Positions 1 to 64,000 of a stretch of 64,000 nucleotides of DNA are shown here, piece after piece; position 1 is the first letter of the stretch; each line of letters begins with the position of its first letter. This DNA is from Parcubacteria group bacterium M6-OD1-4. Lineage in GTDB: Bacteria > Patescibacteriota > Patescibacteriia > Patescibacteriales > UBA12465. The translations under genes and the position numbers were made by a program. Location of the stretch: NCBI GenBank assembly GCA_003056205.1, contig LSNS01000019.1:5630-69629 (forward strand), in the 5' to 3' direction. The notes under the pieces were generated by a model, which had not been told where the DNA came from, searched no databases, and saw nothing but the letters and a program-made list of their open reading frames with translations.

Positions 1-2
1 AA

Positions 3-185
3 AGTATCATTGAAGAGTCACACTCAGAACCAGGCTTATTAGAATATCCACAATACACTCGACCAGAAATATTTATTACTCCTCAAAAAAAATATCGGGT
101 TCCGAAAGTCTTACTCTCAGGTAATCACCAAAAGATTCAAGACTGGAAGAAAAAACATCAAAAAATTATTAAAACTAAGTCTTAA
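3..185 (+). CDS. trmD: tRNA (guanine37-N1)-methyltransferase TrmD, C-terminal fragment (5' part outside window)
   Basis: Frame 3 reads [24 protein letters not shown]...[20 protein letters not shown], then TAA at 183-185. YPQYTRP and LLSGNH are conserved TrmD C-terminal motifs. Absent from the ORF track because it is truncated. Confidence 0.75.
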
Positions 186-1188
186 CAATTTTCCAACCAT
201 TTTTAATCCGAACTAAATGTCCAGGTAGTGAAAAACCTGCCGCTTGTTGATGCCCTCCCCCGCCCCAATTTTGAGCAATTTTAGCAACATCATATTTTTT
301 ACTAGTAGAGCGTAAACTACCTTTAACCCTTTGACCTTCTTCACGTAAAAACAAGGCCACTTTTACTCCTTCTAAAGTGCTTAAGAAAGAAACAATTTCT
401 CCGAATAAATCAGGATTAAGGACTTCTTCTCCTGAAGGAAGAAGTTTTTTTAATTCTTCAGCTTGTAAAGCAGAAGAAATTAATCCAGTTTGAGCGTTAA
501 ATTGCATATTTTCCAAGGCCTGTCCCCAAACTTTAAGCGCTGAAAAACTTTTATTACGAATCGTATAATTTACAATTTTTGGTAAAGAGGCCCCACGTAA
601 AAGCATCTCAGACGAAATAGCAATTGCCTTTTGAGAGGAATTAGCGTGTAAGAAATGCCCAGTATCCGACAACAAACCAATTAAAATACAATTAGCTAAT
701 GATTTAGTAATTGCTAAGTTATTAGTTTTTAAAAAATAATAAATAATTTCAGTGGTGGAAGCTTTATCAGCTAAACGAATCTCTAAATCAGCATAAGTTT
801 CTTGAGCTTGATGATGATCAAATTCTATTAAATAGGGACGTTGGAGAGTTCGTCCTTCCTGTGTCGCCTTCAGCATCGTTCTAATTCGGGCTTCTAAACC
901 CGTTCGTGAAAGAGAGCCACAATCTAGAATAAAAATAAGATCAAAATCTAAAAGATTGACTGGAGGCTCATTAGTAATTAATTCTTCATGAGGAATAAAA
1001 CTATGAGGCGAGGAAACTTTCTGATCCGCATAAGCATAAGTTTCTAAACCCAAGTCATGAGAAATTTCTAAAATAGCCCCTAGAGAAGATAAGGCGTCAG
1101 CATCTGGCGAAGTGTGGCTAATAATTAAAACCTTCTTGGCTTGTTGAAGTTTATGATAAGCTTGTTGTAATTTTTTCAAATAATTCAT
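175..1188 (-). CDS. DHH/DHHA1-family phosphoesterase (NrnA-like nanoRNase/pAp phosphatase)
   Basis: ORF 175..1194. Motifs [20 protein letters not shown] and C-terminal [10 protein letters not shown] (DHHA1). ATG at 1188 preferred over GTG at 1194. Confidence 0.8.
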
Positions 1189-1270
1189 AACCACTTATTC
1201 TAAGAGAAAATTAAAAAAAAGTCCAGTTAAACTGGATTTTATTAAAATATTTTTTTATTTAAAATAGTAA

Positions 1271-1591
1271 TTAGCTAGCTAATAATTGTTCAATCTTCTG
1301 AGCTTCTTTTTCAGTAGAATCAAATTCCCAAATTAAACGGGGAATTTTACGTAATCTTAGCTTAGTTTTTAAAATTGCTACTAAACGCGGAGTCGTCGTG
1401 CTTAATTTACGTAATATTGTCCCCGCCAAATGATCGGGTAAAACTGAAAAACCAATTTTCGCTTGTTTTAAATCTGGAGCACAATCTACATAAGTAATGG
1501 TCACTAAGGCATTTTCCAGAGGGAGTTCACGGTTAACAGCTCGGGCTAGTTCTTCCAAAATTAGACTATTGTAAGAATCAACTTTAGACAT
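1271..1591 (-). CDS. rbfA: ribosome-binding factor A
   Basis: 106 aa, RbfA-like size, located immediately downstream of infB as in the conserved infB-rbfA arrangement. Confidence 0.7.
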   Translation of the reverse strand: MSKVDSYNSLILEELARAVNRELPLENALVTITYVDCAPDLKQAKIGFSVLPDHLAGTILRKLSTTTPRLVAILKTKLRLRKIPRLIWEFDSTEKEAQKIEQLLAS

Positions 1592-1594
1592 AAA

Positions 1595-3574
1595 TTAAAT
1601 TTTATCAATAATCCTTTCTTCGCGATAAACTTCCAAAATATCACCGATTTCCACTACCGGATGCCCTTCATATTTTAAACCAACCTCAGTATCTTGATCA
1701 ACCTCCTCAACGTTCTGTTTACCAGACTGAAGCTGAGTTAACTTACCAGAAATAATAAAATCGTCATTCCGTTTAACATCAATCAAACTATTATTTTTCA
1801 AAACACCATCTAAAACCTTGCCACCAATAATTTGGTTATTATTCTCAGTTCTAAAAATCGCTAACACTTTAAGACGTCCTAAGGCGAGACGATTAATTTC
1901 TGGCCGAACAAGCAACTGCATTTCATTCTTCACAAATTCTATTAAGTCATAGATAATTGAATAAATCTTTACTACCACTTGCCGTTCACGAACAAGAACT
2001 TCTAAATTGGAAGATATTTTAACATTAAATCCTAAAATTTTTGCCTCGGCATCCTCCGCACGTTTAATATCACCCTCGGTAATATAACCCAAGCCTTTAC
2101 TAATAATTTTAACTTTCACCTTTTCATTATTAAGTTTTAACAATGATTCTTCAATCGCTTCTGCTGATCCTAAAAAATCAGATTTAATAATTACTTTAAC
2201 TTGCGGAATTTCATCCGAGGAATCATTGTCAGTACTAACCTGAGAAAGCTGATGAGCCTTTTTTTCAATTCGCCCTTTTATTTTTTTAATTTTAATTTTT
2301 TCTCCATCGCCAACTTCCAAGACATCACCGACCTCAGGAGATATCTTTAAACCCAAAATTTTCACTGGGGTAGAGGGACCAGCGGAACTTATTTTCTCCC
2401 CTTGATAGTTTTTGAGAGTTTTGACCTTACCATAAATAATATGATTCAAACAAAGTTGATCACCAATATGGAGAGTGCCATTTTGGACCAATAGGGTTGC
2501 TAAAGGACCAATATTTTTATCAACATTAGATTCAATAACAGTGCCAACGGCGGCACTATGTAAATTAGCTTGGAGATTCTCTTCTTCGGTATCAGCAATT
2601 AATAAAACCAAATCTAATAATTCTTCAATGCCCGTCCCTTCCTTAGCAGAGATGGGAGCACAAATAGTTTTTCCGCCCCAATCTTCGGGAGTAATATTTA
2701 ATTTAGTGGATAATTCTTGTTTAGTTTTATTAATATCGGCAGCGGGCTTATCAATCTTATTAATAGCAACCAAATAAGGAATTTTAGCTGCTTCAATAAT
2801 TCGGTAAGCTTCAACGGTTTGTGGTTTAACACCATCATCGGCGGCCACAACTAAAATAGCAATATCCGCTATTTTTGCTCCACGACTACGCATCGCGGTA
2901 AAAGCTTCGTGCCCAGGGGTATCAATAAAAGTGAGAATACGATTTTGACGATTAATCTGATAGGCACCAATATGTTGAGTAATACCACCCGCTTCACCGG
3001 CAATGACATTGGTTTTCCGAATAGAATCTAATAGTTTAGTTTTTCCATGATCAACATGGCCCATCACAACAATTACTGGTGAACGAGGTTGTAAATCTTT
3101 CTGATTTTCCTGCGCTAATATTTTAGATAATTTATCTTCTTCTTCTAAGTCTTCTTCTAAATTTTCTTTCGCTAACTGCACATCGAGATTAAGATTCTCG
3201 CCAATAATTACGGCTGTATCAAAATCAATTTTTTCATTAATAGAGGTAAAAATTCCATTCTTAATTAATTCTGTTAAAACCCGATTAACAGGGATGCCCG
3301 CTACTCCCGCATATTCTCGAACAGTAATAATGGCTGGAATGAAAATAGTTTTTTTCTCTTTCGGTAAAACTTCATCTTGTTTCTTAATCTCAGCGGCCAT
3401 TTTCTTCTGAGCCCATTGACGACGTAAATAAGGCCAAGTTTTAATGATTTTTTTAGCAGTATTATTATCTACTTTAATCGCTTTCTGACCAATAGAAAAA
3501 CCTAATTCCGGTAATAAGTCCCGTAATTCTTGTGGCGGTATTCTTAAAATTCGCGCTAATTCAGTTAAATTCAT
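1595..3574 (-). CDS. infB: translation initiation factor IF-2
   Basis: 659 aa. GTPase motifs [17 protein letters not shown], followed by conserved IF-2 C-terminal domains. Confidence 0.95.
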
Positions 3575-4016
3575 AGTAATAATTTATACAGAAAAAAAAT
3601 AAGAAAATAAGAAAAATTTTATTTATTTCTTAATATTACGTTATTTTTTGTCTTTAGTCAATTATTTATAAGCTCTTATTTACTAATAAAATCTCCACAA
3701 TCTTTAGCTTTACAAAGCTGAATTTAAGTGCTAACATACACTCGTACCTTTAATTTACTAATTAAAACTTGTTTTTAGAAGTTATTAAAAAACTCATTAA
3801 CTGTTTATAGCTGATCTGATAAATTTATTTTATTTTGATTAATTATCCATGCCTTCTTTAATTTTTAACTTAAAATTAGCCAAAAAAATTAATAGCACCC
3901 TATTGTTTTCAAGATAGGCTCTCTTATTGAAAAATATTTATAATTTTTCAAAATTTAATTTCAAAATTTAACAATATCATTGACCATCTTAATTTCTAAA
4001 AACAGTCCTTTGTTGT

Positions 4017-5540
4017 ATGGAATATCTGAATTATGTTTTGTACCTTGTTTTAGCAATTGGTGGTTTTTTTATTGGCTATATTTTCTATAAAAAATCAGCA
4101 GGTTCTAAAATAAACAATGCCTCTGAAAAAGCTAATAGACTCTTGAGCGAAGCCCGTCTGAAAGAAAAAGAGTTGCTGTTGAAAGCTCAAGATAAGGCTT
4201 TAAAAATTATTGAAGAGTCCAAAAAAGAGGAAGCCAGTCGTCGCCTAGAAATAAATAGTTTGCAAAAAAGATTAGAAGAGCGAGAAAATTCTTTCTCACA
4301 AAAACTATTAGATCTTCAAGAAAAACAACAAAAACTTTATGATAAAGTAACGGAAGTTCAAGAAATTAAAGAAAAAATTAAAGAAATTAAAGAAGAACAA
4401 GAAATAAAATTAGAAAAACTATCTAATTTAAGCCGAGAAGATGCTAAAAATCTGATCTTAAAAGATGTTGAGGAAAAAAACAGCGAAGATTTAATGGTGA
4501 GAGTTAATAAGTTAGAAAATAATTCGGAAGATACCATTGATGAAAAAGCTCGTGATTTATTAGCCTTAGCGATGCAACGGATGGTTTCATCCTATACAGT
4601 GGAATTGACAACAACGACAATTGACCTACCTAATGATGAAATGAAAGGAAGAATTATTGGTCGCGAAGGACGAAATATTAAAGCGATTGAAAAAATGACG
4701 GGTGTAGAAATTATTGTCGATGACACTCCTAACGCCATTACCGTTTCAGGATTTTCTTTAATTCGTCGACATATTGCTAAAAAAGTTTTAGATTATTTAA
4801 TAAAAGATGGGCGTATCCACCCCACTAAGATTGAAGAGGCAGTAGAAAATGCTAAAAAAGATATTTCTATTGATATTAAAAAAGCTGGCGAAGAAGCTTT
4901 GTATGAAGTTGGGGTAACTGGTTTTGACCCTAAATTAGTACAGATATTAGGACGTTTAAAATATCGAACAAGTTACGGCCAAAACGCTTTGCGACATTCA
5001 GTAGAAGTCGCTCACTTAGCAGGGATGCTTGCCGAAGAACTCGGAGCCGATGTCACTTTAGCTAAAAAGGGTGGTTTATTACATGATATTGGTAAAGCCG
5101 TTGATCATGAAGTTCAAGGAAATCATACTGAAATTGGTCGTGATATTGCTAAAAAATTTGGTCTGTCGCCAGAACTTATTGCTCCTATTGAAACCCATCA
5201 CGACGATCACCCGATTACTTTAATTTCAGTTATTGTTAAAGTGGCGGATGCTATTTCTTCTGCTCGTCCAGGAGCTCGTAGTGATAACTACGAAAATTAT
5301 GTTCACCGTTTAGAAGAGTTGGAAAGAATTGCCTTGACCTTTGAAGGAATCGAAAAAGTCTATGCTATTCAAGCCGGAAGAGAGGTGCGGGTCTTTGTCC
5401 AATCCGAAGAAATTAATGATTTCCAAACTCATAATCTAGCACGAGATATTGCAAAAAAGATAGAAAATGAGTTAAAATACCCAGGAGAGATTAAAATTAA
5501 TGTTATTCGAGAACTGCGCGTTACAGAGTATGCCCGTTAG
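4017..5540 (+). CDS. rny: ribonuclease Y
   Basis: 507 aa with N-terminal TM helix, long coiled-coil K/E region, KH domain (GRIIGREGRNIKA) and HD domain (LLHDIGKA...HH). Confidence 0.9.
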   Translation: MEYLNYVLYLVLAIGGFFIGYIFYKKSAGSKINNASEKANRLLSEARLKEKELLLKAQDKALKIIEESKKEEASRRLEINSLQKRLEERENSFSQKLLDLQEKQQKLYDKVTEVQEIKEKIKEIKEEQEIKLEKLSNLSREDAKNLILKDVEEKNSEDLMVRVNKLENNSEDTIDEKARDLLALAMQRMVSSYTVELTTTTIDLPNDEMKGRIIGREGRNIKAIEKMTGVEIIVDDTPNAITVSGFSLIRRHIAKKVLDYLIKDGRIHPTKIEEAVENAKKDISIDIKKAGEEALYEVGVTGFDPKLVQILGRLKYRTSYGQNALRHSVEVAHLAGMLAEELGADVTLAKKGGLLHDIGKAVDHEVQGNHTEIGRDIAKKFGLSPELIAPIETHHDDHPITLISVIVKVADAISSARPGARSDNYENYVHRLEELERIALTFEGIEKVYAIQAGREVRVFVQSEEINDFQTHNLARDIAKKIENELKYPGEIKINVIRELRVTEYAR

Positions 5541-5592
5541 GTTATTTATTATTTAAAATAATTATTTTTATTAATTTATAAGCGATAATTAT

Positions 5593-5880
5593 ATGAATAA
5601 AGCACAACTTATCGACAAGATTTATCATCAAGTCGAGGGCTTGAATAAAAAACAAGCTGAAAAAATGTTAGAGGTTTTAACAAATACAATTATTGAAGAA
5701 TTAAAGGCTGACCGTCAGGTAAGTATTGCTGGTTTTGGCACTTTCTTATCTCGAGTTCGTTATGCTCGAGGTGGTGTTAATCCCCAACGACCTAGTGAAC
5801 GTATCACGATTCCCGCTGTCAAAGTTGCTAAATTTAAAACTGGTTATCATCTTAAACAAGTTTTAAAAGGTAAAAGATAA
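5593..5880 (+). CDS. hup: HU/IHF-family nucleoid DNA-binding protein
   Basis: 95 aa. MNKAQLIDKI start, GFGTF and RNPQ-like arm (GVNPQRPSERITIPA) typical of HU. Confidence 0.85.
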   Translation: MNKAQLIDKIYHQVEGLNKKQAEKMLEVLTNTIIEELKADRQVSIAGFGTFLSRVRYARGGVNPQRPSERITIPAVKVAKFKTGYHLKQVLKGKR

Positions 5881-5936
5881 AAACTGTTTTTAGTAAAATT
5901 AATAAATTCTGATTAACAGCAGAGGTTTTATTATTC

Positions 5937-6010
5937 GCGCCCGTAGCTCAACTGGATAGAGTACTTGGCTTCGGACCAAGGGGTTGCAGGTTCAAATCCT
6001 GCCGGGCGCA
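5937..6010 (+). tRNA. tRNA-Arg (anticodon TCG)
   Basis: Cloverleaf: acceptor GCGCCCG/CGGGCGC, anticodon stem CTTGG/CCAAG, loop CTTCGGA, T-loop GGTTCAAATCC. No encoded CCA. Confidence 0.85.
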
Positions 6011-6024
6011 CTTTTTTTCAAATA

Positions 6025-6098
6025 GGCTGGGTAGCTCAGTTGGTTAGAGCGTAGCACTCATAACGCTAAGGTCGCGGGTTCGATCCCCGCCCCCGCCA
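6025..6098 (+). tRNA. tRNA-Met (anticodon CAT), elongator-like
   Basis: Loop CTCATAA, D-arm GCTCAGTTGGTTAGAGC, T-arm GCGGGTTCGATCCCCGC. G1-C72 pair and no GGG/CCC anticodon stem, so not initiator-like. Cannot exclude a lysidine tRNA-Ile2 from sequence alone. Confidence 0.75.
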
Positions 6099-6115
6099 CA
6101 GAACAATATAAATGA

Positions 6116-6188
6116 GCGCCTATAGCTCAGTTGGTAGAGCAGTTGCCTCTTAAGCAAATGGTCGCAGGTTCGAATCCTGCTGGGCGCA
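6116..6188 (+). tRNA. tRNA-Lys (anticodon CTT)
   Basis: Acceptor GCGCCTA/TGGGCGC, anticodon loop CTCTTAA, T-arm GCAGGTTCGAATCCTGC. Confidence 0.85.
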
Positions 6189-6215
6189 CCTAAGAGTATT
6201 AACAGATTAAAGATT

Positions 6216-7103
6216 ATGAAAAATTATTCTGACTACAATGGTTTTGACTATCGTCAATTATTCTGGGGTAACCATCAAAGAGACTATGAAGATTTCGCTG
6301 ATAAAAATGCGATTAAAAATTTAATAACTCCTGCGACTTGGTTTTTAGATCTTGGTGGTGGTTTTGGACGCTTAATACCCAGCTATCAGAAAGAAATGAA
6401 AAATATCATTTTGATGGATGGTTCAATTGAATTATTACGTGAAGCCGAACAAGAATATCAGAATCTTTCCAATGTTCATTTTGTTTGTGCCGAATCCACT
6501 CATCTGCCCTTTCGTGACCAAGCTATTGATTCAACCTTAATTTTCCGAGTTTTGCATTGTCTTGATGAAGAAAATCTCTTACAAACTCTTCAAGAATTAG
6601 AGCGAGTAATAAGTTCGACAGTCTACTTAGAATTTGCCAATAAGAGAAATCTGGTACGTATCGGACGTTATTTTTTTGGTAATCGAGAAACAAATATTTT
6701 CAGCCGAAAACCCGAGCAGGTTAATGGTTCTTTTTTTAATTTTACTTTCCCATATTTAAAAAAGGTAATTAAAGAAAATACTTCTTTTGAAATAAAAAAA
6801 ATAACCCGACTATCCTTTTTCCGTCATCGTTGGTTTAAGAAGACCATCCCTTTACCAATTCTAAAAGCTTTAGAAACTAATTTTCAAAATCATTGGTTCT
6901 GGAATACCACTCCTAGTATTATCTTAAAATTAAGTAAAAAGAATTCTTCTCATCAACAAGCAAAGGATAAAAAATTCTTGGATTTAATCGCTTGCCCACT
7001 CTGCCATCATCATCTTCAGATAGATCAGTCCACAATTACTTGCTCACATTGTCATCAGTTATTTTTTCGAGAAAATAAAATTCTAAATTTTCAATCTAAA
7101 TAA
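6216..7103 (+). CDS. class I SAM-dependent methyltransferase fused to a C-terminal Trm112-like zinc ribbon
   Basis: Motif I LDLGGGFGRL. C-terminus CPLCHHHL...CSHCHQLFFRENKILNF resembles the Trm112/UPF0434 CxxC...CxxC ribbon. Confidence 0.6.
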   Translation: MKNYSDYNGFDYRQLFWGNHQRDYEDFADKNAIKNLITPATWFLDLGGGFGRLIPSYQKEMKNIILMDGSIELLREAEQEYQNLSNVHFVCAESTHLPFRDQAIDSTLIFRVLHCLDEENLLQTLQELERVISSTVYLEFANKRNLVRIGRYFFGNRETNIFSRKPEQVNGSFFNFTFPYLKKVIKENTSFEIKKITRLSFFRHRWFKKTIPLPILKALETNFQNHWFWNTTPSIILKLSKKNSSHQQAKDKKFLDLIACPLCHHHLQIDQSTITCSHCHQLFFRENKILNFQSK

Positions 7104-7126
7104 TTAATAATTTAAAAATTGAAACC

Positions 7127-7699
7127 ATGTTAAATCTTATTATTTTTGGTCCTCCGGGAGCAGGCAAGGGCACGCAAGCAAGGTTAATTGCTAAAGAATA
7201 CAAATTAATTCATCTCTCTAGCGGAGCGATTCTGCGACAAGAAGCAGAAAAAAATGATAAAATTGGCAAACAAATCAAAAGATATCAATCTACTGGAAAA
7301 TTAGTGCCTAATAAATTAACCATTAAAATAGTAGAAGATGTTATTTTAACAAAATTCAATAAATCAGGGTTTATTTTAGATGGCTATCCGCGTAATTTAG
7401 CACAAGCGAAAGCCTTGGACAATCTTTTTGAGAAACAAAAAAAAACCATTGATTTGGTCTTAAATATTAAACTCAGCGAAAAAGAAGCCGTGCGTAGAAT
7501 AATGCTTCGAGCGAAAACATCGGGACGCTCCGATGATAACCTAAAAATAATTGAAAATCGTTTCCAAATTTATCATACAAAAACTAGTCCGCTCTTAAAA
7601 TACTATCGCTTACAAAGAAAAGTAATAAATATTGACGATCGGCCAGGAATTGAAATTGTTTTTAAAGAAATAAAAGAAGCAATCAAAAAATTGCTTTAA
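7127..7699 (+). CDS. adk: adenylate kinase (short-lid type)
   Basis: 190 aa. P-loop GPPGAGKGTQ, then GFILDGYPRN. Confidence 0.9.
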   Translation: MLNLIIFGPPGAGKGTQARLIAKEYKLIHLSSGAILRQEAEKNDKIGKQIKRYQSTGKLVPNKLTIKIVEDVILTKFNKSGFILDGYPRNLAQAKALDNLFEKQKKTIDLVLNIKLSEKEAVRRIMLRAKTSGRSDDNLKIIENRFQIYHTKTSPLLKYYRLQRKVINIDDRPGIEIVFKEIKEAIKKLL

Positions 7700-7753
7700 A
7701 AAACTATCTATAAAAATATCTACTTTAAAATAGCACTTATTATTTATTAAGTG

Positions 7754-8437
7754 CTATTTTATAATCGTTCCTTTAAATTTTTCTTGATACAAGCAATGCC
7801 GAAGATTCTCTAATTTCTCACCATTCAGGACAATCACTTCTAGCTGATGATGAGCGGCAGTGGTAGAAGCAATTGGATCAAAAGGCACATTAAGACCAGG
7901 TTGCCACTTAGTACCAACCAATCGACGAAAATCTAACCAAGAAATTGATTTAAGTTTTTTAGCAGTTGAGAATTTACGAGGATCACAATCATAAACATAA
8001 TCAATATTAGAGAGATTAATAACCGTTTGAACTTTATTCTGAATAGCAATTAAAACAGCGACATAATCTGTTGACCAACCTGGTTTAAAGCCACCAGCTA
8101 AAATAATCGCTTTATTAGTTTTTAACAATTTATGAGGATTAGTGACAATTGTTTGATAAGCTTGAGATCCGAAAATAACTTTTAGCAACTCTGCATTGAG
8201 ACGGGTGGCTCGAATGCCCACTAAATCTCGATCGTGATTATTAACGGCCACAGTAGCTAAAGCAGCGGTAATATATTGGCGAGCAGTTATCCCGCCGCCC
8301 ACTACTAAATAAAATTTATAACCGAGTTTAACCTGTTCTAAAATAAACTGACGAAATTTCTTTAAAAATCGTAAATTTATTCCTTCTTTAGTGACAATCA
8401 AAGAACCACCGACAGACAATACCAAGACTTTAGACAT
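7754..8437 (-). CDS. pyrH: UMP kinase, archaeal-type (amino-acid kinase fold)
   Basis: 227 aa. VLSVGGS N-terminus and VVGGGITARQY in place of the bacterial GGGN(I/F)xRG. Size and motifs resemble archaeal PyrH. Confidence 0.65.
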   Translation of the reverse strand: MSKVLVLSVGGSLIVTKEGINLRFLKKFRQFILEQVKLGYKFYLVVGGGITARQYITAALATVAVNNHDRDLVGIRATRLNAELLKVIFGSQAYQTIVTNPHKLLKTNKAIILAGGFKPGWSTDYVAVLIAIQNKVQTVINLSNIDYVYDCDPRKFSTAKKLKSISWLDFRRLVGTKWQPGLNVPFDPIASTTAAHHQLEVIVLNGEKLENLRHCLYQEKFKGTIIK

Positions 8438-8453
8438 AAATTAAATAACTTAA

Positions 8454-9506
8454 TTATTCATCTTCTTGGTCTTTTTTGTTTTTAATTTCTGTTAAAATCT
8501 TCTTCCGAATTTCAGTTAACAATTTTTTATCATTTTTAATAGTTTTTTTAGCTGTTTCACGTCCAATCCCTAATTTCAAATCAGCCAAAGAATAGGTATT
8601 ACCATTTTTCTTAATCACGTTATTTTCAACTCCTAAATCTAATAAATCTCCAGAAATAGAAATCCCTTCATTATACATAATATCAAATTCACAAGTTCGA
8701 AAAGGAGCGGCTACCTTATTCTTAACAATTTTTGCTCGCACTCGGTTACCTAGAATTCGATCTCCCTGTTTAATTTGTGCCGCCCGACGAACCTCAATTC
8801 GCATTGAACAATAGAACTTTAAAGCATTGCCACCAGTAGTTGTTTCTGGACTACCAAAGAAAACGCCAATCTTATTACGAATTTGATTGATAAAAATAAC
8901 AATTGTTTTAGTTTTGGCGATAATCGCCGTTAATTTACGCAAAGCCTGGCTCATCAAACGCGCTTGTAATCCCATTTGTTGATCACCCATCTCGCCCTCA
9001 ATTTCTCTCTGAGGAACTAAAGCTGCTACGCTATCAACGACAATAACATCAACAGCATTAGAACGAACTAAGGTTTCCACGATTTCTAAGGCTTGTTCAC
9101 CACTATCTGGTTGAGAGAGAAGCATTTCCTTAATATTAACACCAATTTTAACGGCATATTCTGGATCTAAAGCATGTTCAGCATCAACGAAAGCAGCAAT
9201 TCCACCAGCCCGCTGAACCTCAGCAACAATGTGTTGCGCTAAAGTTGTTTTTCCAGATGATTCTGGACCAAAAATTTCAATAACTCTTCCACGGGGAATA
9301 CCACCAATTCCGGTTGCTAAATCTAAAGATAAGCAGCCTGTGGAAACGACAGCAACATTGGTTTTGGGAACATCACCAAATTTCATTATAGCTCCTTCAC
9401 CAAAACGAGTTTTAATTTGCGCAATAGCATTAGCTGCTGCTTCTGCACGCTTCACCTTATCTGTTTCTTGTTCAGAAATTATTTTTTTTTCTTTTTGCTG
9501 TTTCAT
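8454..9506 (-). CDS. recA: recombinase RecA
   Basis: 350 aa. Walker [10 protein letters not shown], and conserved [14 protein letters not shown] and L1/L2 regions. Confidence 0.97.
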
Positions 9507-9669
9507 AAATTTATATCTTAACTCTTATTAATATTTTTATTATAGCATAAGTCTCTCTAAGAAACTGCTAAATATTTATAAACTTTCAATAAATTAAAAT
9601 TAAAGAATTTTGGAAAAATCCTCCGAGCTGAAAGCTAATAAAAATAGCTTATTATCAGAAAATTCTTTT

Positions 9670-10149
9670 CTAGGACCCTAAAAATTTAAAGGGGAGAAGC
9701 AATTTATATTCGCTTCCTTTTTCGGGTCGAAAAATTATTTCCGCTCCATTATTTAATTTTTGCCAGTTAAAAATCTTTTGATTATTGGTCTGAGAAGATT
9801 GTGGGGAATTATTCTGATCGCTTTCTGTCCAAGCTTTTTTAATTTTCTCCATAGTTTTTGACATCCAAGTAGTGGAATTCTGAAAATGTTTCTTACTCTC
9901 TAAGTTTTGTGAGTGATTAGAATTAGTGGGTGATGAAACATTTTTTTGTGGAGTATTGATTTCTGTTGCTCCTTGCAAAAAACCTAAAGTGCTATTAAAA
10001 ACCAAACGGGTTGTTCGCCAAAAGATATTATGATCTAATTTATTTTGTTGAGCTTTGTCGCCACTATAGAGCACCGTCGCAAGCACAGTTAAGCCTAAAA
10101 GGATAATAATTGCTAATAAACTAAGAACCGAATTATGAGATTGAGACAT
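9670..10149 (-). CDS. hypothetical membrane-anchored protein, Q/N/S-rich
   Basis: 159 aa, one N-terminal TM helix (LLAIIILLGLTVLATVL). No recognisable domain. Confidence 0.4.
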   Translation of the reverse strand: MSQSHNSVLSLLAIIILLGLTVLATVLYSGDKAQQNKLDHNIFWRTTRLVFNSTLGFLQGATEINTPQKNVSSPTNSNHSQNLESKKHFQNSTTWMSKTMEKIKKAWTESDQNNSPQSSQTNNQKIFNWQKLNNGAEIIFRPEKGSEYKLLLPFKFLGS

Positions 10150-10153
10150 AAAT

Positions 10154-10897
10154 TTATAATAAATTTTCAGCTATTTTTAATTCTTCTTGGCTATTAATCC
10201 CAATAGCCTCCTCCGGTGTAATATTAATAGTCTGTACTGATTTTTTTTGTAAAAAAGCAACCTTAACTAAATCAGTTAAATAATATTCTTGAGCTTGATT
10301 TTTCGCCTGCAAATTATTAATATTTTCCAACAACCAAGAACGATTAAAACTCATGAAGCCAGGATTGACTTCAGTAATTAATTTTTGTTCAGCAGTTGCA
10401 TCTTTAAATTCTACCACCGCTTCTACCTCTTGCTGAGAATTTCTAATAATTCGTCCCCAGTGATAAAAATTTTGATACCAAGTAGAAAAATTTGGTAATT
10501 GAGTAGGCATAATTGTTAACGCGGGGGTTTCGGCAACAGCAAATTTTTGAATTGATTTGGCTTGTAAAAAAGGATGATCACCATATAACACCATAACATT
10601 ATCAATTGCCGAACTGGTCTGACTAAACTGTTCACAAGCACAAGAGACCGCATGTCCTGTCCCTAGCTGCTTCTGCTGTAAAACATATTCTAAATCATAT
10701 TCCTTTAAAGCCTGGCTAATAATATCATAGTTATCTGGAGAAACAACCACTAAGGGACGAGGATCAACCTGAGAAGATTTAATAGCTTCCATGAGATAGG
10801 AAATCATCGGACGATTTTTTAAAGGAACTAATACTTTTGGTAATTCAGAATTCATTCGCGTCCCTTTTCCGGCTGCTAAAACAATAATACGAGTCAT
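10154..10897 (-). CDS. sugar-1-phosphate nucleotidyltransferase (GlmU N-terminal-domain-like, no acetyltransferase domain)
   Basis: 247 aa. LAAGKGTRMNSELPKVL signature of GlmU/nucleotidyltransferase. Lacks the left-handed beta-helix half. Confidence 0.7.
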   Translation of the reverse strand: MTRIIVLAAGKGTRMNSELPKVLVPLKNRPMISYLMEAIKSSQVDPRPLVVVSPDNYDIISQALKEYDLEYVLQQKQLGTGHAVSCACEQFSQTSSAIDNVMVLYGDHPFLQAKSIQKFAVAETPALTIMPTQLPNFSTWYQNFYHWGRIIRNSQQEVEAVVEFKDATAEQKLITEVNPGFMSFNRSWLLENINNLQAKNQAQEYYLTDLVKVAFLQKKSVQTINITPEEAIGINSQEELKIAENLL

Positions 10898-11050
10898 AAA
10901 TTTTAAATTATTTTTTAATAATTAGTTTTTAGATATTAAATTATTCTTAATATAAAACTGATAATTTCATTAATAAACCGAGAAAAGATTAAACTCTTTT
11001 ATATTTTAACATTTTCTAAACTGGAGAGCAAGAATATAATAACTTATATT

Positions 11051-12457
11051 TTACTTAATATAAGCCAAAATTTTCTTCTTAATTTCTCTAATTTTTTTTC
11101 GAGCCAAATTTTGACTAGAAGCTTCCGAATAAATACGTAAAATAGCTTCAGTGTTTGAGGCTCGTAAATGGACCCAGGAATCTGACCAATCTATTTTTAA
11201 ACCATCAAGTCGATTAATTTTTTCCTGAGGATAATCTTGCTGAATTTTATTAAATAATTGCTTTAAATTAATTTGTGTTGGTAAAATCATCTTATCTTTC
11301 ACCATAAAATATTGCGGAAGATCTTGTTTGAGTTGAGACATTGTTCTTTTTGTAGTGGCTAAATAGCTCAAGAACAAAGCAACACCAACTAAGGCATCTC
11401 GTCCATAATGAAGTTGAGGATAAATTACCCCGCCATTTCCTTCACCACCAATAACCGCTTTGATATCTTTCATTTTTTGCACAACATGTAATTCACCAAC
11501 CGCGGATGCTTGATAACTCCCGCCATGACGCTGAGCGATATCGCTCAAAGCTCGAGAAGAAGAAAGATTGGAAACAGTTTTTTTATGATAGGGCTGTGGA
11601 ATTTTGTTCTTTAAAATATAGTCAGCAACGGCTACTAAAGTATATTCCTCGCCAAACATGTTTCCCTGTTCATCAATAAAAGCTAAGCGATCCACGTCCG
11701 GATCAACAACAATGCCAAGATCAGCTTTTTCTTGAAGAACTAATTTTTTAATAGCTGTTAAGTTCTTATCCAGAGGCTCTGGAGAATGAGCAAACTGACC
11801 AGTTGCCGAACAATTTAATTTAATAATATTAGTCACCCCGAGAGCTCCTAAAAGTTGAGGGATAACTAGACCACCAACCGAATTGATACCATCCACGACA
11901 ATCTTAAACTTTTTCTTACGGATTGGTTGTGGCTTAACCAACTTAAGTTTCAAAATCTCTTGAAGATGAAAATCCTGAGCTTTAAGATCTGAGCTATAAA
12001 TCCCGAGCTTATTTTCTGGCGCAGAATCAAATTGAGAGGCTTCTGCTAATTTTAAAATAGTCTGACCCGCCTGAACTGTTAAAAATTCTCCCTGTTGATT
12101 TAAAAATTTCAAAGCATTCCAGCCTTGAGGATTGTGGGAAGCAGTAATAATAATTCCTCCCTGAGCTTGATGCTTAATCACTAACATTTCCACGGTCGGG
12201 GTGGTGGCTAAATCTAAATCAATAACACTGATTCCTTGATTTAAAAGGGTTCCGATAACCAATTTCTTAATCATGAGACCTGAAGGACGGGCATCACGCC
12301 CAATAACTATTTTAATATTTTTACATTTTAGACAAGATGGCTTAATAAGGGAAGCGTAGGCCGCAGTAAATTTTACAATATCTAACAAACTTAAATTTGT
12401 TCCTTCCTGCCCGCCAACTGTCCCCCGAATGCCAGAGATAGATTTTATTAAAGGCAT
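11051..12457 (-). CDS. phosphohexomutase (phosphoglucosamine/phosphomannomutase family)
   Basis: 468 aa. Active-site TASHNP, metal loop DPDVDR, GEGNGG sugar-binding loop. Confidence 0.8.
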   Translation of the reverse strand: MPLIKSISGIRGTVGGQEGTNLSLLDIVKFTAAYASLIKPSCLKCKNIKIVIGRDARPSGLMIKKLVIGTLLNQGISVIDLDLATTPTVEMLVIKHQAQGGIIITASHNPQGWNALKFLNQQGEFLTVQAGQTILKLAEASQFDSAPENKLGIYSSDLKAQDFHLQEILKLKLVKPQPIRKKKFKIVVDGINSVGGLVIPQLLGALGVTNIIKLNCSATGQFAHSPEPLDKNLTAIKKLVLQEKADLGIVVDPDVDRLAFIDEQGNMFGEEYTLVAVADYILKNKIPQPYHKKTVSNLSSSRALSDIAQRHGGSYQASAVGELHVVQKMKDIKAVIGGEGNGGVIYPQLHYGRDALVGVALFLSYLATTKRTMSQLKQDLPQYFMVKDKMILPTQINLKQLFNKIQQDYPQEKINRLDGLKIDWSDSWVHLRASNTEAILRIYSEASSQNLARKKIREIKKKILAYIK

Positions 12458-12577
12458 AAATTTTAAAAATAATTAATACTTAAAGCTCTAACTCTATTAT
12501 AACATGTTAATTGCTAATTTCCTTAATAACTTTTATTACTAAAAATTAAAATTTTTCCCAACAAAAAAACACCATTG

Positions 12578-12694
12578 TTCTGGCGGCGACCTACTTTCCC
12601 AGGGCTCAGGCCCAAGTATCATCGGCGCTGGAGGACTTAACTTCTGAGTTCGGAATGGAATCAGGTGTGACCCCTCCGCTCAAAACCACCAGAA
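12578..12694 (-). rRNA. rrf: 5S rRNA
   Basis: Reverse complement reads TTCTGGTGGTTTTGAGCGGAGGGGTCACACCTGATTCCATTCCGAACTCAGAAGTTAAG...GGGAAAGTAGGTCGCCGCCAGAA. Terminal helix is extended by flanking ACCATTG/CAATGGT. Confidence 0.9.
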
Positions 12695-13104
12695 CAATGG
12701 TGTCTTTCGGATTCATTATTTAACAATAAAAAAGAAGAATTATAAATAATGAAAATAATAATTTTATTTTAGAGAAAGTATCAAAAAAATAAAGAATGTT
12801 TAAAAATAAAAGTGTGGGAAAATCAAATGACTTATTAGTACCGCTCCGCTCAATCCATTACTGGACTTACACGTACGGCCTATCAAGGTTATATTCTCTA
12901 ACCAGTCTATGAAACCTAATCTCAGAGACAGCTTCGCGCTTATATGCTTTCAGCGCTTATCTAAACCGAAGGTAGCTACCCTGCAGTGCTCTTGGGAGAA
13001 CAGCAGGTACACTAGAGCTTCGTCCTTCCCGGTCCTCTCGTACTAAGGAAGGGCCTCTTCAAGTTTCCACGACCACAGTGGATAGGAGACCGACCTGTCT
13101 TACG

Positions 13105-13836
13105 CATATTAATCACTTATTACTAAGTGTATGGACTATACCTTCACCCTGCAGACAACAGGGGGTTGACGTGTTAGCGTTCTAACGAACACTCTATCCT
13201 TATTTTGGATAAGTCTCTAAGGGGTTAAATTATGTTTAATTCGTTTTTTAGAATAATTAAGTGTTCTAAATTTCTCAATTAATTCTGCTAATTCAATAAA
13301 ATTTTGTCTGTCCTTCATCTTTTTCTTGCGATCAAGAATCTGGAGCATTAAATTAGCCTGGGTTTGTTTAAGAATTAAATATTTTTTAATTTGCTGTAAA
13401 AAATCTTTAATATCTGCTTGACGATTTAAGGTATATTCTAAAATACCATCTTTTCTCTCGCGCCAAACACCACCACCAATCAAAGCGATTAATTTTCTAA
13501 ATTTGTCTTCCTCTTTTTTAGCCTGGAAGAAAACAACAAATGGAGCAATCTGGTAATTAAATCTATAATCTGTATTAGGTTTTAATCGGACATAAATACT
13601 TCCATCTCCATCTAAAAACCCTGCTAAATACGCTCTTTGATTTGTGGTTAAACGATTAATCATAATAAACTTCCCTCGGTATTATCCTAACATATAACGA
13701 ATCATTCCGAAATATACTAGGGTTTCACCGATATGAGTCAACTTCTCATTTAACATTACTGCTAAACGCCGCCGTAAATAAATTTGATGTCATCACCGGA
13801 TTCAGAGTGTTTAAAAGCCAAAATTTTAGCTTCTAA
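13105..13836 (-). mobile_element. group I intron in 23S rRNA domain V, carrying a homing-endonuclease ORF
   Basis: Removing 13105..13836 restores the collinear conserved sequence ...GGGTTCAGACCGT|CGTAAGACAGG.... The 5' exon ends in U and the intron ends in G (group I rule). The insert contains a LAGLIDADG ORF in the same orientation. Confidence 0.75.
13217..13663 (-). CDS. LAGLIDADG homing endonuclease (single-motif, I-CreI-like size)
   Basis: 148 aa. Motif LAGFLDGDGSIYV near the N-terminus. Lies wholly inside the 23S insertion. Confidence 0.85.
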   Translation of the reverse strand: MINRLTTNQRAYLAGFLDGDGSIYVRLKPNTDYRFNYQIAPFVVFFQAKKEEDKFRKLIALIGGGVWRERKDGILEYTLNRQADIKDFLQQIKKYLILKQTQANLMLQILDRKKKMKDRQNFIELAELIEKFRTLNYSKKRIKHNLTP

Positions 13837-13840
13837 ACGG

Positions 13841-13893
<53 letters not shown>

Positions 13894-13903
13894 GCTTCTT
13901 CAC

Positions 13904-13936
<33 letters not shown>

Positions 13937-14424
13937 GAACCAGGTCGTCGATATGGACTCTTGGACCTGACTAGCCTGTTATCCCCGGAGTAGCTTTTAT
14001 CCGATGAGCTTCCACCATCCTATATTGAATGGTCGGATCACTAAGTTCCGCTTTCGCGACTGCTTGACTTGTAGGTCTCGCAGTAAAGCCAGCTTGTGCC
14101 TTTACACTATCTCTCGGGTTTCCATTCCGAGATAGCTGACCTTTGTAAACGCCTCCGTTACTTTTTGGGAGGCATCCGCCCCAGACAAACTACCCGCCAG
14201 ACACTGTCCCCCGCTATTGCGAGGTGAGAATTAAAAACAGACAAGGGTGGTATCTCACTGGCGCCCGAAGGCTCCCACCTATTCTGAACATGTGTGACTC
14301 TAATTCAATATCAAGTTGTAGTAAAGCTTCACGGGGTCTTTTCGTCCAACTGTGGTTAACGAGCATCTTTACTCGTATTGCAATTTCGCCGAGTACTTCG
14401 TTGAGACAGTGCCCAAGTGGTTAA

Positions 14425-14477
<53 letters not shown>

Positions 14478-15964
14478 GATTATAGTTATCGCCGGCGTTC
14501 ATCCGCGCTTGAATTCAAAGCTTTGCACCGAAGTGCTAACCTCTCCTCTTAACGTTCGGACACTGGCCAGGCATCACCCTCTATACATCCTCTTACGAGT
14601 TAGCAGAGAGCTATGTTTTTGGTAAACAGTCCCTTGGGCTCTTTAGCTGCGGCCCTCTTGCGAGGGCAGGCCTTATCTCTAAATTACGGCCGCTGTTTTG
14701 CCGAGTTCCTTAACGAAGTTTCTCTCGTACATCTGAGGCTTCTCGCCTCACCTACCTGTGTTGGTTTGCGGTACGATTACTATTGTCTTAGCCCTAGAGG
14801 TTTTTCTAGTCAGCTCATCCACTTAAATTGATTTCACCTTGCGGCTTCGTCTTTTCACAATCCTTGGGAATCATTGGCCCGGATTTACCTAGACCATTCC
14901 TCAAAATTGCAAACGCACATACCATAGCACGCTTAAACTTTAAAGCTGCGTCCCCCCATCGGAAAACAACAGTAGTGACGGAATATTAACCGTCTTATCC
15001 ATCGGCTGGCACCCGCACTACACGGGTTGCGCCTTAGGATCGACTAACCCTGGGTCGATTTTCGTTGCCCAGGAAACCTTAGGTTTTCGATGGGCGGGGT
15101 TTTAACCCGCCTTCTTGCTACTCATGCCAACATTCTCCCTTCTCTCCGCTCCACCACGCCTCACAACGTGACTTCAACGCTGAAGAGAATGCTCCTCTAC
15201 CACTCCCTAAAATAAATTAGGAAGTTCACATCTTCGGTACTATGCTTAAGCCCCGGTAAATTTTCGGCGCGAAACAACTTGATTAGTGAGCTATTACGCT
15301 ATCTTTAAAGGATGGCTGCTTCTAAGCCAACCTCCTAACTGTCGTAGTCACAACACCACCTTTCACACTTAGCATAAATTTAGGGACCTTAGATTGTGAT
15401 CTGGGCTGTTTCCCTTTCGACTGATGGACCTTAGCGCCCATAGTCTGACTGCCGGACTATACCCCCAAGTATTCGGAGTTTGATTGAAGACGGTATCTTA
15501 CGACCCGCCCTCATCCAGTGCTCTACCCCCTGAGGTCAACATCCGACGCTAGCCCTAAAGCTATTTCGAGGAGAACCAGCTATTGCCGAGTTCGATTACA
15601 ATTTCTGCGCTAACCACAAGTCATCCCATAGTGTTGCACGGCTATTGGGTTCGGTCCTCCATTCGTCTTTCGACGAACTTCAACCTGCTCATGGTTAGAT
15701 CACCCGGCTTCGGGTCTTGTCCAGGCGACGTGTACTTCACTTTTAACGCACTAATCAAATACTAATGCGTAAAAGTGAAGCACAATACGGGCTATTAACC
15801 CTCGCTTTCACTATGCATACTCTCCAGAGGAGATTATGCCAGCCACCTAGAACAAACTCGTTGGCTCATTCTTCAATAGGCACGCCGTCACTCCTGTAAA
15901 CAGAAGCTCCGACTCTTTGTAAGTATATGGTTTCAGGTACTATTTCACCTCCCTCAACGGGATG

Positions 15965-16001
<37 letters not shown>

Positions 16002-16703
16002 ATCATAAGAAGTATTTAGTCTTAGGTCATAGTCGACCTGGCTTCAGACGGGGTTTCACGAGTCCCGCCCTACTTAAGAACACTAAAACGAAGAGTTATT
16101 TCTTTTCGCTTACCGGGCTATCACCGTCTCTGGCCAAGCTTTCCAGCTTGTTCAACTAAGAAATATCTTTTTTGACTTCGCCCCGTTGATCTGGCAACAG
16201 GCCTTAGGTCTTGCAACCCCAAAAAAACATATGGTTCCAGAACCTTCTGAAATAAACTTGGCGAACCAAGTTTGTTCCTCAGTTATTTTGGTTTAGACTT
16301 CTCCCCTTTCGCTCGCCACTACTTAGGGAATGATTATTATTCTCTTTTCCTCCAGCTACTAAGATGTTTCAGTTCGCCGGGTCTTCCAGCCCACCTTAAA
16401 GGTTGGGCTTCCTCTATCTTCCATAGAGGGGGTTTCCCCATTCGGAAATCTGCGGGTCAAAGGTTGCTTGCCACCTGACCGCAGCTTATCGCAGGCTGCT
16501 ACGTCCTTCATCGTCTTCTTATGTCAAGGCATCCACCATACACTCTTAACGTGATTTTCCCACGCTTTTATTTTTAAAGCTACAAAAAGCGTGCTTTTTA
16601 ATGTTTCAATACAGCTCCTTAAATCTTGACGAAAAAAAAAGATATTAAGGAATAAAACATTAGATTCTTTACTTATATTTTTGATGTCTTTACTCTAATT
16701 AGA

Positions 16704-16716
16704 TTGTTAAAGGACG
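16704..16716 (-). promoter_or_regulatory. boxA-like antitermination element in the rRNA leader
   Basis: Minus-strand sequence CGTCCTTTAACAA resembles rrn boxA (TGCTCTTTAACAA). Lies between the promoter and the 23S 5' end, just after a hairpin. Confidence 0.5.
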
Positions 16717-16723
16717 AGGGCGC

Positions 16724-16746
16724 AAAAAAACCGCTGTGAGGCGGTT
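16724..16746 (-). promoter_or_regulatory. leader hairpin plus U-tract (boxB-like stem-loop or leader terminator)
   Basis: Minus strand AACCGC-CTCACA-GCGGTT followed by TTTTT. Sits downstream of the rRNA promoter and directly upstream of boxA. Confidence 0.4.
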
Positions 16747-16853
16747 CTAAGTAATCGCAAAATAGCCAATTATTAGAATCGCTTATGGAGTCGGAAACTT
16801 AAATGTTTTTTCATATATTTCTGGCTTTTGCAGCCCTGTTAAAACTGTTAACA

Positions 16854-16882
16854 ATTATAAACTTTAAGAAAAATAATGTCAA
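16854..16882 (-). promoter_or_regulatory. sigma70-type promoter of the 23S-5S unit
   Basis: Minus strand TTGACA (16882-16877), 17-nt spacer, TATAAT (16859-16854). Perfect consensus about 300 nt upstream of the 23S 5' end. Confidence 0.6.
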
Positions 16883-16962
16883 GGGGGGATAAGGTGTGGA
16901 GAAAAATGCGAATTATTAACTTTTAAAATTCTAATATTAATTAATAAAAAATGGGGAAAGAT

Positions 16963-16987
16963 AAAAAAAATAAGCCAGATTGGCTTA
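16963..16987 (-). terminator. intrinsic terminator after pilT
   Basis: Minus strand TAAGCCA-ATC-TGGCTTA followed by T8, 27 nt after the pilT stop. Confidence 0.65.
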
Positions 16988-17013
16988 AATAAAAAATAAT
17001 TTTTTTAGCTACT

Positions 17014-18072
17014 TTAGCTATTTAAAATATTAATATTTTCAATATTTCTTTCAGCAACCTCCCGACTAATTTCTCCCGCTTGATATAATTCTTTAAGATG
17101 TTTATCCATGGTAATCATCCCCTGTGATGATCCAGTTTCAATTATACTTTCAATTTGTTCTAGTTTCCCTTCACGAATGAGATTGGCCACCGCTTTATTA
17201 TTAATTAAAATTTCCCGAGTGGCAATTCTTCCTCCTTGTTGACGAGGTAATAGACGTTGAGAAATAACGGCACTTAAGACGTTAGATAATTGTGACTTAA
17301 TTTGATTTTGTTGATAAGGCGGAAAACTATCGATAATTCGATCAATCGTTTGCGCCGCACTATAAGTGTGCAAAGTGGCTAAAACCAAATGGCCAGTTTC
17401 TGCTAAAGTAACTGCGGCTGAAATAGTTTCTAAATCACGCATCTCTCCCAACATAATAATATTCGGATCCTGTCGTAAAACATGTTTTAAACCACTATTA
17501 AAAGTAAGCATGTCCGTTCCGAGTTGACGCTGAGAAATAATACTTTTCTCAGGAGAAAAAATATATTCAATAGGATCTTCTAGGGTGACAATATTATAAC
17601 TATAGTGGCTATTCAGATGATTAATCATTGCTGCTAAACTTGTGGATTTCCCACAGCCAGTCGGTCCAGTAACAAGAATAAAACCTTGAGTTAACTTTAA
17701 TAGTTCTTCAACAATAGGTGGCATACCAATCTCTTCTAGGGTTTGCTTCTGGTCGGAAATTATTCGTGCCACAATGCTAATATTATTTTTTTCATAAGCA
17801 AAATTAAGACGGTAACGATAAGTGTCTATTTGATAACCAAGATCTAAATCACGTTCTTCTAAAAATCGTGTTTTTTGTTTTTCCGTTAATAAACGATCAA
17901 TAAAAATTTCCAAATTGGTATTAGTCAAAGCGGCAAACTTTTCATGACTAACAACTTGATTTAAATCTACCAACTCGCCATCAATTCGTAAGATGGGAGG
18001 TTGGCCAGATAAGAGATGAATATCCGAAGCTTGATTATCGGCGGCTAATTTTAAAAGATTGTTAATATCCAT
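17014..18072 (-). CDS. pilT: type IV pilus retraction ATPase PilT
   Basis: 352 aa. Walker A GPTGCGKST, Asp box, Walker B IIMLGEMRD, His box TLHT. PilT-like length. Confidence 0.85.
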   Translation of the reverse strand: MDINNLLKLAADNQASDIHLLSGQPPILRIDGELVDLNQVVSHEKFAALTNTNLEIFIDRLLTEKQKTRFLEERDLDLGYQIDTYRYRLNFAYEKNNISIVARIISDQKQTLEEIGMPPIVEELLKLTQGFILVTGPTGCGKSTSLAAMINHLNSHYSYNIVTLEDPIEYIFSPEKSIISQRQLGTDMLTFNSGLKHVLRQDPNIIMLGEMRDLETISAAVTLAETGHLVLATLHTYSAAQTIDRIIDSFPPYQQNQIKSQLSNVLSAVISQRLLPRQQGGRIATREILINNKAVANLIREGKLEQIESIIETGSSQGMITMDKHLKELYQAGEISREVAERNIENINILNS

Positions 18073-18088
18073 AAATTTAATTATTTAT

Positions 18089-18787
18089 TTACCAAGACAT
18101 TTTTTTAATTCCTTGAGCAGCGGCCGCTACTTGAGCTTCTTGTTTAGAAGAGCCTTCGCCAGTAGTAATTAATTCTTCATCTAAGTACAGTCCAACGGTA
18201 AAAATTTTGGCATGATCTGGACCACGTTCATCTAAAATTTGGTAGTGGGGCGTAATCCCCCGCACTTCCTGAGCTTTCTCTTGAAAATGAGATTTAGGAT
18301 CAAGATAAGATTGACTACGTAAAATATCATCAAGCTTAGACACAACATGTTTTAAAATAAACTTTTTCACTGGGCCGATACCCTGATCAAGATACATGGC
18401 ACCAATAATCGCTTCTACTGAATCCGCTAAAATAAATTGCCGTGATTTTTTATTTTTATCACGAGCCTCTCCTTTTGATAAATATAAACAACTTTCAACT
18501 TCTAGTTCTCGGGCAACTTCATAAAGCATCTTAGAATTGACTAGCGAAGCTCGCCAATTAGTCATGTCACCTTCTGGAGTATCAGGAAAACTTAAATATA
18601 AGAATTCAGTAACAATAATCTCTAACACGGCATCACCAAGAAATTCTAAGCGTTCATTATGACCAAGCTTGAACTCGGGATGTTCATTAAGATAAGAACG
18701 ATGAACTAAGGCTTGTTTTAAAAGCTGTTCATTTTTAAACTTAATATCTAAGCGTTGTTGTAATTTTGTTAAAGCTTTATTGTCCAT
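18089..18787 (-). CDS. rnc: ribonuclease III
   Basis: 232 aa. Signature NERLEFLGDAVL plus C-terminal dsRBD. Confidence 0.9.
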   Translation of the reverse strand: MDNKALTKLQQRLDIKFKNEQLLKQALVHRSYLNEHPEFKLGHNERLEFLGDAVLEIIVTEFLYLSFPDTPEGDMTNWRASLVNSKMLYEVARELEVESCLYLSKGEARDKNKKSRQFILADSVEAIIGAMYLDQGIGPVKKFILKHVVSKLDDILRSQSYLDPKSHFQEKAQEVRGITPHYQILDERGPDHAKIFTVGLYLDEELITTGEGSSKQEAQVAAAAQGIKKMSW

Positions 18788-18822
18788 ATTATGAACTACA
18801 ACATCACTAAGGTGATGTTAAA

Positions 18823-19365
18823 TTATTTATTATTTTCTTTAGCAACTTTTTCTACTGCAGGAGAAGTAGTTTTTGGCTTAGTGTTTTTTGATTCCGTTTC
18901 ATCAGCCTGATTTTGGGTAGTTTTGATCTCTTTTTTATTATCGCGAACTTTAATTTCTGGTTGATCATTATATAAGGCCCCAAGAACACCGTTAACAAAT
19001 TTGCCCGAAGCATCGCCACCAAAAGCTTTAGCAACTTCAATCGCTTCATTGATAGCGACCCGGGGAGGAATATCTGTTTTTAACAATTCATAAATACCAA
19101 GGCGTAAAATATTACGATCAATAGTATTAATTTGGTCTAAAGGCCATTCGGTGGCATATTGAACAATATAACGATCAATAATTTTCAAATTATCATGAAC
19201 ACCTTTAACTAATTTTTCGACAAAACCACCATCATCAAAATTAGGAGCAAAATTAGCAAAATTATTCACAATTAAAGCTTGCAGATCTTCGGTTTTTTGA
19301 CCATTAAAATCCCAAGCAAACAGGGTTTGTAGCGCAATAGTCCGAGCTAGATGACGATTGGACAT
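18823..19365 (-). CDS. nusB: transcription antitermination factor NusB with K/T/E-rich C-terminal tail
   Basis: 180 aa. N-terminal [15 protein letters not shown] and the [14 protein letters not shown] core of NusB, plus about 45 aa of low-complexity tail. Confidence 0.85.
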
Positions 19366-19373
19366 AATTTATT

Positions 19374-19577
19374 TTACTTATTTTTCTTTGATGTGGATTT
19401 CAATTTAACCTTAATAACTTCCTTCCCTTGGTAGTGTCCACAAACAGCACAAACGGTATGTGGTTTTAAGGCTTGACCACACTTCGGACATTTATTTAAA
19501 ACAACTTTTTTAAGAGCCAAATGTGAACGACCCTGATGAGTAGAGCTGTGAGTTTTCTGTTTTTTAGGATTAGCCAT
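19374..19577 (-). CDS. rpmF: 50S ribosomal protein L32
   Basis: 67 aa. MANPKKQKTHSSTHQGRSH start and CPKCG...CAVCG zinc ribbon. Confidence 0.85.
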   Translation of the reverse strand: MANPKKQKTHSSTHQGRSHLALKKVVLNKCPKCGQALKPHTVCAVCGHYQGKEVIKVKLKSTSKKNK

Positions 19578-19681
19578 ATAAGTCTGAGCAATGAAGTTCT
19601 AAAAATTATTAAAATTTCTTAACACTATTGACGTTGAACTCTTAATAAATTCTAAAGCTTCTTTTTATAATTTATAATTTT

Positions 19682-19709
19682 AGTATAACTTAAAGTGAAC
19701 TTTAGTCAA
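19682..19709 (-). promoter_or_regulatory. candidate promoter upstream of rpmF
   Basis: Minus strand TTGACT, 16 nt, TATACT, about 105 nt upstream of the rpmF ATG. Confidence 0.35.
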
Positions 19710-19727
19710 ACTCTCGTTCTCAAAAAA

Positions 19728-21554
19728 TTATTTTGTAGGTTTGGGCCCAACGATACTTTCAAATTCAGTTTTTTCAATAGTTTCTTGCTTCAAGAGAACG
19801 GCTACAATTTTTTCCAAAGCTTCTCGATGATCAGTAATAATTAAATTAGCCTTATCTTTAGCTTGTTGAATAAAGTTAAAAATTTCTTCATCAATCTTTT
19901 CGGCAATCTTTTCACTATAATTTCGTTGTTCATGGATTTCTCGACCCAAGAAAATCATCTCTTCTTTTTCACCATAAGTCCTGGGACCAAGGTGATCACT
20001 CATTCCATAATCAGTGACTAAACTACGAGCTAAAGCTGTCGCTCGTCGTAAATCAGAAGTTGCTCCAGTGGTGACTTCTCCAAAAATAACTTTTTCTACT
20101 AGATGCCCGCCTAATAAAACAGCAATCTCAGAAATAAACTCTGATTTAGTATGCATGTGATGATCTTCAGACGGAACTTTTAAAGTATAACCACCAGCGG
20201 CTCCTCGAGAAATAATCGAAATCTTATGAACGGGGTCAACACTTGGTGAAAAGTGAGCCACGAGAGCGTGCCCTGCTTCATGATAGGCGGTAATCTTTTT
20301 TTCTTGATTAGTAATTACCCGACTTTTACGTTCTGGTCCAATCATCACTTTCTCAATAGCTTCGAATAAATCAGGATTAATAATTTCATGGCGATCACTA
20401 CGTGCTGCTAAAATAGCAGCTTCATTAAGAATATTAGCCAAATCAGCTCCGGAAAAACCAGAGGTTCTTTCAGCAACAATTTTTAAATTAACTTCTTTGG
20501 CAAGTGGTTTATGACGACTATGAACTTTTAAAATTGCTTCCCGATCTTTCAGATCTGGTAAATCAATAGTAACCCGACGATCAAAACGTCCAGGACGTAA
20601 TAATGCTGGATCTAAAACATCGGGGCGATTAGTAGCGGCAATAACAATAATGTTTTCTGTTGGTTCAAATCCGTCCATTTCTACTAAAATTTGATTAAGA
20701 GTTTGTTCACGTTCATCGTGTGAACCGCCCAGACCAGCTCCTCGTCGACGTCCGACAGCATCAATCTCGTCAATAAATAAAATACAAGGAGCACTTTTCT
20801 TCGCTTTTTGGAAAAGAGAACGCACTCGACTGGCGCCGACGCCTACAAACATTTCCACAAATTCAGAACCCGACATATGGAAAAATGGTACCTGAGCTTC
20901 CCCGGCTACTGACCGAGCTAATAAAGTTTTCCCAGTCCCCGGAGCCCCTAATAATAATACACCACGTGGAATACGGGCCCCAAGATTATGAAACTTTTTA
21001 GGAAACTTTAAAAACTCAACAATTTCTTGTAATTCTTCTTTGGCTTCTTTTGCTCCAGCAACATCCTTAAAACTAGTTTTATTTTTTTCTTCAGGATTAA
21101 AATCTTTAGCAATTGACTGTCCAAAACTCATTGCTTTGGAGTTTGCGCCTTGCAAACCACGCATCATAAAATATAAAAATACTCCAATTAAAAGAAATGG
21201 CAAAACAAAAGGAATAACATTACTTAACCAATAATTCCAACCGCTATTATCTTTAACTGAAATTTTTATTTTAGCAATTTTAGTTGGAGAAACTTTAAAG
21301 TTATTTAAAAGATCTGAAAGGGAATCAGTGGTTTCCTTTTGGACAATCTCACTTTGACCATTTTTCAGAGTAACGTGAATTTTATTGTCTACAACTACTA
21401 GTTGATTTATTTGTTCGGAATTAATTTGATTAATTAAAGCCTCTAAACCAACGGTTTTACTTTTTTTATTTGTTGCTGAAAAGGAACTAAAAACCGCCGC
21501 TATCAATAAGAAAATAGTGAAAAACAATAAAACATTTCTAATTAATTTTTTCAT
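19728..21554 (-). CDS. ftsH: ATP-dependent zinc metalloprotease FtsH
   Basis: Walker [12 protein letters not shown] region, HEAGHA zinc site, two N-terminal TM helices. The ORF-track start at 21569 is TTG; ATG at 21554 (MKKLIRN) preferred. Confidence 0.95.
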
Positions 21555-21717
21555 GCAATTAAATAACAATTAAACTCTAAGAAAACATCTTTATTATAAA
21601 ACAGAATAAAGGTCTTAGCAATTATCAAAATTCAATAACTGACGATTCTAAACCAAGTTAATTAAAGATTCGGGAAAAAATTCCTAAAACAAGCGCTCGG
21701 GGAATAATATTGAAAGT

Positions 21718-23085
21718 TTATTTTTTTGAAGTAGTTTTAACTTTATCTGAAGTTTTAGTATCTTGCGAACTCTGTTGATCACCTTTTTCACTCACAACCG
21801 TCTTTTCGGCGGTAGTACTTTTAGTTTCAGCGACTTTTGATATTTTTGAAGTTTTAGATTTTTTTTCTTCCGAAGAAGTCTTGATTTCCTTAGTTTCTGT
21901 AATTGGAGGTTCCGCCTTTTTACTTTTTTTAGCTGACGACTTAACCTTAACTTTTGAGGAATCAGTTTCGGGAAGATCTTTTTTCTTGGCAGAGACTTTG
22001 GCGGTTGAAAGTTTCAATCCTAAACGGTGTTCACTCGGTGAAATACTGACAATCTCAAAATTATGTAATTCACCAACTTGGAATAAATCAATAATCTTAT
22101 CTTTAACCCCCAAATTTAATTGACTAATATGAGCTAAGCCATGAATTTCTTCATCTAATTTAACAAACAAACCAAAGGGATTGATTTTTAAAATCTGACC
22201 ATTAATTATTTGCCCAATATGGTATTTAGCGCTAGCTTCCATCCAAGGATCTTTTAATAATTTCTTAGCACTCAAGAATACTTTAGCGCCATCAATAGAA
22301 ATAATTACGGCTTTAATTACATCATTTACTTGATACATATCGCTCGGAGAATCAATCCTTTGCCAAGCTAATTCAGAAATATGAATCAAACCTTCGATAT
22401 TTTCTCCAAAAGAAACAAAAACACCAAAATTGGTAATTGCTGTAATATGCCCCTCAACTTCCATGCCGGTCTGATATTTATCAAGAGCAGGCTTTTGTTT
22501 TTTACTCCAAACATCTTTTTCACTAAAAATTATTTTGTTATCTTCTTCATTTAAAGTAATAACAGCAACTTCAAATTCCTGGCCAACAAAAGATTTTAAT
22601 TTTTCTAAAATTTTGCTTTTATCACCCCCAGAAATTCGGGGATAGTTTTCTGGCGCCAATTGCGAAACTGGTAAAAAACCATCAATTTGGCAATAACGAC
22701 TCAATAAACCACCCTTATTAGCATCAACAATTTTAACTTTAATAGTTGTTTTATCTTTAAAGGCCTGTTGTAATTCATCCCAAGCTTTTTCCTGACCGAC
22801 CAAACGAAAAGATAATTCTAATTCACCTTTTTCATTATCAGCGTCAATCACTGCTGCTTCAATTTCATCGCCTGGTTTCAAGCTAGAAAATTCTTCAACT
22901 TCATTATAAAGTTCTGGACCACGGATAATACCCATTAAAACTCCAGCAACATCCAATTTAACTTCCGATTTAGAGGCGGCAACCACCGTCCCTTTCACAA
23001 TATCACCAACCTGGGGAATTTTAATATCGTCCTTGTTTAATAATTTTTCAAACTCACTAGTTTCTTCAGTTTTTTTATCTTCCAT
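21718..23085 (-). CDS. rpsA: 30S ribosomal protein S1 (multiple S1 domains) with long K/S/T-rich C-terminal tail
   Basis: Repeated S1 OB-fold signatures (GDIVKGTV, GMEVEGHITAITNFGVFV, GQIINGQILKINPFGLFV). ORF opens at 23145, but MEDKKTEE at 23085 is the more plausible start. Confidence 0.85.
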   Translation of the reverse strand: MEDKKTEETSEFEKLLNKDDIKIPQVGDIVKGTVVAASKSEVKLDVAGVLMGIIRGPELYNEVEEFSSLKPGDEIEAAVIDADNEKGELELSFRLVGQEKAWDELQQAFKDKTTIKVKIVDANKGGLLSRYCQIDGFLPVSQLAPENYPRISGGDKSKILEKLKSFVGQEFEVAVITLNEEDNKIIFSEKDVWSKKQKPALDKYQTGMEVEGHITAITNFGVFVSFGENIEGLIHISELAWQRIDSPSDMYQVNDVIKAVIISIDGAKVFLSAKKLLKDPWMEASAKYHIGQIINGQILKINPFGLFVKLDEEIHGLAHISQLNLGVKDKIIDLFQVGELHNFEIVSISPSEHRLGLKLSTAKVSAKKKDLPETDSSKVKVKSSAKKSKKAEPPITETKEIKTSSEEKKSKTSKISKVAETKSTTAEKTVVSEKGDQQSSQDTKTSDKVKTTSKK

Positions 23086-23311
23086 ATATTTAAGTTTTTT
23101 ATTGCGTACAATAAAAAAAAGTTCTTTAACTTGATTAAACATCAAGCCCTGCGACCACCTCTAGTCTATTTTAGTAGACTATCTAATCCGCAAGTTTTAT
23201 TAAAGGTGTTATTAATTTATAACAATTATAGTATAAATAAAAAAATCAGAACTGTCAAACTAAGAATTATATGTTATACTAATGATAAGATAAAAAATAA
23301 TTACTAGATTT

Positions 23312-24124
23312 ATGACAAAAATCATCAAAAATTTATTAGGTTTAGCCTTAATGATTTCCGTATTAATTTTAGCCTATGCGGGTTTAAAATATGCTAATTT
23401 CTACAGCAAAATGATTCAACCTTCTTCTTTCCGCAGCTTTTTAGTAACGAGTAATGCGAAAGTTAATAGTCTCCCAGATATTGCTCAATTTAATTTTCAA
23501 GTAATTACTGAAGGGAATAAAAACCTCGTCGCCTTACAAAGCAAAAACACGGAAATAACTAATAAGGTTATTACTTTTTTAAAGGATCAGGGAATATTAA
23601 GCAACAATATTAAAACTCAGTCTTATAATCTTCGTCCTCGTTATCAAAACTCTAATTGTCAGATTTCTAATACTCCCAGTCGTTATTTGGATTCTAAAAT
23701 CAACTTTATTAAACAAACTTGCCCACCACCAAGCATTGTCGGCTATACAGTAACACAGACTATTGCGGTAAAAATCCATAATTTCAATAAAATTGGAAAT
23801 ATTATGAGCGGTCTTAGTAAAAATGGCGCTAATAAAATTAGTTCTCTTTCTTTCAGTATTAATGATTTAAGCAAAGTCCAAACTGAAGCCCGTAACCAAG
23901 CTATTGCTAAAGCTAAAATTAAAGCCGAATCTATTGCTCAAGCTAGTGGCTTTAAATTAGGAAGATTAATAACTATTCGTGAGGGGTCTCCTTACCCAAT
24001 CTACAATTCCTCATTACTCACCGCCAGGTCTGCTGGAGCGACACCTTCTAACCCTAGCCCAATAATCCAACCTGGTTCTCAAGAAATTAATGTTAGCGTC
24101 ACTCTACAATATGAGATTAAGTAA
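23312..24124 (+). CDS. SIMPL/DUF541-family secreted protein (BP26-like)
   Basis: 270 aa, N-terminal TM/signal. C-terminal ...IQPGSQEINVSVTLQYEI is typical of SIMPL-domain proteins. Confidence 0.6.
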   Translation: MTKIIKNLLGLALMISVLILAYAGLKYANFYSKMIQPSSFRSFLVTSNAKVNSLPDIAQFNFQVITEGNKNLVALQSKNTEITNKVITFLKDQGILSNNIKTQSYNLRPRYQNSNCQISNTPSRYLDSKINFIKQTCPPPSIVGYTVTQTIAVKIHNFNKIGNIMSGLSKNGANKISSLSFSINDLSKVQTEARNQAIAKAKIKAESIAQASGFKLGRLITIREGSPYPIYNSSLLTARSAGATPSNPSPIIQPGSQEINVSVTLQYEIK

Positions 24125-24143
24125 CTAAGAAATTAAAAGTTTT

Positions 24144-24175
24144 AAAAAAGGGAGGGACTAATTATAGTCCTTCCC
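24144..24175. terminator. hairpin terminator between convergent genes
   Basis: 11-bp stem GGGAGGGACTA/TAGTCCTTCCC (one G-U) with ATTA loop. A6 on one side gives a T6 run for the minus-strand gene; weaker T-run for the plus gene. Confidence 0.55.
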
Positions 24176-24202
24176 TTATCTCTCAAAAACCTAAAAATAT
24201 TT

Positions 24203-24571
24203 CTATTTTTGGTTTTTTTTACATTCATTTATATAATTATTCCAAATTTTTTGCGTGAAAGCCATCCTTCTCTCGAAATCATCTCGCAAACTGGTTTCCC
24301 AGACACGAAACGATTGCTGCGGATGGTGCTTTTTTAGTTCCAGAACATCCTCCATAGAAATCCGGAATTCCTTAACTATTCTAGCTTGATCAGCGAGCAA
24401 TTGCTGTTCGGCATGTTCAATTTTCTTGTTTAAAAAATAGTTCAGCTGTGATTGAACATATTTCTTATTGTTCGCCAACCAATTTTGGATTTTTAGGTTG
24501 TTTCTCTCCATAAAGAGCTCAAGATACTCTTTGTAGTCGGTGATGAATTTTTTGCTTTGTTTTTTTTCCAT
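24203..24571 (-). CDS. hypothetical protein (122 aa, helical, no recognised domain)
   Basis: Intact ORF with ATG at 24571 and TAG stop, followed by a terminator. No motif recognised. Confidence 0.45.
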   Translation of the reverse strand: MEKKQSKKFITDYKEYLELFMERNNLKIQNWLANNKKYVQSQLNYFLNKKIEHAEQQLLADQARIVKEFRISMEDVLELKKHHPQQSFRVWETSLRDDFERRMAFTQKIWNNYINECKKNQK

Positions 24572-24620
24572 TTTCGTTTTTTTTAAAGGTTAATTTTAAT
24601 TTACTTAGGACTAAAACTAT

Positions 24621-24629
24621 CCCCCCCCC
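24621..24629. repeat. C9/G9 homopolymer tract
   Basis: Nine consecutive C (plus strand) in an otherwise very AT-rich spacer, 50 nt upstream of the ATG at 24571. Confidence 0.9.
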
Positions 24630-24874
24630 TTGAATGACAGAAAGTGTAAATAGATAGGTTTAATACTAAGCAAATTAATCCCTTATTTTTTAAAGAACCA
24701 AATACAGAATGTTTATCTTAATAAATTTAAGCAATTTCGTCAAGTTAATATCTTGGCTTGTAAAGGTGAAATAGAAATGTCCTCCTTGCTAATTTTGCAG
24801 TATAAATACTAAATTTATTTAATTAACTAAAATTTCTAGAGTCATAATGAAAAATTCTTAGAGAATGATTATTT

Positions 24875-25873
24875 TTAAATGATATTTTTTTTATTAGAAA
24901 CAAAGGTAACCGCCTGTTTAATGTCAGTAGTACCCAAAATCCATTGAGTTATTCGGGAAATTCCAAAACCACAACCAGCATGAGGGATACTGCCCTTTTC
25001 CAATTGATTAATATACCAAGCAAAATCTTCTAAAGAACCGCCCATTTTTTCTAAACGTTTGAACATTCGCGAATTCAATAATCTTTTTTTCATTTCTTCT
25101 GCTGAATGCACTCTAGCGGCTGAGCCCACAGCCTCGCCCGCTAAAGGAAGAATTAAATCACTGGATAAAACTCGACCAGGATGTTCGGGATCTGGTAACA
25201 TATTAAAAAATTTTTCTATTTCAATTTCCTGATCATGCTTATACATTGGATCGGGATAATGAGTAATAAATAGGGGTTGCTCACCAAAATATTTAACCAA
25301 AATTGTTTCTTGTTTAGAATTAATATCGTCTCCCCAATTTATATCTTCATTTTTACCTTTTAAAATATCAAGGGCCTCGTCATAAGTAACTTTTGGAAAA
25401 ACTGCTGGACAAGTTGCTAATTGCTTTAAACGCTTGGGGCTGATACCTAAATCTTTATTAACTCCAACTAACGCTAACTGGTGAGCAATGTCGCTAATAT
25501 AAATTTCTATCTCTTTGAGTAGATCACTAAAATTACCAGCAAATTCTATTTCCATCATATAAAACTCAATTAAATGCCGATCGTCTACTTCATTTTCTGC
25601 CCGAAAAGAAGGGCCAGCACAATATACTTTTTTTAAATCTGGCACTAGAGCTTCCAAATAAAGTTGACCAGTCTGGGCTAAATAAGCTTGGTGACCAAAC
25701 CATTTAGTGTTTCCATCAACACCAACCTCAAATAAAGTATTGACATTTTCACAAGCACCAGTAGCACGAACAATGCGAGGTACTACCACTTCGGTATAAC
25801 CACGTTTTTCTAAGCTGGCCCGACCCGCCTTTAAAATCTCGGATACGACCAAAGTACATTTGTTGTTTTCCAT
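24875..25873 (-). CDS. AsnRS-like class II aaRS catalytic-core paralogue lacking an anticodon-binding domain (candidate archaeal-type asparagine synthetase A)
   Basis: 332 aa, beginning directly at the catalytic core. Motif 2 GPSFRAENEVDDRHLIEFYMMEIEF, motif 3 HAGCGFGISRITQWILG. No N-terminal OB fold. Confidence 0.6.
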   Translation of the reverse strand: MENNKCTLVVSEILKAGRASLEKRGYTEVVVPRIVRATGACENVNTLFEVGVDGNTKWFGHQAYLAQTGQLYLEALVPDLKKVYCAGPSFRAENEVDDRHLIEFYMMEIEFAGNFSDLLKEIEIYISDIAHQLALVGVNKDLGISPKRLKQLATCPAVFPKVTYDEALDILKGKNEDINWGDDINSKQETILVKYFGEQPLFITHYPDPMYKHDQEIEIEKFFNMLPDPEHPGRVLSSDLILPLAGEAVGSAARVHSAEEMKKRLLNSRMFKRLEKMGGSLEDFAWYINQLEKGSIPHAGCGFGISRITQWILGTTDIKQAVTFVSNKKNII

Positions 25874-25884
25874 AATTTATTTAG

Positions 25885-26019
25885 TTAATAATTAAAAAAA
25901 AACCGTCCAAGTGGACGGATTAATAAATATAATTTTTTAAAAAAATAACCTCCTAAATATGAGATTATTCTCCAACATATCTCTTTAAATTTGAAATAAT
26001 AAAATAATTTATTTAACAT
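25885..26019 (-). other. candidate 44-codon upstream ORF that reads through the hairpin/U9 ahead of the AsnRS-like gene
   Basis: ATG 26019, peptide MLNKLFYYFKFKEICWRIISYLGGYFFKKLYLLIRPLGRFFFNY, TAA 25885-25887, 11 nt before the downstream ATG. Could be chance in AT-rich DNA. Confidence 0.2.
25894..25918 (-). terminator. intrinsic terminator-like hairpin 20 nt upstream of the AsnRS-like start
   Basis: Minus strand CCGTCC-ACTT-GGACGG followed by T9. Confidence 0.6.
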
Positions 26020-26029
26020 GTTACTAATA

Positions 26030-26057
26030 ATAATACTCCATTAACAAATTATGTCAA
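26030..26057 (-). promoter_or_regulatory. candidate promoter in the 26169-25873 spacer
   Basis: Minus strand TTGACA (26057-26052), 16 nt, TATTAT (26035-26030). The ATG of the small ORF lies 10 nt downstream. Confidence 0.4.
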
Positions 26058-26168
26058 TTAAATTTTTTCTAACTATTAAATTAACTAGTTTTTGTTGTCA
26101 TGTTTTTAAAAAGTACAAAAACACTTTTACTAATAGTGAATTTAGAATTTATTTAAAAATATAGTAAA

Positions 26169-26573
26169 TTATTTTTTATGACGGTGGACCTGATAGATTT
26201 GCTTTGATTTTCTGGTAATTGCTAATAAAGTTAAAACTGCAATATAAGAAGAAACTACAGCTGCTGGTAGATGATAAGACATCTGGAGAGCATAATCAAT
26301 AACGACTAAAGAAATTATCAAAATAGTCCAAATAATAACAAATATTTCCCCAGGATGTTGCCGATGATGATTGTTATACCAACGCTCAAATTCTTTATCG
26401 CTGACATAAACCGTTAAGACTCCGATATAAATCATGGCGACAATATTCAAAAGATTAATCGCTGAATTATTGGTCAAAAAATCATAAATAATAATAAGAA
26501 AAAAAACAATCGTCCAAGAGTTTATTAAATAACGCCAAATATTAAACGTGACAGAAGTTTTCTTTTTATTCAT
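26169..26573 (-). CDS. hypothetical integral membrane protein (4 predicted TM helices)
   Basis: 134 aa with four hydrophobic segments. Starts 5 nt after the upstream ORF's stop, so likely co-transcribed. Confidence 0.5.
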   Translation of the reverse strand: MNKKKTSVTFNIWRYLINSWTIVFFLIIIYDFLTNNSAINLLNIVAMIYIGVLTVYVSDKEFERWYNNHHRQHPGEIFVIIWTILIISLVVIDYALQMSYHLPAAVVSSYIAVLTLLAITRKSKQIYQVHRHKK

Positions 26574-26578
26574 AAAAA

Positions 26579-27034
26579 TTAATTTTGAACTACTTTATTT
26601 TCTAACAATTTATAAGACAAATCGATATCTAAAGGCAGATTGGCGACAACGATAAATTTGTTCTTATCTTTTTGAGATATTCTAAAATAATAGCGTCCAC
26701 TTTTGGTAACCGGCAAGCCTTGAACATTCGTGCGATTGCGGAATCTTTTAACACCCGCTTTAATCTGAAGAGTGTTCTGAAACTCATTAAGAACCGTCCC
26801 TTGAGGATCAAGTAATTCTCCTTTAATCTCTAAAGAAGTGTCTTGGCTAAAATTCTCAATAGACCAAAAACTAACTATCTGAAAATTAACCGGAATTATC
26901 AATTTTTCAGTTTTAGATACTTGTGTTTCATCAATAACTAATTTTAATTCTTCCAAACAACTAAAAATACTAAGAAGATTAGTTTCAAAATCTATTGACG
27001 ACTTCTCACAAATGATTGACCAAATATGTTTCAT
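26579..27034 (-). CDS. hypothetical soluble protein (151 aa)
   Basis: Intact ORF, ATG 27034, TAA stop. Beta-rich composition, no domain recognised. Confidence 0.45.
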   Translation of the reverse strand: MKHIWSIICEKSSIDFETNLLSIFSCLEELKLVIDETQVSKTEKLIIPVNFQIVSFWSIENFSQDTSLEIKGELLDPQGTVLNEFQNTLQIKAGVKRFRNRTNVQGLPVTKSGRYYFRISQKDKNKFIVVANLPLDIDLSYKLLENKVVQN

Positions 27035-27089
27035 ATATTTATGTTTAACTTAATAAATTAACAAGTAATGATTGGCAAAAAATCTATAA

Positions 27090-27230
27090 TTAATTCGGCC
27101 AAGTTTTAAAATATGGATGGAATAAACGGTAACCATCCTTTTTATTTAATTCCGCTTGAATAAATTCTTGTTGAATTTCAATTTCGAGAGCATTAAGTGC
27201 AGTGCGTCCTTGACGAGCTTTTTTGTTAAA
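27090..27230 (-). other. 46-codon in-frame continuation after the TGA at 27231-27233
   Basis: Same frame as 27231..27887 reads FNKKARQGRTALNALEIEIQQEFIQAELNKKDGYRLFHPYFKTWPN, then TAA (27090-27092). Composition is coding-like. Confidence 0.4.
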
Positions 27231-27887
27231 TCACCAGACCCCCAAATTTCTTTTGTAGATAGGAACTTTAAAGATTTTAGCATACGTTGGTATTTTATAT
27301 ACTAACATGCCCAGCTCTTTATTTTCAATCAACAACCACTGGCCAAAGAATAGTCTCGGAAATATCTGAACAATAAATAGACTACAGAGAAGCTTCTGAC
27401 GATAATTATATTTTTCCAGAATGTATTTAGAAAAAGATAAATAATGTCGCCGTTCTTTTCCCCGAGCTTTAGTCCAATGCCATTGCTGTTCAATATTTTT
27501 ATCAAGAAGACGAAGTCCAGAAATAAAGAGTTCATTCTTCTGAAGTTTAGGAAATTGCTTCTTAATATTTCCAAGCACCAAAACATCCCACTGAATAACG
27601 ACAACACTATCCCATCCTGATAATTGACGACCTTGATTCTGATACCAATCCAAGATAAGCAGATCACCATTTATCCACTTCCAAGAACGTGCTTGTCCAG
27701 AAAGCGAACTAAGATAAAATTTATCTAAATATTTATTTAGTTTAGTTCGATATAATTTGGCTTGCTTCTGGTCGCCACCATAAAGACCAAATATTTTAAT
27801 ATGGGGATTATGTTTCTTAATCAATTTCAAGTGATTTAAACAAACCTCTGGTTCTTTATAAAACCAAAATAAAACAGCTAATTTCAT
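27231..27887 (-). CDS. hypothetical protein; the only CDS in the window ending in TGA (frame continues, see 27090..27230)
   Basis: The ORF-track start at 27938 is TTG. ATG at 27887 (MKLAVLFWFYKEPE) lies 6 nt after TGTTATAAT. No domain recognised. Confidence 0.5.
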   Translation of the reverse strand: MKLAVLFWFYKEPEVCLNHLKLIKKHNPHIKIFGLYGGDQKQAKLYRTKLNKYLDKFYLSSLSGQARSWKWINGDLLILDWYQNQGRQLSGWDSVVVIQWDVLVLGNIKKQFPKLQKNELFISGLRLLDKNIEQQWHWTKARGKERRHYLSFSKYILEKYNYRQKLLCSLFIVQIFPRLFFGQWLLIENKELGMLVYKIPTYAKIFKVPIYKRNLGVW

Positions 27888-27893
27888 TTTTAT

Positions 27894-27902
27894 ATTATAA
27901 CA
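27894..27902 (-). promoter_or_regulatory. extended -10 element (TGTTATAAT) 6 nt upstream of ATG 27887
   Basis: Minus strand TGTTATAAT-ATAAAA-ATG. The geometry implies a leaderless or near-leaderless mRNA. Confidence 0.4.
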
Positions 27903-28153
27903 CAAAAACAACTTGCTAGATTGTATAACGCAAAACAATAAAGGGAACAGTCCACTCGCTCCAATAGAGCGCCAACAAAGGAATTACAAAATTCTAAAAT
28001 AAAATCTTGTTTATTTAAAGAAATTAGCTTTAAGCAACAAATTAAAAATTGTTAAAAAAGAAAAAAAATGGAATTCTTCCGATTTGAGCCACAAAGTAGA
28101 TAGTAGTCAAAGCTCTTTTAAGATTAGATTATTGAAAGAAGTGGCTCAGTCCA

Positions 28154-28726
28154 TTAAAATAGAGTTGAATTAATTAACTTATCTAATTTTTTGTTATTAA
28201 ACTTTTTTAAATATCTTTTTACTTTTTCTTTGTCCAACAAACCTAGATTCATCTCTTTTGGGTCAAAATGTCCATATCCATTTAGAGATAGGTATGCTAA
28301 ATCTAAAAAGGCTTTTTCTGGTTCCGCTATCAAATAATCATCTTTTCTTATATATCCCCAAAAAAGATCACTTTTAATATGTCTATAAACAATGGGGTAA
28401 TTATGAATGTTAATATCTTTTTTTCTTTTATTCGTTGCTAAAGTAAGGCTAACTGTTTGCTGACTAAGAATATTGTAATAATTAAGAACTGATTCAAAAG
28501 ACACATAACTAGGACTATAAATATTAACAGCTAAATTCTCCCAAGAAATATTATTAATATTCTTAGTATATAAACCATTAACAAGCTTAATAATTTCTCC
28601 AGTTTTTACAGCTCGACTTATGGCGACCTTAAGACTAGCCTTCTCTAAACTACTAATTTTAGACAAATCTTTTAGGGAAAAATATGTTTTAGGAATATTA
28701 TTTATTTCTTTCAATAACTTGCTCAT
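28154..28726 (-). CDS. AbiEi-like antitoxin/transcriptional regulator (type IV TA, wHTH N-terminus)
   Basis: 190 aa. FSLKDLSKIS...AISRAVKTGEIIKLVNGLY (AbiEi_4-like wHTH), then SYVSFESVLNYYNI and AEPEKAFLDLAY motifs. Confidence 0.65.
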   Translation of the reverse strand: MSKLLKEINNIPKTYFSLKDLSKISSLEKASLKVAISRAVKTGEIIKLVNGLYTKNINNISWENLAVNIYSPSYVSFESVLNYYNILSQQTVSLTLATNKRKKDINIHNYPIVYRHIKSDLFWGYIRKDDYLIAEPEKAFLDLAYLSLNGYGHFDPKEMNLGLLDKEKVKRYLKKFNNKKLDKLINSTLF

Positions 28727-29390
28727 ATAATTGTTTAATTATTGGATAATACTTGGGTGGAAGAAAAACTTGCAATTCATTCTTGAAGGCTCTTTCTTTA
28801 AAATTTGGAGTTGCTAAGGGTAAACTAAAATTAACACGAAGAGATTGTGATATATACCAAAGATCAAAAATATCTCTAGCTTTTTTTCTTTGAGCAATAG
28901 CATCTTCTTTTAATGTTTTCAAATTTTCAAGGGTTGGAACTAAGAGCAAGGGGCTTAAAATACTAACCGGACTTTTAATTAAATTTAAATTAATATTTAA
29001 ATTAACTTTTTTAGCTGGTTTATGTATCTCTATCTTCAAAGAAAAAGGGTGCTTCAACTTTTCATCATTTATTTTTAATAAAGCAAAAATTGTCTGTCTT
29101 TTGTCTTTTATATCACTTAATTTCCAACCTTGTTGTTCGCTTAAATCCTCAATAAATTCCTTAAATTCAGTAAAACTAACTCTTTTTATTTCAATTAGGT
29201 CTATATCTTCTGAAAATCTAGGAGAATCATAGACTAAGCGAAGCGCCGTTCCTCCATAGAAGACAACTTTAGAACTCAAATCATTTTGAGCTAATTCATT
29301 TAAAAAAATCATTTCAATTTCTTCACGAATAATTTTATCAATGGAAATTTTTAAATCTCTCTTATATTGTTCTAATTGTTCTAAATTCAT
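28698..29390 (-). CDS. AbiEii/DUF1814-like nucleotidyltransferase toxin
   Basis: 230 aa. VFYGGTALRLVYDSPRFSEDIDL is the NTase signature of the AbiEii family. Overlaps the downstream AbiEi-like gene by 29 nt. Confidence 0.65.
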   Translation of the reverse strand: MNLEQLEQYKRDLKISIDKIIREEIEMIFLNELAQNDLSSKVVFYGGTALRLVYDSPRFSEDIDLIEIKRVSFTEFKEFIEDLSEQQGWKLSDIKDKRQTIFALLKINDEKLKHPFSLKIEIHKPAKKVNLNINLNLIKSPVSILSPLLLVPTLENLKTLKEDAIAQRKKARDIFDLWYISQSLRVNFSLPLATPNFKERAFKNELQVFLPPKYYPIIKQLYEQVIERNK

Positions 29391-29423
29391 AGATGTAGTA
29401 TAGTTAACATTTATGCTAATTAT

Positions 29424-29452
29424 ATTGTATCATTAGATATAAATAATTGCAA
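29424..29452 (-). promoter_or_regulatory. candidate promoter of the AbiE-like pair
   Basis: Minus strand TTGCAA, 17 nt, TACAAT, about 33 nt upstream of ATG 29390 and just downstream of the tRNA terminator. Confidence 0.35.
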
Positions 29453-29459
29453 GTTCTCC

Positions 29460-29483
29460 AAAAAACAGCCCCTATTGGGACTG
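29460..29483 (-). terminator. intrinsic terminator after tRNA-Gly
   Basis: Minus strand CAGTCCC-AATA-GGGGCTG followed by T6. Confidence 0.6.
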
Positions 29484-29497
29484 CTTTTCCTGTTATG

Positions 29498-29569
29498 AGC
29501 GGGTAACGGGAATCGAACCCGTCTCTCGACCTTGGCAAGGTCGCATAATAGCCACTATACGATACCCGC
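29498..29569 (-). tRNA. tRNA-Gly (anticodon GCC)
   Basis: Reverse complement GCGGGTATCGTATAGTGGCTATTATGCGACCTTGCCAAGGTCGAGAGACGGGTTCGATTCCCGTTACCCGCT, loop TTGCCAA. Confidence 0.85.
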
Positions 29570-29586
29570 GATTATTCTACTTTAAG

Positions 29587-29670
29587 TGCCGCGGGCGGGA
29601 ATCGAACCCGCACTGTATTACTACAACTGGATTTTAAGTCCAGCGCGTCTACCAGTTCCGCCACCGCGGC
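29587..29670 (-). tRNA. tRNA-Leu (anticodon TAA), long variable arm
   Basis: Reverse complement GCCGCGGTGGCGGAACTGGTAGACGCGCTGGACTTAAAATCCAG...GCGGGTTCGATTCCCGCCCGCGGCA, loop CTTAAAA. Confidence 0.85.
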
Positions 29671-29699
29671 TAATTTTATTATCAATAATTCAAACTTAG

Positions 29700-30080
29700 T
29701 GGAGATGATGGGACTTGAACCCATGTCCAACTGGTTTATCTAAATACATTTACAAAAATAGTTCAATTTAGGGTTTTAACTTTAATCATCAAAACTGAAC
29801 GAAAAGCAATTAAAGCGATCTCTCTATTATTTCCATGTTTTTCGGAAAGAACAAAAAACATTTATCTTCATCTTTATGACACCAGTAAAACGCTTATGAA
29901 GACTTGGCGTTGCTGATGGTTAAGGCTTTATGTATTAAGCCATAACTGGAGCATAGCTCGGAGTTAACCAAGTGAATGCTCGTGCCGTTTTGGCAGTTGT
30001 ATTTTTTAATCAGTTTAGCGTGATAATTAGCACGTTTTGAATATTTAGCTAAAATCCGGCTGTCGATACCTGACATCCCC
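29700..30080 (-). ncRNA. ssrA: tmRNA (SsrA)
   Basis: Minus-strand 5' GGGGATGTCAGGTATCGACAGCCGG and 3' ATGGGTTCAAGTCCCATCATCTCCA (tRNA-Ala-like T-arm and acceptor), directly downstream of smpB. About 381 nt, no encoded CCA. Confidence 0.85.
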
Positions 30081-30538
30081 TAGCTTCTTTTTGTTAAAGA
30101 TCGCAAACGACGTTCAACTTCTCGTTTTCTAATACTGTCTCGTTTATCATATTTCTTTTTTCCACGAGCTACGGCAAATTCTAGCTTTAAAAAACTATGC
30201 TTAGTATATATTTTGAGAGGGATTAATGTCAAGCCCTCGGTTTTTATTTTACCTAATAAATGTTTAATTTCCGCTTGTTTTAAAAGTAATTTTCGGTCTC
30301 GTTTTTGATTATAGTTTGGTAGTAAACCGGCATGTTTGTAGGGAGCAATTTGGCAAGAAATTAAATATAATTCTGTTTTACCATTAATAGTTCGCAAAGA
30401 AATGAAGCTTCCTTTCAGACTAGCCCGTCCATCACGGATTGCCTTAACTTCATGTCCATACAAAACTAAACCGGCCTCATATTTTTCTAAGAGTTCATAA
30501 TCAAAATTAGCTTTTCTGTTTTGGGCTAATTGGGGCAT
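30080..30538 (-). CDS. smpB: SsrA-binding protein SmpB
   Basis: 152 aa. NRKANFDYELLEKYEAGLVLYGHEVKA and C-terminal basic tail typical of SmpB. Confidence 0.92.
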   Translation of the reverse strand: MPQLAQNRKANFDYELLEKYEAGLVLYGHEVKAIRDGRASLKGSFISLRTINGKTELYLISCQIAPYKHAGLLPNYNQKRDRKLLLKQAEIKHLLGKIKTEGLTLIPLKIYTKHSFLKLEFAVARGKKKYDKRDSIRKREVERRLRSLTKRS

Positions 30539-31817
30539 AATTCCACTCTTTTAGCTTAGTAATAACTTTCTCATTAGTTAGAATATTAGCCAAATAATTA
30601 TGATAGCCAGGCTCCGTAAACATTTTCAAAACATCCTGGTTGCCAGCATACTGTTTTTTTAATTGTTCAGTTTTCTCTTGAATTTCTTTTTCACTCGGAG
30701 AAATTTTCTCAATCGTCGCTATTTCACGAATTACTAAAGCAGATTTAACACGTTTAATCGCGTTGGGGGTTAACTCTAAAGTCAATCCTGCCCGATCTTT
30801 TTTAAGGTGTTTTAAATAATCTTCAAATTTACCACCTTGCTGAGTAACACTTTGTTCTAATTCGCTAAACATATTCTTCAATTCACCTTCAATTAATATT
30901 TCTGGTAAATCTCCAAACTTAGTATCTTGAATTATTTTATCCAAGAGCTTGGCCTCGTTTTTATTAGCGACTTGATGGCTTTTTTCATGTAAAAGGCTTT
31001 CTTTTAAATTTTTTTTCAATTCAGTTAAATCTTTAAATTGAAAAACTTTAGCAAAACTATCATCTAACTTGGGAAGAGTTCGTTGATAAACTTCTTTAAT
31101 TTTAACTTCAAATTCAACAAGTTTTCCTGCTAAATTTTTTTGATGGTGATTGTCGGGATAAGCTAAATTAAATTTCTTTAGTTCTGTTTTTCGAGCGCCG
31201 ATAATTTTCTTATCAAAGCCGGGGACAAAATAATCTTTACCAACCAACACCGCTAAACCTTGATGTTGACCATCTTCTAAAGGTACTTTATCTAAAAACA
31301 TTTTAATATCCACAATTACTTTATCACCCATTTGAACAGCTCGATCAATCAGGACTTCTGTCGCTCGTGTTTCCTGTAAACGAGTTAAAGCTTGCTCAAC
31401 TTCAGAATCAGCTATTTTTGCTTCCTCTTCTTGTAACCCTAAATCTTTATATTTTCCTAAACTAACTGCTGGTAAGAGAGAAATAGTTACTTTATACTCT
31501 AAAGGATTATTAGGAGCGAGTTTAGAAATGCTGACCTGTGGTTGGCCAATCGCTTGACGATCCATAGTATTTTTCATGATGGCCTCATCAATGGTTTTAC
31601 GAATAGCAATATTAGCCGCTTCCTCTAAAATAGTCATCTCACCAATTTTTTGTTTCAAGATATCAAGTGGCACTTTCCCAGGACGAAAACCCTCAATCTT
31701 AACCTGCTGAGAAGCTTTCTCAGCTCCCTTAGAAATATAAGGAGTAAATTCTTCAACACTTAATTCAACGGTTAACTCTAACTGCGATTTTTCTAAATCT
31801 TTTGTTGTAAACTTCAT
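30507..31817 (-). CDS. tig: trigger factor
   Basis: 436 aa. N-terminal ribosome-binding GFRPGKVP signature, central PPIase-like domain and C-terminal arm. Overlaps the smpB start by 32 nt. Confidence 0.88.
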   Translation of the reverse strand: MKFTTKDLEKSQLELTVELSVEEFTPYISKGAEKASQQVKIEGFRPGKVPLDILKQKIGEMTILEEAANIAIRKTIDEAIMKNTMDRQAIGQPQVSISKLAPNNPLEYKVTISLLPAVSLGKYKDLGLQEEEAKIADSEVEQALTRLQETRATEVLIDRAVQMGDKVIVDIKMFLDKVPLEDGQHQGLAVLVGKDYFVPGFDKKIIGARKTELKKFNLAYPDNHHQKNLAGKLVEFEVKIKEVYQRTLPKLDDSFAKVFQFKDLTELKKNLKESLLHEKSHQVANKNEAKLLDKIIQDTKFGDLPEILIEGELKNMFSELEQSVTQQGGKFEDYLKHLKKDRAGLTLELTPNAIKRVKSALVIREIATIEKISPSEKEIQEKTEQLKKQYAGNQDVLKMFTEPGYHNYLANILTNEKVITKLKEWNYAPISPKQKS

Positions 31818-31895
31818 AGACGATAAGCTATTTACTATTAATAAATTTAATTCAAAATGTTTCCTTACTTAATAATTTTGTTGGCTCTTACTACT

Positions 31896-33899
31896 TTACA
31901 TTAACAGGGCAACAATTAGTAAAGCAACAATATTAAGAACTTTAATCATCGGATTAATGGCAGGGCCAGCGGTATCTTTATAAGGATCACCAACAGTATC
32001 ACCAGTGACCGCCGCTTTATGAGCTTCTGAACCCTTACCTCCAAAATTTCCAGCTTCAATATATTTTTTAGCGTTATCCCAAGCTCCACCACCAGAAGTC
32101 ATGGAGATTGCGACAAATAAACCAGTGACAATGGAACCAACTAATACGCCAGCTAAGACTTTCAAGCCCAAGCCAGGACCTAATAAATTAAAACCAAAAC
32201 CAACTAAAATTGGGACCACGACGGGAATTAGAGCTGGAATAATCATTTCTTTAATAGCGGCTTTAGTAACAATATCAACAGTCCGTTTATAATTTGGTTT
32301 TTCAGTACCATCCATAATTCCTTTTTTTTCTTTAAATTGTGCTCGAACATCTTCCACCACTGAACCAGCTGTTCGCCCCACCGCTTTCATCGCCAATGCT
32401 CCAAATAAATAAGGGAGTAAAGCACCAATAAATAAACCAACTAAAACATAAGGATCATTAATCAAAAATTTAGCATTACCACCAAAACCTTTAATCTTAG
32501 AAGTAAAATCCGCAAATAAGACTAAGGCCGCTAAAGCAGCTGAACCAATAGCATAGCCTTTCGTAACTGCTTTAGTAGTATTACCAACAGCATCTAAAGG
32601 ATCCGTAATATCGCGGATGTCATCACCTAACTCGGCCATTTCAGCAATTCCTCCAGCATTATCAGTAATTGGTCCATAAGCATCAATCGTGACAATAATT
32701 CCCGCCATCGATAACATGGACATCGCCGCCACGGCAATTCCATATAATCCCGCCAAAGAATAAGCACCCAGAATTGCTAAAGAAATTGCAATAACTGGTA
32801 AAGCGGTTGCTTCCATAGAAACCGCCAAGCCCGCAATAACGTTAGTACCATGCCCAGTTTTCGAAGCTCGTGAAATACTTTTCACAGGATTATAAGCAGT
32901 AGAAGTATAGTATTCGGTAATTACTACCAATAAACCAGTCACTACTAATCCAATTAAACTAGCAAAATAGATTCTTAAACTTAAGCCACCACTAATTAAA
33001 TATTTAGTAATCGGATAAAAAGCTATACCAGCCAAGACTCCAGCAACAATCAAACCTTTGTATAAGGCTTGCATAATATTTTTATTTTTCCCGAGACGAA
33101 TGAAGAAAATTCCGATAACCGAGGAGATGATTGAAACCGCACCCAAAACTAAAGGATAAATAATAATCGTTGGATTATTAGTAAAAGTTAAAGCACCCAG
33201 AACCATCGCTGCTACTGAGGTAACGGCATAAGTTTCAAATAAATCTGCTGCCATTCCAGCACAATCTCCAACATTATCACCAACATTGTCGGCAATCACT
33301 GCTGGATTACGAGGATCATCTTCGGGAATATCAGCTTCAACTTTACCAACTAAATCAGCTCCAACATCAGCCGCTTTGGTATAAATTCCTCCTCCTAAAC
33401 GAGCAAAAATAGAAATTAATGAAGCTCCAAAAGCAAAACCAATTAAAGCGTGTAAATCATGGGTTAACAAATAAAAACCAGTTGTTCCTAATAGAGCTAA
33501 ACCAACAACCAGCATACCAGTAACACTACCACCCTTAACAGCAACATCGAGAGCTTTAGCAAGACCATGATGGGCAGCTTCAGTAGTCCGGACATTCGCT
33601 CGGACACTAACGTTCATGCCAATATATCCCGTCAAAGCTGAAAGGATTGCCCCGGTTAAAAATGCGACGGCCGTTAACCAGCCTAAAACAAAACCAATTA
33701 ATAAAAATAAAACAACCGCCACAATTGCCACTGATTTATATTGACGATTTAAAAAAGCTTTTGCTCCAGCTTGGATCGCAACGGCAATTTCTTTCATTTT
33801 GTCATTACCAGCAGGTAAGCGCATAATCATCCTAATCACAATTGCTCCATAGATTAACGCCACCAAGACACTACCAAAGATAAACAAATTTATAAGCAT
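31896..33899 (-). CDS. hppA: membrane-bound proton-translocating pyrophosphatase (K+-independent type)
   Basis: 667 aa polytopic. DNVGDNVGD and [11 protein letters not shown] motifs. GNTTKA (Lys, not Ala) marks the K+-independent subfamily. Confidence 0.92.
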
Positions 33900-34000
33900 A
33901 GGTTTTAATTAAAATTTGGGATTCTATAAATTTTTAAATAATAATTTAACGAACCCGAAATCTATAAAAATTATTAAATATTTTTAAATTTAAACTATTT

Positions 34001-35488
34001 TTATTTTTCATCTTCAGACGGACCTTCTTCTAATTCTTTATTTTTCTCTTTTGAACTAGTTTTAACCTTCTCGTCTTTTTCTTTTGAATCAGTGTCAATT
34101 TTTTTCTCTTTTTTTAACTTTTGATCCTTTTTCCCTTTCTTTTTTTCTATTTGTTCCTGATCTTCTGCTTGGTCGTCATTATTTTTCGCTTCCTCCTGTT
34201 CGCTAAGTTTCGCTTCTTGAAGAATTTTATTTTCAGCAGTTAATTCTAAAGTTTCTTCGTTAATTTCCAAAACTTTTTTATCTCCAATTGGAGAAGCCTC
34301 AATAATATCAATTTTCCAATCAGTTAGACGTGCCGCTAAGCGAACATTTTGTCCGGCTTTACCAATTGCTAAAGACAATTTATCAGAATCAACTTTAACT
34401 AAAGCTTTGTGTTCGGCCTCATCTAGTTCAATAGAAATTACTTTAGCAGGAGCTAAAGCATTGGTAATGAATTTAACAGGATCTTCATTATATTCAATAA
34501 TATCTATTTTTTCTCCTCCTAATTCACTAATAATGGTCTGTACTCGTGATCCTCGTTGTCCGACGCAAGAACCAACTGGATCAACATTTTCGGCGTCAGT
34601 CCAAATCGCCACCTTAGAACGAGAGCCAGCTTCACGAGCAACAGCTTTAATTTCTACCAAACCACTAGCGATTTCTGGTATTTCTAAATAAAATATTTTT
34701 CGTAAAATTTCATCACTCCTTCGTGACAAAATAATTTCTGGACCACGATGTCCTTCACGAACTTCTTTCACAAAAACTTTAATGCGATCATTAGGATTAT
34801 AGGCCTCAGTACGAATTTGTTCTTCGGCGGGTAATAAACCAATGGCTTTGCCGAGATCAACAAAAACATAACGACCCTCCCGTCGTTGAACTACTCCAGA
34901 AACCACTTCTTTTTCCTTGCTCTTAAATTCACTAAAAATCATATCTCGTTCCATTTCTCGAAGTTTTTGAATAATAACTTGTTTAGCAGTTTGAGCGGCC
35001 ATTCGTCCATAACTTTCGGGAATTGGTAATTCAGTCATTAATTCATCGCCAATTTTTGCTCCAAATTTTAAAATTTGAGCTTCTTTAACTTGAATATCAG
35101 TTTTCGGGTTAAATCTCTTTTTTACTTCTACTTCTTCTTCGTCTTCATTGACTGTTTCTTTGGATGAATCTGAATTATCAGCAGGAACGGGCTTAGAGGA
35201 AACAGCGGAAACTTCCTGGCGCTTAAATTCTTTAGAGTCTGGGTGATATAGATTTTCTAACATCTCTTGCTCTTCTTCTGCGGGTAAATCTTCAACAACT
35301 GTTTTTAAATCAAAAATCTGTGAACTCCCAGTTTCAGGGTCAAATTTAACTTGAATATTTTGATTACGTTCACCATAATCTTTACGATAGGCAGCGGCCA
35401 AGGCTAACTCGACCGCAGAAATAACTGATTGATAATCAAGATTTTTTTCTTCACAGAGTTGCTTAATAGCAGCACTAATTTCCGACAT
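34001..35488 (-). CDS. nusA: transcription termination/antitermination factor NusA with acidic insertion and K/E-rich tail
   Basis: 495 aa with NTD, S1 and two KH domains (CVGQRGSRVQ, AIGKAGQNVRLA). Not adjacent to infB. Confidence 0.9.
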   Translation of the reverse strand: MSEISAAIKQLCEEKNLDYQSVISAVELALAAAYRKDYGERNQNIQVKFDPETGSSQIFDLKTVVEDLPAEEEQEMLENLYHPDSKEFKRQEVSAVSSKPVPADNSDSSKETVNEDEEEVEVKKRFNPKTDIQVKEAQILKFGAKIGDELMTELPIPESYGRMAAQTAKQVIIQKLREMERDMIFSEFKSKEKEVVSGVVQRREGRYVFVDLGKAIGLLPAEEQIRTEAYNPNDRIKVFVKEVREGHRGPEIILSRRSDEILRKIFYLEIPEIASGLVEIKAVAREAGSRSKVAIWTDAENVDPVGSCVGQRGSRVQTIISELGGEKIDIIEYNEDPVKFITNALAPAKVISIELDEAEHKALVKVDSDKLSLAIGKAGQNVRLAARLTDWKIDIIEASPIGDKKVLEINEETLELTAENKILQEAKLSEQEEAKNNDDQAEDQEQIEKKKGKKDQKLKKEKKIDTDSKEKDEKVKTSSKEKNKELEEGPSEDEK

Positions 35489-35610
35489 ATTTTTATTTCT
35501 TAAAAATTAAGACAAAAAGCTAACCGTAAGAACAATTAGCTTTCTATGTTTAGTATAGCATCTTAATATTTTTTGTCAAAACTAATTTATCCTATAATTA
35601 TTTAATAATT

Positions 35611-36045
35611 TTATCTACCCATCGGGCACCAACTGGAAACAATTGCTCCATTAGCGGCCCGACTTAACGAACAGAAAGAATAACGGGTAATTCCCCAGGC
35701 CATCAAAATAATTATTAGACCAATAACAGCATTTCGTAATAATTTTAAAGCTTCGGAGGTTTTTTCTTCATTGCCAGCAGCTGTCATATACTTAAAACCA
35801 GCAAAAATTATTAAAACGATGAAAATAATCCCCATGAAACTTAAAGCAATATTAATTATTTTAGCAATCGTCGTGCGAATATCGGGTTGAGAATTCCCAC
35901 CATAAACAGCGCTAATTTCATTAATTCCAGTTTGACCGCTTAACAAACTACTGTCAGCTCGGAGAACAGAGAACGGGGTGAATAACAAGAAAGCTCCAAG
36001 CAACAGAGTAAGAACAATAACAGAATATTTTTTAGAGATTACCAT
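35611..36045 (-). CDS. small membrane protein resembling TrbC/VirB2-type (T4SS) pilins common in CPR genomes
   Basis: 144 aa with signal/TM and two TM helices flanking FKYMTAAGNEEKTSEALKLLRNAVIGL, which resembles the T4SS-pilin family pattern. Recognised from memory only. Confidence 0.4.
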   Translation of the reverse strand: MVISKKYSVIVLTLLLGAFLLFTPFSVLRADSSLLSGQTGINEISAVYGGNSQPDIRTTIAKIINIALSFMGIIFIVLIIFAGFKYMTAAGNEEKTSEALKLLRNAVIGLIIILMAWGITRYSFCSLSRAANGAIVSSWCPMGR

Positions 36046-36108
36046 ATATATGATATAATTATATTAGACTTTAATATTATATAAAAATCCCCTTAAAAAT
36101 ACAAGAAA

Positions 36109-37584
36109 ATGAGCTTAACAAAAAAAGTTGCTCACAATACTCTCATCCAAATTATTGGTAAAATCATTTCCACCATCCTCGGTCTTTTTGTTATTGCTTT
36201 TATTACTCGTTATTTAGGACGAACCGGTTTTGGACAATATACAACCATTATCACTTTTCTAGGTTTCTTTGCGATCATGGCTGACTTTGGCTTAACCTTA
36301 GTCACGGTCCAAATGATTAGTGGCGAACGAATCGCTGAAAATAAGATTTTGAATAATCTTTTTGGCTTTCGTTTAACTTCTGGATTGTTCTTTCTAATCC
36401 TCGCCCCCTTAACAGTTTTTTTCTTTCCCTATAGCTTAACAATAAAATTAGGTGTCATAATTACTTTTATTGCCTTCTTGTTTCCAGCACTGAATCAAAT
36501 TATTATTGGCCTTTTTCAAAAAAAACTGAGCATGGAAAGAAATGCCGTTGCGGAAGTAGCGAGTCGCATCGTGTTGCTGTTAGGGGTAATTGCAACTGAA
36601 AAATTTCAATTTGGTTTAACTGGTATTTTATTAAGTACCGTCGCCTCCACTCTAACAAGCTTTATTTTTAATTATCTTTTTTCTCTAAAATTTACCACCA
36701 TTAAACCAGCCTTTGACTGGCTCATCTGGAAAAAAATTATTACTAAATCTTGGCCACTAGCAATTACTATTGTTTTGAATTTAATTTATTTACGAGCAGA
36801 TATTTTGCTCTTATCTTTATTTCGTAGTGAAGCGGAGGTTGGTTTGTATGGAGCAACTTACAAAATAGTGGACGTCTTAACCGCTATTCCCTTCATGTTT
36901 GCTGGTTTAATTTTACCAATTTTGAGTAAAGCTTGGTCTAAAAATAACCAAAAATATTTTCGTCATGTCTTGCAAAAATCTTTTGATTTTATGGCTATTT
37001 TAACCATTCCCTTGCTCGTTGGTGCACAATTTTTAAGTCGGTCGGTAATGTCTTTTGTGGGTGGAGCAGCTTTTGCCGCTTCAGGAATAATTCTCCAAGT
37101 TCTAATTTTTGCAGTCGGGGCAGTTTTCTTGGGAACAATTTTTTCTCACGCCATAATTGCTTTAAACAAACAAAAAACTATGATTGGTTTTTATGTTTTC
37201 ACAAGCGTTACCTCTTTAATCGCCTATCTAATTCTTATCCCTCGTTTCTCTTATTTAGGAGCCGCCGCCGTAACAATTTATAGCGAAGTTTTAATTGCTA
37301 TCTTTTCCGCTTATTGTGTTTGGAAATATAGTAAATTCTTGCCACAACTAAAAATAATGTTTAAATCAATAATTAGTGGTTTGGTGATGGGTGCTTTCCT
37401 GTACTTTTTTACAAAAACCTATCAAACTACCTTAGGAGGTTTAAGTTTATTAATTATCGTATCCAGTTTAATTTATTTTCTTGCCCTCTTCCTGCTAAAA
37501 GGAATTAAGCGCCAAGATTTGGCAACCGTTTTAAAACATCAAGATAAAAATATTGGACCAAGCTATCATGGTCCTCAACTCTAA
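36109..37584 (+). CDS. polysaccharide/lipid-linked oligosaccharide flippase (Wzx/MurJ-type MOP superfamily)
   Basis: 491 aa with about 12-14 TM segments; N-terminal NTLIQIIGKIISTILG pattern of MOP flippases. Confidence 0.6.
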   Translation: MSLTKKVAHNTLIQIIGKIISTILGLFVIAFITRYLGRTGFGQYTTIITFLGFFAIMADFGLTLVTVQMISGERIAENKILNNLFGFRLTSGLFFLILAPLTVFFFPYSLTIKLGVIITFIAFLFPALNQIIIGLFQKKLSMERNAVAEVASRIVLLLGVIATEKFQFGLTGILLSTVASTLTSFIFNYLFSLKFTTIKPAFDWLIWKKIITKSWPLAITIVLNLIYLRADILLLSLFRSEAEVGLYGATYKIVDVLTAIPFMFAGLILPILSKAWSKNNQKYFRHVLQKSFDFMAILTIPLLVGAQFLSRSVMSFVGGAAFAASGIILQVLIFAVGAVFLGTIFSHAIIALNKQKTMIGFYVFTSVTSLIAYLILIPRFSYLGAAAVTIYSEVLIAIFSAYCVWKYSKFLPQLKIMFKSIISGLVMGAFLYFFTKTYQTTLGGLSLLIIVSSLIYFLALFLLKGIKRQDLATVLKHQDKNIGPSYHGPQL

Positions 37585-37587
37585 AAT

Positions 37588-38361
37588 ATGAATTTAAATC
37601 CAATTTTAAAACCAAAAATAATTGCAAAGACTAAAGACTATATTGTCATTAATAAACCCGCTGGCCTGGCTGTCCACGGCGGAGGAAATTTAAAGGGTCC
37701 AACATTAGCGGATTGGCTATTAGCGACTTATCCACAAATTAAAACTGTTGGTGATGACCCTAGTCGCCCAGGACTAGTCCACCGCCTTGATAAAGATGTT
37801 AGCGGTTTAATGGTTATTGCTCTTAATAATCAAAGCTTCTTAAATTTAAAAAATCAATTTAAAAATAGAACTATTGTTAAAAAATATACTGCGCTGGTTT
37901 ATGGCCGGGTTGCTCAAGATGAAGGAATAATTAATTGGCCAATTACCCGGTCAAAATTAGGTTATCGCATGGCGGCTTTGCCAACAAATACTAGTGAGCT
38001 GTTGCGACGACGTCATCCTCGAGGACGAGATCAAGGGAATATTAGTAGTTGGTTCAAATCTCGTGAAGCTTATACTGAATTTGATGTTCTGCAGAGATTT
38101 GTTAATTACACTTTGTTAAAAGTGAGAATTAAAACCGGACGAACACATCAAATTCGCGTTCATTTTTTTGCTTATGGACACCCCCTGGTTGGCGATCCTC
38201 TATATCATACTCGAAAAACTAAGATGAAAAATGAAAAACTACAACTGAAACGGATTTTTCTAGTGGCAGATTATTTAAGTTTTAAAACCTTGTCAAAAAA
38301 AACAGAAAGCTTTATAATAGACTTACCAGATGAATTACAAAAAGTCCTTCCTCGTCACTAA
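37588..38361 (+). CDS. RluA-family pseudouridine synthase (no S4 domain)
   Basis: 257 aa. Catalytic HRLDKDVSGL and GRTHQIRVH motifs. Confidence 0.85.
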   Translation: MNLNPILKPKIIAKTKDYIVINKPAGLAVHGGGNLKGPTLADWLLATYPQIKTVGDDPSRPGLVHRLDKDVSGLMVIALNNQSFLNLKNQFKNRTIVKKYTALVYGRVAQDEGIINWPITRSKLGYRMAALPTNTSELLRRRHPRGRDQGNISSWFKSREAYTEFDVLQRFVNYTLLKVRIKTGRTHQIRVHFFAYGHPLVGDPLYHTRKTKMKNEKLQLKRIFLVADYLSFKTLSKKTESFIIDLPDELQKVLPRH

Positions 38362-38408
38362 AAATTAATTCTAAATAAAAATCTAATAAAACTGTAATTT
38401 CAAAAAAT

Positions 38409-39449
38409 ATGAAAAATATCGTCGAAACAATCTTTGGTCGTAAAAACTTTTTGAAGATTAGTTTACCAATTTTATTAATTATCGCTTTAATAATTATTGG
38501 ACTCTTTTCTTTTCAAAAACCCAGGACGACTACTTTAACTCCTAATCAAGCAAAGACCCGGACTGAAAACTTTATCAACAAATTTCTTATGCGGAGCGGT
38601 AATACGGCAACTATTAAAAGTGTGAGTACAGAATATGGTCTCTACAAATTAAACATTAAATTAGCTAGTAGTGATGTTAATTCTTATTTAACAAAAGATG
38701 GAAAATTATTTTTCCCACAAGCTTTAAATATTGATCAAATTACTGCAAAAGCCAGTAAGGCTCAACCTTCTGCTCCCAAAGCGGTATCGGCGACAGTGAA
38801 ACTTAAAAATGATAAACCTAATGTTGATTTATTTGTAATGAGTTATTGCCCTTATGGCACACAAATTGAAAAAGGTATTTTACCCGTTCTATCAACTCTC
38901 GGTAAAACAATTAATTTCCGTTTACAATTCGTAAATTATTCTATGCATGGACCAAAAGAGTTAACAGAAAATATTAGACAATATTGTATTCAAAAAAATG
39001 AACCACAAAAGTTAGACAACTACTTAAGCTGTTTCTTGCAAGCAGGTGATTCTAGCTCTTGTATTGGTTCTACGGGAATTAATAAGGTTCAATTAGCTAG
39101 TTGTGTATCAAGCACCAATCAAAAGTATAAAATAACTAGTAACGCTAAGAATCATATTAACTACCGCGGTAATTACCCTAGTTTTCCAATTGATCAAGCT
39201 GACAATGTAAAATATGGCGTTCTTGGTTCACCGACCTTAATTATCAATGGTCAACAGGTTAGTAGTAACCGTGATTCCGCTTCGCTCTTGAAAACAATTT
39301 GTAGTGCTTTTAAATCACAACCAAAAGAATGTCAAACAGTTTTGTCTAGTGTTTCTCCAGCGCCTGGTTTAGGAACTGCTCCAGCCGCTACTCCAACAAC
39401 AGCTAATCAGGCGCCAGCTTCTTCTGGCAGCGCAAGTTGTGGAGGATAA
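38409..39449 (+). CDS. membrane-anchored secreted protein with thioredoxin-fold-like (DsbA/GILT-like) domain
   Basis: 346 aa, N-terminal TM, VDLFVMSYCPYG motif, many paired Cys, A/P/T-rich C-terminus. Assignment tentative. Confidence 0.35.
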   Translation: MKNIVETIFGRKNFLKISLPILLIIALIIIGLFSFQKPRTTTLTPNQAKTRTENFINKFLMRSGNTATIKSVSTEYGLYKLNIKLASSDVNSYLTKDGKLFFPQALNIDQITAKASKAQPSAPKAVSATVKLKNDKPNVDLFVMSYCPYGTQIEKGILPVLSTLGKTINFRLQFVNYSMHGPKELTENIRQYCIQKNEPQKLDNYLSCFLQAGDSSSCIGSTGINKVQLASCVSSTNQKYKITSNAKNHINYRGNYPSFPIDQADNVKYGVLGSPTLIINGQQVSSNRDSASLLKTICSAFKSQPKECQTVLSSVSPAPGLGTAPAATPTTANQAPASSGSASCGG

Positions 39450-39475
39450 TTTAATATAAGCAAATTTAAAGATAT

Positions 39476-39506
39476 AAAAAACCTCTCAGTTTTAGAGAGG
39501 TTTTTT
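39476..39506. terminator. bidirectional intrinsic terminator
   Basis: AAAAACCTCTC-loop-GAGAGGTTTTT between convergent genes (39449 and 39546). Confidence 0.7.
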
Positions 39507-39545
39507 ATTAAGATATTTTCCAATTTTTAGAAAGCTGGCTGCTAA

Positions 39546-40769
39546 TTAAATTTTTCCTCGCCACTTCTCAGCAACTAAAATTTTCTGAACCGCCAAACTA
39601 TAGGCCGCTTGTCGTAAACTCCTAACCGCTTCTTGTCCAGAATATTTATCATAAACTCTTTGCCAAGAATTAATCATTTTTTTCTGTAATAAATTACGTA
39701 GATATTCTTCAGCTAAAATTTGACCCGTGCGATTTTGTGCCCATTCAAAATAACTGACAATCACTCCACCAGAATTTGCTAAAATATCGGGGACAATCGT
39801 TTTGTGATTAGCAATTAGAATTTGATCAGCTTCATTGTCAATGGGACCATTAGCTAACTCTATTAAATAAGGAGCTTTGATTTGTTGAGCATTATCCTTG
39901 GTAATTTGATTTTCCAAAGCAGCTAAGACTAAAATATCAACATCTAATTCTAATAATTCAGCATTGGATATTTTTTCTCCACTAGTCCAATTATGGACAC
40001 TCTGTTTCTGAGCTTTGAAAGTTATTAAGCTGGGAATATCTAAACCAGTCTCTTGATAAATTCCTCCTTGACTATCAGAAACAGCGACAACCTGATAATG
40101 AGCTTTAAATAATTTCTCAGCCATTACTAAGCCCGCATTGCCAAAGCCCTGAATTGCTACTTTTAGTTCTTTCTTATTGATTATTTTCTTGGCTAATTCT
40201 TGAGTAAGTAAATAGCCTCCTTCGGCAGTGGCATCAGCTCGCATTGTTAAGCCCCCTAATTCTACTGGCTTACCAGTAATCATTCCTGGTTCGTGATGAC
40301 CAGCCCGCTGTTCAAACTCATCAAGCATCCAAGACATAACCTGGCTATTAGTATAGACATCAGGAGCGGGGATATCTTTGTCTTGTCCAATAAAATTATA
40401 AAAATAATCAATATATTTCCGACTAATCACTTCTAATTCTTCTAGACTAACTTCTTTAGGATTAAATTTTATTCCTCCTTTAGCCCCACCATAAGGAATA
40501 TTGGCCAAAGAGTTTTTTAGAGACATCCAAAAAGCCAAAGACTTAACTTCATCTTCGCTAACTTCTGGGTGAAATCTGATTCCCCCTTTACCGGGACCTA
40601 AAGCCCGATTATAAACAATACGCCAAGCCGGAAATTTATGTCCAGCAATATCTAATTCTGTATAATTTGTTTGGGCTGGTTCTAAGAGAACCGCCAACTC
40701 TTCATCTTTAATATTCTCGAGAGTCTGAATCTCTCTTAATCTTATTAAATTGTCATCAAAAATACTCAT
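39546..40769 (-). CDS. gdhA: Glu/Leu/Phe/Val-family dehydrogenase (glutamate dehydrogenase)
   Basis: 407 aa. Catalytic-Lys motif PYGGAKGGIKFNP and Rossmann GFGNAG. Confidence 0.85.
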   Translation of the reverse strand: MSIFDDNLIRLREIQTLENIKDEELAVLLEPAQTNYTELDIAGHKFPAWRIVYNRALGPGKGGIRFHPEVSEDEVKSLAFWMSLKNSLANIPYGGAKGGIKFNPKEVSLEELEVISRKYIDYFYNFIGQDKDIPAPDVYTNSQVMSWMLDEFEQRAGHHEPGMITGKPVELGGLTMRADATAEGGYLLTQELAKKIINKKELKVAIQGFGNAGLVMAEKLFKAHYQVVAVSDSQGGIYQETGLDIPSLITFKAQKQSVHNWTSGEKISNAELLELDVDILVLAALENQITKDNAQQIKAPYLIELANGPIDNEADQILIANHKTIVPDILANSGGVIVSYFEWAQNRTGQILAEEYLRNLLQKKMINSWQRVYDKYSGQEAVRSLRQAAYSLAVQKILVAEKWRGKI

Positions 40770-40809
40770 AGCATTAAAAATTCTTAGTTTCGATACGAAC
40801 GAAGCTTTT

Positions 40810-41142
40810 TTATTTTAGAAAAGCTTCAATCTCACCCTTTAAAGTTTCTTTATTGCGTAAACCAATAAACTCAGCAATTATTTTACCGTCTTTAAATAAT
40901 TTCATATTAGGGATGCTTTGAATCTGGTATTGAATGGCTAATTCTTGATTCTCACCATCTTCAGTGTTGACCTTAGCAACCTTAATCTTGTCAGCCATAT
41001 CTACAGATAGTTCATCAAGAGTGGGGGCCATCATCCGACACGGCATACACCATGGTGCCCAAAAATCTACTAAAATTGGTAACTCGCTTTTTAAGACTTG
41101 CGCTGAAAAATCAGCCTTATTGACGTTTAAAACGTTAGACAT
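40810..41142 (-). CDS. trxA: thioredoxin
   Basis: 110 aa. Active site WAPWCMPCR. Confidence 0.92.
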   Translation of the reverse strand: MSNVLNVNKADFSAQVLKSELPILVDFWAPWCMPCRMMAPTLDELSVDMADKIKVAKVNTEDGENQELAIQYQIQSIPNMKLFKDGKIIAEFIGLRNKETLKGEIEAFLK

Positions 41143-41170
41143 AGTTTTTTTTAATTATTTAATTAGCTTT

Positions 41171-41413
41171 TTATTTTTTAATTATTTCTTTAAATATTTT
41201 TTCAATTTTTTCTTTATTTCCAGGTGAAGAATTTGATAAACAACGATCAAATTCCTCATGGACAATTTTATTCATCACAGAAGAAATCGCTGATTTAGTA
41301 GCCTTAAACTGCATCAGAATCGATAAACAATCCCACTGTTCATCAGCAAGCATCTTTTTACTACCCTCTAATTGACCAATAATATTATTAATGCGTTGTT
41401 CAATGGTTTTCAT
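41171..41413 (-). CDS. CsoR/RcnR/FrmR-family (DUF156) metal/thiol-sensing repressor
   Basis: MKTIEQRINNIIGQLEGSKKML... is the typical family N-terminus, with conserved Cys (WDCLS) and His/Cys (VHEEFDRC). ATG 41413 is preferred over the ORF opening at 41452, which would overlap the promoter. Confidence 0.75.
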   Translation of the reverse strand: MKTIEQRINNIIGQLEGSKKMLADEQWDCLSILMQFKATKSAISSVMNKIVHEEFDRCLSNSSPGNKEKIEKIFKEIIKK

Positions 41414-41420
41414 AATTTTA

Positions 41421-41448
41421 ACTATAACACACCCCTTGGGGGTGTCAA
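41421..41448 (-). promoter_or_regulatory. promoter with G/C-tract palindromic operator in the spacer
   Basis: Minus strand TTGACA-CCCCCAAGGGGTGTGT-TATAGT, then 7 nt to ATG 41413. The inverted repeat ACACCCC-N3-GGGGTGT (41429-41445) is the CsoR/RcnR operator style. Confidence 0.55.
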
Positions 41449-41471
41449 GCAATTAAGAATGATAGATTTAA

Positions 41472-42173
41472 TTATTTTAAAATTAACCAATAATTGAAAG
41501 GATCACAAGTAATCCTTTCAATATTTAAACCAGTTTTTTTTGCCAAATCTTTTAATTCTAGTTTGGTAAAAACATGATAATAACGTTGACTAATCTCTTC
41601 CCCACGAGAATTTTTCCAAGGAAAAACTAAATCTCCAAAATCTAATTTGTTCCGACCAATGATTTTCAAGAGACTATTTTTAAAAATTAAACTTCGATAT
41701 TTTTTCTTGTTCGCTGCCCGATTCCATAAATTCCAAACACTAAGAATAATCTTTCCAGATGAAGCGAGCTTCTCTCGTAATTCTTCAAAAGCTTTAAGCC
41801 GTAATTTTTGACCAGGAATATGTGGTAAAACGGCGACACAAAAAATATAATCAAAATGACCAGAAATAGTTTCCAAATTTAATAAATCACCAGTAATAAA
41901 TTTATGTGTCGGATAATTTAAACGAGCAATTTTTATTAATTCTTCACTATTATCTACTCCTAAATAATTAATTTTTTTATTTTGAAATAAGTCTAATAAA
42001 CGACCATTGCCACAACCAACGTCTAAAATTCGTGCTCCATTAGGAATGCTTTGCGCTAAATTCTTTAGTTCTGGCCAAATTTCTTTTTTACGAGTCGCAT
42101 CAAATTCCTGAGCAATTTTTTGATAATTATCTTTAACTAAATTCAATAATTTATTACTAATTTCTGGCTTCAT
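41472..42173 (-). CDS. class I SAM-dependent methyltransferase
   Basis: 233 aa. Motif I ILDVGCGNGRL. Confidence 0.7.
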   Translation of the reverse strand: MKPEISNKLLNLVKDNYQKIAQEFDATRKKEIWPELKNLAQSIPNGARILDVGCGNGRLLDLFQNKKINYLGVDNSEELIKIARLNYPTHKFITGDLLNLETISGHFDYIFCVAVLPHIPGQKLRLKAFEELREKLASSGKIILSVWNLWNRAANKKKYRSLIFKNSLLKIIGRNKLDFGDLVFPWKNSRGEEISQRYYHVFTKLELKDLAKKTGLNIERITCDPFNYWLILK

Positions 42174-42214
42174 ATTATTTATAGTATTCCGAAAAAATTT
42201 AAAATAAACAAAAG

Positions 42215-43996
42215 TTAATTTAAATATTCACGATGTTCATAATCTTGACCATTTTTATTTTTGAACTTTTGTAATTTTAAACAATTATCACAATGCCCAC
42301 AAGGATCAGTTCCGGGATCACCAAAATATTTTAAAATATACTTTTGACGACAAGAAACTTGGTGAACATAGTTTTCCATTTCATTTAATTTTTCATAAGC
42401 CCGATCCGACTTTGCTTGCAGAGCAGAAAAATCTAAATTTAAATCTGTGGGTTCAACAATTTTTAGAATTTTTATTTCTGTGCCCCGAAAAGGAGGGTGA
42501 TAATCTACTAAATTGTTTTCAGCTAATTTTTTAATTGTTCGTAATAAAGAAGCTTTTTTGACTTGCAGAACAATCGCTACTTCATCAAGATTAAATTCCC
42601 AACCCGCCTGTAATTCTGCGGAATATTTTTCTTGTAATTTATTAACCACTTCCAATTGCTTTTTAGCTCGTGACCCCAAAGAAGCAATAACTTCTGACCA
42701 ATCTTTTTCTAATTTTAAATAGGAACTAGAGCTTTTTTCTTTGAGTCGAGCTAAATAAGATTCTCTTTCTAAAATTTTTAAAGCGGTTCCAATGGCCATC
42801 TCGGGAACAGAATCCGAAATATTTTTTGCTATCTCAGCATAAGTAATTAAAATAGAATCTTGGGGCTTAGCTTGTTCTTCATTTAAATCTAAGAGAAACT
42901 GATAAATTTCAATAATTGTTTCGGGCCGAGGATTATCCCCTTTAATAAAAAACTCTCGTAAATAGCGATCTTGTTGGTTATAAAATAACAAACAAAAACT
43001 ACTTTGCCCATCACGTCCTGCTCGTCCTGCTTCTTGATAATAAGCTTCAATAGTTCCCGGTAAATCATAGTGAATTACAAAACGAATATCTTTTTTATTA
43101 ATTCCCAAACCAAAAGCATTAGTGGCGACCACAACTTGTGCTTGGCCAGTCATAAATTGTTCCTGTACCCAGTTTCGACTATTAATATCTAGACCCGCAT
43201 GATAAGCCACTGCTTTGACATTGTTATCCATTAAAACCTCAAGAAGTTCATTGGCCTTCGCTCGGGTCCCAACATAGATAATCCCTGACCCTAAATCAGG
43301 ATTGGTCGTTAATAAATTAACAATGTTTTCTGTTTTTTGACCATTAGTTGCTAAAGAGGCGGCAAATTGTAAATTCGGCCGAGCAAATCCAGTGACAACT
43401 AAATCAGCCTGTTCAATTTGTAATTGTTTAATAATATCGTCTCGAACTTCTGGGGTAGCGGTGGCCGTTAGGGCAACAACTGTCGGTGAACCAAGTAATT
43501 TAATGACCGTTTTTAAACGTAAATAACTAGGGCGAAAATCATGTCCCCACTGACTAATACAGTGAGCTTCATCAATCGCAAATAAGGAAATCTGAAGACG
43601 TTTCAATTCTTGAATAAAATTTTGATTATAAAACCGTTCTGGGGTGACATAAATAATTTTATAAACACCGTTTTGAATTTTTTGTAAACGCTGTGCTAAT
43701 TCCGAAGGACTAACAGAAGAATTAATAAAAGTAGAGGGAATACCAATTTTTTCTAAAGAATCAACCTGATCTTTCATCAGGGAAATTAAAGGAGAAACCA
43801 CAAGAGTAAGACCTTCTAAGACTAAGGCGGTTAATTGAAAAATTAAAGATTTTCCACCACCCGTTGGTAAAACAACCACCGTATTACGTTTTGCTAAAAT
43901 ATTATCAATCGCTGGTTCTTGCCCTGGTAAAAAAGATTCATAAGAAAAATGAATCTTGAGCAGTTCTATTAATTGTTGTTTTTGTTGGGAAATCAT
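42215..43996 (-). CDS. recQ: ATP-dependent DNA helicase RecQ
   Basis: 593 aa. Motifs PTGGGKS, DEAH, zinc-binding CRQ...CGHCDNC and an HRDC-like C-terminus. Confidence 0.9.
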
Positions 43997-44029
43997 TCAA
44001 TAATTAAAAATAAATAAACTGTAAAATAC

Positions 44030-44842
44030 TTAATCTCTCTCAGGATTTAAAGAAGAACGCCGTTTAAAAATCTCTAAAGTATTTTTAAATAAAAAAGCGA
44101 TAGTTAGTGGGCCAATCCCTCCAGGGACGGGAGTGATAAAAGAAGCTTTATCTTTAATACTTTCATAATCAACATCTCCCAGAACTTTTTTGCCAACACT
44201 AGTAATTCCAATATCAATAATAACCGCTTGTTCTTTAATCATTTCTTTTTTAATAATTTGTGGTTTTCCTTGAGAAGTAATTAATAAATCGCTATTTTGA
44301 GAATTATGCTGCAGAAATACTTCCATATTCTTTTGTTCTAATAGTTTTTTAACACTCAAACCAAAGATGTCTGAATTATAAAGTAAACAAGCTTTTTTCC
44401 CCTGAGAAATAAATTTTATTCTTTCCAGAGAAGCATTAATCGAAGCTAAAACAGGCGATAATAAATAATCAGGGTGATCGGGGTGAAAGCCGTCAACATC
44501 TTTTTGGGGATTGAGTTGGTGAATAATTTGGTTGGTATTAAATTTTTTAGGTAATGGCAACTGAACTAAAATACCGTCAATTGTTTGATCATGGTTTAAG
44601 AAATTAATTACTGCTAATAATTCTTTCTCGGAAACATCGCTAGTTAGTTGATAAAGGTGAGTGTCAATTCCCACTTTTTTTCCTTCTCTTTCTTTAAGAG
44701 AAACATACAATTTGGAATCGGCCCGTTCGCCAACCAAAATAATAGCTAAATTAGGTCGAAGTTTTTTAAATTTAAAAATTTCGCCAGCAATTTTTCCTTT
44801 AATTCTTTCCGCAATCGCTCGCCCATCAATTTTTTGAACCAT
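44030..44842 (-). CDS. folD: bifunctional methylene-THF dehydrogenase/methenyl-THF cyclohydrolase
   Basis: 270 aa. ILVQLPLP and PVPGGIGPLT signatures. Confidence 0.9.
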   Translation of the reverse strand: MVQKIDGRAIAERIKGKIAGEIFKFKKLRPNLAIILVGERADSKLYVSLKEREGKKVGIDTHLYQLTSDVSEKELLAVINFLNHDQTIDGILVQLPLPKKFNTNQIIHQLNPQKDVDGFHPDHPDYLLSPVLASINASLERIKFISQGKKACLLYNSDIFGLSVKKLLEQKNMEVFLQHNSQNSDLLITSQGKPQIIKKEMIKEQAVIIDIGITSVGKKVLGDVDYESIKDKASFITPVPGGIGPLTIAFLFKNTLEIFKRRSSLNPERD

Positions 44843-44843
44843 A

Positions 44844-46094
44844 TTATTTTTCTTTGGTAGGAATCGGAAAATTATTACATAATTCTTTAACTTCTTGTTT
44901 TAAAGAAGATAATTTATTTTCCTGGTCCTTATTCTGAAAAGCTTGATTAATAAAATTAACAATAATCTTCATCTCCTTTTCTTTCATTCCCCTGGTTGTC
45001 AGAGCTGGGGTCCCAAGTCTAATACCTGAAGGATTTAGTGGTGAATTAGGATCATTAGGAATGGTTGAACGAGAAATGGAAATACCAATTTTCTCTAAAA
45101 TCTTTTCAGCCTCTTTACCAACCAAATTTTTATTAGTTAAATTTAGAACCATTAAATGATTATCAGTTCCTCCAGAAATTATTTGATAGCCAAACTTAAT
45201 AAATTCTTCAGCCATCGCTTGGGCATTACTAATTATTTGCCGAGAATAATCAACAAATTCTGCTTGCAGGGCTTCACCGAAAGCCACGGCTTTAGCCGCC
45301 GTAATATGATCATGGGGACCACCTTGCATTCCCGGAAAAACCGCACTATCAACTTGTTTGGCAAATTTTTCACGACACATAATAATTGCACCTCGTGGTC
45401 CACGCAAGGTTTTGTGAGTTGTTGTAGAAACAACATCAAAAATCGGCACTGGATTAGTCAATTGTTTCGCCGCAATTAAACCAGCAATATGAGCAATGTC
45501 GGCAAAAGTATAAGCTCCGACTTCATCAGCAATATCTTTAAATTTTTGCCAATCAATTTCGCGAGAATAAGCACTAAAGCCAGCGACAATCATTTTAGGT
45601 TTTTCACGAAGAGCAATTTCTCGAACTTCAGCCATATCAATAATTCCAGTTTGAAGATTAACCCCATACTGAACAAAATTATATAAACGCCCTGAAAAAT
45701 TTACCCGATGACCATGGGATAAATGACCGCCATGATCTAGTTTTAGACCCAAAACTTTATCGCCCGGATTCAAAAATGCCATATAAACCGCGGCATTAGC
45801 CGGAGAACCAGATAACGGTTGAACATTAACATGCTCTGCTCCAAATAATTTTTTAGCACGTTCAATTGCTAAACTTTCAATATCATCAATATTATAATTA
45901 CCTCCATAATATCGTCGGCCAACATAACCTTCGCTGTATTTATTAGTTAAAACAGTAGCCATGGCTTCTAAAACTGCGGGGCTAACATAATTTTCTGAAG
46001 CAATAAGCTCCAATTCTTCATTTTGACGTTGTTCTTCCTTTTTAATTATTTCCCAAACTGCTGAATCTTGTTGTGATAGATGTTGATATTTCAT
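44844..46094 (-). CDS. glyA: serine hydroxymethyltransferase
   Basis: 416 aa. PLP site TTTHKTLRGPRG. Confidence 0.95.
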   Translation of the reverse strand: MKYQHLSQQDSAVWEIIKKEEQRQNEELELIASENYVSPAVLEAMATVLTNKYSEGYVGRRYYGGNYNIDDIESLAIERAKKLFGAEHVNVQPLSGSPANAAVYMAFLNPGDKVLGLKLDHGGHLSHGHRVNFSGRLYNFVQYGVNLQTGIIDMAEVREIALREKPKMIVAGFSAYSREIDWQKFKDIADEVGAYTFADIAHIAGLIAAKQLTNPVPIFDVVSTTTHKTLRGPRGAIIMCREKFAKQVDSAVFPGMQGGPHDHITAAKAVAFGEALQAEFVDYSRQIISNAQAMAEEFIKFGYQIISGGTDNHLMVLNLTNKNLVGKEAEKILEKIGISISRSTIPNDPNSPLNPSGIRLGTPALTTRGMKEKEMKIIVNFINQAFQNKDQENKLSSLKQEVKELCNNFPIPTKEK

Positions 46095-46171
46095 ATAATT
46101 ATTACTCTGAATTAAATAAGGAGACGATGGTTTAATTTTAAGTTAGTAAAATGTTTTTGTCAAAAATAAGA

Positions 46172-47791
46172 TTATTTTAACCTTTTTACTAAATATGTCT
46201 TTTGTAAGTGATAGCCAAGATGACGATAATATTGTCGAACCCCCACACCTGAAATAATTGCCAAACGATTAATCTTATTTTTCACTACTAACTTTTCAGC
46301 AATTTTTAATAATTCTTTTCCCAGTCCACTGTGCTGAATCTGATGATCATTACCAATTGGAACCAGTTCACCATAAACATGTAATTCTCTAATAATAGCA
46401 GGAGCCACAGGACTATTTTGATCAAGACGAAGGCGACAAAAACCGTATAGGATTTGTCCATCCAAACTGTCAGCACTAATAAAATATTCTATTCCGTGTG
46501 AAGCGGGATATTTAATAAAATTAATTTGATACTTAAGGATTTTTAGTCCCCGAGCTTCTCGACAACGAATACATTGACATTTTACCCCCTGGTCTTTAAG
46601 AATTTGTCTTAAATTAGTAATTTTATTGCCCGCCACAATTGATTCTCCGGGAATATCTCTAATTAATCGCATAATTCTGACATAGCGAGGAACTGCAGAT
46701 TTACAGGCAATAATTAATTTTTGTAAGACTGAATCAGAATATGGCTGATATTTTCCAGTTAAATACCAGCGGTATAAAAGACTACCATGAGTAACAACTG
46801 TAGGATAAAATTTAATTTGATCGGGCTGAAACCTCTCATCACTAAACAATTGTTTAAATAAAGCTAAATCTTTGACCGGGTTTGAGCCTGGAAGTGCTGG
46901 CATCACATGATAGGTAATTTTAAAACCAAATTGCTTTAGAAGTTTGGTAGCACTAGTAATTTCAGCAACACCGTGTCCACGCTGATTTAATTTTAAAATA
47001 TCATCGTCGATAACTTGAACTCCAATTTCCACTCGAGTACAACCCAATTCCCTCATCTTTAACAACTCCTGACGACTAATATAGTCCGGACGTGTTTCTA
47101 AAGTGATGCCAATAATTTGATAATGAGCCGTCTCATTCTTTTTTTGTTCTTTTTTTAAAAGTTTTTTTAATACTACTAAACTTAAATTTTGTTTATCCGG
47201 AGTAATTAATTTAATCTGAGCCTTTTTTTCTGAAAATGTCTGTTGAAAAATATTGTTTCTATTTTTGGGATAATTATTAGCGGCCCGAAAACAACTTAAA
47301 ATATACCAATATTGATAACGAGTTGGTAAATAACTCCAAGTTCCTCCAATAACAATTAGCTCAATCTTAGTTGGTTGATGACCGTTATTCTCTAAAGATT
47401 TCAAACGTGAGCTAACTTGTTGATAGGGATTATACTGACAACGAATAGCTCTCATTACTGCCGGTTCGTTAGACAAATAGCTGGTGGGAACATTGTCTTC
47501 ATGAGGACAATAGACACATTTTCCTGGACAGGGATAGGGTTTAGTTAAAACCGCAACTGGAGCCACTCCTGATAAAGTTCGGATTGATCGTTTCCGTAAA
47601 CTATTTTCTAATAATTTTAAAGGTTTTTGCCCAGCAGATAATAAGACTTGATATTCTTGGAAAATATCAGAATTTAAAATGGTTGATAAATGATATTTTT
47701 TACAAATAAGCCGTTTAACATTTTCTAAATCATGACGATTTTTAATCTGGGGGGCATAATTTTCTAATAATTTTTTTATTGCTTCAGACAT
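46172..47791 (-). CDS. elp3: Elp3-like radical-SAM/GNAT enzyme (tRNA U34 cm5-type modification)
   Basis: 539 aa. Radical-SAM cluster motif CPGKCVYCP followed by SYLSNEPAVMRA, and C-terminal GNAT with QHSGLGKELL...GVRQYYRHLGY. Confidence 0.8.
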   Translation of the reverse strand: MSEAIKKLLENYAPQIKNRHDLENVKRLICKKYHLSTILNSDIFQEYQVLLSAGQKPLKLLENSLRKRSIRTLSGVAPVAVLTKPYPCPGKCVYCPHEDNVPTSYLSNEPAVMRAIRCQYNPYQQVSSRLKSLENNGHQPTKIELIVIGGTWSYLPTRYQYWYILSCFRAANNYPKNRNNIFQQTFSEKKAQIKLITPDKQNLSLVVLKKLLKKEQKKNETAHYQIIGITLETRPDYISRQELLKMRELGCTRVEIGVQVIDDDILKLNQRGHGVAEITSATKLLKQFGFKITYHVMPALPGSNPVKDLALFKQLFSDERFQPDQIKFYPTVVTHGSLLYRWYLTGKYQPYSDSVLQKLIIACKSAVPRYVRIMRLIRDIPGESIVAGNKITNLRQILKDQGVKCQCIRCREARGLKILKYQINFIKYPASHGIEYFISADSLDGQILYGFCRLRLDQNSPVAPAIIRELHVYGELVPIGNDHQIQHSGLGKELLKIAEKLVVKNKINRLAIISGVGVRQYYRHLGYHLQKTYLVKRLK

Positions 47792-47866
47792 ACTTTTAAG
47801 TTATAATAACAATGGTAATATTTTAACTGCCATCTAACAATATAACATTTTTTTTAATTAAACAAT

Positions 47867-49003
47867 ATGAGAATGAATAACAAAATTATCAAAATTTTTT
47901 TATTTTTAATTATCGCTTTTTCCCCTTTACTCGCTGTTCACGCTAGTTCTTTTGCAACCGCCAATTCAGTTGTTTTGAAAAAAAATCAAATTATTGCTGG
48001 AAGTTATTACGTCAGCGGACAAAACGTTGTTATTAATGGAAGGGTTAGCGGTGATTTAGTAGTAATTGCTAAAAGTTTAACAATTAATAACTCGGTTGGT
48101 GGCGATCTGATTGCTCTAGCTCAAAAGATTAATATTAATGCTCCAATACGAGGAAATGTGCGGGTTATTAGCGATAATCTAACGATTAATAATATCGTTG
48201 CTCGTAATGTTGATGCTCTCGCCAATAAAATAACCTTTAACTCTAATACTCATATTGGTTGGGACGCCTATCTGCTTGGGCAAGACTTAGACATGCAAGG
48301 AATATTGAAAGGAAATTTAACTGGTCGTTTTCAACAAGCAATAATTTCTGGGAAAATTGGTAAAAATCTTAAGTTAAAATTAGACACTGAAGAAAATCAA
48401 AACAACTTAATAATTAGTCCGCAAGCGATTATTAAAGGTAATGTTATCTATACTTCACGAAAAACTGCCAATATTTCTAAACAAGCAACTATTTTAGGTG
48501 AAATACAAAAAAAAATACCAACTAAAGAAAAAGGTAATTTTTGGCTCATTTGGTTATGGACAGAAATTCTGGCCATTTTCTCCGCTTTAATTGTTGGCTT
48601 AGTATTAATTTTTGTAGCTAAAGATTTTATTCCCAAAATTTTTAATGAAATCCAAAAAAATCCTGTTAAAAAGAGCCTGTCAGGATTAGTTCTACTAATT
48701 GCTTTGCCGATAACCGCTTTAATTTTAACAATTACTTTAATTGGTATTCCACTCGCTTTAATTATTGTTGCTTTTTGGTTGATAGCTGTTTATTTGGCAA
48801 AAATATTAATTGCGATTTTAATTGGACAAATTATAATTAAAAATTTAATTAAAAAACCTAACCCCTCACTATTCTGGCCATTAGTTGTCGGGGTAATTAT
48901 TAGCTACTTATTATTCTCCATTACAATTATCGGTTGGATATTAGCTTTAATTGCTGTTTGTTTAGTCTGGGGTAATATTTGGACATATGTTAACAATAAA
49001 TAA
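47867..49003 (+). CDS. membrane protein with bactofilin-like beta-helical repeat N-domain and polytopic C-domain
   Basis: 378 aa. Signal peptide, repeats of the type VSGDLVVIAKSLTINNSVGGDLIALAQKININAPIRGNV, then about 4 TM helices. Confidence 0.4.
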   Translation: MRMNNKIIKIFLFLIIAFSPLLAVHASSFATANSVVLKKNQIIAGSYYVSGQNVVINGRVSGDLVVIAKSLTINNSVGGDLIALAQKININAPIRGNVRVISDNLTINNIVARNVDALANKITFNSNTHIGWDAYLLGQDLDMQGILKGNLTGRFQQAIISGKIGKNLKLKLDTEENQNNLIISPQAIIKGNVIYTSRKTANISKQATILGEIQKKIPTKEKGNFWLIWLWTEILAIFSALIVGLVLIFVAKDFIPKIFNEIQKNPVKKSLSGLVLLIALPITALILTITLIGIPLALIIVAFWLIAVYLAKILIAILIGQIIIKNLIKKPNPSLFWPLVVGVIISYLLFSITIIGWILALIAVCLVWGNIWTYVNNK

Positions 49004-50360
49004 GAAGATTTTTAAAGCCTATGATATCCGAGGGGTTTATAATCAAGATTTTGATGATGAATTCGCCTACTTATTAGGACTCGCTTACGTGGAACTACGA
49101 AAGACTGATGCTGATTATCAAATTAATAATAAATTACAAATTGGTGTCGCTAGCGATATGCGACTTTCTTCACCACAGTTAAAAGCTAAGCTTCTTCAAG
49201 GTTTAACTGCAGCAGGCGTAGAAGCTATTGATTTAGGAATTATTTCTACCCCTACTTTTTATTTTGCTATCGGTCATTATAATTATGGTGGGGGAATTAT
49301 GATTTCTGCCTCACATAATCCTAAAGAGTGGAATGGATTTAAATTAGTTCGTCCTCGCGGAGTGCCTATTAGTGGAGAAACTGGAATAGATTTTCTTAAA
49401 GAAAAAATTCTTAAAAATTCTCTTACACCCGCTGCTCACCCTGGAAAAATAATTAAAAACGAACAAGCCCTAGAAGATGAACTCGCCAACACTTTACAAG
49501 CAGTTAATCTCCAACAAATAAAAAATTTTAAAATTGTGGCAGATGCTGCTAATGGCATGGGATCAACTTATTTAAGTCCCTTATTATCCAAGTTACCAGG
49601 AAAATTTATTCCTGTAAATTTTAACCTAGATGGCTCATTTCCTGTTCATGAGGCCAATCCTTCAAAAGAAGAAAATCTTCAAGAAATAAAAAAGGAAGTT
49701 CAAAAACAAGGAGCTGATCTCGGTATTACCACTGATGGCGATGGTGATCGCATCTTTTTTATAGACAATAATGGCCAAACAATTAATCCCGCTATTATTC
49801 GTGGCCTTTTGGCAAAAGTTTTTCTCAAGGATCGACCAGGGTCAAAAATTGGTTATGATGTTCGTCCAGGAAAAATTACCACCGATTTAATTCTGGAAAA
49901 TGGCGGTCAAGCAGTAATGACTCGTGTCGGACACTCTTTAATTAAGGAACAAATGTTAAAAGAAAATATTTATTTTGCTGGTGAATCTTCGGGGCATTTT
50001 TATTTACAAGGGACAGCGGGTTGCTTTGAATATCCGGGAATAATGATTCTAAAATTATTAAGTTTGTTTTCTACCGCCCCGGGAACTATTGCGGACTATA
50101 TTAAACCTGATAATAAATATTTTTCTTCGGGAGAAATTAACCGACCAGTTAATGATACCGAAACTATTTTTCAAAAAATTAAAACAAAATATGCTAATGG
50201 TAAAATCACAGAATTAGATGGAATTTCTGTTAATTATCCTGATTTTTGGTTTAATGTTCGAGCCTCCAATACCGAACCACTAATTCGTTTAAATTTAGAA
50301 GCCACCAGTGAAAAAATAATGGCTGAAAAAAGGGATGAGGTTCTGGCTTTAATGAAATAA
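48987..50360 (+). CDS. phosphomannomutase/phosphoglucomutase (second phosphohexomutase paralogue)
   Basis: 457 aa. SASHNP, DGDGDR and GESSGH motifs. Overlaps the upstream gene by 17 nt. Confidence 0.85.
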   Translation: MLTINKKIFKAYDIRGVYNQDFDDEFAYLLGLAYVELRKTDADYQINNKLQIGVASDMRLSSPQLKAKLLQGLTAAGVEAIDLGIISTPTFYFAIGHYNYGGGIMISASHNPKEWNGFKLVRPRGVPISGETGIDFLKEKILKNSLTPAAHPGKIIKNEQALEDELANTLQAVNLQQIKNFKIVADAANGMGSTYLSPLLSKLPGKFIPVNFNLDGSFPVHEANPSKEENLQEIKKEVQKQGADLGITTDGDGDRIFFIDNNGQTINPAIIRGLLAKVFLKDRPGSKIGYDVRPGKITTDLILENGGQAVMTRVGHSLIKEQMLKENIYFAGESSGHFYLQGTAGCFEYPGIMILKLLSLFSTAPGTIADYIKPDNKYFSSGEINRPVNDTETIFQKIKTKYANGKITELDGISVNYPDFWFNVRASNTEPLIRLNLEATSEKIMAEKRDEVLALMK

Positions 50361-50375
50361 AAAATTTAGAAACTT

Positions 50376-50406
50376 AAAAAGACTTTCAACCTTGAAAGTC
50401 TTTTTT
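50376..50406. terminator. bidirectional intrinsic terminator
   Basis: AAAAA-GACTTTCAA-CC-TTGAAAGTC-TTTTTT between convergent genes. Confidence 0.75.
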
Positions 50407-50453
50407 AGATAAGCAAAATAAAGAATAAAATCAATAATATTTTAAAACCTCAG

Positions 50454-50723
50454 TTATTTTCGTTCAACGACAATAGTACATTTACTTATTAGGGCGGCTA
50501 AGGCGCCAACTGCTGCTAAAATTGGGGCAAAAACCGTTCCGACGACCACAAAAGTAACAGGAATTTCCAACATTACCTTTCCTTTTTCATTCTTAATAAT
50601 AATCCGACGGACATTGCCCTCTTTAATTAATTCTGTAACTTTCTTTAAAACTTCATGACCATAAACTTTAAATTGTTCTTGCTTAAACTTTTTTGAGGAA
50701 GTAGTTTTTGTTGTTGGAGACAT
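50454..50723 (-). CDS. DUF4342-like small protein
   Basis: 89 aa. EGNVRRIIIKNEKGKVMLEIPVT followed by a hydrophobic segment, as in DUF4342 proteins (recalled family pattern). Confidence 0.5.
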   Translation of the reverse strand: MSPTTKTTSSKKFKQEQFKVYGHEVLKKVTELIKEGNVRRIIIKNEKGKVMLEIPVTFVVVGTVFAPILAAVGALAALISKCTIVVERK

Positions 50724-50776
50724 AAATTTAAAATTAATTTATTACTTTCTTAGTATACCATTTATTACTAAATAAT

Positions 50777-52453
50777 TTAACTATTTAATTTTAGATGATA
50801 AGCTTTTTTAATATATTCTTTTAAGGCCCGATCAGTATTAAAATAGGAAGCATTTAAACTAATAGCAAAACGCATAAATTTTCGCCAAGTTTCTTGATCT
50901 TGATAATAAGTTGGTAAAATTTCTGTTTCTAATAAATCGTAAATATTACTAGATGTTGCTTTATCATTTTTAATATTTTTTTCAATAATTGCCCAACCAG
51001 TTTTATGTTTATGATAGGCTTCGGGCCACCAACCATCTAGGGTGCTTAATTGGGGAACACCATTATGAGCAGCTTTCATGCCACTTGTTCCTGAAGCTTC
51101 ATTGGGGGGGAGCGGAGTGTTTAACCAAAGGTCTACTCCGGGAATTAATAGTTGCGCTAAATCTAAATCATAATTTTCTAAAAAAACTATTTTTATTTTA
51201 TCTTGCAGTTCTTCCTTAAATTGATAAATCTTTTTAATTAATCCTTTTCCCTTTAGATCGTGAGAATGAGCTTTCCCAGCATAAATAATCTGAAACGGAC
51301 CACTATGTTTTTGCACAGCTAAAAGGCGTTTAATATTATAAAATAAAAAGTCCGGTCTTTTATAGGAAGAAAAACGACGAGCAAAACCAATAGTAAAAAC
51401 ATCATTGCTAAACTTAGTTGAAGAGCGTTGATTAACGGTTTCAATTAAGCGCCGTTTGGCTTCACGATGAGCAGTCCAAATTTCTATCGTCGGTAAACAA
51501 TCGGCCTGGGCTAGTTGAGAATTATCAAGTCGCCATTTCGGTAAATATTTGTCATATAGTTTTTTAAATTCTGGGCTGGTCCAAGTCAGAGAATTAACTC
51601 CATTGGTAATAGCCCCAATTTGATAAATCGGAAAAGTCTTTTGGGTAACTTGTTGATGTAATTTAGAAACGGCATTAGTATAGGAACTAAAATATAAACC
51701 AACAATAGTTAAATTAACTTGCCCCTCGTCAATAATTCCCTCTAAATAATCAGGAAAATCTCGTTGATATTTCTTCAAATAATCAAGTGGAAAAACATCT
51801 TGTTCTTTTTTAAGTGGGGTATGGGTAGTAAAGACAATCTGCTGACGAACTTCTGCTGTTTTTTCTTTAGTCGTTAATTTTTTAGAATTTAAAAATAATT
51901 CAATCGCCGCTAAAGCACCGTGCCCTTCATTAAGGTGAAATTTTTTAATATTATGATAGCCTAAGGCTTTCACCATTTTAACCCCAGCGCGCCCTAAAAC
52001 TATTTCTTGTTGCAGACGATATTCTAAATTACCACCATAAAGTTGACCACTTAAATCACGAATTTGACGACTATTCTCTGATAAATCAGTATCTAATAAA
52101 TAGATAGGAATAGAAAATCCCTGCTGACCTTTAATTATATATTTCCAAACACCAACCAAAATTTCTTCATCATTAATATTTACCGTAACTTGTGTAGAAA
52201 GTTTTTCTAACTTGGAAAAATTAAAAGTGGTTTCCGGTTGAATAATTTCTTCACCATCGGAGCTAATGCTTTGCTTAAAATACCCCTGACGATTGAGAAG
52301 GGTAATTCCTAAAATTGGAAAATCTAAATTAGCAGCTGATTTTAATAAATCTCCAGCAAGAACCCCTAGACCGCCCGCATAAGTTTCTAAGTCGTTTTCC
52401 AACGCAATTTCCATGCTAAAATAAGCTACTAAAAACTTATTTTTATTTAACAT
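50777..52453 (-). CDS. glgP: alpha-glucan (glycogen/maltodextrin) phosphorylase, GT35
   Basis: AYFSMEIALENDLETYAGGLGVLAGD N-terminus and EASGTSGMKAA pyridoxal-phosphate site. The ORF-track start (52525) overlaps tRNA-His; ATG 52453 preferred. Confidence 0.88.
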   Translation of the reverse strand: MLNKNKFLVAYFSMEIALENDLETYAGGLGVLAGDLLKSAANLDFPILGITLLNRQGYFKQSISSDGEEIIQPETTFNFSKLEKLSTQVTVNINDEEILVGVWKYIIKGQQGFSIPIYLLDTDLSENSRQIRDLSGQLYGGNLEYRLQQEIVLGRAGVKMVKALGYHNIKKFHLNEGHGALAAIELFLNSKKLTTKEKTAEVRQQIVFTTHTPLKKEQDVFPLDYLKKYQRDFPDYLEGIIDEGQVNLTIVGLYFSSYTNAVSKLHQQVTQKTFPIYQIGAITNGVNSLTWTSPEFKKLYDKYLPKWRLDNSQLAQADCLPTIEIWTAHREAKRRLIETVNQRSSTKFSNDVFTIGFARRFSSYKRPDFLFYNIKRLLAVQKHSGPFQIIYAGKAHSHDLKGKGLIKKIYQFKEELQDKIKIVFLENYDLDLAQLLIPGVDLWLNTPLPPNEASGTSGMKAAHNGVPQLSTLDGWWPEAYHKHKTGWAIIEKNIKNDKATSSNIYDLLETEILPTYYQDQETWRKFMRFAISLNASYFNTDRALKEYIKKAYHLKLNS

Positions 52454-52468
52454 AGTTTTTAATATTAG

Positions 52469-52540
52469 GGTGCCTACTGGGAATCGAACCCAGGCTAACG
52501 GGACCACAACCCACCGTTCTACCATTAAACTATAGGCACC
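52469..52540 (-). tRNA. tRNA-His (anticodon GTG) with encoded G-1
   Basis: Reverse complement GGTGCCTATAGTTTAATGGTAGAACGGTGGGTTGTGGTCCCGTTAGCCTGGGTTCGATTCCCAGTAGGCACC, loop TTGTGGT. The extra 5' G pairs with C73. Confidence 0.85.
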
Positions 52541-52563
52541 ATATTGGTTTCTATTTAGAAACG

Positions 52564-52635
52564 TACGCCCGGGGGGAGTCGAACCCTCGTCTGGAGCTTA
52601 GAAGGCTCTCGTTCTATCCGTTGAACTACGGGCGC
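52564..52635 (-). tRNA. tRNA-Arg (anticodon TCT)
   Basis: Reverse complement GCGCCCGTAGTTCAACGGATAGAACGAGAGCCTTCTAAGCTCCAGACGAGGGTTCGACTCCCCCCGGGCGTA, loop CTTCTAA. Confidence 0.85.
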
Positions 52636-52725
52636 AAAATAAATTATACTAATTTAGTAATAATTTTAGCTTAATATTAATAAAAAGAATAATAATTGTC
52701 AAACTTAACAAAAAATTATTTTCTA

Positions 52726-53523
52726 CTATTTTTCAATATTTTTCTGCCTTAAAGCTTCAAATAGAATAATTGCTGCGGCCACTGAAACATTTAAAGAATC
52801 CATCTGGGACAACATCGGAATCTTAATTAATTGATCAGCACTTTTAAGCCACTGAAGGCTAAGCCCTTGAGCTTCGGAACCTAAAACTAAGGCTATTTTC
52901 CCTCTTAAATCAACTTGGGTATAGTTTTTAGCTTGGCTCGTGCTTGCTCCAAAACTTTTAATTTTATTTTCTTTCAACCAAGCTATGGTCTCGGTTACCG
53001 AAGCGCTAATTAAGGTTTGTTTAAAAATATATCCTTCGCTGGCGCGAATAGTGTTAGGATTATAAATATCAGTTTGATGGTCATTAATAATAATTGCTGA
53101 GACACCACCAGCAACCGCGGTGCGAATAATTGCTCCTAAATTACCGGGTTTTTCAACGTTTTCTAAAACTAGAATTATAAGATTGCTATTAAGCTTAATG
53201 TCAGTTAAAGAATAATATCGGGGATGAACAGTTGCTAACAATCCGTCGGCTTTTTGTTTGTAGCAAACTTTATTAAAAACTGCTTTAGAAAGTTTAATAA
53301 TTTTGTCTGGAGCTAATTCTGGGAGTTCTTTAATTTTATTTTTATTATCCAAATCTGGACAATAAAACAACTGAACAAGTTGATAATTATTTTGGAGGGC
53401 CAACTGGATTTCACGATAACCATCAATAATAATTAAATTTTGTTCTTTTCGATAGCGTGCTTTAGTTAGTTTTAATAAATTTTTAATAATTGGGTTATTA
53501 AAACTACTAATATTTTTTATCAT
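52726..53523 (-). CDS. TrmH/SpoU-family RNA 2'-O-methyltransferase
   Basis: SPOUT motifs LVLENVEKPGNLGAIIRTA, LVLGSEAQGL, IPMLSQMDSLNVSVAAAI. The ORF-track start at 53541 is TTG; ATG 53523 preferred. Confidence 0.8.
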   Translation of the reverse strand: MIKNISSFNNPIIKNLLKLTKARYRKEQNLIIIDGYREIQLALQNNYQLVQLFYCPDLDNKNKIKELPELAPDKIIKLSKAVFNKVCYKQKADGLLATVHPRYYSLTDIKLNSNLIILVLENVEKPGNLGAIIRTAVAGGVSAIIINDHQTDIYNPNTIRASEGYIFKQTLISASVTETIAWLKENKIKSFGASTSQAKNYTQVDLRGKIALVLGSEAQGLSLQWLKSADQLIKIPMLSQMDSLNVSVAAAIILFEALRQKNIEK

Positions 53524-53628
53524 ATTTTTGAATCTAAACAACTTTATTATATACTAATTAAGCAAAATATTAAAATTCAAGAATAATTTTAATTATGTTA
53601 TAATAATGAATATCTAAATAATTATTTT

Positions 53629-56514
53629 ATGACTATTCCTGGTTTACAAAAAAAATCTTCTAGCTCTTGGCGTAATTATCAAACGACACGATCCTCTCGA
53701 CCAATAATAAAGAAAAAAAACTCAAAATCCAAAAAAAAGAATTTCTTCAAAAGAAAATTGGTTTTGTTTATTATATTTTTAGGAATAGCGGGGGCACTTT
53801 CTGTTCTTGTTTATATTGCTCAGGTTTCGCAAGGACTTCCTAATCCCAATCAATTAATTAAACGTAATATTGCCCAAAGTACAAAAATATATGATCGAAC
53901 TGGTAAACATCTCCTGTATGAGATAAGCGGAAATCAAAGAAGAACTCTGGTTAAATTGAAGGATATTCCAACTTATTTAAAAGAAGCCACGATTGCTATT
54001 GAAGATAAAAATTTTTATAAACATGGTGGTTTTAGTTTTTGGTCAATATTCCGAACGGCGATTACTGACGTTATTTTTCATCGTAGTGCTGGCGGTTCAA
54101 CTCTCACTCAACAGTTCGTTAAAAACGCCATTCTCAGCCCCCAGAAGACAATCTCTCGTAAGGTACGCGAAATCATTTTGGCCTATCGCTTAGAACAAAA
54201 ATTTTCTAAGAATGATATTTTACAAATGTATTTAAATGAAATTCCTTATGGTTCTAATGCTTACGGAGTTGAGGCGGCAAGCCAAAACTACTTTGGAAAA
54301 TCAGTAAAAGATCTTAATTTACCAGAATCAGCAATTTTGGCCGCTATTGTTCAGATGCCTAGCTATTATTCCCCTTATGGTCCTCATAAAGATTTATTAC
54401 TAGAACGGAAAAATTATGTTTTAGATTTAATGGCTCAACAGGGTTATATTTCTAAAGCTGAACGAGATGCTGCTCAAAAAGAAAAGATTAAATTTAAAAA
54501 ACCAGGTACAAATATCGTTGCGCCACATTTTGTAATGTATGTTAAAAGTTTACTAGCAAAAAAATATGGTGAACAAATGATTGAACAAGGAGGATTAAAA
54601 ATCTATACTACTTTAGATTTTAAAATGCAAAAAATTGCTCAAGAAGCTATTACCACAGTGACAAAAAACTATCCAAAAGATTTTAACGCTAACAATGCAG
54701 CGTTAGTAGCTATTAATCCTAAAAATGGACAAATACTGGCCATGATTGGTTCACGTGATTATTTTAATGATGCTATTGATGGTCAATTTAATGTCGCTAC
54801 TAGTCCTCGTCAACCCGGATCATCAATTAAACCAATTGTTTATGCGGCTTTATTTGAAAAAGGTTATACTCCTAATACAATTCTCTATGATGTAAATACT
54901 AATTTTTCAACTAATCCTAAAAAACCCTACAAACCGACCGACTACGATTTAAAACAACGTGGTCCAGTTACTATTCGCCAAGCCCTAGCTGGTTCTCTTA
55001 ATATTCCAGCGGTGAAAACAATGTATTTAGCAGGTATAAATAACGTGTTAAATTTAGCTGATAGCTTGGGTTACACTACTCTTCGTCCTCGTAGTCGTTT
55101 TGGCTTGTCTTTTGTTTTGGGAGGTGCTGAAGTTGAATTATTACAACACGTTAATGCTTACAGCGCTTTAGCTAATGATGGATTAATTAGCCCAATTGTT
55201 AGTATTTTGAAAATAGAAAACAGCCAAGGAAAAATCATTGAACAGTATCATCCTTCTAATAAAAAAGTTCTTGATTCACAAGTTGTGAGAATGGTTGATA
55301 GTATTTTAATAGATAATAATGCTCGAGCTTTTATTTTTGGAATACACAATTTTCTTAATCTTGGAAAACGTCCAGTTGCTGCTAAAACTGGAACTACTAA
55401 TGACTTTCGTGACGCCTGGACGGTTGGTTTTACCCCCTCTTTAGTTGCTGGAGTTTGGGTGGGAAATAGCAATAACAAACCAATGTATCGTGGAGCTGAG
55501 GGGGCAACTGTGGCTGCTCCTATTTGGCATTATTTTATGAAAAATGTTTTAAAAAATACACCAATTCAAACTTTTCCAGCCCCCAAGGATTACAAAACCG
55601 GTAAGGCAATTATTGATGGGAAATTACCACCAAAAATAATAAAAATAGATCGTAGCTCCGGCTTATTAGCAACAAGCTCTACGCCACCTTCATTAATTGT
55701 TGAAAAAAAGATACCAATTTATCATTCTATTTTATATTATGTTAATAGAAATAACCCCTTGGGCCCAGCGCCAAAGGATCCGGCAATTGATCCTCAATAT
55801 AATTCTTGGGAAAAAGCAGTACAAACCTGGGTTATTAAAAATGCTAGTTCCTCTCCATTATTAGCTAGTTCTAGTCTGCCTACAACTTATGATAAATTAC
55901 ATAATCAAAAAAACAAACCTCTGATTAAAATTATTTCTCCTCTTTCTAAACAAAACTTAAATACTGCCAATTTAGAAGTACAAATAATAGCAACCGCTCC
56001 TCGTGGTATTAATCGTACTGAATATTTTATTAATAATAATTTATGGCAAACTCGTTGGGGGGTTCCCGTTTCCTTCACATCACCAATTAATTTTTTAAGT
56101 AATGGCTATCAAACTCTTAGTGTAAAAACTTGTGATGATGTTGAAAATTGTTCTTGGGCAACGGTTAATTTTAATTTACTAATAAAAAACAACCCCCAGC
56201 TTCCTCAAAAAAACACTATTCGTCTTATTAGCCCTTCTTCTGGTTTATCTGCTCGAACAATTGATTTCCCCTTAAATATTAAATTACAAGTTAGTAATCC
56301 AACACGTATTGCAACTATTAATATTATTAGTAAAAATACCAAGACTAATACTTCAACGGTCTTAGATACTATTAGCTACCTAACAAAAAACACTATTCAA
56401 AGTGTTTGGTTAAAGGCTCCAGAACCAGGAAGCTATGTACTCTATGCCGAATTACATGCTTGGAATGGTAATTTAATTAAGAGTAATAACTCACAAATAT
56501 TAGTTAATAAATAA
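53629..56514 (+). CDS. class A penicillin-binding protein (glycosyltransferase + transpeptidase) with long C-terminal extension
   Basis: 961 aa. GT51 motifs EDKNFYKHGG and GGSTLTQQ. TPase motifs SSIKP, SLN, KTGTT. About 250 aa of beta-rich C-terminal region. Confidence 0.9.
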   Translation: MTIPGLQKKSSSSWRNYQTTRSSRPIIKKKNSKSKKKNFFKRKLVLFIIFLGIAGALSVLVYIAQVSQGLPNPNQLIKRNIAQSTKIYDRTGKHLLYEISGNQRRTLVKLKDIPTYLKEATIAIEDKNFYKHGGFSFWSIFRTAITDVIFHRSAGGSTLTQQFVKNAILSPQKTISRKVREIILAYRLEQKFSKNDILQMYLNEIPYGSNAYGVEAASQNYFGKSVKDLNLPESAILAAIVQMPSYYSPYGPHKDLLLERKNYVLDLMAQQGYISKAERDAAQKEKIKFKKPGTNIVAPHFVMYVKSLLAKKYGEQMIEQGGLKIYTTLDFKMQKIAQEAITTVTKNYPKDFNANNAALVAINPKNGQILAMIGSRDYFNDAIDGQFNVATSPRQPGSSIKPIVYAALFEKGYTPNTILYDVNTNFSTNPKKPYKPTDYDLKQRGPVTIRQALAGSLNIPAVKTMYLAGINNVLNLADSLGYTTLRPRSRFGLSFVLGGAEVELLQHVNAYSALANDGLISPIVSILKIENSQGKIIEQYHPSNKKVLDSQVVRMVDSILIDNNARAFIFGIHNFLNLGKRPVAAKTGTTNDFRDAWTVGFTPSLVAGVWVGNSNNKPMYRGAEGATVAAPIWHYFMKNVLKNTPIQTFPAPKDYKTGKAIIDGKLPPKIIKIDRSSGLLATSSTPPSLIVEKKIPIYHSILYYVNRNNPLGPAPKDPAIDPQYNSWEKAVQTWVIKNASSSPLLASSSLPTTYDKLHNQKNKPLIKIISPLSKQNLNTANLEVQIIATAPRGINRTEYFINNNLWQTRWGVPVSFTSPINFLSNGYQTLSVKTCDDVENCSWATVNFNLLIKNNPQLPQKNTIRLISPSSGLSARTIDFPLNIKLQVSNPTRIATINIISKNTKTNTSTVLDTISYLTKNTIQSVWLKAPEPGSYVLYAELHAWNGNLIKSNNSQILVNK

Positions 56515-56517
56515 TTT

Positions 56518-57657
56518 TTATTGTCTAATTGGCATAATAATATATAAATAACTATCATCTTGCTCTGGTTTTAAAAGGCAGGGGGTGTTGTTGTTTAAAA
56601 TTTCAATATTAATTAAGTCGCCACTAATATTATTTAAACCATCAATTAAATAACGATAGTTAATTGTAATTTCATTATCATGCCCATCAATTTTAGCTTC
56701 TAACTCTATTCTACTTTCTCCACTCGCCCCAGAAAATGCTGAAACAATAATTTTGTCTTTTAAGAATTGTAAATTAACATCATTAATTCCTGTTTTGGAA
56801 AAAAGAGCCGCAGCCTTTACTGCCCGTAACAATTCTAAGCGCTTAACCTTTATTTTAGTTTCATTCTTAACCGGTATAATTTGTTTATAATCTGGATAAT
56901 GTCCATTAATAAGCCGAGAAATTAATTGAACAGAATCAACAATAAATAAAATTTGGTTTTCCGCTAAACAAATTTTAACCTGATAATCACCATCCAATAT
57001 AGTTTCATTAAGATTACTAAAAACTCTTAACAATTCTTGAACTGTTTTAGCGGGAACAATAATAGATTGCTCGTCATTTGTTTCTTGATTTTCAATATTA
57101 ACACCTTTAATTTCAACCTGTTTTTCTGCCAAACGATAACTATCAGTGGCCGCCAAACTAAGTTTATTTTCATTAAAAGAAAATAAAACTCCAGTTAACT
57201 CTACCCTGTTTTCACTAGAGGAAACAGAAAAAACAACACTGTTCAAGGCTTTTTTTAAATTCTCAAGATCACAAGTATAATAATGTTCTTGAGAAATAAC
57301 TGGAATTAAGGGAAATTCTTTAGCAGACTCTCCTTTAATTTTTGTTTTATATTTTCCACTTTCTACTAAAAGTTGTTCCTCTTTTTTTTCTAAACTAACC
57401 TTCCCGCCCTCACTTAATAAATTAACATATTCCGTAATTAATTTAGAATCAACCGCAAACTCTCCGTCATGATTAATTTTGCCCCTTAATTTATAAACCA
57501 TTCCAATTTCTAAATTAGTACTAATCAGTTCAATATTTCCCTTATCAACCTTTATTAAAATATTATTAAGAATTGGTAAATTAATATTTTTAGTAGTAAT
57601 ATGTCCAACAATATTTAAACCTCTTTTTAAGTTTTCTTGTAGACTAATAAAATTCAT
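56518..57657 (-). CDS. dnaN: DNA polymerase III beta sliding clamp
   Basis: 379 aa, three-domain clamp pattern, ends ...YIIMPIRQ. Immediately downstream of dnaA. Confidence 0.9.
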   Translation of the reverse strand: MNFISLQENLKRGLNIVGHITTKNINLPILNNILIKVDKGNIELISTNLEIGMVYKLRGKINHDGEFAVDSKLITEYVNLLSEGGKVSLEKKEEQLLVESGKYKTKIKGESAKEFPLIPVISQEHYYTCDLENLKKALNSVVFSVSSSENRVELTGVLFSFNENKLSLAATDSYRLAEKQVEIKGVNIENQETNDEQSIIVPAKTVQELLRVFSNLNETILDGDYQVKICLAENQILFIVDSVQLISRLINGHYPDYKQIIPVKNETKIKVKRLELLRAVKAAALFSKTGINDVNLQFLKDKIIVSAFSGASGESRIELEAKIDGHDNEITINYRYLIDGLNNISGDLINIEILNNNTPCLLKPEQDDSYLYIIMPIRQ

Positions 57658-57923
57658 ATAGTTGATTGCTTATTATACTATTAATTAATATATATAAAAC
57701 AATAATAACAATAAGGGAGTGGATAATTTTTATGTTTTTATATTTTCTTAATTATTAATTGGGCTTAATGGCGTTTTTGGCTGTTAACAGTTACTAAGAA
57801 AAGGTGTTAATTATTTTTTAAAACTTGTTAATAAGTCTTAAGCAGTTTAAATTATTCACAAGTTTTCAAACTTTCTTCACCAAAAAATAAACAACTAATT
57901 AACAGGATAATAATAAAAAATTT
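57658..57923. other. putative oriC segment (dnaA-dnaN spacer with DnaA-box-like 9-mers)
   Basis: Very AT-rich. Contains AGTGGATAA (57718-57726, reverse complement TTATCCACT), TTATTCACA (57852-57860), ACAGGATAA (57902-57910) and TGTTAAT(A/T)A repeats (57805, 57826). Confidence 0.55.
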
Positions 57924-59324
57924 CTAATACCCAGTATTAAAAATTTGACGAATTGAATTAATTTCTTGTTTAATTTTTTCATTTTTATCACCCGTTATTT
58001 CTTGTTTAATTTTATTATAAGAATGCATGGCGGTAGTGTGATCTCGACCTCCTAATTCTATTCCAATTGAGGGATAAGAGGTGCCAATTTCTTCACGAAT
58101 TAAATAAACGGCAATTTGTCTGGGCCAAACTAATTCTTTTTTCCGCCCCTTACTAATTAAATCTTTATAACTTAAATTATAAAATTTAGCCGTTGCTTCA
58201 ATGATTTCTTTCGGGTTTAATGATCGGGTTTGAACACTAGAAATATAATCACTTAAAACCTCTTTAACGCTCTTAAGATCTGGGGTTAAGCCTTTAAATT
58301 GATGAGAAACAATAATTTTAGTTAAAGCACCCTCTAATTCACGAATATTGTTTTGTACCCGTTCGGCAACATAATTTAGAATTTCCTTACTTAAAGGATA
58401 ATTTTTTTCTAAAGCTTTTTTTTCTAAAATAGCAATTTTTGTTTCTAAGTCTGGTTTACCAACATCAGCGACCATTCCTGATTCAAATCGAGAAATTAAA
58501 CGATTTTCTATTGCTGGAATTGATTTTGGTGGACGATCAGAAGTGAGAACAATTTGCCTATCATTTTGTTGTAATTCATTAAAAGTGTGGAAAAATTCTT
58601 CTTGAGTTCCATCTTTTCCACCCATAAATTGCACATCATCTACTAGGAGAAGATCAACATTACGATATAGGTTTTTAAATTCTTTAGCTTTACCACTCTT
58701 TACAGATTGAATATAATTATTGGTAAATTTTTCACTTGTAGCGTATAGAATTTTATCGGTTTTTTTAGCCACTGCGTTACCAATAGCTTGTAAGAGATGG
58801 GTTTTACCTAAACCGACACCACCATAAATAAATAAAGGATTATAAGATTTTCCTAGATTCTCAACAACCGCCAAACAAGCCGCATGGGCTAATTCGTTAC
58901 CACGACCAACAACAAAATTTTCAAAAACGTAACGGGGGTTTAGACCGTGTCGATTAGAGGTGTTGGTTCTAGCAACAATATTAACAGTTTTTATTTTTTC
59001 AGCAAAAGCGGTTTTATCATTTTCTTGTTTATTAGTGTTTATTGAATTATTAGAAAAAACATTTCCATTATTATGACGAAGTTCAACTTTATAAATAATT
59101 TCCTTAATTTTTTGTTTAGTAGTATTTTCTAGCGCACTAATAATATTTTTATGATATTTTTCTTCTAACCATTTTTTAACAAAAGCGTTGGGAACACAAA
59201 TAATTACTTTTTCATTTTCTAAAGAGGAAATAAAAGTATCTTTAAACCAAGTTACAAAATTAGCTCGAGAAAGACTGATTTCTATTTCTCCTAAAACCGC
59301 TTGCCAGATTTGTTCGTTAGTCAT
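57924..59324 (-). CDS. dnaA: chromosomal replication initiator DnaA
   Basis: 466 aa. AAA+ Walker A GGVGLGKTH, and domain IV with the DnaA signature (ELGGRDHTT). Confidence 0.95.
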   Translation of the reverse strand: MTNEQIWQAVLGEIEISLSRANFVTWFKDTFISSLENEKVIICVPNAFVKKWLEEKYHKNIISALENTTKQKIKEIIYKVELRHNNGNVFSNNSINTNKQENDKTAFAEKIKTVNIVARTNTSNRHGLNPRYVFENFVVGRGNELAHAACLAVVENLGKSYNPLFIYGGVGLGKTHLLQAIGNAVAKKTDKILYATSEKFTNNYIQSVKSGKAKEFKNLYRNVDLLLVDDVQFMGGKDGTQEEFFHTFNELQQNDRQIVLTSDRPPKSIPAIENRLISRFESGMVADVGKPDLETKIAILEKKALEKNYPLSKEILNYVAERVQNNIRELEGALTKIIVSHQFKGLTPDLKSVKEVLSDYISSVQTRSLNPKEIIEATAKFYNLSYKDLISKGRKKELVWPRQIAVYLIREEIGTSYPSIGIELGGRDHTTAMHSYNKIKQEITGDKNEKIKQEINSIRQIFNTGY

Positions 59325-59538
59325 AATAATTAAAAAATAGAATTATATTTAGTGTTTATGTATTCAAGTTTTACTAGTTTTATTATATTAGATAAATAGG
59401 TTTACCACAAGCTTTTATTTTGTTTAAAAAGTGTTAATAATTAGGGGAAAACTTTCAGACATTTTTAATTTTTATTTATTGACTTGAACAAGCAAAGATG
59501 ATATCTTATAAAATAATAATAAATTAAATTTTGTTTAT

Positions 59539-59676
59539 ATGCCGAAAAGGACCTATCAACCGAACAAGCGCCGTGCCAAAAAAAAACATGGTTTTATTCA
59601 TCGGATGGAAACTAAAGATGGTCGTCAGGTTTTAAAGAAACGACGTCAAAAAGGGCGAAAAAAAATATCAAAGTAA
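59539..59676 (+). CDS. rpmH: 50S ribosomal protein L34
   Basis: 45 aa, [45 protein letters not shown]. Below the ORF-track size cut-off; found by translation upstream of rnpA. Confidence 0.9.
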
Positions 59677-59698
59677 AAATTGGTGGAGATTTTATAAA

Positions 59699-60040
59699 AT
59701 GTTAAAAAAAGACAACAGAATAAGACATGATAAAGATTTTGACCGAGCTTTTAAGCTCGGACAATCTTTTTATGGAGAGAATTTAGGATTTAAGGTAGTT
59801 AATAATGATTTAGGAATAAATCGCTTGGGGATTCTAATTAGCACTAAGGTTAGTAAAAAAGCGGTTATTAGGAACCACTTTAAACGACAAATTAGAGAAA
59901 TTATTCGCGCCGAATTTCCTAAATTAAGTACTGGACATGATTTAGTAATTATTGTTTTTCCGAAGATATTAAATAAAAACTTTCAACAGTTAGAAGTTTT
60001 AATTAGACAAGCTTTAAAAAATTTGAATTTATATCAATAA
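59699..60040 (+). CDS. rnpA: ribonuclease P protein component
   Basis: 113 aa. KAVIRNHFKRQIRE is the RNR-like motif. Conserved position after rpmH. Confidence 0.85.
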   Translation: MLKKDNRIRHDKDFDRAFKLGQSFYGENLGFKVVNNDLGINRLGILISTKVSKKAVIRNHFKRQIREIIRAEFPKLSTGHDLVIIVFPKILNKNFQQLEVLIRQALKNLNLYQ

Positions 60041-60055
60041 ATTTAAATTATATCT

Positions 60056-60313
60056 ATGAATAACGAATTTCGATATTTACCAAGAAGAATCGCTGTTTAT
60101 TTAATAAAAATATATCAAAAAACCCTTTCTTTTGATCATGGACCCTTGAAATTTTTTCATCCTTATGGTTTTTGTCGTTTTACGCCAACTTGTTCACAAT
60201 ATGGCGTGGAAGCAGTTAGTAAGTATGGTATAATTAAGGGCGGAATAAAAACTATTTGGAGAATTATTCGTTGCAATCCTTGGAACAAAGGAGGATATGA
60301 TCCAATAAAATAA
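60056..60313 (+). CDS. yidD: membrane protein insertion efficiency factor YidD
   Basis: 85 aa. [14 protein letters not shown]...RCNPW signature. Confidence 0.85.
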
Positions 60314-60345
60314 TAAATAATTTTAATTTTTAAGATTCAATCTTT

Positions 60346-61086
60346 ATGATTCACTTGTTTACAATAATTTTTTATCAACCCGTCTTAAACCTTTTGGTTT
60401 TTTTATATAACACAATTGCTTTTCAGGACTTAGGAATTGCTATTGTCTTGTTAACCATAATCATTAAATTAGTTTTTTGGCCTTTAGGACGATCGGCTAT
60501 TAAATCACAAAAAGCTCTTCAAGATTTACAACCAGAGATTGAAGAACTAAAAACTAAATATAAAAAAGATAAAGCCGGTTTAAGCAAAGCGACGATGGAA
60601 TTATACAAGAATAATAAGGTTAATCCTTTTTCTTCTTGTTTGCCACTTTTAATTCAATTACCATTTTTATTTGCAGTTTATCAAGTTTTTAGAGATGGTT
60701 TAAATAGTAAATTAGATTTTGTTTATTCTTTTATTAAACGTCCCGAAGCCATTAATACTATATCTTTTGGATTTTTAAATTTAGCAACACCTAATATTGT
60801 TTTAGCGCTCTTAGCTGGAGCAGCTCAATTTTGGCAAGCTAAAATGATGATTACTGATAAGCCTGCAGTAAAAACTCCAGGCTCTAAGGATGAAGGGATG
60901 GCGGCTATTATGAATAAGCAGATGTTATATTTTATGCCAGCCATTACTGTTTTTATTGGTATTTCTCTTCCCAGTGGTTTAACTTTATATTGGTTTGTTT
61001 TAACCGCTTTAACTGCTATTCAGCAATTGCTTACCTTTAAAAAGAAAAATAAGCATCACACCATTGAGGGTGAAATAGTTAATTAA
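60346..61086 (+). CDS. yidC: membrane insertase YidC/Oxa1 (short form)
   Basis: 246 aa, 5 TM. Motifs KSQKALQDLQPEIEELKTKYK, NPFSSCLPLLIQLPFLF, PSGLTLYW. Confidence 0.9.
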   Translation: MIHLFTIIFYQPVLNLLVFLYNTIAFQDLGIAIVLLTIIIKLVFWPLGRSAIKSQKALQDLQPEIEELKTKYKKDKAGLSKATMELYKNNKVNPFSSCLPLLIQLPFLFAVYQVFRDGLNSKLDFVYSFIKRPEAINTISFGFLNLATPNIVLALLAGAAQFWQAKMMITDKPAVKTPGSKDEGMAAIMNKQMLYFMPAITVFIGISLPSGLTLYWFVLTALTAIQQLLTFKKKNKHHTIEGEIVN

Positions 61087-61108
61087 TAACAATTCAAAAC
61101 TTTATTTT

Positions 61109-61139
61109 AAAAAGCATTCTAATTTAGAATGCTTTTTTT
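61109..61139. terminator. bidirectional intrinsic terminator
   Basis: AAAAA-GCATTCTA-ATT-TAGAATGC-TTTTTTT between yidC and the convergent VanW-family gene; overlaps that gene's stop codon. Confidence 0.7.
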
Positions 61140-62973
61140 ATAATCCCGATTTTAAATTAGTTTTTAAACTTTTTGTAGAGCTTGCTGTTGCTCCCACCAA
61201 ACAAACTCCTTGCCAGGGCACATAATGAGAATAGAAACGCCTTTTATGAATTGGGGTTGTAGTTGAATCTGGAGGATAGGTAACAGTATAATTAAAGTAG
61301 GCATCTAAACCATTATGGGATCCTTCGGTACATTTTTCTACTCCTGGTTTTAGGGTATCAGTTTTTATTATTTTTGTCGGTTCGGGTTTAACAATATTGT
61401 AAATTACTGGAGCACTGGTAGTTGCAATTCGGCCATCACTAGTCCCCCAAAAAATGAAAGAAAGTTGCCCCTTCACAATTTTAGCTTGGATTAAAATATA
61501 ATGTTTAGTATTATTCATAAAACGAAAATCTGGGAGGGGATCATACATCGTGGCGTCAGTTCCTGGAGGATTATAATAGGCAACCTGGTAAGAATGATTT
61601 TCTCGCATAGTTATTGGCAATCCACTAGCTAAGGCGGTTCGAAAAAGAGTGGTGGCGATTTGACAGAGTCCACCACCGTATTCAGGAATAGTCTTATCTC
61701 CTTTAATTACTAATTCTTTTAAATAACCACTTTGAGCATTAACTGCTCCTAAGGCTTTCACTAAAGAAAATTCTGCCCCGGGTTTGATTAACAAGCCCTG
61801 AAGACTAGATGCTCCAACTTCAATATTATAAACCCGGTTAGCTGGTGACCCAGTAAAATTTGATTTACCAATGCCTAAAACGTTTTGGATATCAGCGGTA
61901 TTATTTTTTATTAAACTTTCATCGGGTAACTGTTTAACAATTAGTTTACTGCTATTTTTCCCGGCAAGAAAAGCCTTGTTAATTTGTAGTGCGCTGGCTA
62001 TTAAATCTAATTTTTGACCATTTTTACCATTTTGCCAGTTGGAGATGTGTTTATTAATAACTTTAAAGCTGGGCTTAATGGCTACCCGATCAACCGAGGG
62101 GGCAATATGAATTTTTAGATATTCTTCAATTTTTTTTAAATTTAAAGATAAGGTTGATTGATTATTAGATTTTTGCAGACTAATCCAAGTGATTATTTCT
62201 TGTGGACTTATTTCCCAATATTTACTAGTAGTAGTTATTAATTGCAGACTGAGATCTCCGCGATTAATAATTTTTTTAACTTGAGGTTTTAAATTTTCTA
62301 AATCACTCTTTTTCAAGTTAGGGTATATCGCTTGAGTATTAATTATAATTTGTTTGTTATTTAATTTTACTAAAGAAGCATTAAGTTTTTCAAAAAGAAG
62401 TGAATAATTAATTTTTCGGCCTAGAGTTTCAGAATTAATTTGTAGATTAAGTCCTGGTTTGTTTTTAGATACCGAAAAATAAGCATTATTTGCTGGAACA
62501 TTTAAAGTGGAAAATTCTTGTCCAACAATCTTCTTGATTTTCTTTTGATCAAGGGTATATTGAGCAGGGACAAGGCGTGGGAAGATCAACTTGAATTTAG
62601 CTAATAAATAATAAGTGAAAGTTCGTTGGTTTCTATTACCTAGCGCAACTGCCAAAGTTTTTTGAGTGTTAAAAGCTAATAAAGAATAAGATAAATCAAC
62701 ATCAAAAGAAGCTACTTCGCTAGGAATAGTAATAACCTTGGTTTTGTATTTAAAGCTTAAGCCCGCCTTTTTAATCTCTTTAATTCTGTTTTGAATTAAA
62801 CTTTTGGCTTGTAGCGTAGTTTGATTGCTTAAATCTAAATTACCAATTTTCGTTTGAGGGAATATTTTGTTTTGATAATTAACTTTCCAAATTAAAAAAT
62901 TACTAACAAAAAAAACGCTTAATATTAAAAGTATTAAGCTAATAACTGTAATTATTTTCTGACCGACTTTCAT
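61138..62973 (-). CDS. VanW-family protein (N-terminal TM anchor)
   Basis: 611 aa. The GGGLCQIATTLFRTALASGLPI...HSYQVAYY segment is the VanW-domain signature. Confidence 0.8.
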   Translation of the reverse strand: MKVGQKIITVISLILLILSVFFVSNFLIWKVNYQNKIFPQTKIGNLDLSNQTTLQAKSLIQNRIKEIKKAGLSFKYKTKVITIPSEVASFDVDLSYSLLAFNTQKTLAVALGNRNQRTFTYYLLAKFKLIFPRLVPAQYTLDQKKIKKIVGQEFSTLNVPANNAYFSVSKNKPGLNLQINSETLGRKINYSLLFEKLNASLVKLNNKQIIINTQAIYPNLKKSDLENLKPQVKKIINRGDLSLQLITTTSKYWEISPQEIITWISLQKSNNQSTLSLNLKKIEEYLKIHIAPSVDRVAIKPSFKVINKHISNWQNGKNGQKLDLIASALQINKAFLAGKNSSKLIVKQLPDESLIKNNTADIQNVLGIGKSNFTGSPANRVYNIEVGASSLQGLLIKPGAEFSLVKALGAVNAQSGYLKELVIKGDKTIPEYGGGLCQIATTLFRTALASGLPITMRENHSYQVAYYNPPGTDATMYDPLPDFRFMNNTKHYILIQAKIVKGQLSFIFWGTSDGRIATTSAPVIYNIVKPEPTKIIKTDTLKPGVEKCTEGSHNGLDAYFNYTVTYPPDSTTTPIHKRRFYSHYVPWQGVCLVGATASSTKSLKTNLKSGL

Positions 62974-63002
62974 ACGATAAATTATTAATTTTCGGTTCTG
63001 GT

Positions 63003-63422
63003 TTAATTTTTAGACTTTACTTTGATTTGTTGAGAACTCTTTTTATTAAGAGTGATGGTTAGAATACCATTTTCTAATTCCGCTTTAACTTGTTTAGAGT
63101 CAACTTCAGAAGGAAGAATAATTGAGCGCGAAAAAGAGCCCCAATAACATTCTTGATATAAATATTTTCCTTCTTTATTTTCTATTTCAGATGAACGGGT
63201 TCCGCTAATAGTTAATAGGTCATTATGTAAAGAAATTTTTAAATCTTCAGGATTTACTCCAGCAATAGTTGATTTAATAAAAATATTTTTAGCAGTTTGA
63301 TAAACATCAATAGCTAGTTGTCCTTCAATTCCCGATTCTTCATCATTAAACCAATTTATTTCTGGACTAGAATTACCAAGCTTGGCTAATTTAATTTTTT
63401 TGTTTTTTTTCTTAAAAAGCAT
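63003..63422 (-). CDS. Hsp20/alpha-crystallin small heat-shock protein
   Basis: 139 aa. ACD with FSRSIILP and ELENGILTITL motifs. Confidence 0.85.
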   Translation of the reverse strand: MLFKKKNKKIKLAKLGNSSPEINWFNDEESGIEGQLAIDVYQTAKNIFIKSTIAGVNPEDLKISLHNDLLTISGTRSSEIENKEGKYLYQECYWGSFSRSIILPSEVDSKQVKAELENGILTITLNKKSSQQIKVKSKN

Positions 63423-63473
63423 ATTTTTTATTCTCTTTATAATTTATCAGTAATTGCCTAAAAAGTAAATATT

Positions 63474-63505
63474 AAAAAAAGAATATTATAATTAATATTC
63501 TTTTT
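63474..63505 (-). terminator. A/T-only hairpin terminator after tRNA-Val
   Basis: GAATATTA-TAAT-TAATATTC flanked by A7 and T5. Weak stem. Confidence 0.4.
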
Positions 63506-63509
63506 CTAG

Positions 63510-63583
63510 TGGGCTCGGCCCGATTCGAACGGGCGACCTTTACGATGTCAACGTAACACTCTAACCAGCTGAGCTACGAGCCC
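63510..63583 (-). tRNA. tRNA-Val (anticodon GAC)
   Basis: Reverse complement GGGCTCGTAGCTCAGCTGGTTAGAGTGTTACGTTGACATCGTAAAGGTCGCCCGTTCGAATCGGGCCGAGCCCA, loop TTGACAT. Confidence 0.85.
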
Positions 63584-63605
63584 TAAATTCTAATCACCGA
63601 GTTTC

Positions 63606-63682
63606 TGGTGGGCATAGATGGACTTGAACCATCGACCTCCGCTTTATAAGAGCGGCGCTCTAACCAGCTGAGCTATATGCCC
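63606..63682 (-). tRNA. tRNA-Ile (anticodon TAT), CCA encoded
   Basis: Reverse complement GGGCATATAGCTCAGCTGGTTAGAGCGCCGCTCTTATAAAGCGGAGGTCGATGGTTCAAGTCCATCTATGCCCACCA. Anticodon stem CCGCT/AGCGG, loop CTTATAA. The body closely resembles bacterial tRNA-Ile. Confidence 0.8.
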
Positions 63683-63765
63683 AATTGTGAAGATGATGAC
63701 AATTGGTGAAATTTCTAAAAGATTTTTTAACTTTAAAGAAACAATTATTTTATATCATTATCAGA

Positions 63766-64000
63766 TTAATTGGGCAAGTTTTTTCTTAAGTCTGAAATAA
63801 TTTGTTTTTGGGTTTGTTCTAAATTTTGTTTAACAATTATTTCGGCCGTTTTGGTAGTTCCCTTTGGCGAGTAGTCCTTCAGTAGTTCTAAGGCATTTTG
63901 GTTTTTTAAGGCCCGCACGATTACTTTAATTTGTTCAGGAGCTTGTTCATAAAAAATAACAATAATCTTAGTCTGAGGAATATTGGCAATTAATTCATCA
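63766..64000 (-). CDS. hypothetical protein, C-terminal 77 codons only (5' part outside window)
   Basis: Open frame to the window edge: ...DELIANIPQTKIIVIFYEQAPEQIKVIVRALKNQNALELLKDYSPKGTTKTAEIIVKQNLEQTQKQIISDLRKNLPN, then TAA 63766-63768. Not identified. Confidence 0.4.
   Translation of the reverse strand, partial: DELIANIPQTKIIVIFYEQAPEQIKVIVRALKNQNALELLKDYSPKGTTKTAEIIVKQNLEQTQKQIISDLRKNLPN

Follow-up and report, generated by a model that had tools for sequence, protein, structure and literature searches.

The stretch of DNA analysed here (the window) comprises 64,000 nucleotides of contig LSNS01000019.1 from Parcubacteria group bacterium M6-OD1-4 (assembly GCA_003056205.1, positions 5,630 to 69,629 of the forward strand). 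It has about 33% GC and harbours 23S and 5S rRNA genes, a tmRNA gene, nine tRNA genes and housekeeping genes typical of Patescibacteria. The nearest relatives (about 80% identity in NusA) share synteny over a block that starts with the gene for SHMT, continues with those for FolD, RecQ, NusA, the H+-PPase and trigger factor and ends at smpB. Past smpB, the tmRNA and the tRNAs the gene content varies between species, and the relatives L099-L101 hold other genes at this place. The border between the syntenic block and the variable island is formed by the genes for tRNA-Gly, tRNA-Leu and tmRNA (29497..30080, minus strand). In the window the variable stretch contains a gene pair for an AbiEi-like antitoxin and an AbiEii toxin (28154..29390, minus strand; recognised by Pfam AbiEii and by NCBIfam AbiEi with an E-value of 5e-10), the truncated gene on which this analysis is focused and two hypothetical ORFs. 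The toxin–antitoxin pair lies immediately upstream of the truncated gene. The latter is missing from the syntenic relatives, and its family sits in unrelated neighbourhoods in other genomes. It is an accessory gene in a variable island and belongs to the kind of genes that commonly decay.

The coding sequence of this gene (27231..27887, minus strand) consists of 218 codons and a TGA, and its product, which is identical to database protein P0121, corresponds to the N-terminal 82% of a conserved family of about 263 amino acids with a predicted GT-A-like fold. The TGA (27231-27233) is followed by U as fourth base and is the sole TGA stop of the window. After it the same frame stays open for 46 sense codons up to a TAA at 27090-27092. 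By alignments and by the model of a homologue, the segment 27090..27230 represents the former C-terminal 46 codons together with the original TAA, with the frame intact. Off-frame, about 10% of the codons in this genome are stops, and a 46-codon open frame has a probability of only about 0.008 to arise by chance. The extension is thus no chance product, and in alignments it matches the C-terminal part of its full-length relatives as a homologous segment.

With the read-through product as query 167 homologues were found, nearly all of them 255-270 amino acids long and matching 99-100% of the query. They do not end at the position of the TGA, an outcome that the preliminary description of this DNA had named as one that would refute its observation, and instead run through it. 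In the alignments the corresponding column (residue 219) is occupied by a nearly invariant Trp in the context LGVW-W-FNKK. Among 76 species-level loci, which belong to Patescibacteria, cyanobacteria and proteobacteria, 69 have TGG as the codon opposite the TGA. Hence a single G-to-A transition separates the TGA from the ancestral Trp codon. Among the residues past the TGA, A233, G252, R254, F256, H257 and P258 are invariant in the family. All invariant residues are kept in the 46 codons of the window, where neither a stop nor an indel is found. The ratio of C-terminal to N-terminal identity amounts to 0.92 for the segment past the TGA and falls within the range of 0.82-0.99 observed for intact homologues.

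No Pfam or NCBIfam family matches the target protein. The structure was modelled on the full-length homologue P0003 (69% identical) and not on the protein of the window. The resulting AF2 model has a pLDDT of 95.4 and a pTM of 0.92, and the segment that matches the part past the TGA is folded in it (pLDDT of the blocks 76-96). A Foldseek search of this model against the PDB returned the catalytic domain of UGGT, glycogenin, C2GnT-L and B3GalT5 with E-values from 1e-7 to 1e-5, and these GT-A matches reached a probability of 1.0 and TM-scores of 0.40-0.60. By this model the predicted fold of the family is GT-A glycosyltransferase-like. The likeness to known GT-A glycosyltransferases (GT8 glycogenin, UGGT catalytic domain; GT14 C2GnT) lies in the modelled fold of P0003, whereas the sequence identity is as low as 9-12%. 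The family also has the invariant residues Q99-W100-D101 and G74-D75, which are candidates for a DxD-type motif that would bind metal and nucleotide sugar.

A premature stop occurs in a second, unrelated lineage of this family too. In locus L008, found in several samples, a TAG occupies a Gln column that precedes the TGA column by nine codons, and the frame downstream of this TAG is intact. This means that the family acquires plain nonsense mutations with stops other than TGA. The TAG-truncated copies (P0120, P0123) are all identical and therefore have no power to gauge selection past the TAG. Re-initiation of translation to give a separate C-terminal piece of the window gene was also considered and rejected, since there is no in-frame ATG, GTG or TTG directly past the TGA.

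The truncated gene is present in all sampled strains. Contig LSNU01000016.1 of the NCBI MAG GCA_003056195.1 is 99.95% identical to the window, and six further near-identical Logan contigs come from six runs of three accession series (SRR6439370-72, SRR14803397-98 and SRR32234002). The species was found in two NCBI metagenome assemblies as well. The same truncated product of 218 amino acids, and hence the TGA, occurs in eight of eight assemblies, i.e., in the window and in seven other contigs from NCBI and Logan. Over about 20 kb these eight assemblies show 13 variable sites (approximately 0.05%), none of them in the 138-bp extension. With a strain divergence this low, both the fixation of the TGA and the missing decay downstream of it say little about selection. 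One of the differences is a private SNP of the window strain at 27301 (minus strand), with GTA versus GAA in the six assemblies that can be compared base by base. The resulting replacement E196V affects a position at which 45 homologues without exception have Glu, which hints at relaxed constraint, albeit as a single event.

The stop codons of the whole window were counted mechanically in non-overlapping ORFs of at least 80 amino acids (n=55), giving 45 TAA, 9 TAG and 1 TGA. TAA is likewise the stop of two small genes, those for L32 and L34. In substance this agrees with the tally of 49, 9 and 1 in the preliminary description, whose coordinates for the 46-codon open frame and its final TAA were also recovered here. 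If TGA is counted as a sense codon throughout the window, the target gene alone is lengthened, and all remaining ORFs with TGA are antisense or off-frame artefacts. Outside the window the same contig contains 17 further genes without a TGA stop. For the species, as represented by 84 kb, TGA terminates 1 of 72 genes, or 0 of 71 if the target gene is left aside. Off-frame, TGA is even more frequent than TAG in the window (984 versus 787), and base composition alone therefore fails to explain the missing TGA stops.

This scarcity has to be seen in the context of the clade, the loci of which were collected via NusA. After removal of duplicates the stops were binned by GC content. Below a GC content of 0.345 TGA accounts for 4 of 97 stops (4.1%), between 0.345 and 0.375 for 10 of 221 (4.5%), between 0.375 and 0.405 for 18 of 302 (6.0%), between 0.405 and 0.455 for 14 of 117 (12%) and above 0.455 for 11 of 73 (15%). 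In each of these bins TAG is more abundant than TGA. Taken together, syntenic relatives with a GC content of at most 0.375 use TGA in 14 of 318 stops, i.e., 4.4%. For a genome with 33% GC this means that 0-3 TGA stops are expected in about 70 genes. At a rate of 4.4% the probability of finding at most one TGA in 72 stops is about 0.17 and that of finding none in 71 about 0.04. The three nearest syntenic relatives have 42 TAA, 11 TAG and no TGA (0 of 53). A broader sample of less related Patescibacteria has TGA in 32 of 275 stops (11.6%), and against this background the depletion is significant (beta-binomial P of about 0.006). The baseline of 10-15% that had been assumed beforehand fits this broader sample and is too high for the clade itself. 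Accordingly, the rarity of TGA that was noticed at the outset is real, but it is weaker than the probability of 1e-2 to 1e-3 then attached to it. Low use of TGA as a stop is a graded, GC-linked trait of the clade, and the species lies at most mildly below expectation.

Bacterial stop usage is known to co-vary with the abundance of RF1 and RF2, the share of TGA being higher at higher GC (PMC4989110). The climb of the TGA share from about 4% to 15% with GC in this clade resembles that pattern. Members of the clade with low GC nevertheless do use TGA to end housekeeping genes. In these relatives TGA is the stop of rluD (L146 with a GC content of 0.33, and L116), smpB (L124), recQ (L153) and nusA (L161), and the C-termini of the TGA-ended rluD, smpB and recQ products align with those of the window orthologues. 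Within the target family the homologue P0005 (locus L010) also has a TGA stop at its normal C-terminus. From these TGA-ended housekeeping orthologues and P0005 we conclude that UGA is a working stop in the clade. We infer that RF2 is present in the species as well.

A changed genetic code should be visible in other genes too. Apart from the TGA of the target gene the window contains 155 Trp codons, all of them TGG, and no other in-frame TGA, so that TGA makes up 1 in 156 at most. Since about 80% of the codons in two-fold pairs ending with A or G end with A in the window, UGA should be frequent here if it were established as a Trp codon. Alignments of 18 syntenic proteins from about 70 distinct clade loci (734 alignments) have 1,300 TGG and no TGA among approximately 1,600 codons opposite the Trp residues of the window, and no in-frame TGA was detected in these 734 alignments at all. 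The motif GGQ[HN][VI]N of class-I release factors (prfA/prfB) was found neither in the window nor in the 20 kb of sequence flanking it nor in the loci searched, a result that speaks for 84 kb of the genome. Neither the window nor these 20 kb contain a gene for tRNA-Trp (ARAGORN detected nine tRNAs and the tmRNA in the window and none in addition in the flanks).

Code 4 is marked by numerous UGA-Trp codons, by the loss of prfB and by a tRNA-Trp(UCA), and the reassignment of UGA to Trp is known only from Bacillota, Pseudomonadota, Verrucomicrobiota and Actinomycetota (PMC13462651). With the code-4 lineages (Mycoplasmatales, Hodgkinia, Zinderia, Nasuia and the Eggerthellaceae lineages of PMC13462651) the present case shares a low GC content, an in-frame UGA where homologues have a conserved Trp and, the target gene aside, the lack of TGA stops in the available sequence of the species. 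In contrast with them, whose housekeeping genes are rich in UGA-Trp codons, there is one such codon in 156 here and none in the clade. The marker of many in-frame UGA codons at Trp positions of housekeeping genes is absent, and members of the clade end genes in genuine TGA stops. Code 25, in which UGA encodes Gly in Absconditabacteria and Gracilibacteria, concerns the same codon in the same phylum at low GC as well, but here the aligned residue is Trp and not Gly and the ORFs are unfragmented under code 11. No support for a recoding of UGA was found. The first two scenarios of the preliminary description, in which UGA is nearly unassigned or occasionally serves as a sense codon, are unsupported in view of the TGA-ended rluD, smpB and recQ of relatives with equal GC and of the complete lack of TGA among the 155 Trp codons of the window and the roughly 1,600 of the clade.

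We regard a recent and fixed TGG-to-TGA nonsense mutation in an accessory-island gene of a low-GC genome, from a clade in which TGA stops are rare, as the best explanation, with a probability of about 80%; the gene would then be truncated or have become a young pseudogene. The ancestral gene (27090-27887, minus strand) would have encoded a glycosyltransferase-like protein of about 265 amino acids with GT-A fold. In the ancestor that the sampled strains all share, a G-to-A transition presumably changed TGG at Trp-219 to TGA and thereby removed the last 46 residues, including G-x-R-I/L-F-H-P-Y as most conserved motif of the C-terminus. UGA would have remained a stop and the gene would now be a young pseudogene with a truncated and probably inactive product. 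The undecayed frame downstream would reflect a mutation that is recent relative to the divergence of this gene from its relatives, and the rarity of TGA stops is a separate, GC-linked matter of the clade.

Several properties that characterise pseudogenes are found here. The stop is premature if compared to the full-length homologues and differs by a single base from the ancestral sense codon, and the truncation removes residues that are conserved and, according to alignment and AF2 model, structurally integrated. The conserved motif and the folded state of the lost segment suggest that the product of 218 amino acids has probably lost its function. As to relaxed selection since the stop arose, there is the one replacement E196V and no decay downstream (ratio 0.92), but strains that are 99.95% alike offer no statistical power. 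A random nonsense hit in this gene would also often be expected to place a TGA at a Trp position. There are 12 Trp codons in the gene, and TGG-to-TGA changes represent 12 of 158 single-base paths to a stop. With illustrative weights (transitions x3, GC-to-AT changes x2) they amount to about 18% of all nonsense events, and to about 64% if only the events creating a TGA are considered. The gene resembles an ordinary nonsense pseudogene in the stop that is one transition away, the full-length homologues, the motif downstream of the stop, the location in a variable island and the extra missense change at an invariant residue in one strain. It differs in the undecayed downstream frame and in the fixation of the allele in all samples, two features that the very low diversity within the species (approximately 0.05%) accounts for. 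Of the third scenario of the preliminary description, a recent nonsense mutation combined with a coincidentally low TGA count, the first part fits, as homologues span the TGA and have TGG aligned with it. The second part has to be replaced, because the low count is a GC-correlated trait of the clade and no coincidence.

Some observations count against the nonsense reading. The lack of TGA stops in 71 genes of the species lies at the lower margin of what the clade rate predicts (P of about 0.04), and it extends to the 53 stops of the three nearest relatives. The undecayed 46 codons and the fixed TGA, taken alone, would equally be expected if UGA were read through.

Such read-through is conceivable with an unchanged code. 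UGA is the leakiest stop codon and tRNA-Trp is its natural suppressor. Bacillus subtilis reportedly decodes UGA as Trp with an efficiency of a few percent. In the present gene UGA could still be a stop that some near-cognate reading by tRNA-Trp(CCA) occasionally overcomes, leaving the gene partly functional and its C-terminus under selection. The amino acid restored in this way would be precisely the conserved Trp, and the downstream segment is undecayed in an allele that is fixed in eight assemblies. However, at about 0.05% strain divergence this fixation and the missing decay are nearly uninformative on selection, and the private E196V, which replaces an invariant residue, suggests relaxed constraint. 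The fourth base after the TGA is U, which is said to provide a strong termination context in E. coli. A stimulatory RNA structure is absent past the TGA as well, since the fold of UGA and about 65 nucleotides behind it gave z = +0.59 versus shuffled sequences. We thus consider a leaky stop of this kind unlikely.

A more far-reaching alternative is an early stage of codon capture, in which low GC purged the TGA stops, RF2 was lost or disabled in this species, or in a small subclade of low GC around it, and UGA became unassigned or encodes Trp, the replacement of TGG by TGA at Trp-219 being the first of its kind. Codon-capture and unassigned-codon models predict a stage of this kind (PMC13462651). 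In line with it the species has no genuine TGA stop among 71 genes in 84 kb and its three nearest relatives have none among 53, orthologous stops in these genomes swap between TAA and TAG but never to TGA, and the plentiful off-frame TGA (984 versus 787 TAG) excludes composition alone as reason. The sole in-frame TGA moreover coincides exactly with a conserved Trp. If this were true, the very first step of codon capture or codon unassignment on the way to code 4 could be watched in a living species, in a phylum with only UGA-to-Gly known. Nevertheless, no more than one of 156 Trp codons is TGA although A is preferred in about 80% of the pairs ending with A or G, and TGA-for-Trp codons occur nowhere in the clade alignments. 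Clade members with equally low GC have TGA as natural stop of orthologous housekeeping genes, and a count of 0-1 TGA for about 72 genes can be reconciled with the clade rate of about 4% (P from 0.04 to 0.17). The independent TAG mutation in the same family also shows that nonsense mutations arise there without any involvement of UGA. As Patescibacteria are outside the four phyla with known UGA-to-Trp reassignment (PMC13462651), the prior for such an event is low, and altogether we judge it very improbable.

The insertion of selenocysteine, or of glycine as in code 25, has nothing in its favour besides the in-frame UGA itself and practically no probability. Homologues carry Trp at this position and not Cys/Sec or Gly, and a SECIS-like hairpin is absent (z = +0.59, see above), by which selenocysteine is excluded. 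Code 25 is rejected because of the aligned Trp and the intact ORFs, the coverage of which is about 0.83 in the window versus 0.15-0.23 in the code-25 loci L074, L076 and L077. Equally negligible is a sequencing or assembly error with G as the true base and an intact gene: indel errors are present in GCA_003056195.1, where ftsH and pheS are split although other assemblies have them intact, but the TGA is due to a substitution and is shared by the window, this MAG and the six Logan contigs, which were assembled independently, so that an error is rejected by eight concordant assemblies.

With the nonsense mutation as preferred reading the finding mainly concerns annotation. Translation table 11 should be kept for the genome, and we recommend annotating the target gene as a pseudogene or as a truncated member of a GT-A-like family that is still uncharacterised. 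Of modest general value is the stop usage of the clade. In most bacteria TGA outnumbers TAG, which is the opposite of the situation described here. Clade members with low GC, in which about 4% of the stops are TGA and TAG prevails over it, sit near the "UGA-free" state that codon-capture models need.

Among the NusA-syntenic Patescibacteria clade (loci L099-L181) the share of TGA among stop codons rises with GC content, from about 4% at GC ≤0.375 to about 15% at GC >0.455, and in every GC class TAG is used more often than TGA. The low-GC members of this clade thus come close to being free of TGA stops.

An independent second premature stop was encountered in the GT-A-like family of the minus-strand gene at 27090-27887, namely in L008 (JGI Ga0257125_1000012, positions 4226-4228), a locus from another lineage that carries this family. 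Here the premature stop is TAG and occupies a conserved glutamine column, nine codons upstream of the conserved tryptophan column at which the gene of the window has its TGA; the 48 codons that follow the TAG are intact. The TAG-bearing copies in L095-L098 are identical to that of L008, without any variation among the copies from several metagenomes.

Directly upstream of the target gene lies a toxin–antitoxin pair (28154-29390, minus strand) whose two genes overlap; the toxin is AbiEii and the antitoxin is AbiEi-like. This pair belongs to a variable island that is located downstream of smpB, tmRNA, tRNA-Leu and tRNA-Gly and is missing from the syntenic relatives.

Regarding the quality of the compared assemblies, both ftsH and pheS are represented by two ORFs each in the public MAG of the same species, GCA_003056195.1 (contig LSNU01000016.1; L001 16334-18159 and L088 4307-5335). 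Both genes are unbroken in the window or in GCA_006243105.1, and their splitting probably reflects indel errors of the GCA_003056195.1 assembly. Additionally, several GTDB records of plainly Patescibacteria-like character are titled, e.g., “uncultured Gammaproteobacteria” or “Bdellovibrionales” (L009, L011, L019, L021, L023, L038 and others). These loci are of low GC and possess the target's gene family at 48–69% identity; the taxonomy labels of such binned assemblies look unreliable.

Near the rRNA genes a minus-strand ORF of 148 amino acids (13217-13663) matches LAGLIDADG homing endonucleases (Pfam E-value 1.3e-9). It lies within the 1.1 kb that separate the 23S rRNA (13772-16559) from the 5S rRNA (12578-12693). 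In Rfam the complete 23S model aligns without this ORF, whose setting may be either an intron or the 23S–5S spacer.

A further minus-strand gene (24875-25873) encodes a protein of 332 amino acids with profile matches to asparaginyl/aspartyl-tRNA synthetase and to AsnA-type asparagine synthetase. The synthetase match is restricted to the catalytic core (profile positions ~135–450) and the anticodon-binding domain is absent; this protein may be an AsnA-like paralogue and not a tRNA synthetase.

Finally, ARAGORN detected a tRNA-Ile with the anticodon UAU on the minus strand (63606-63682). Since AUA is decoded in most bacteria by a CAU tRNA with lysidine modification, this represents an unusual decoding arrangement.
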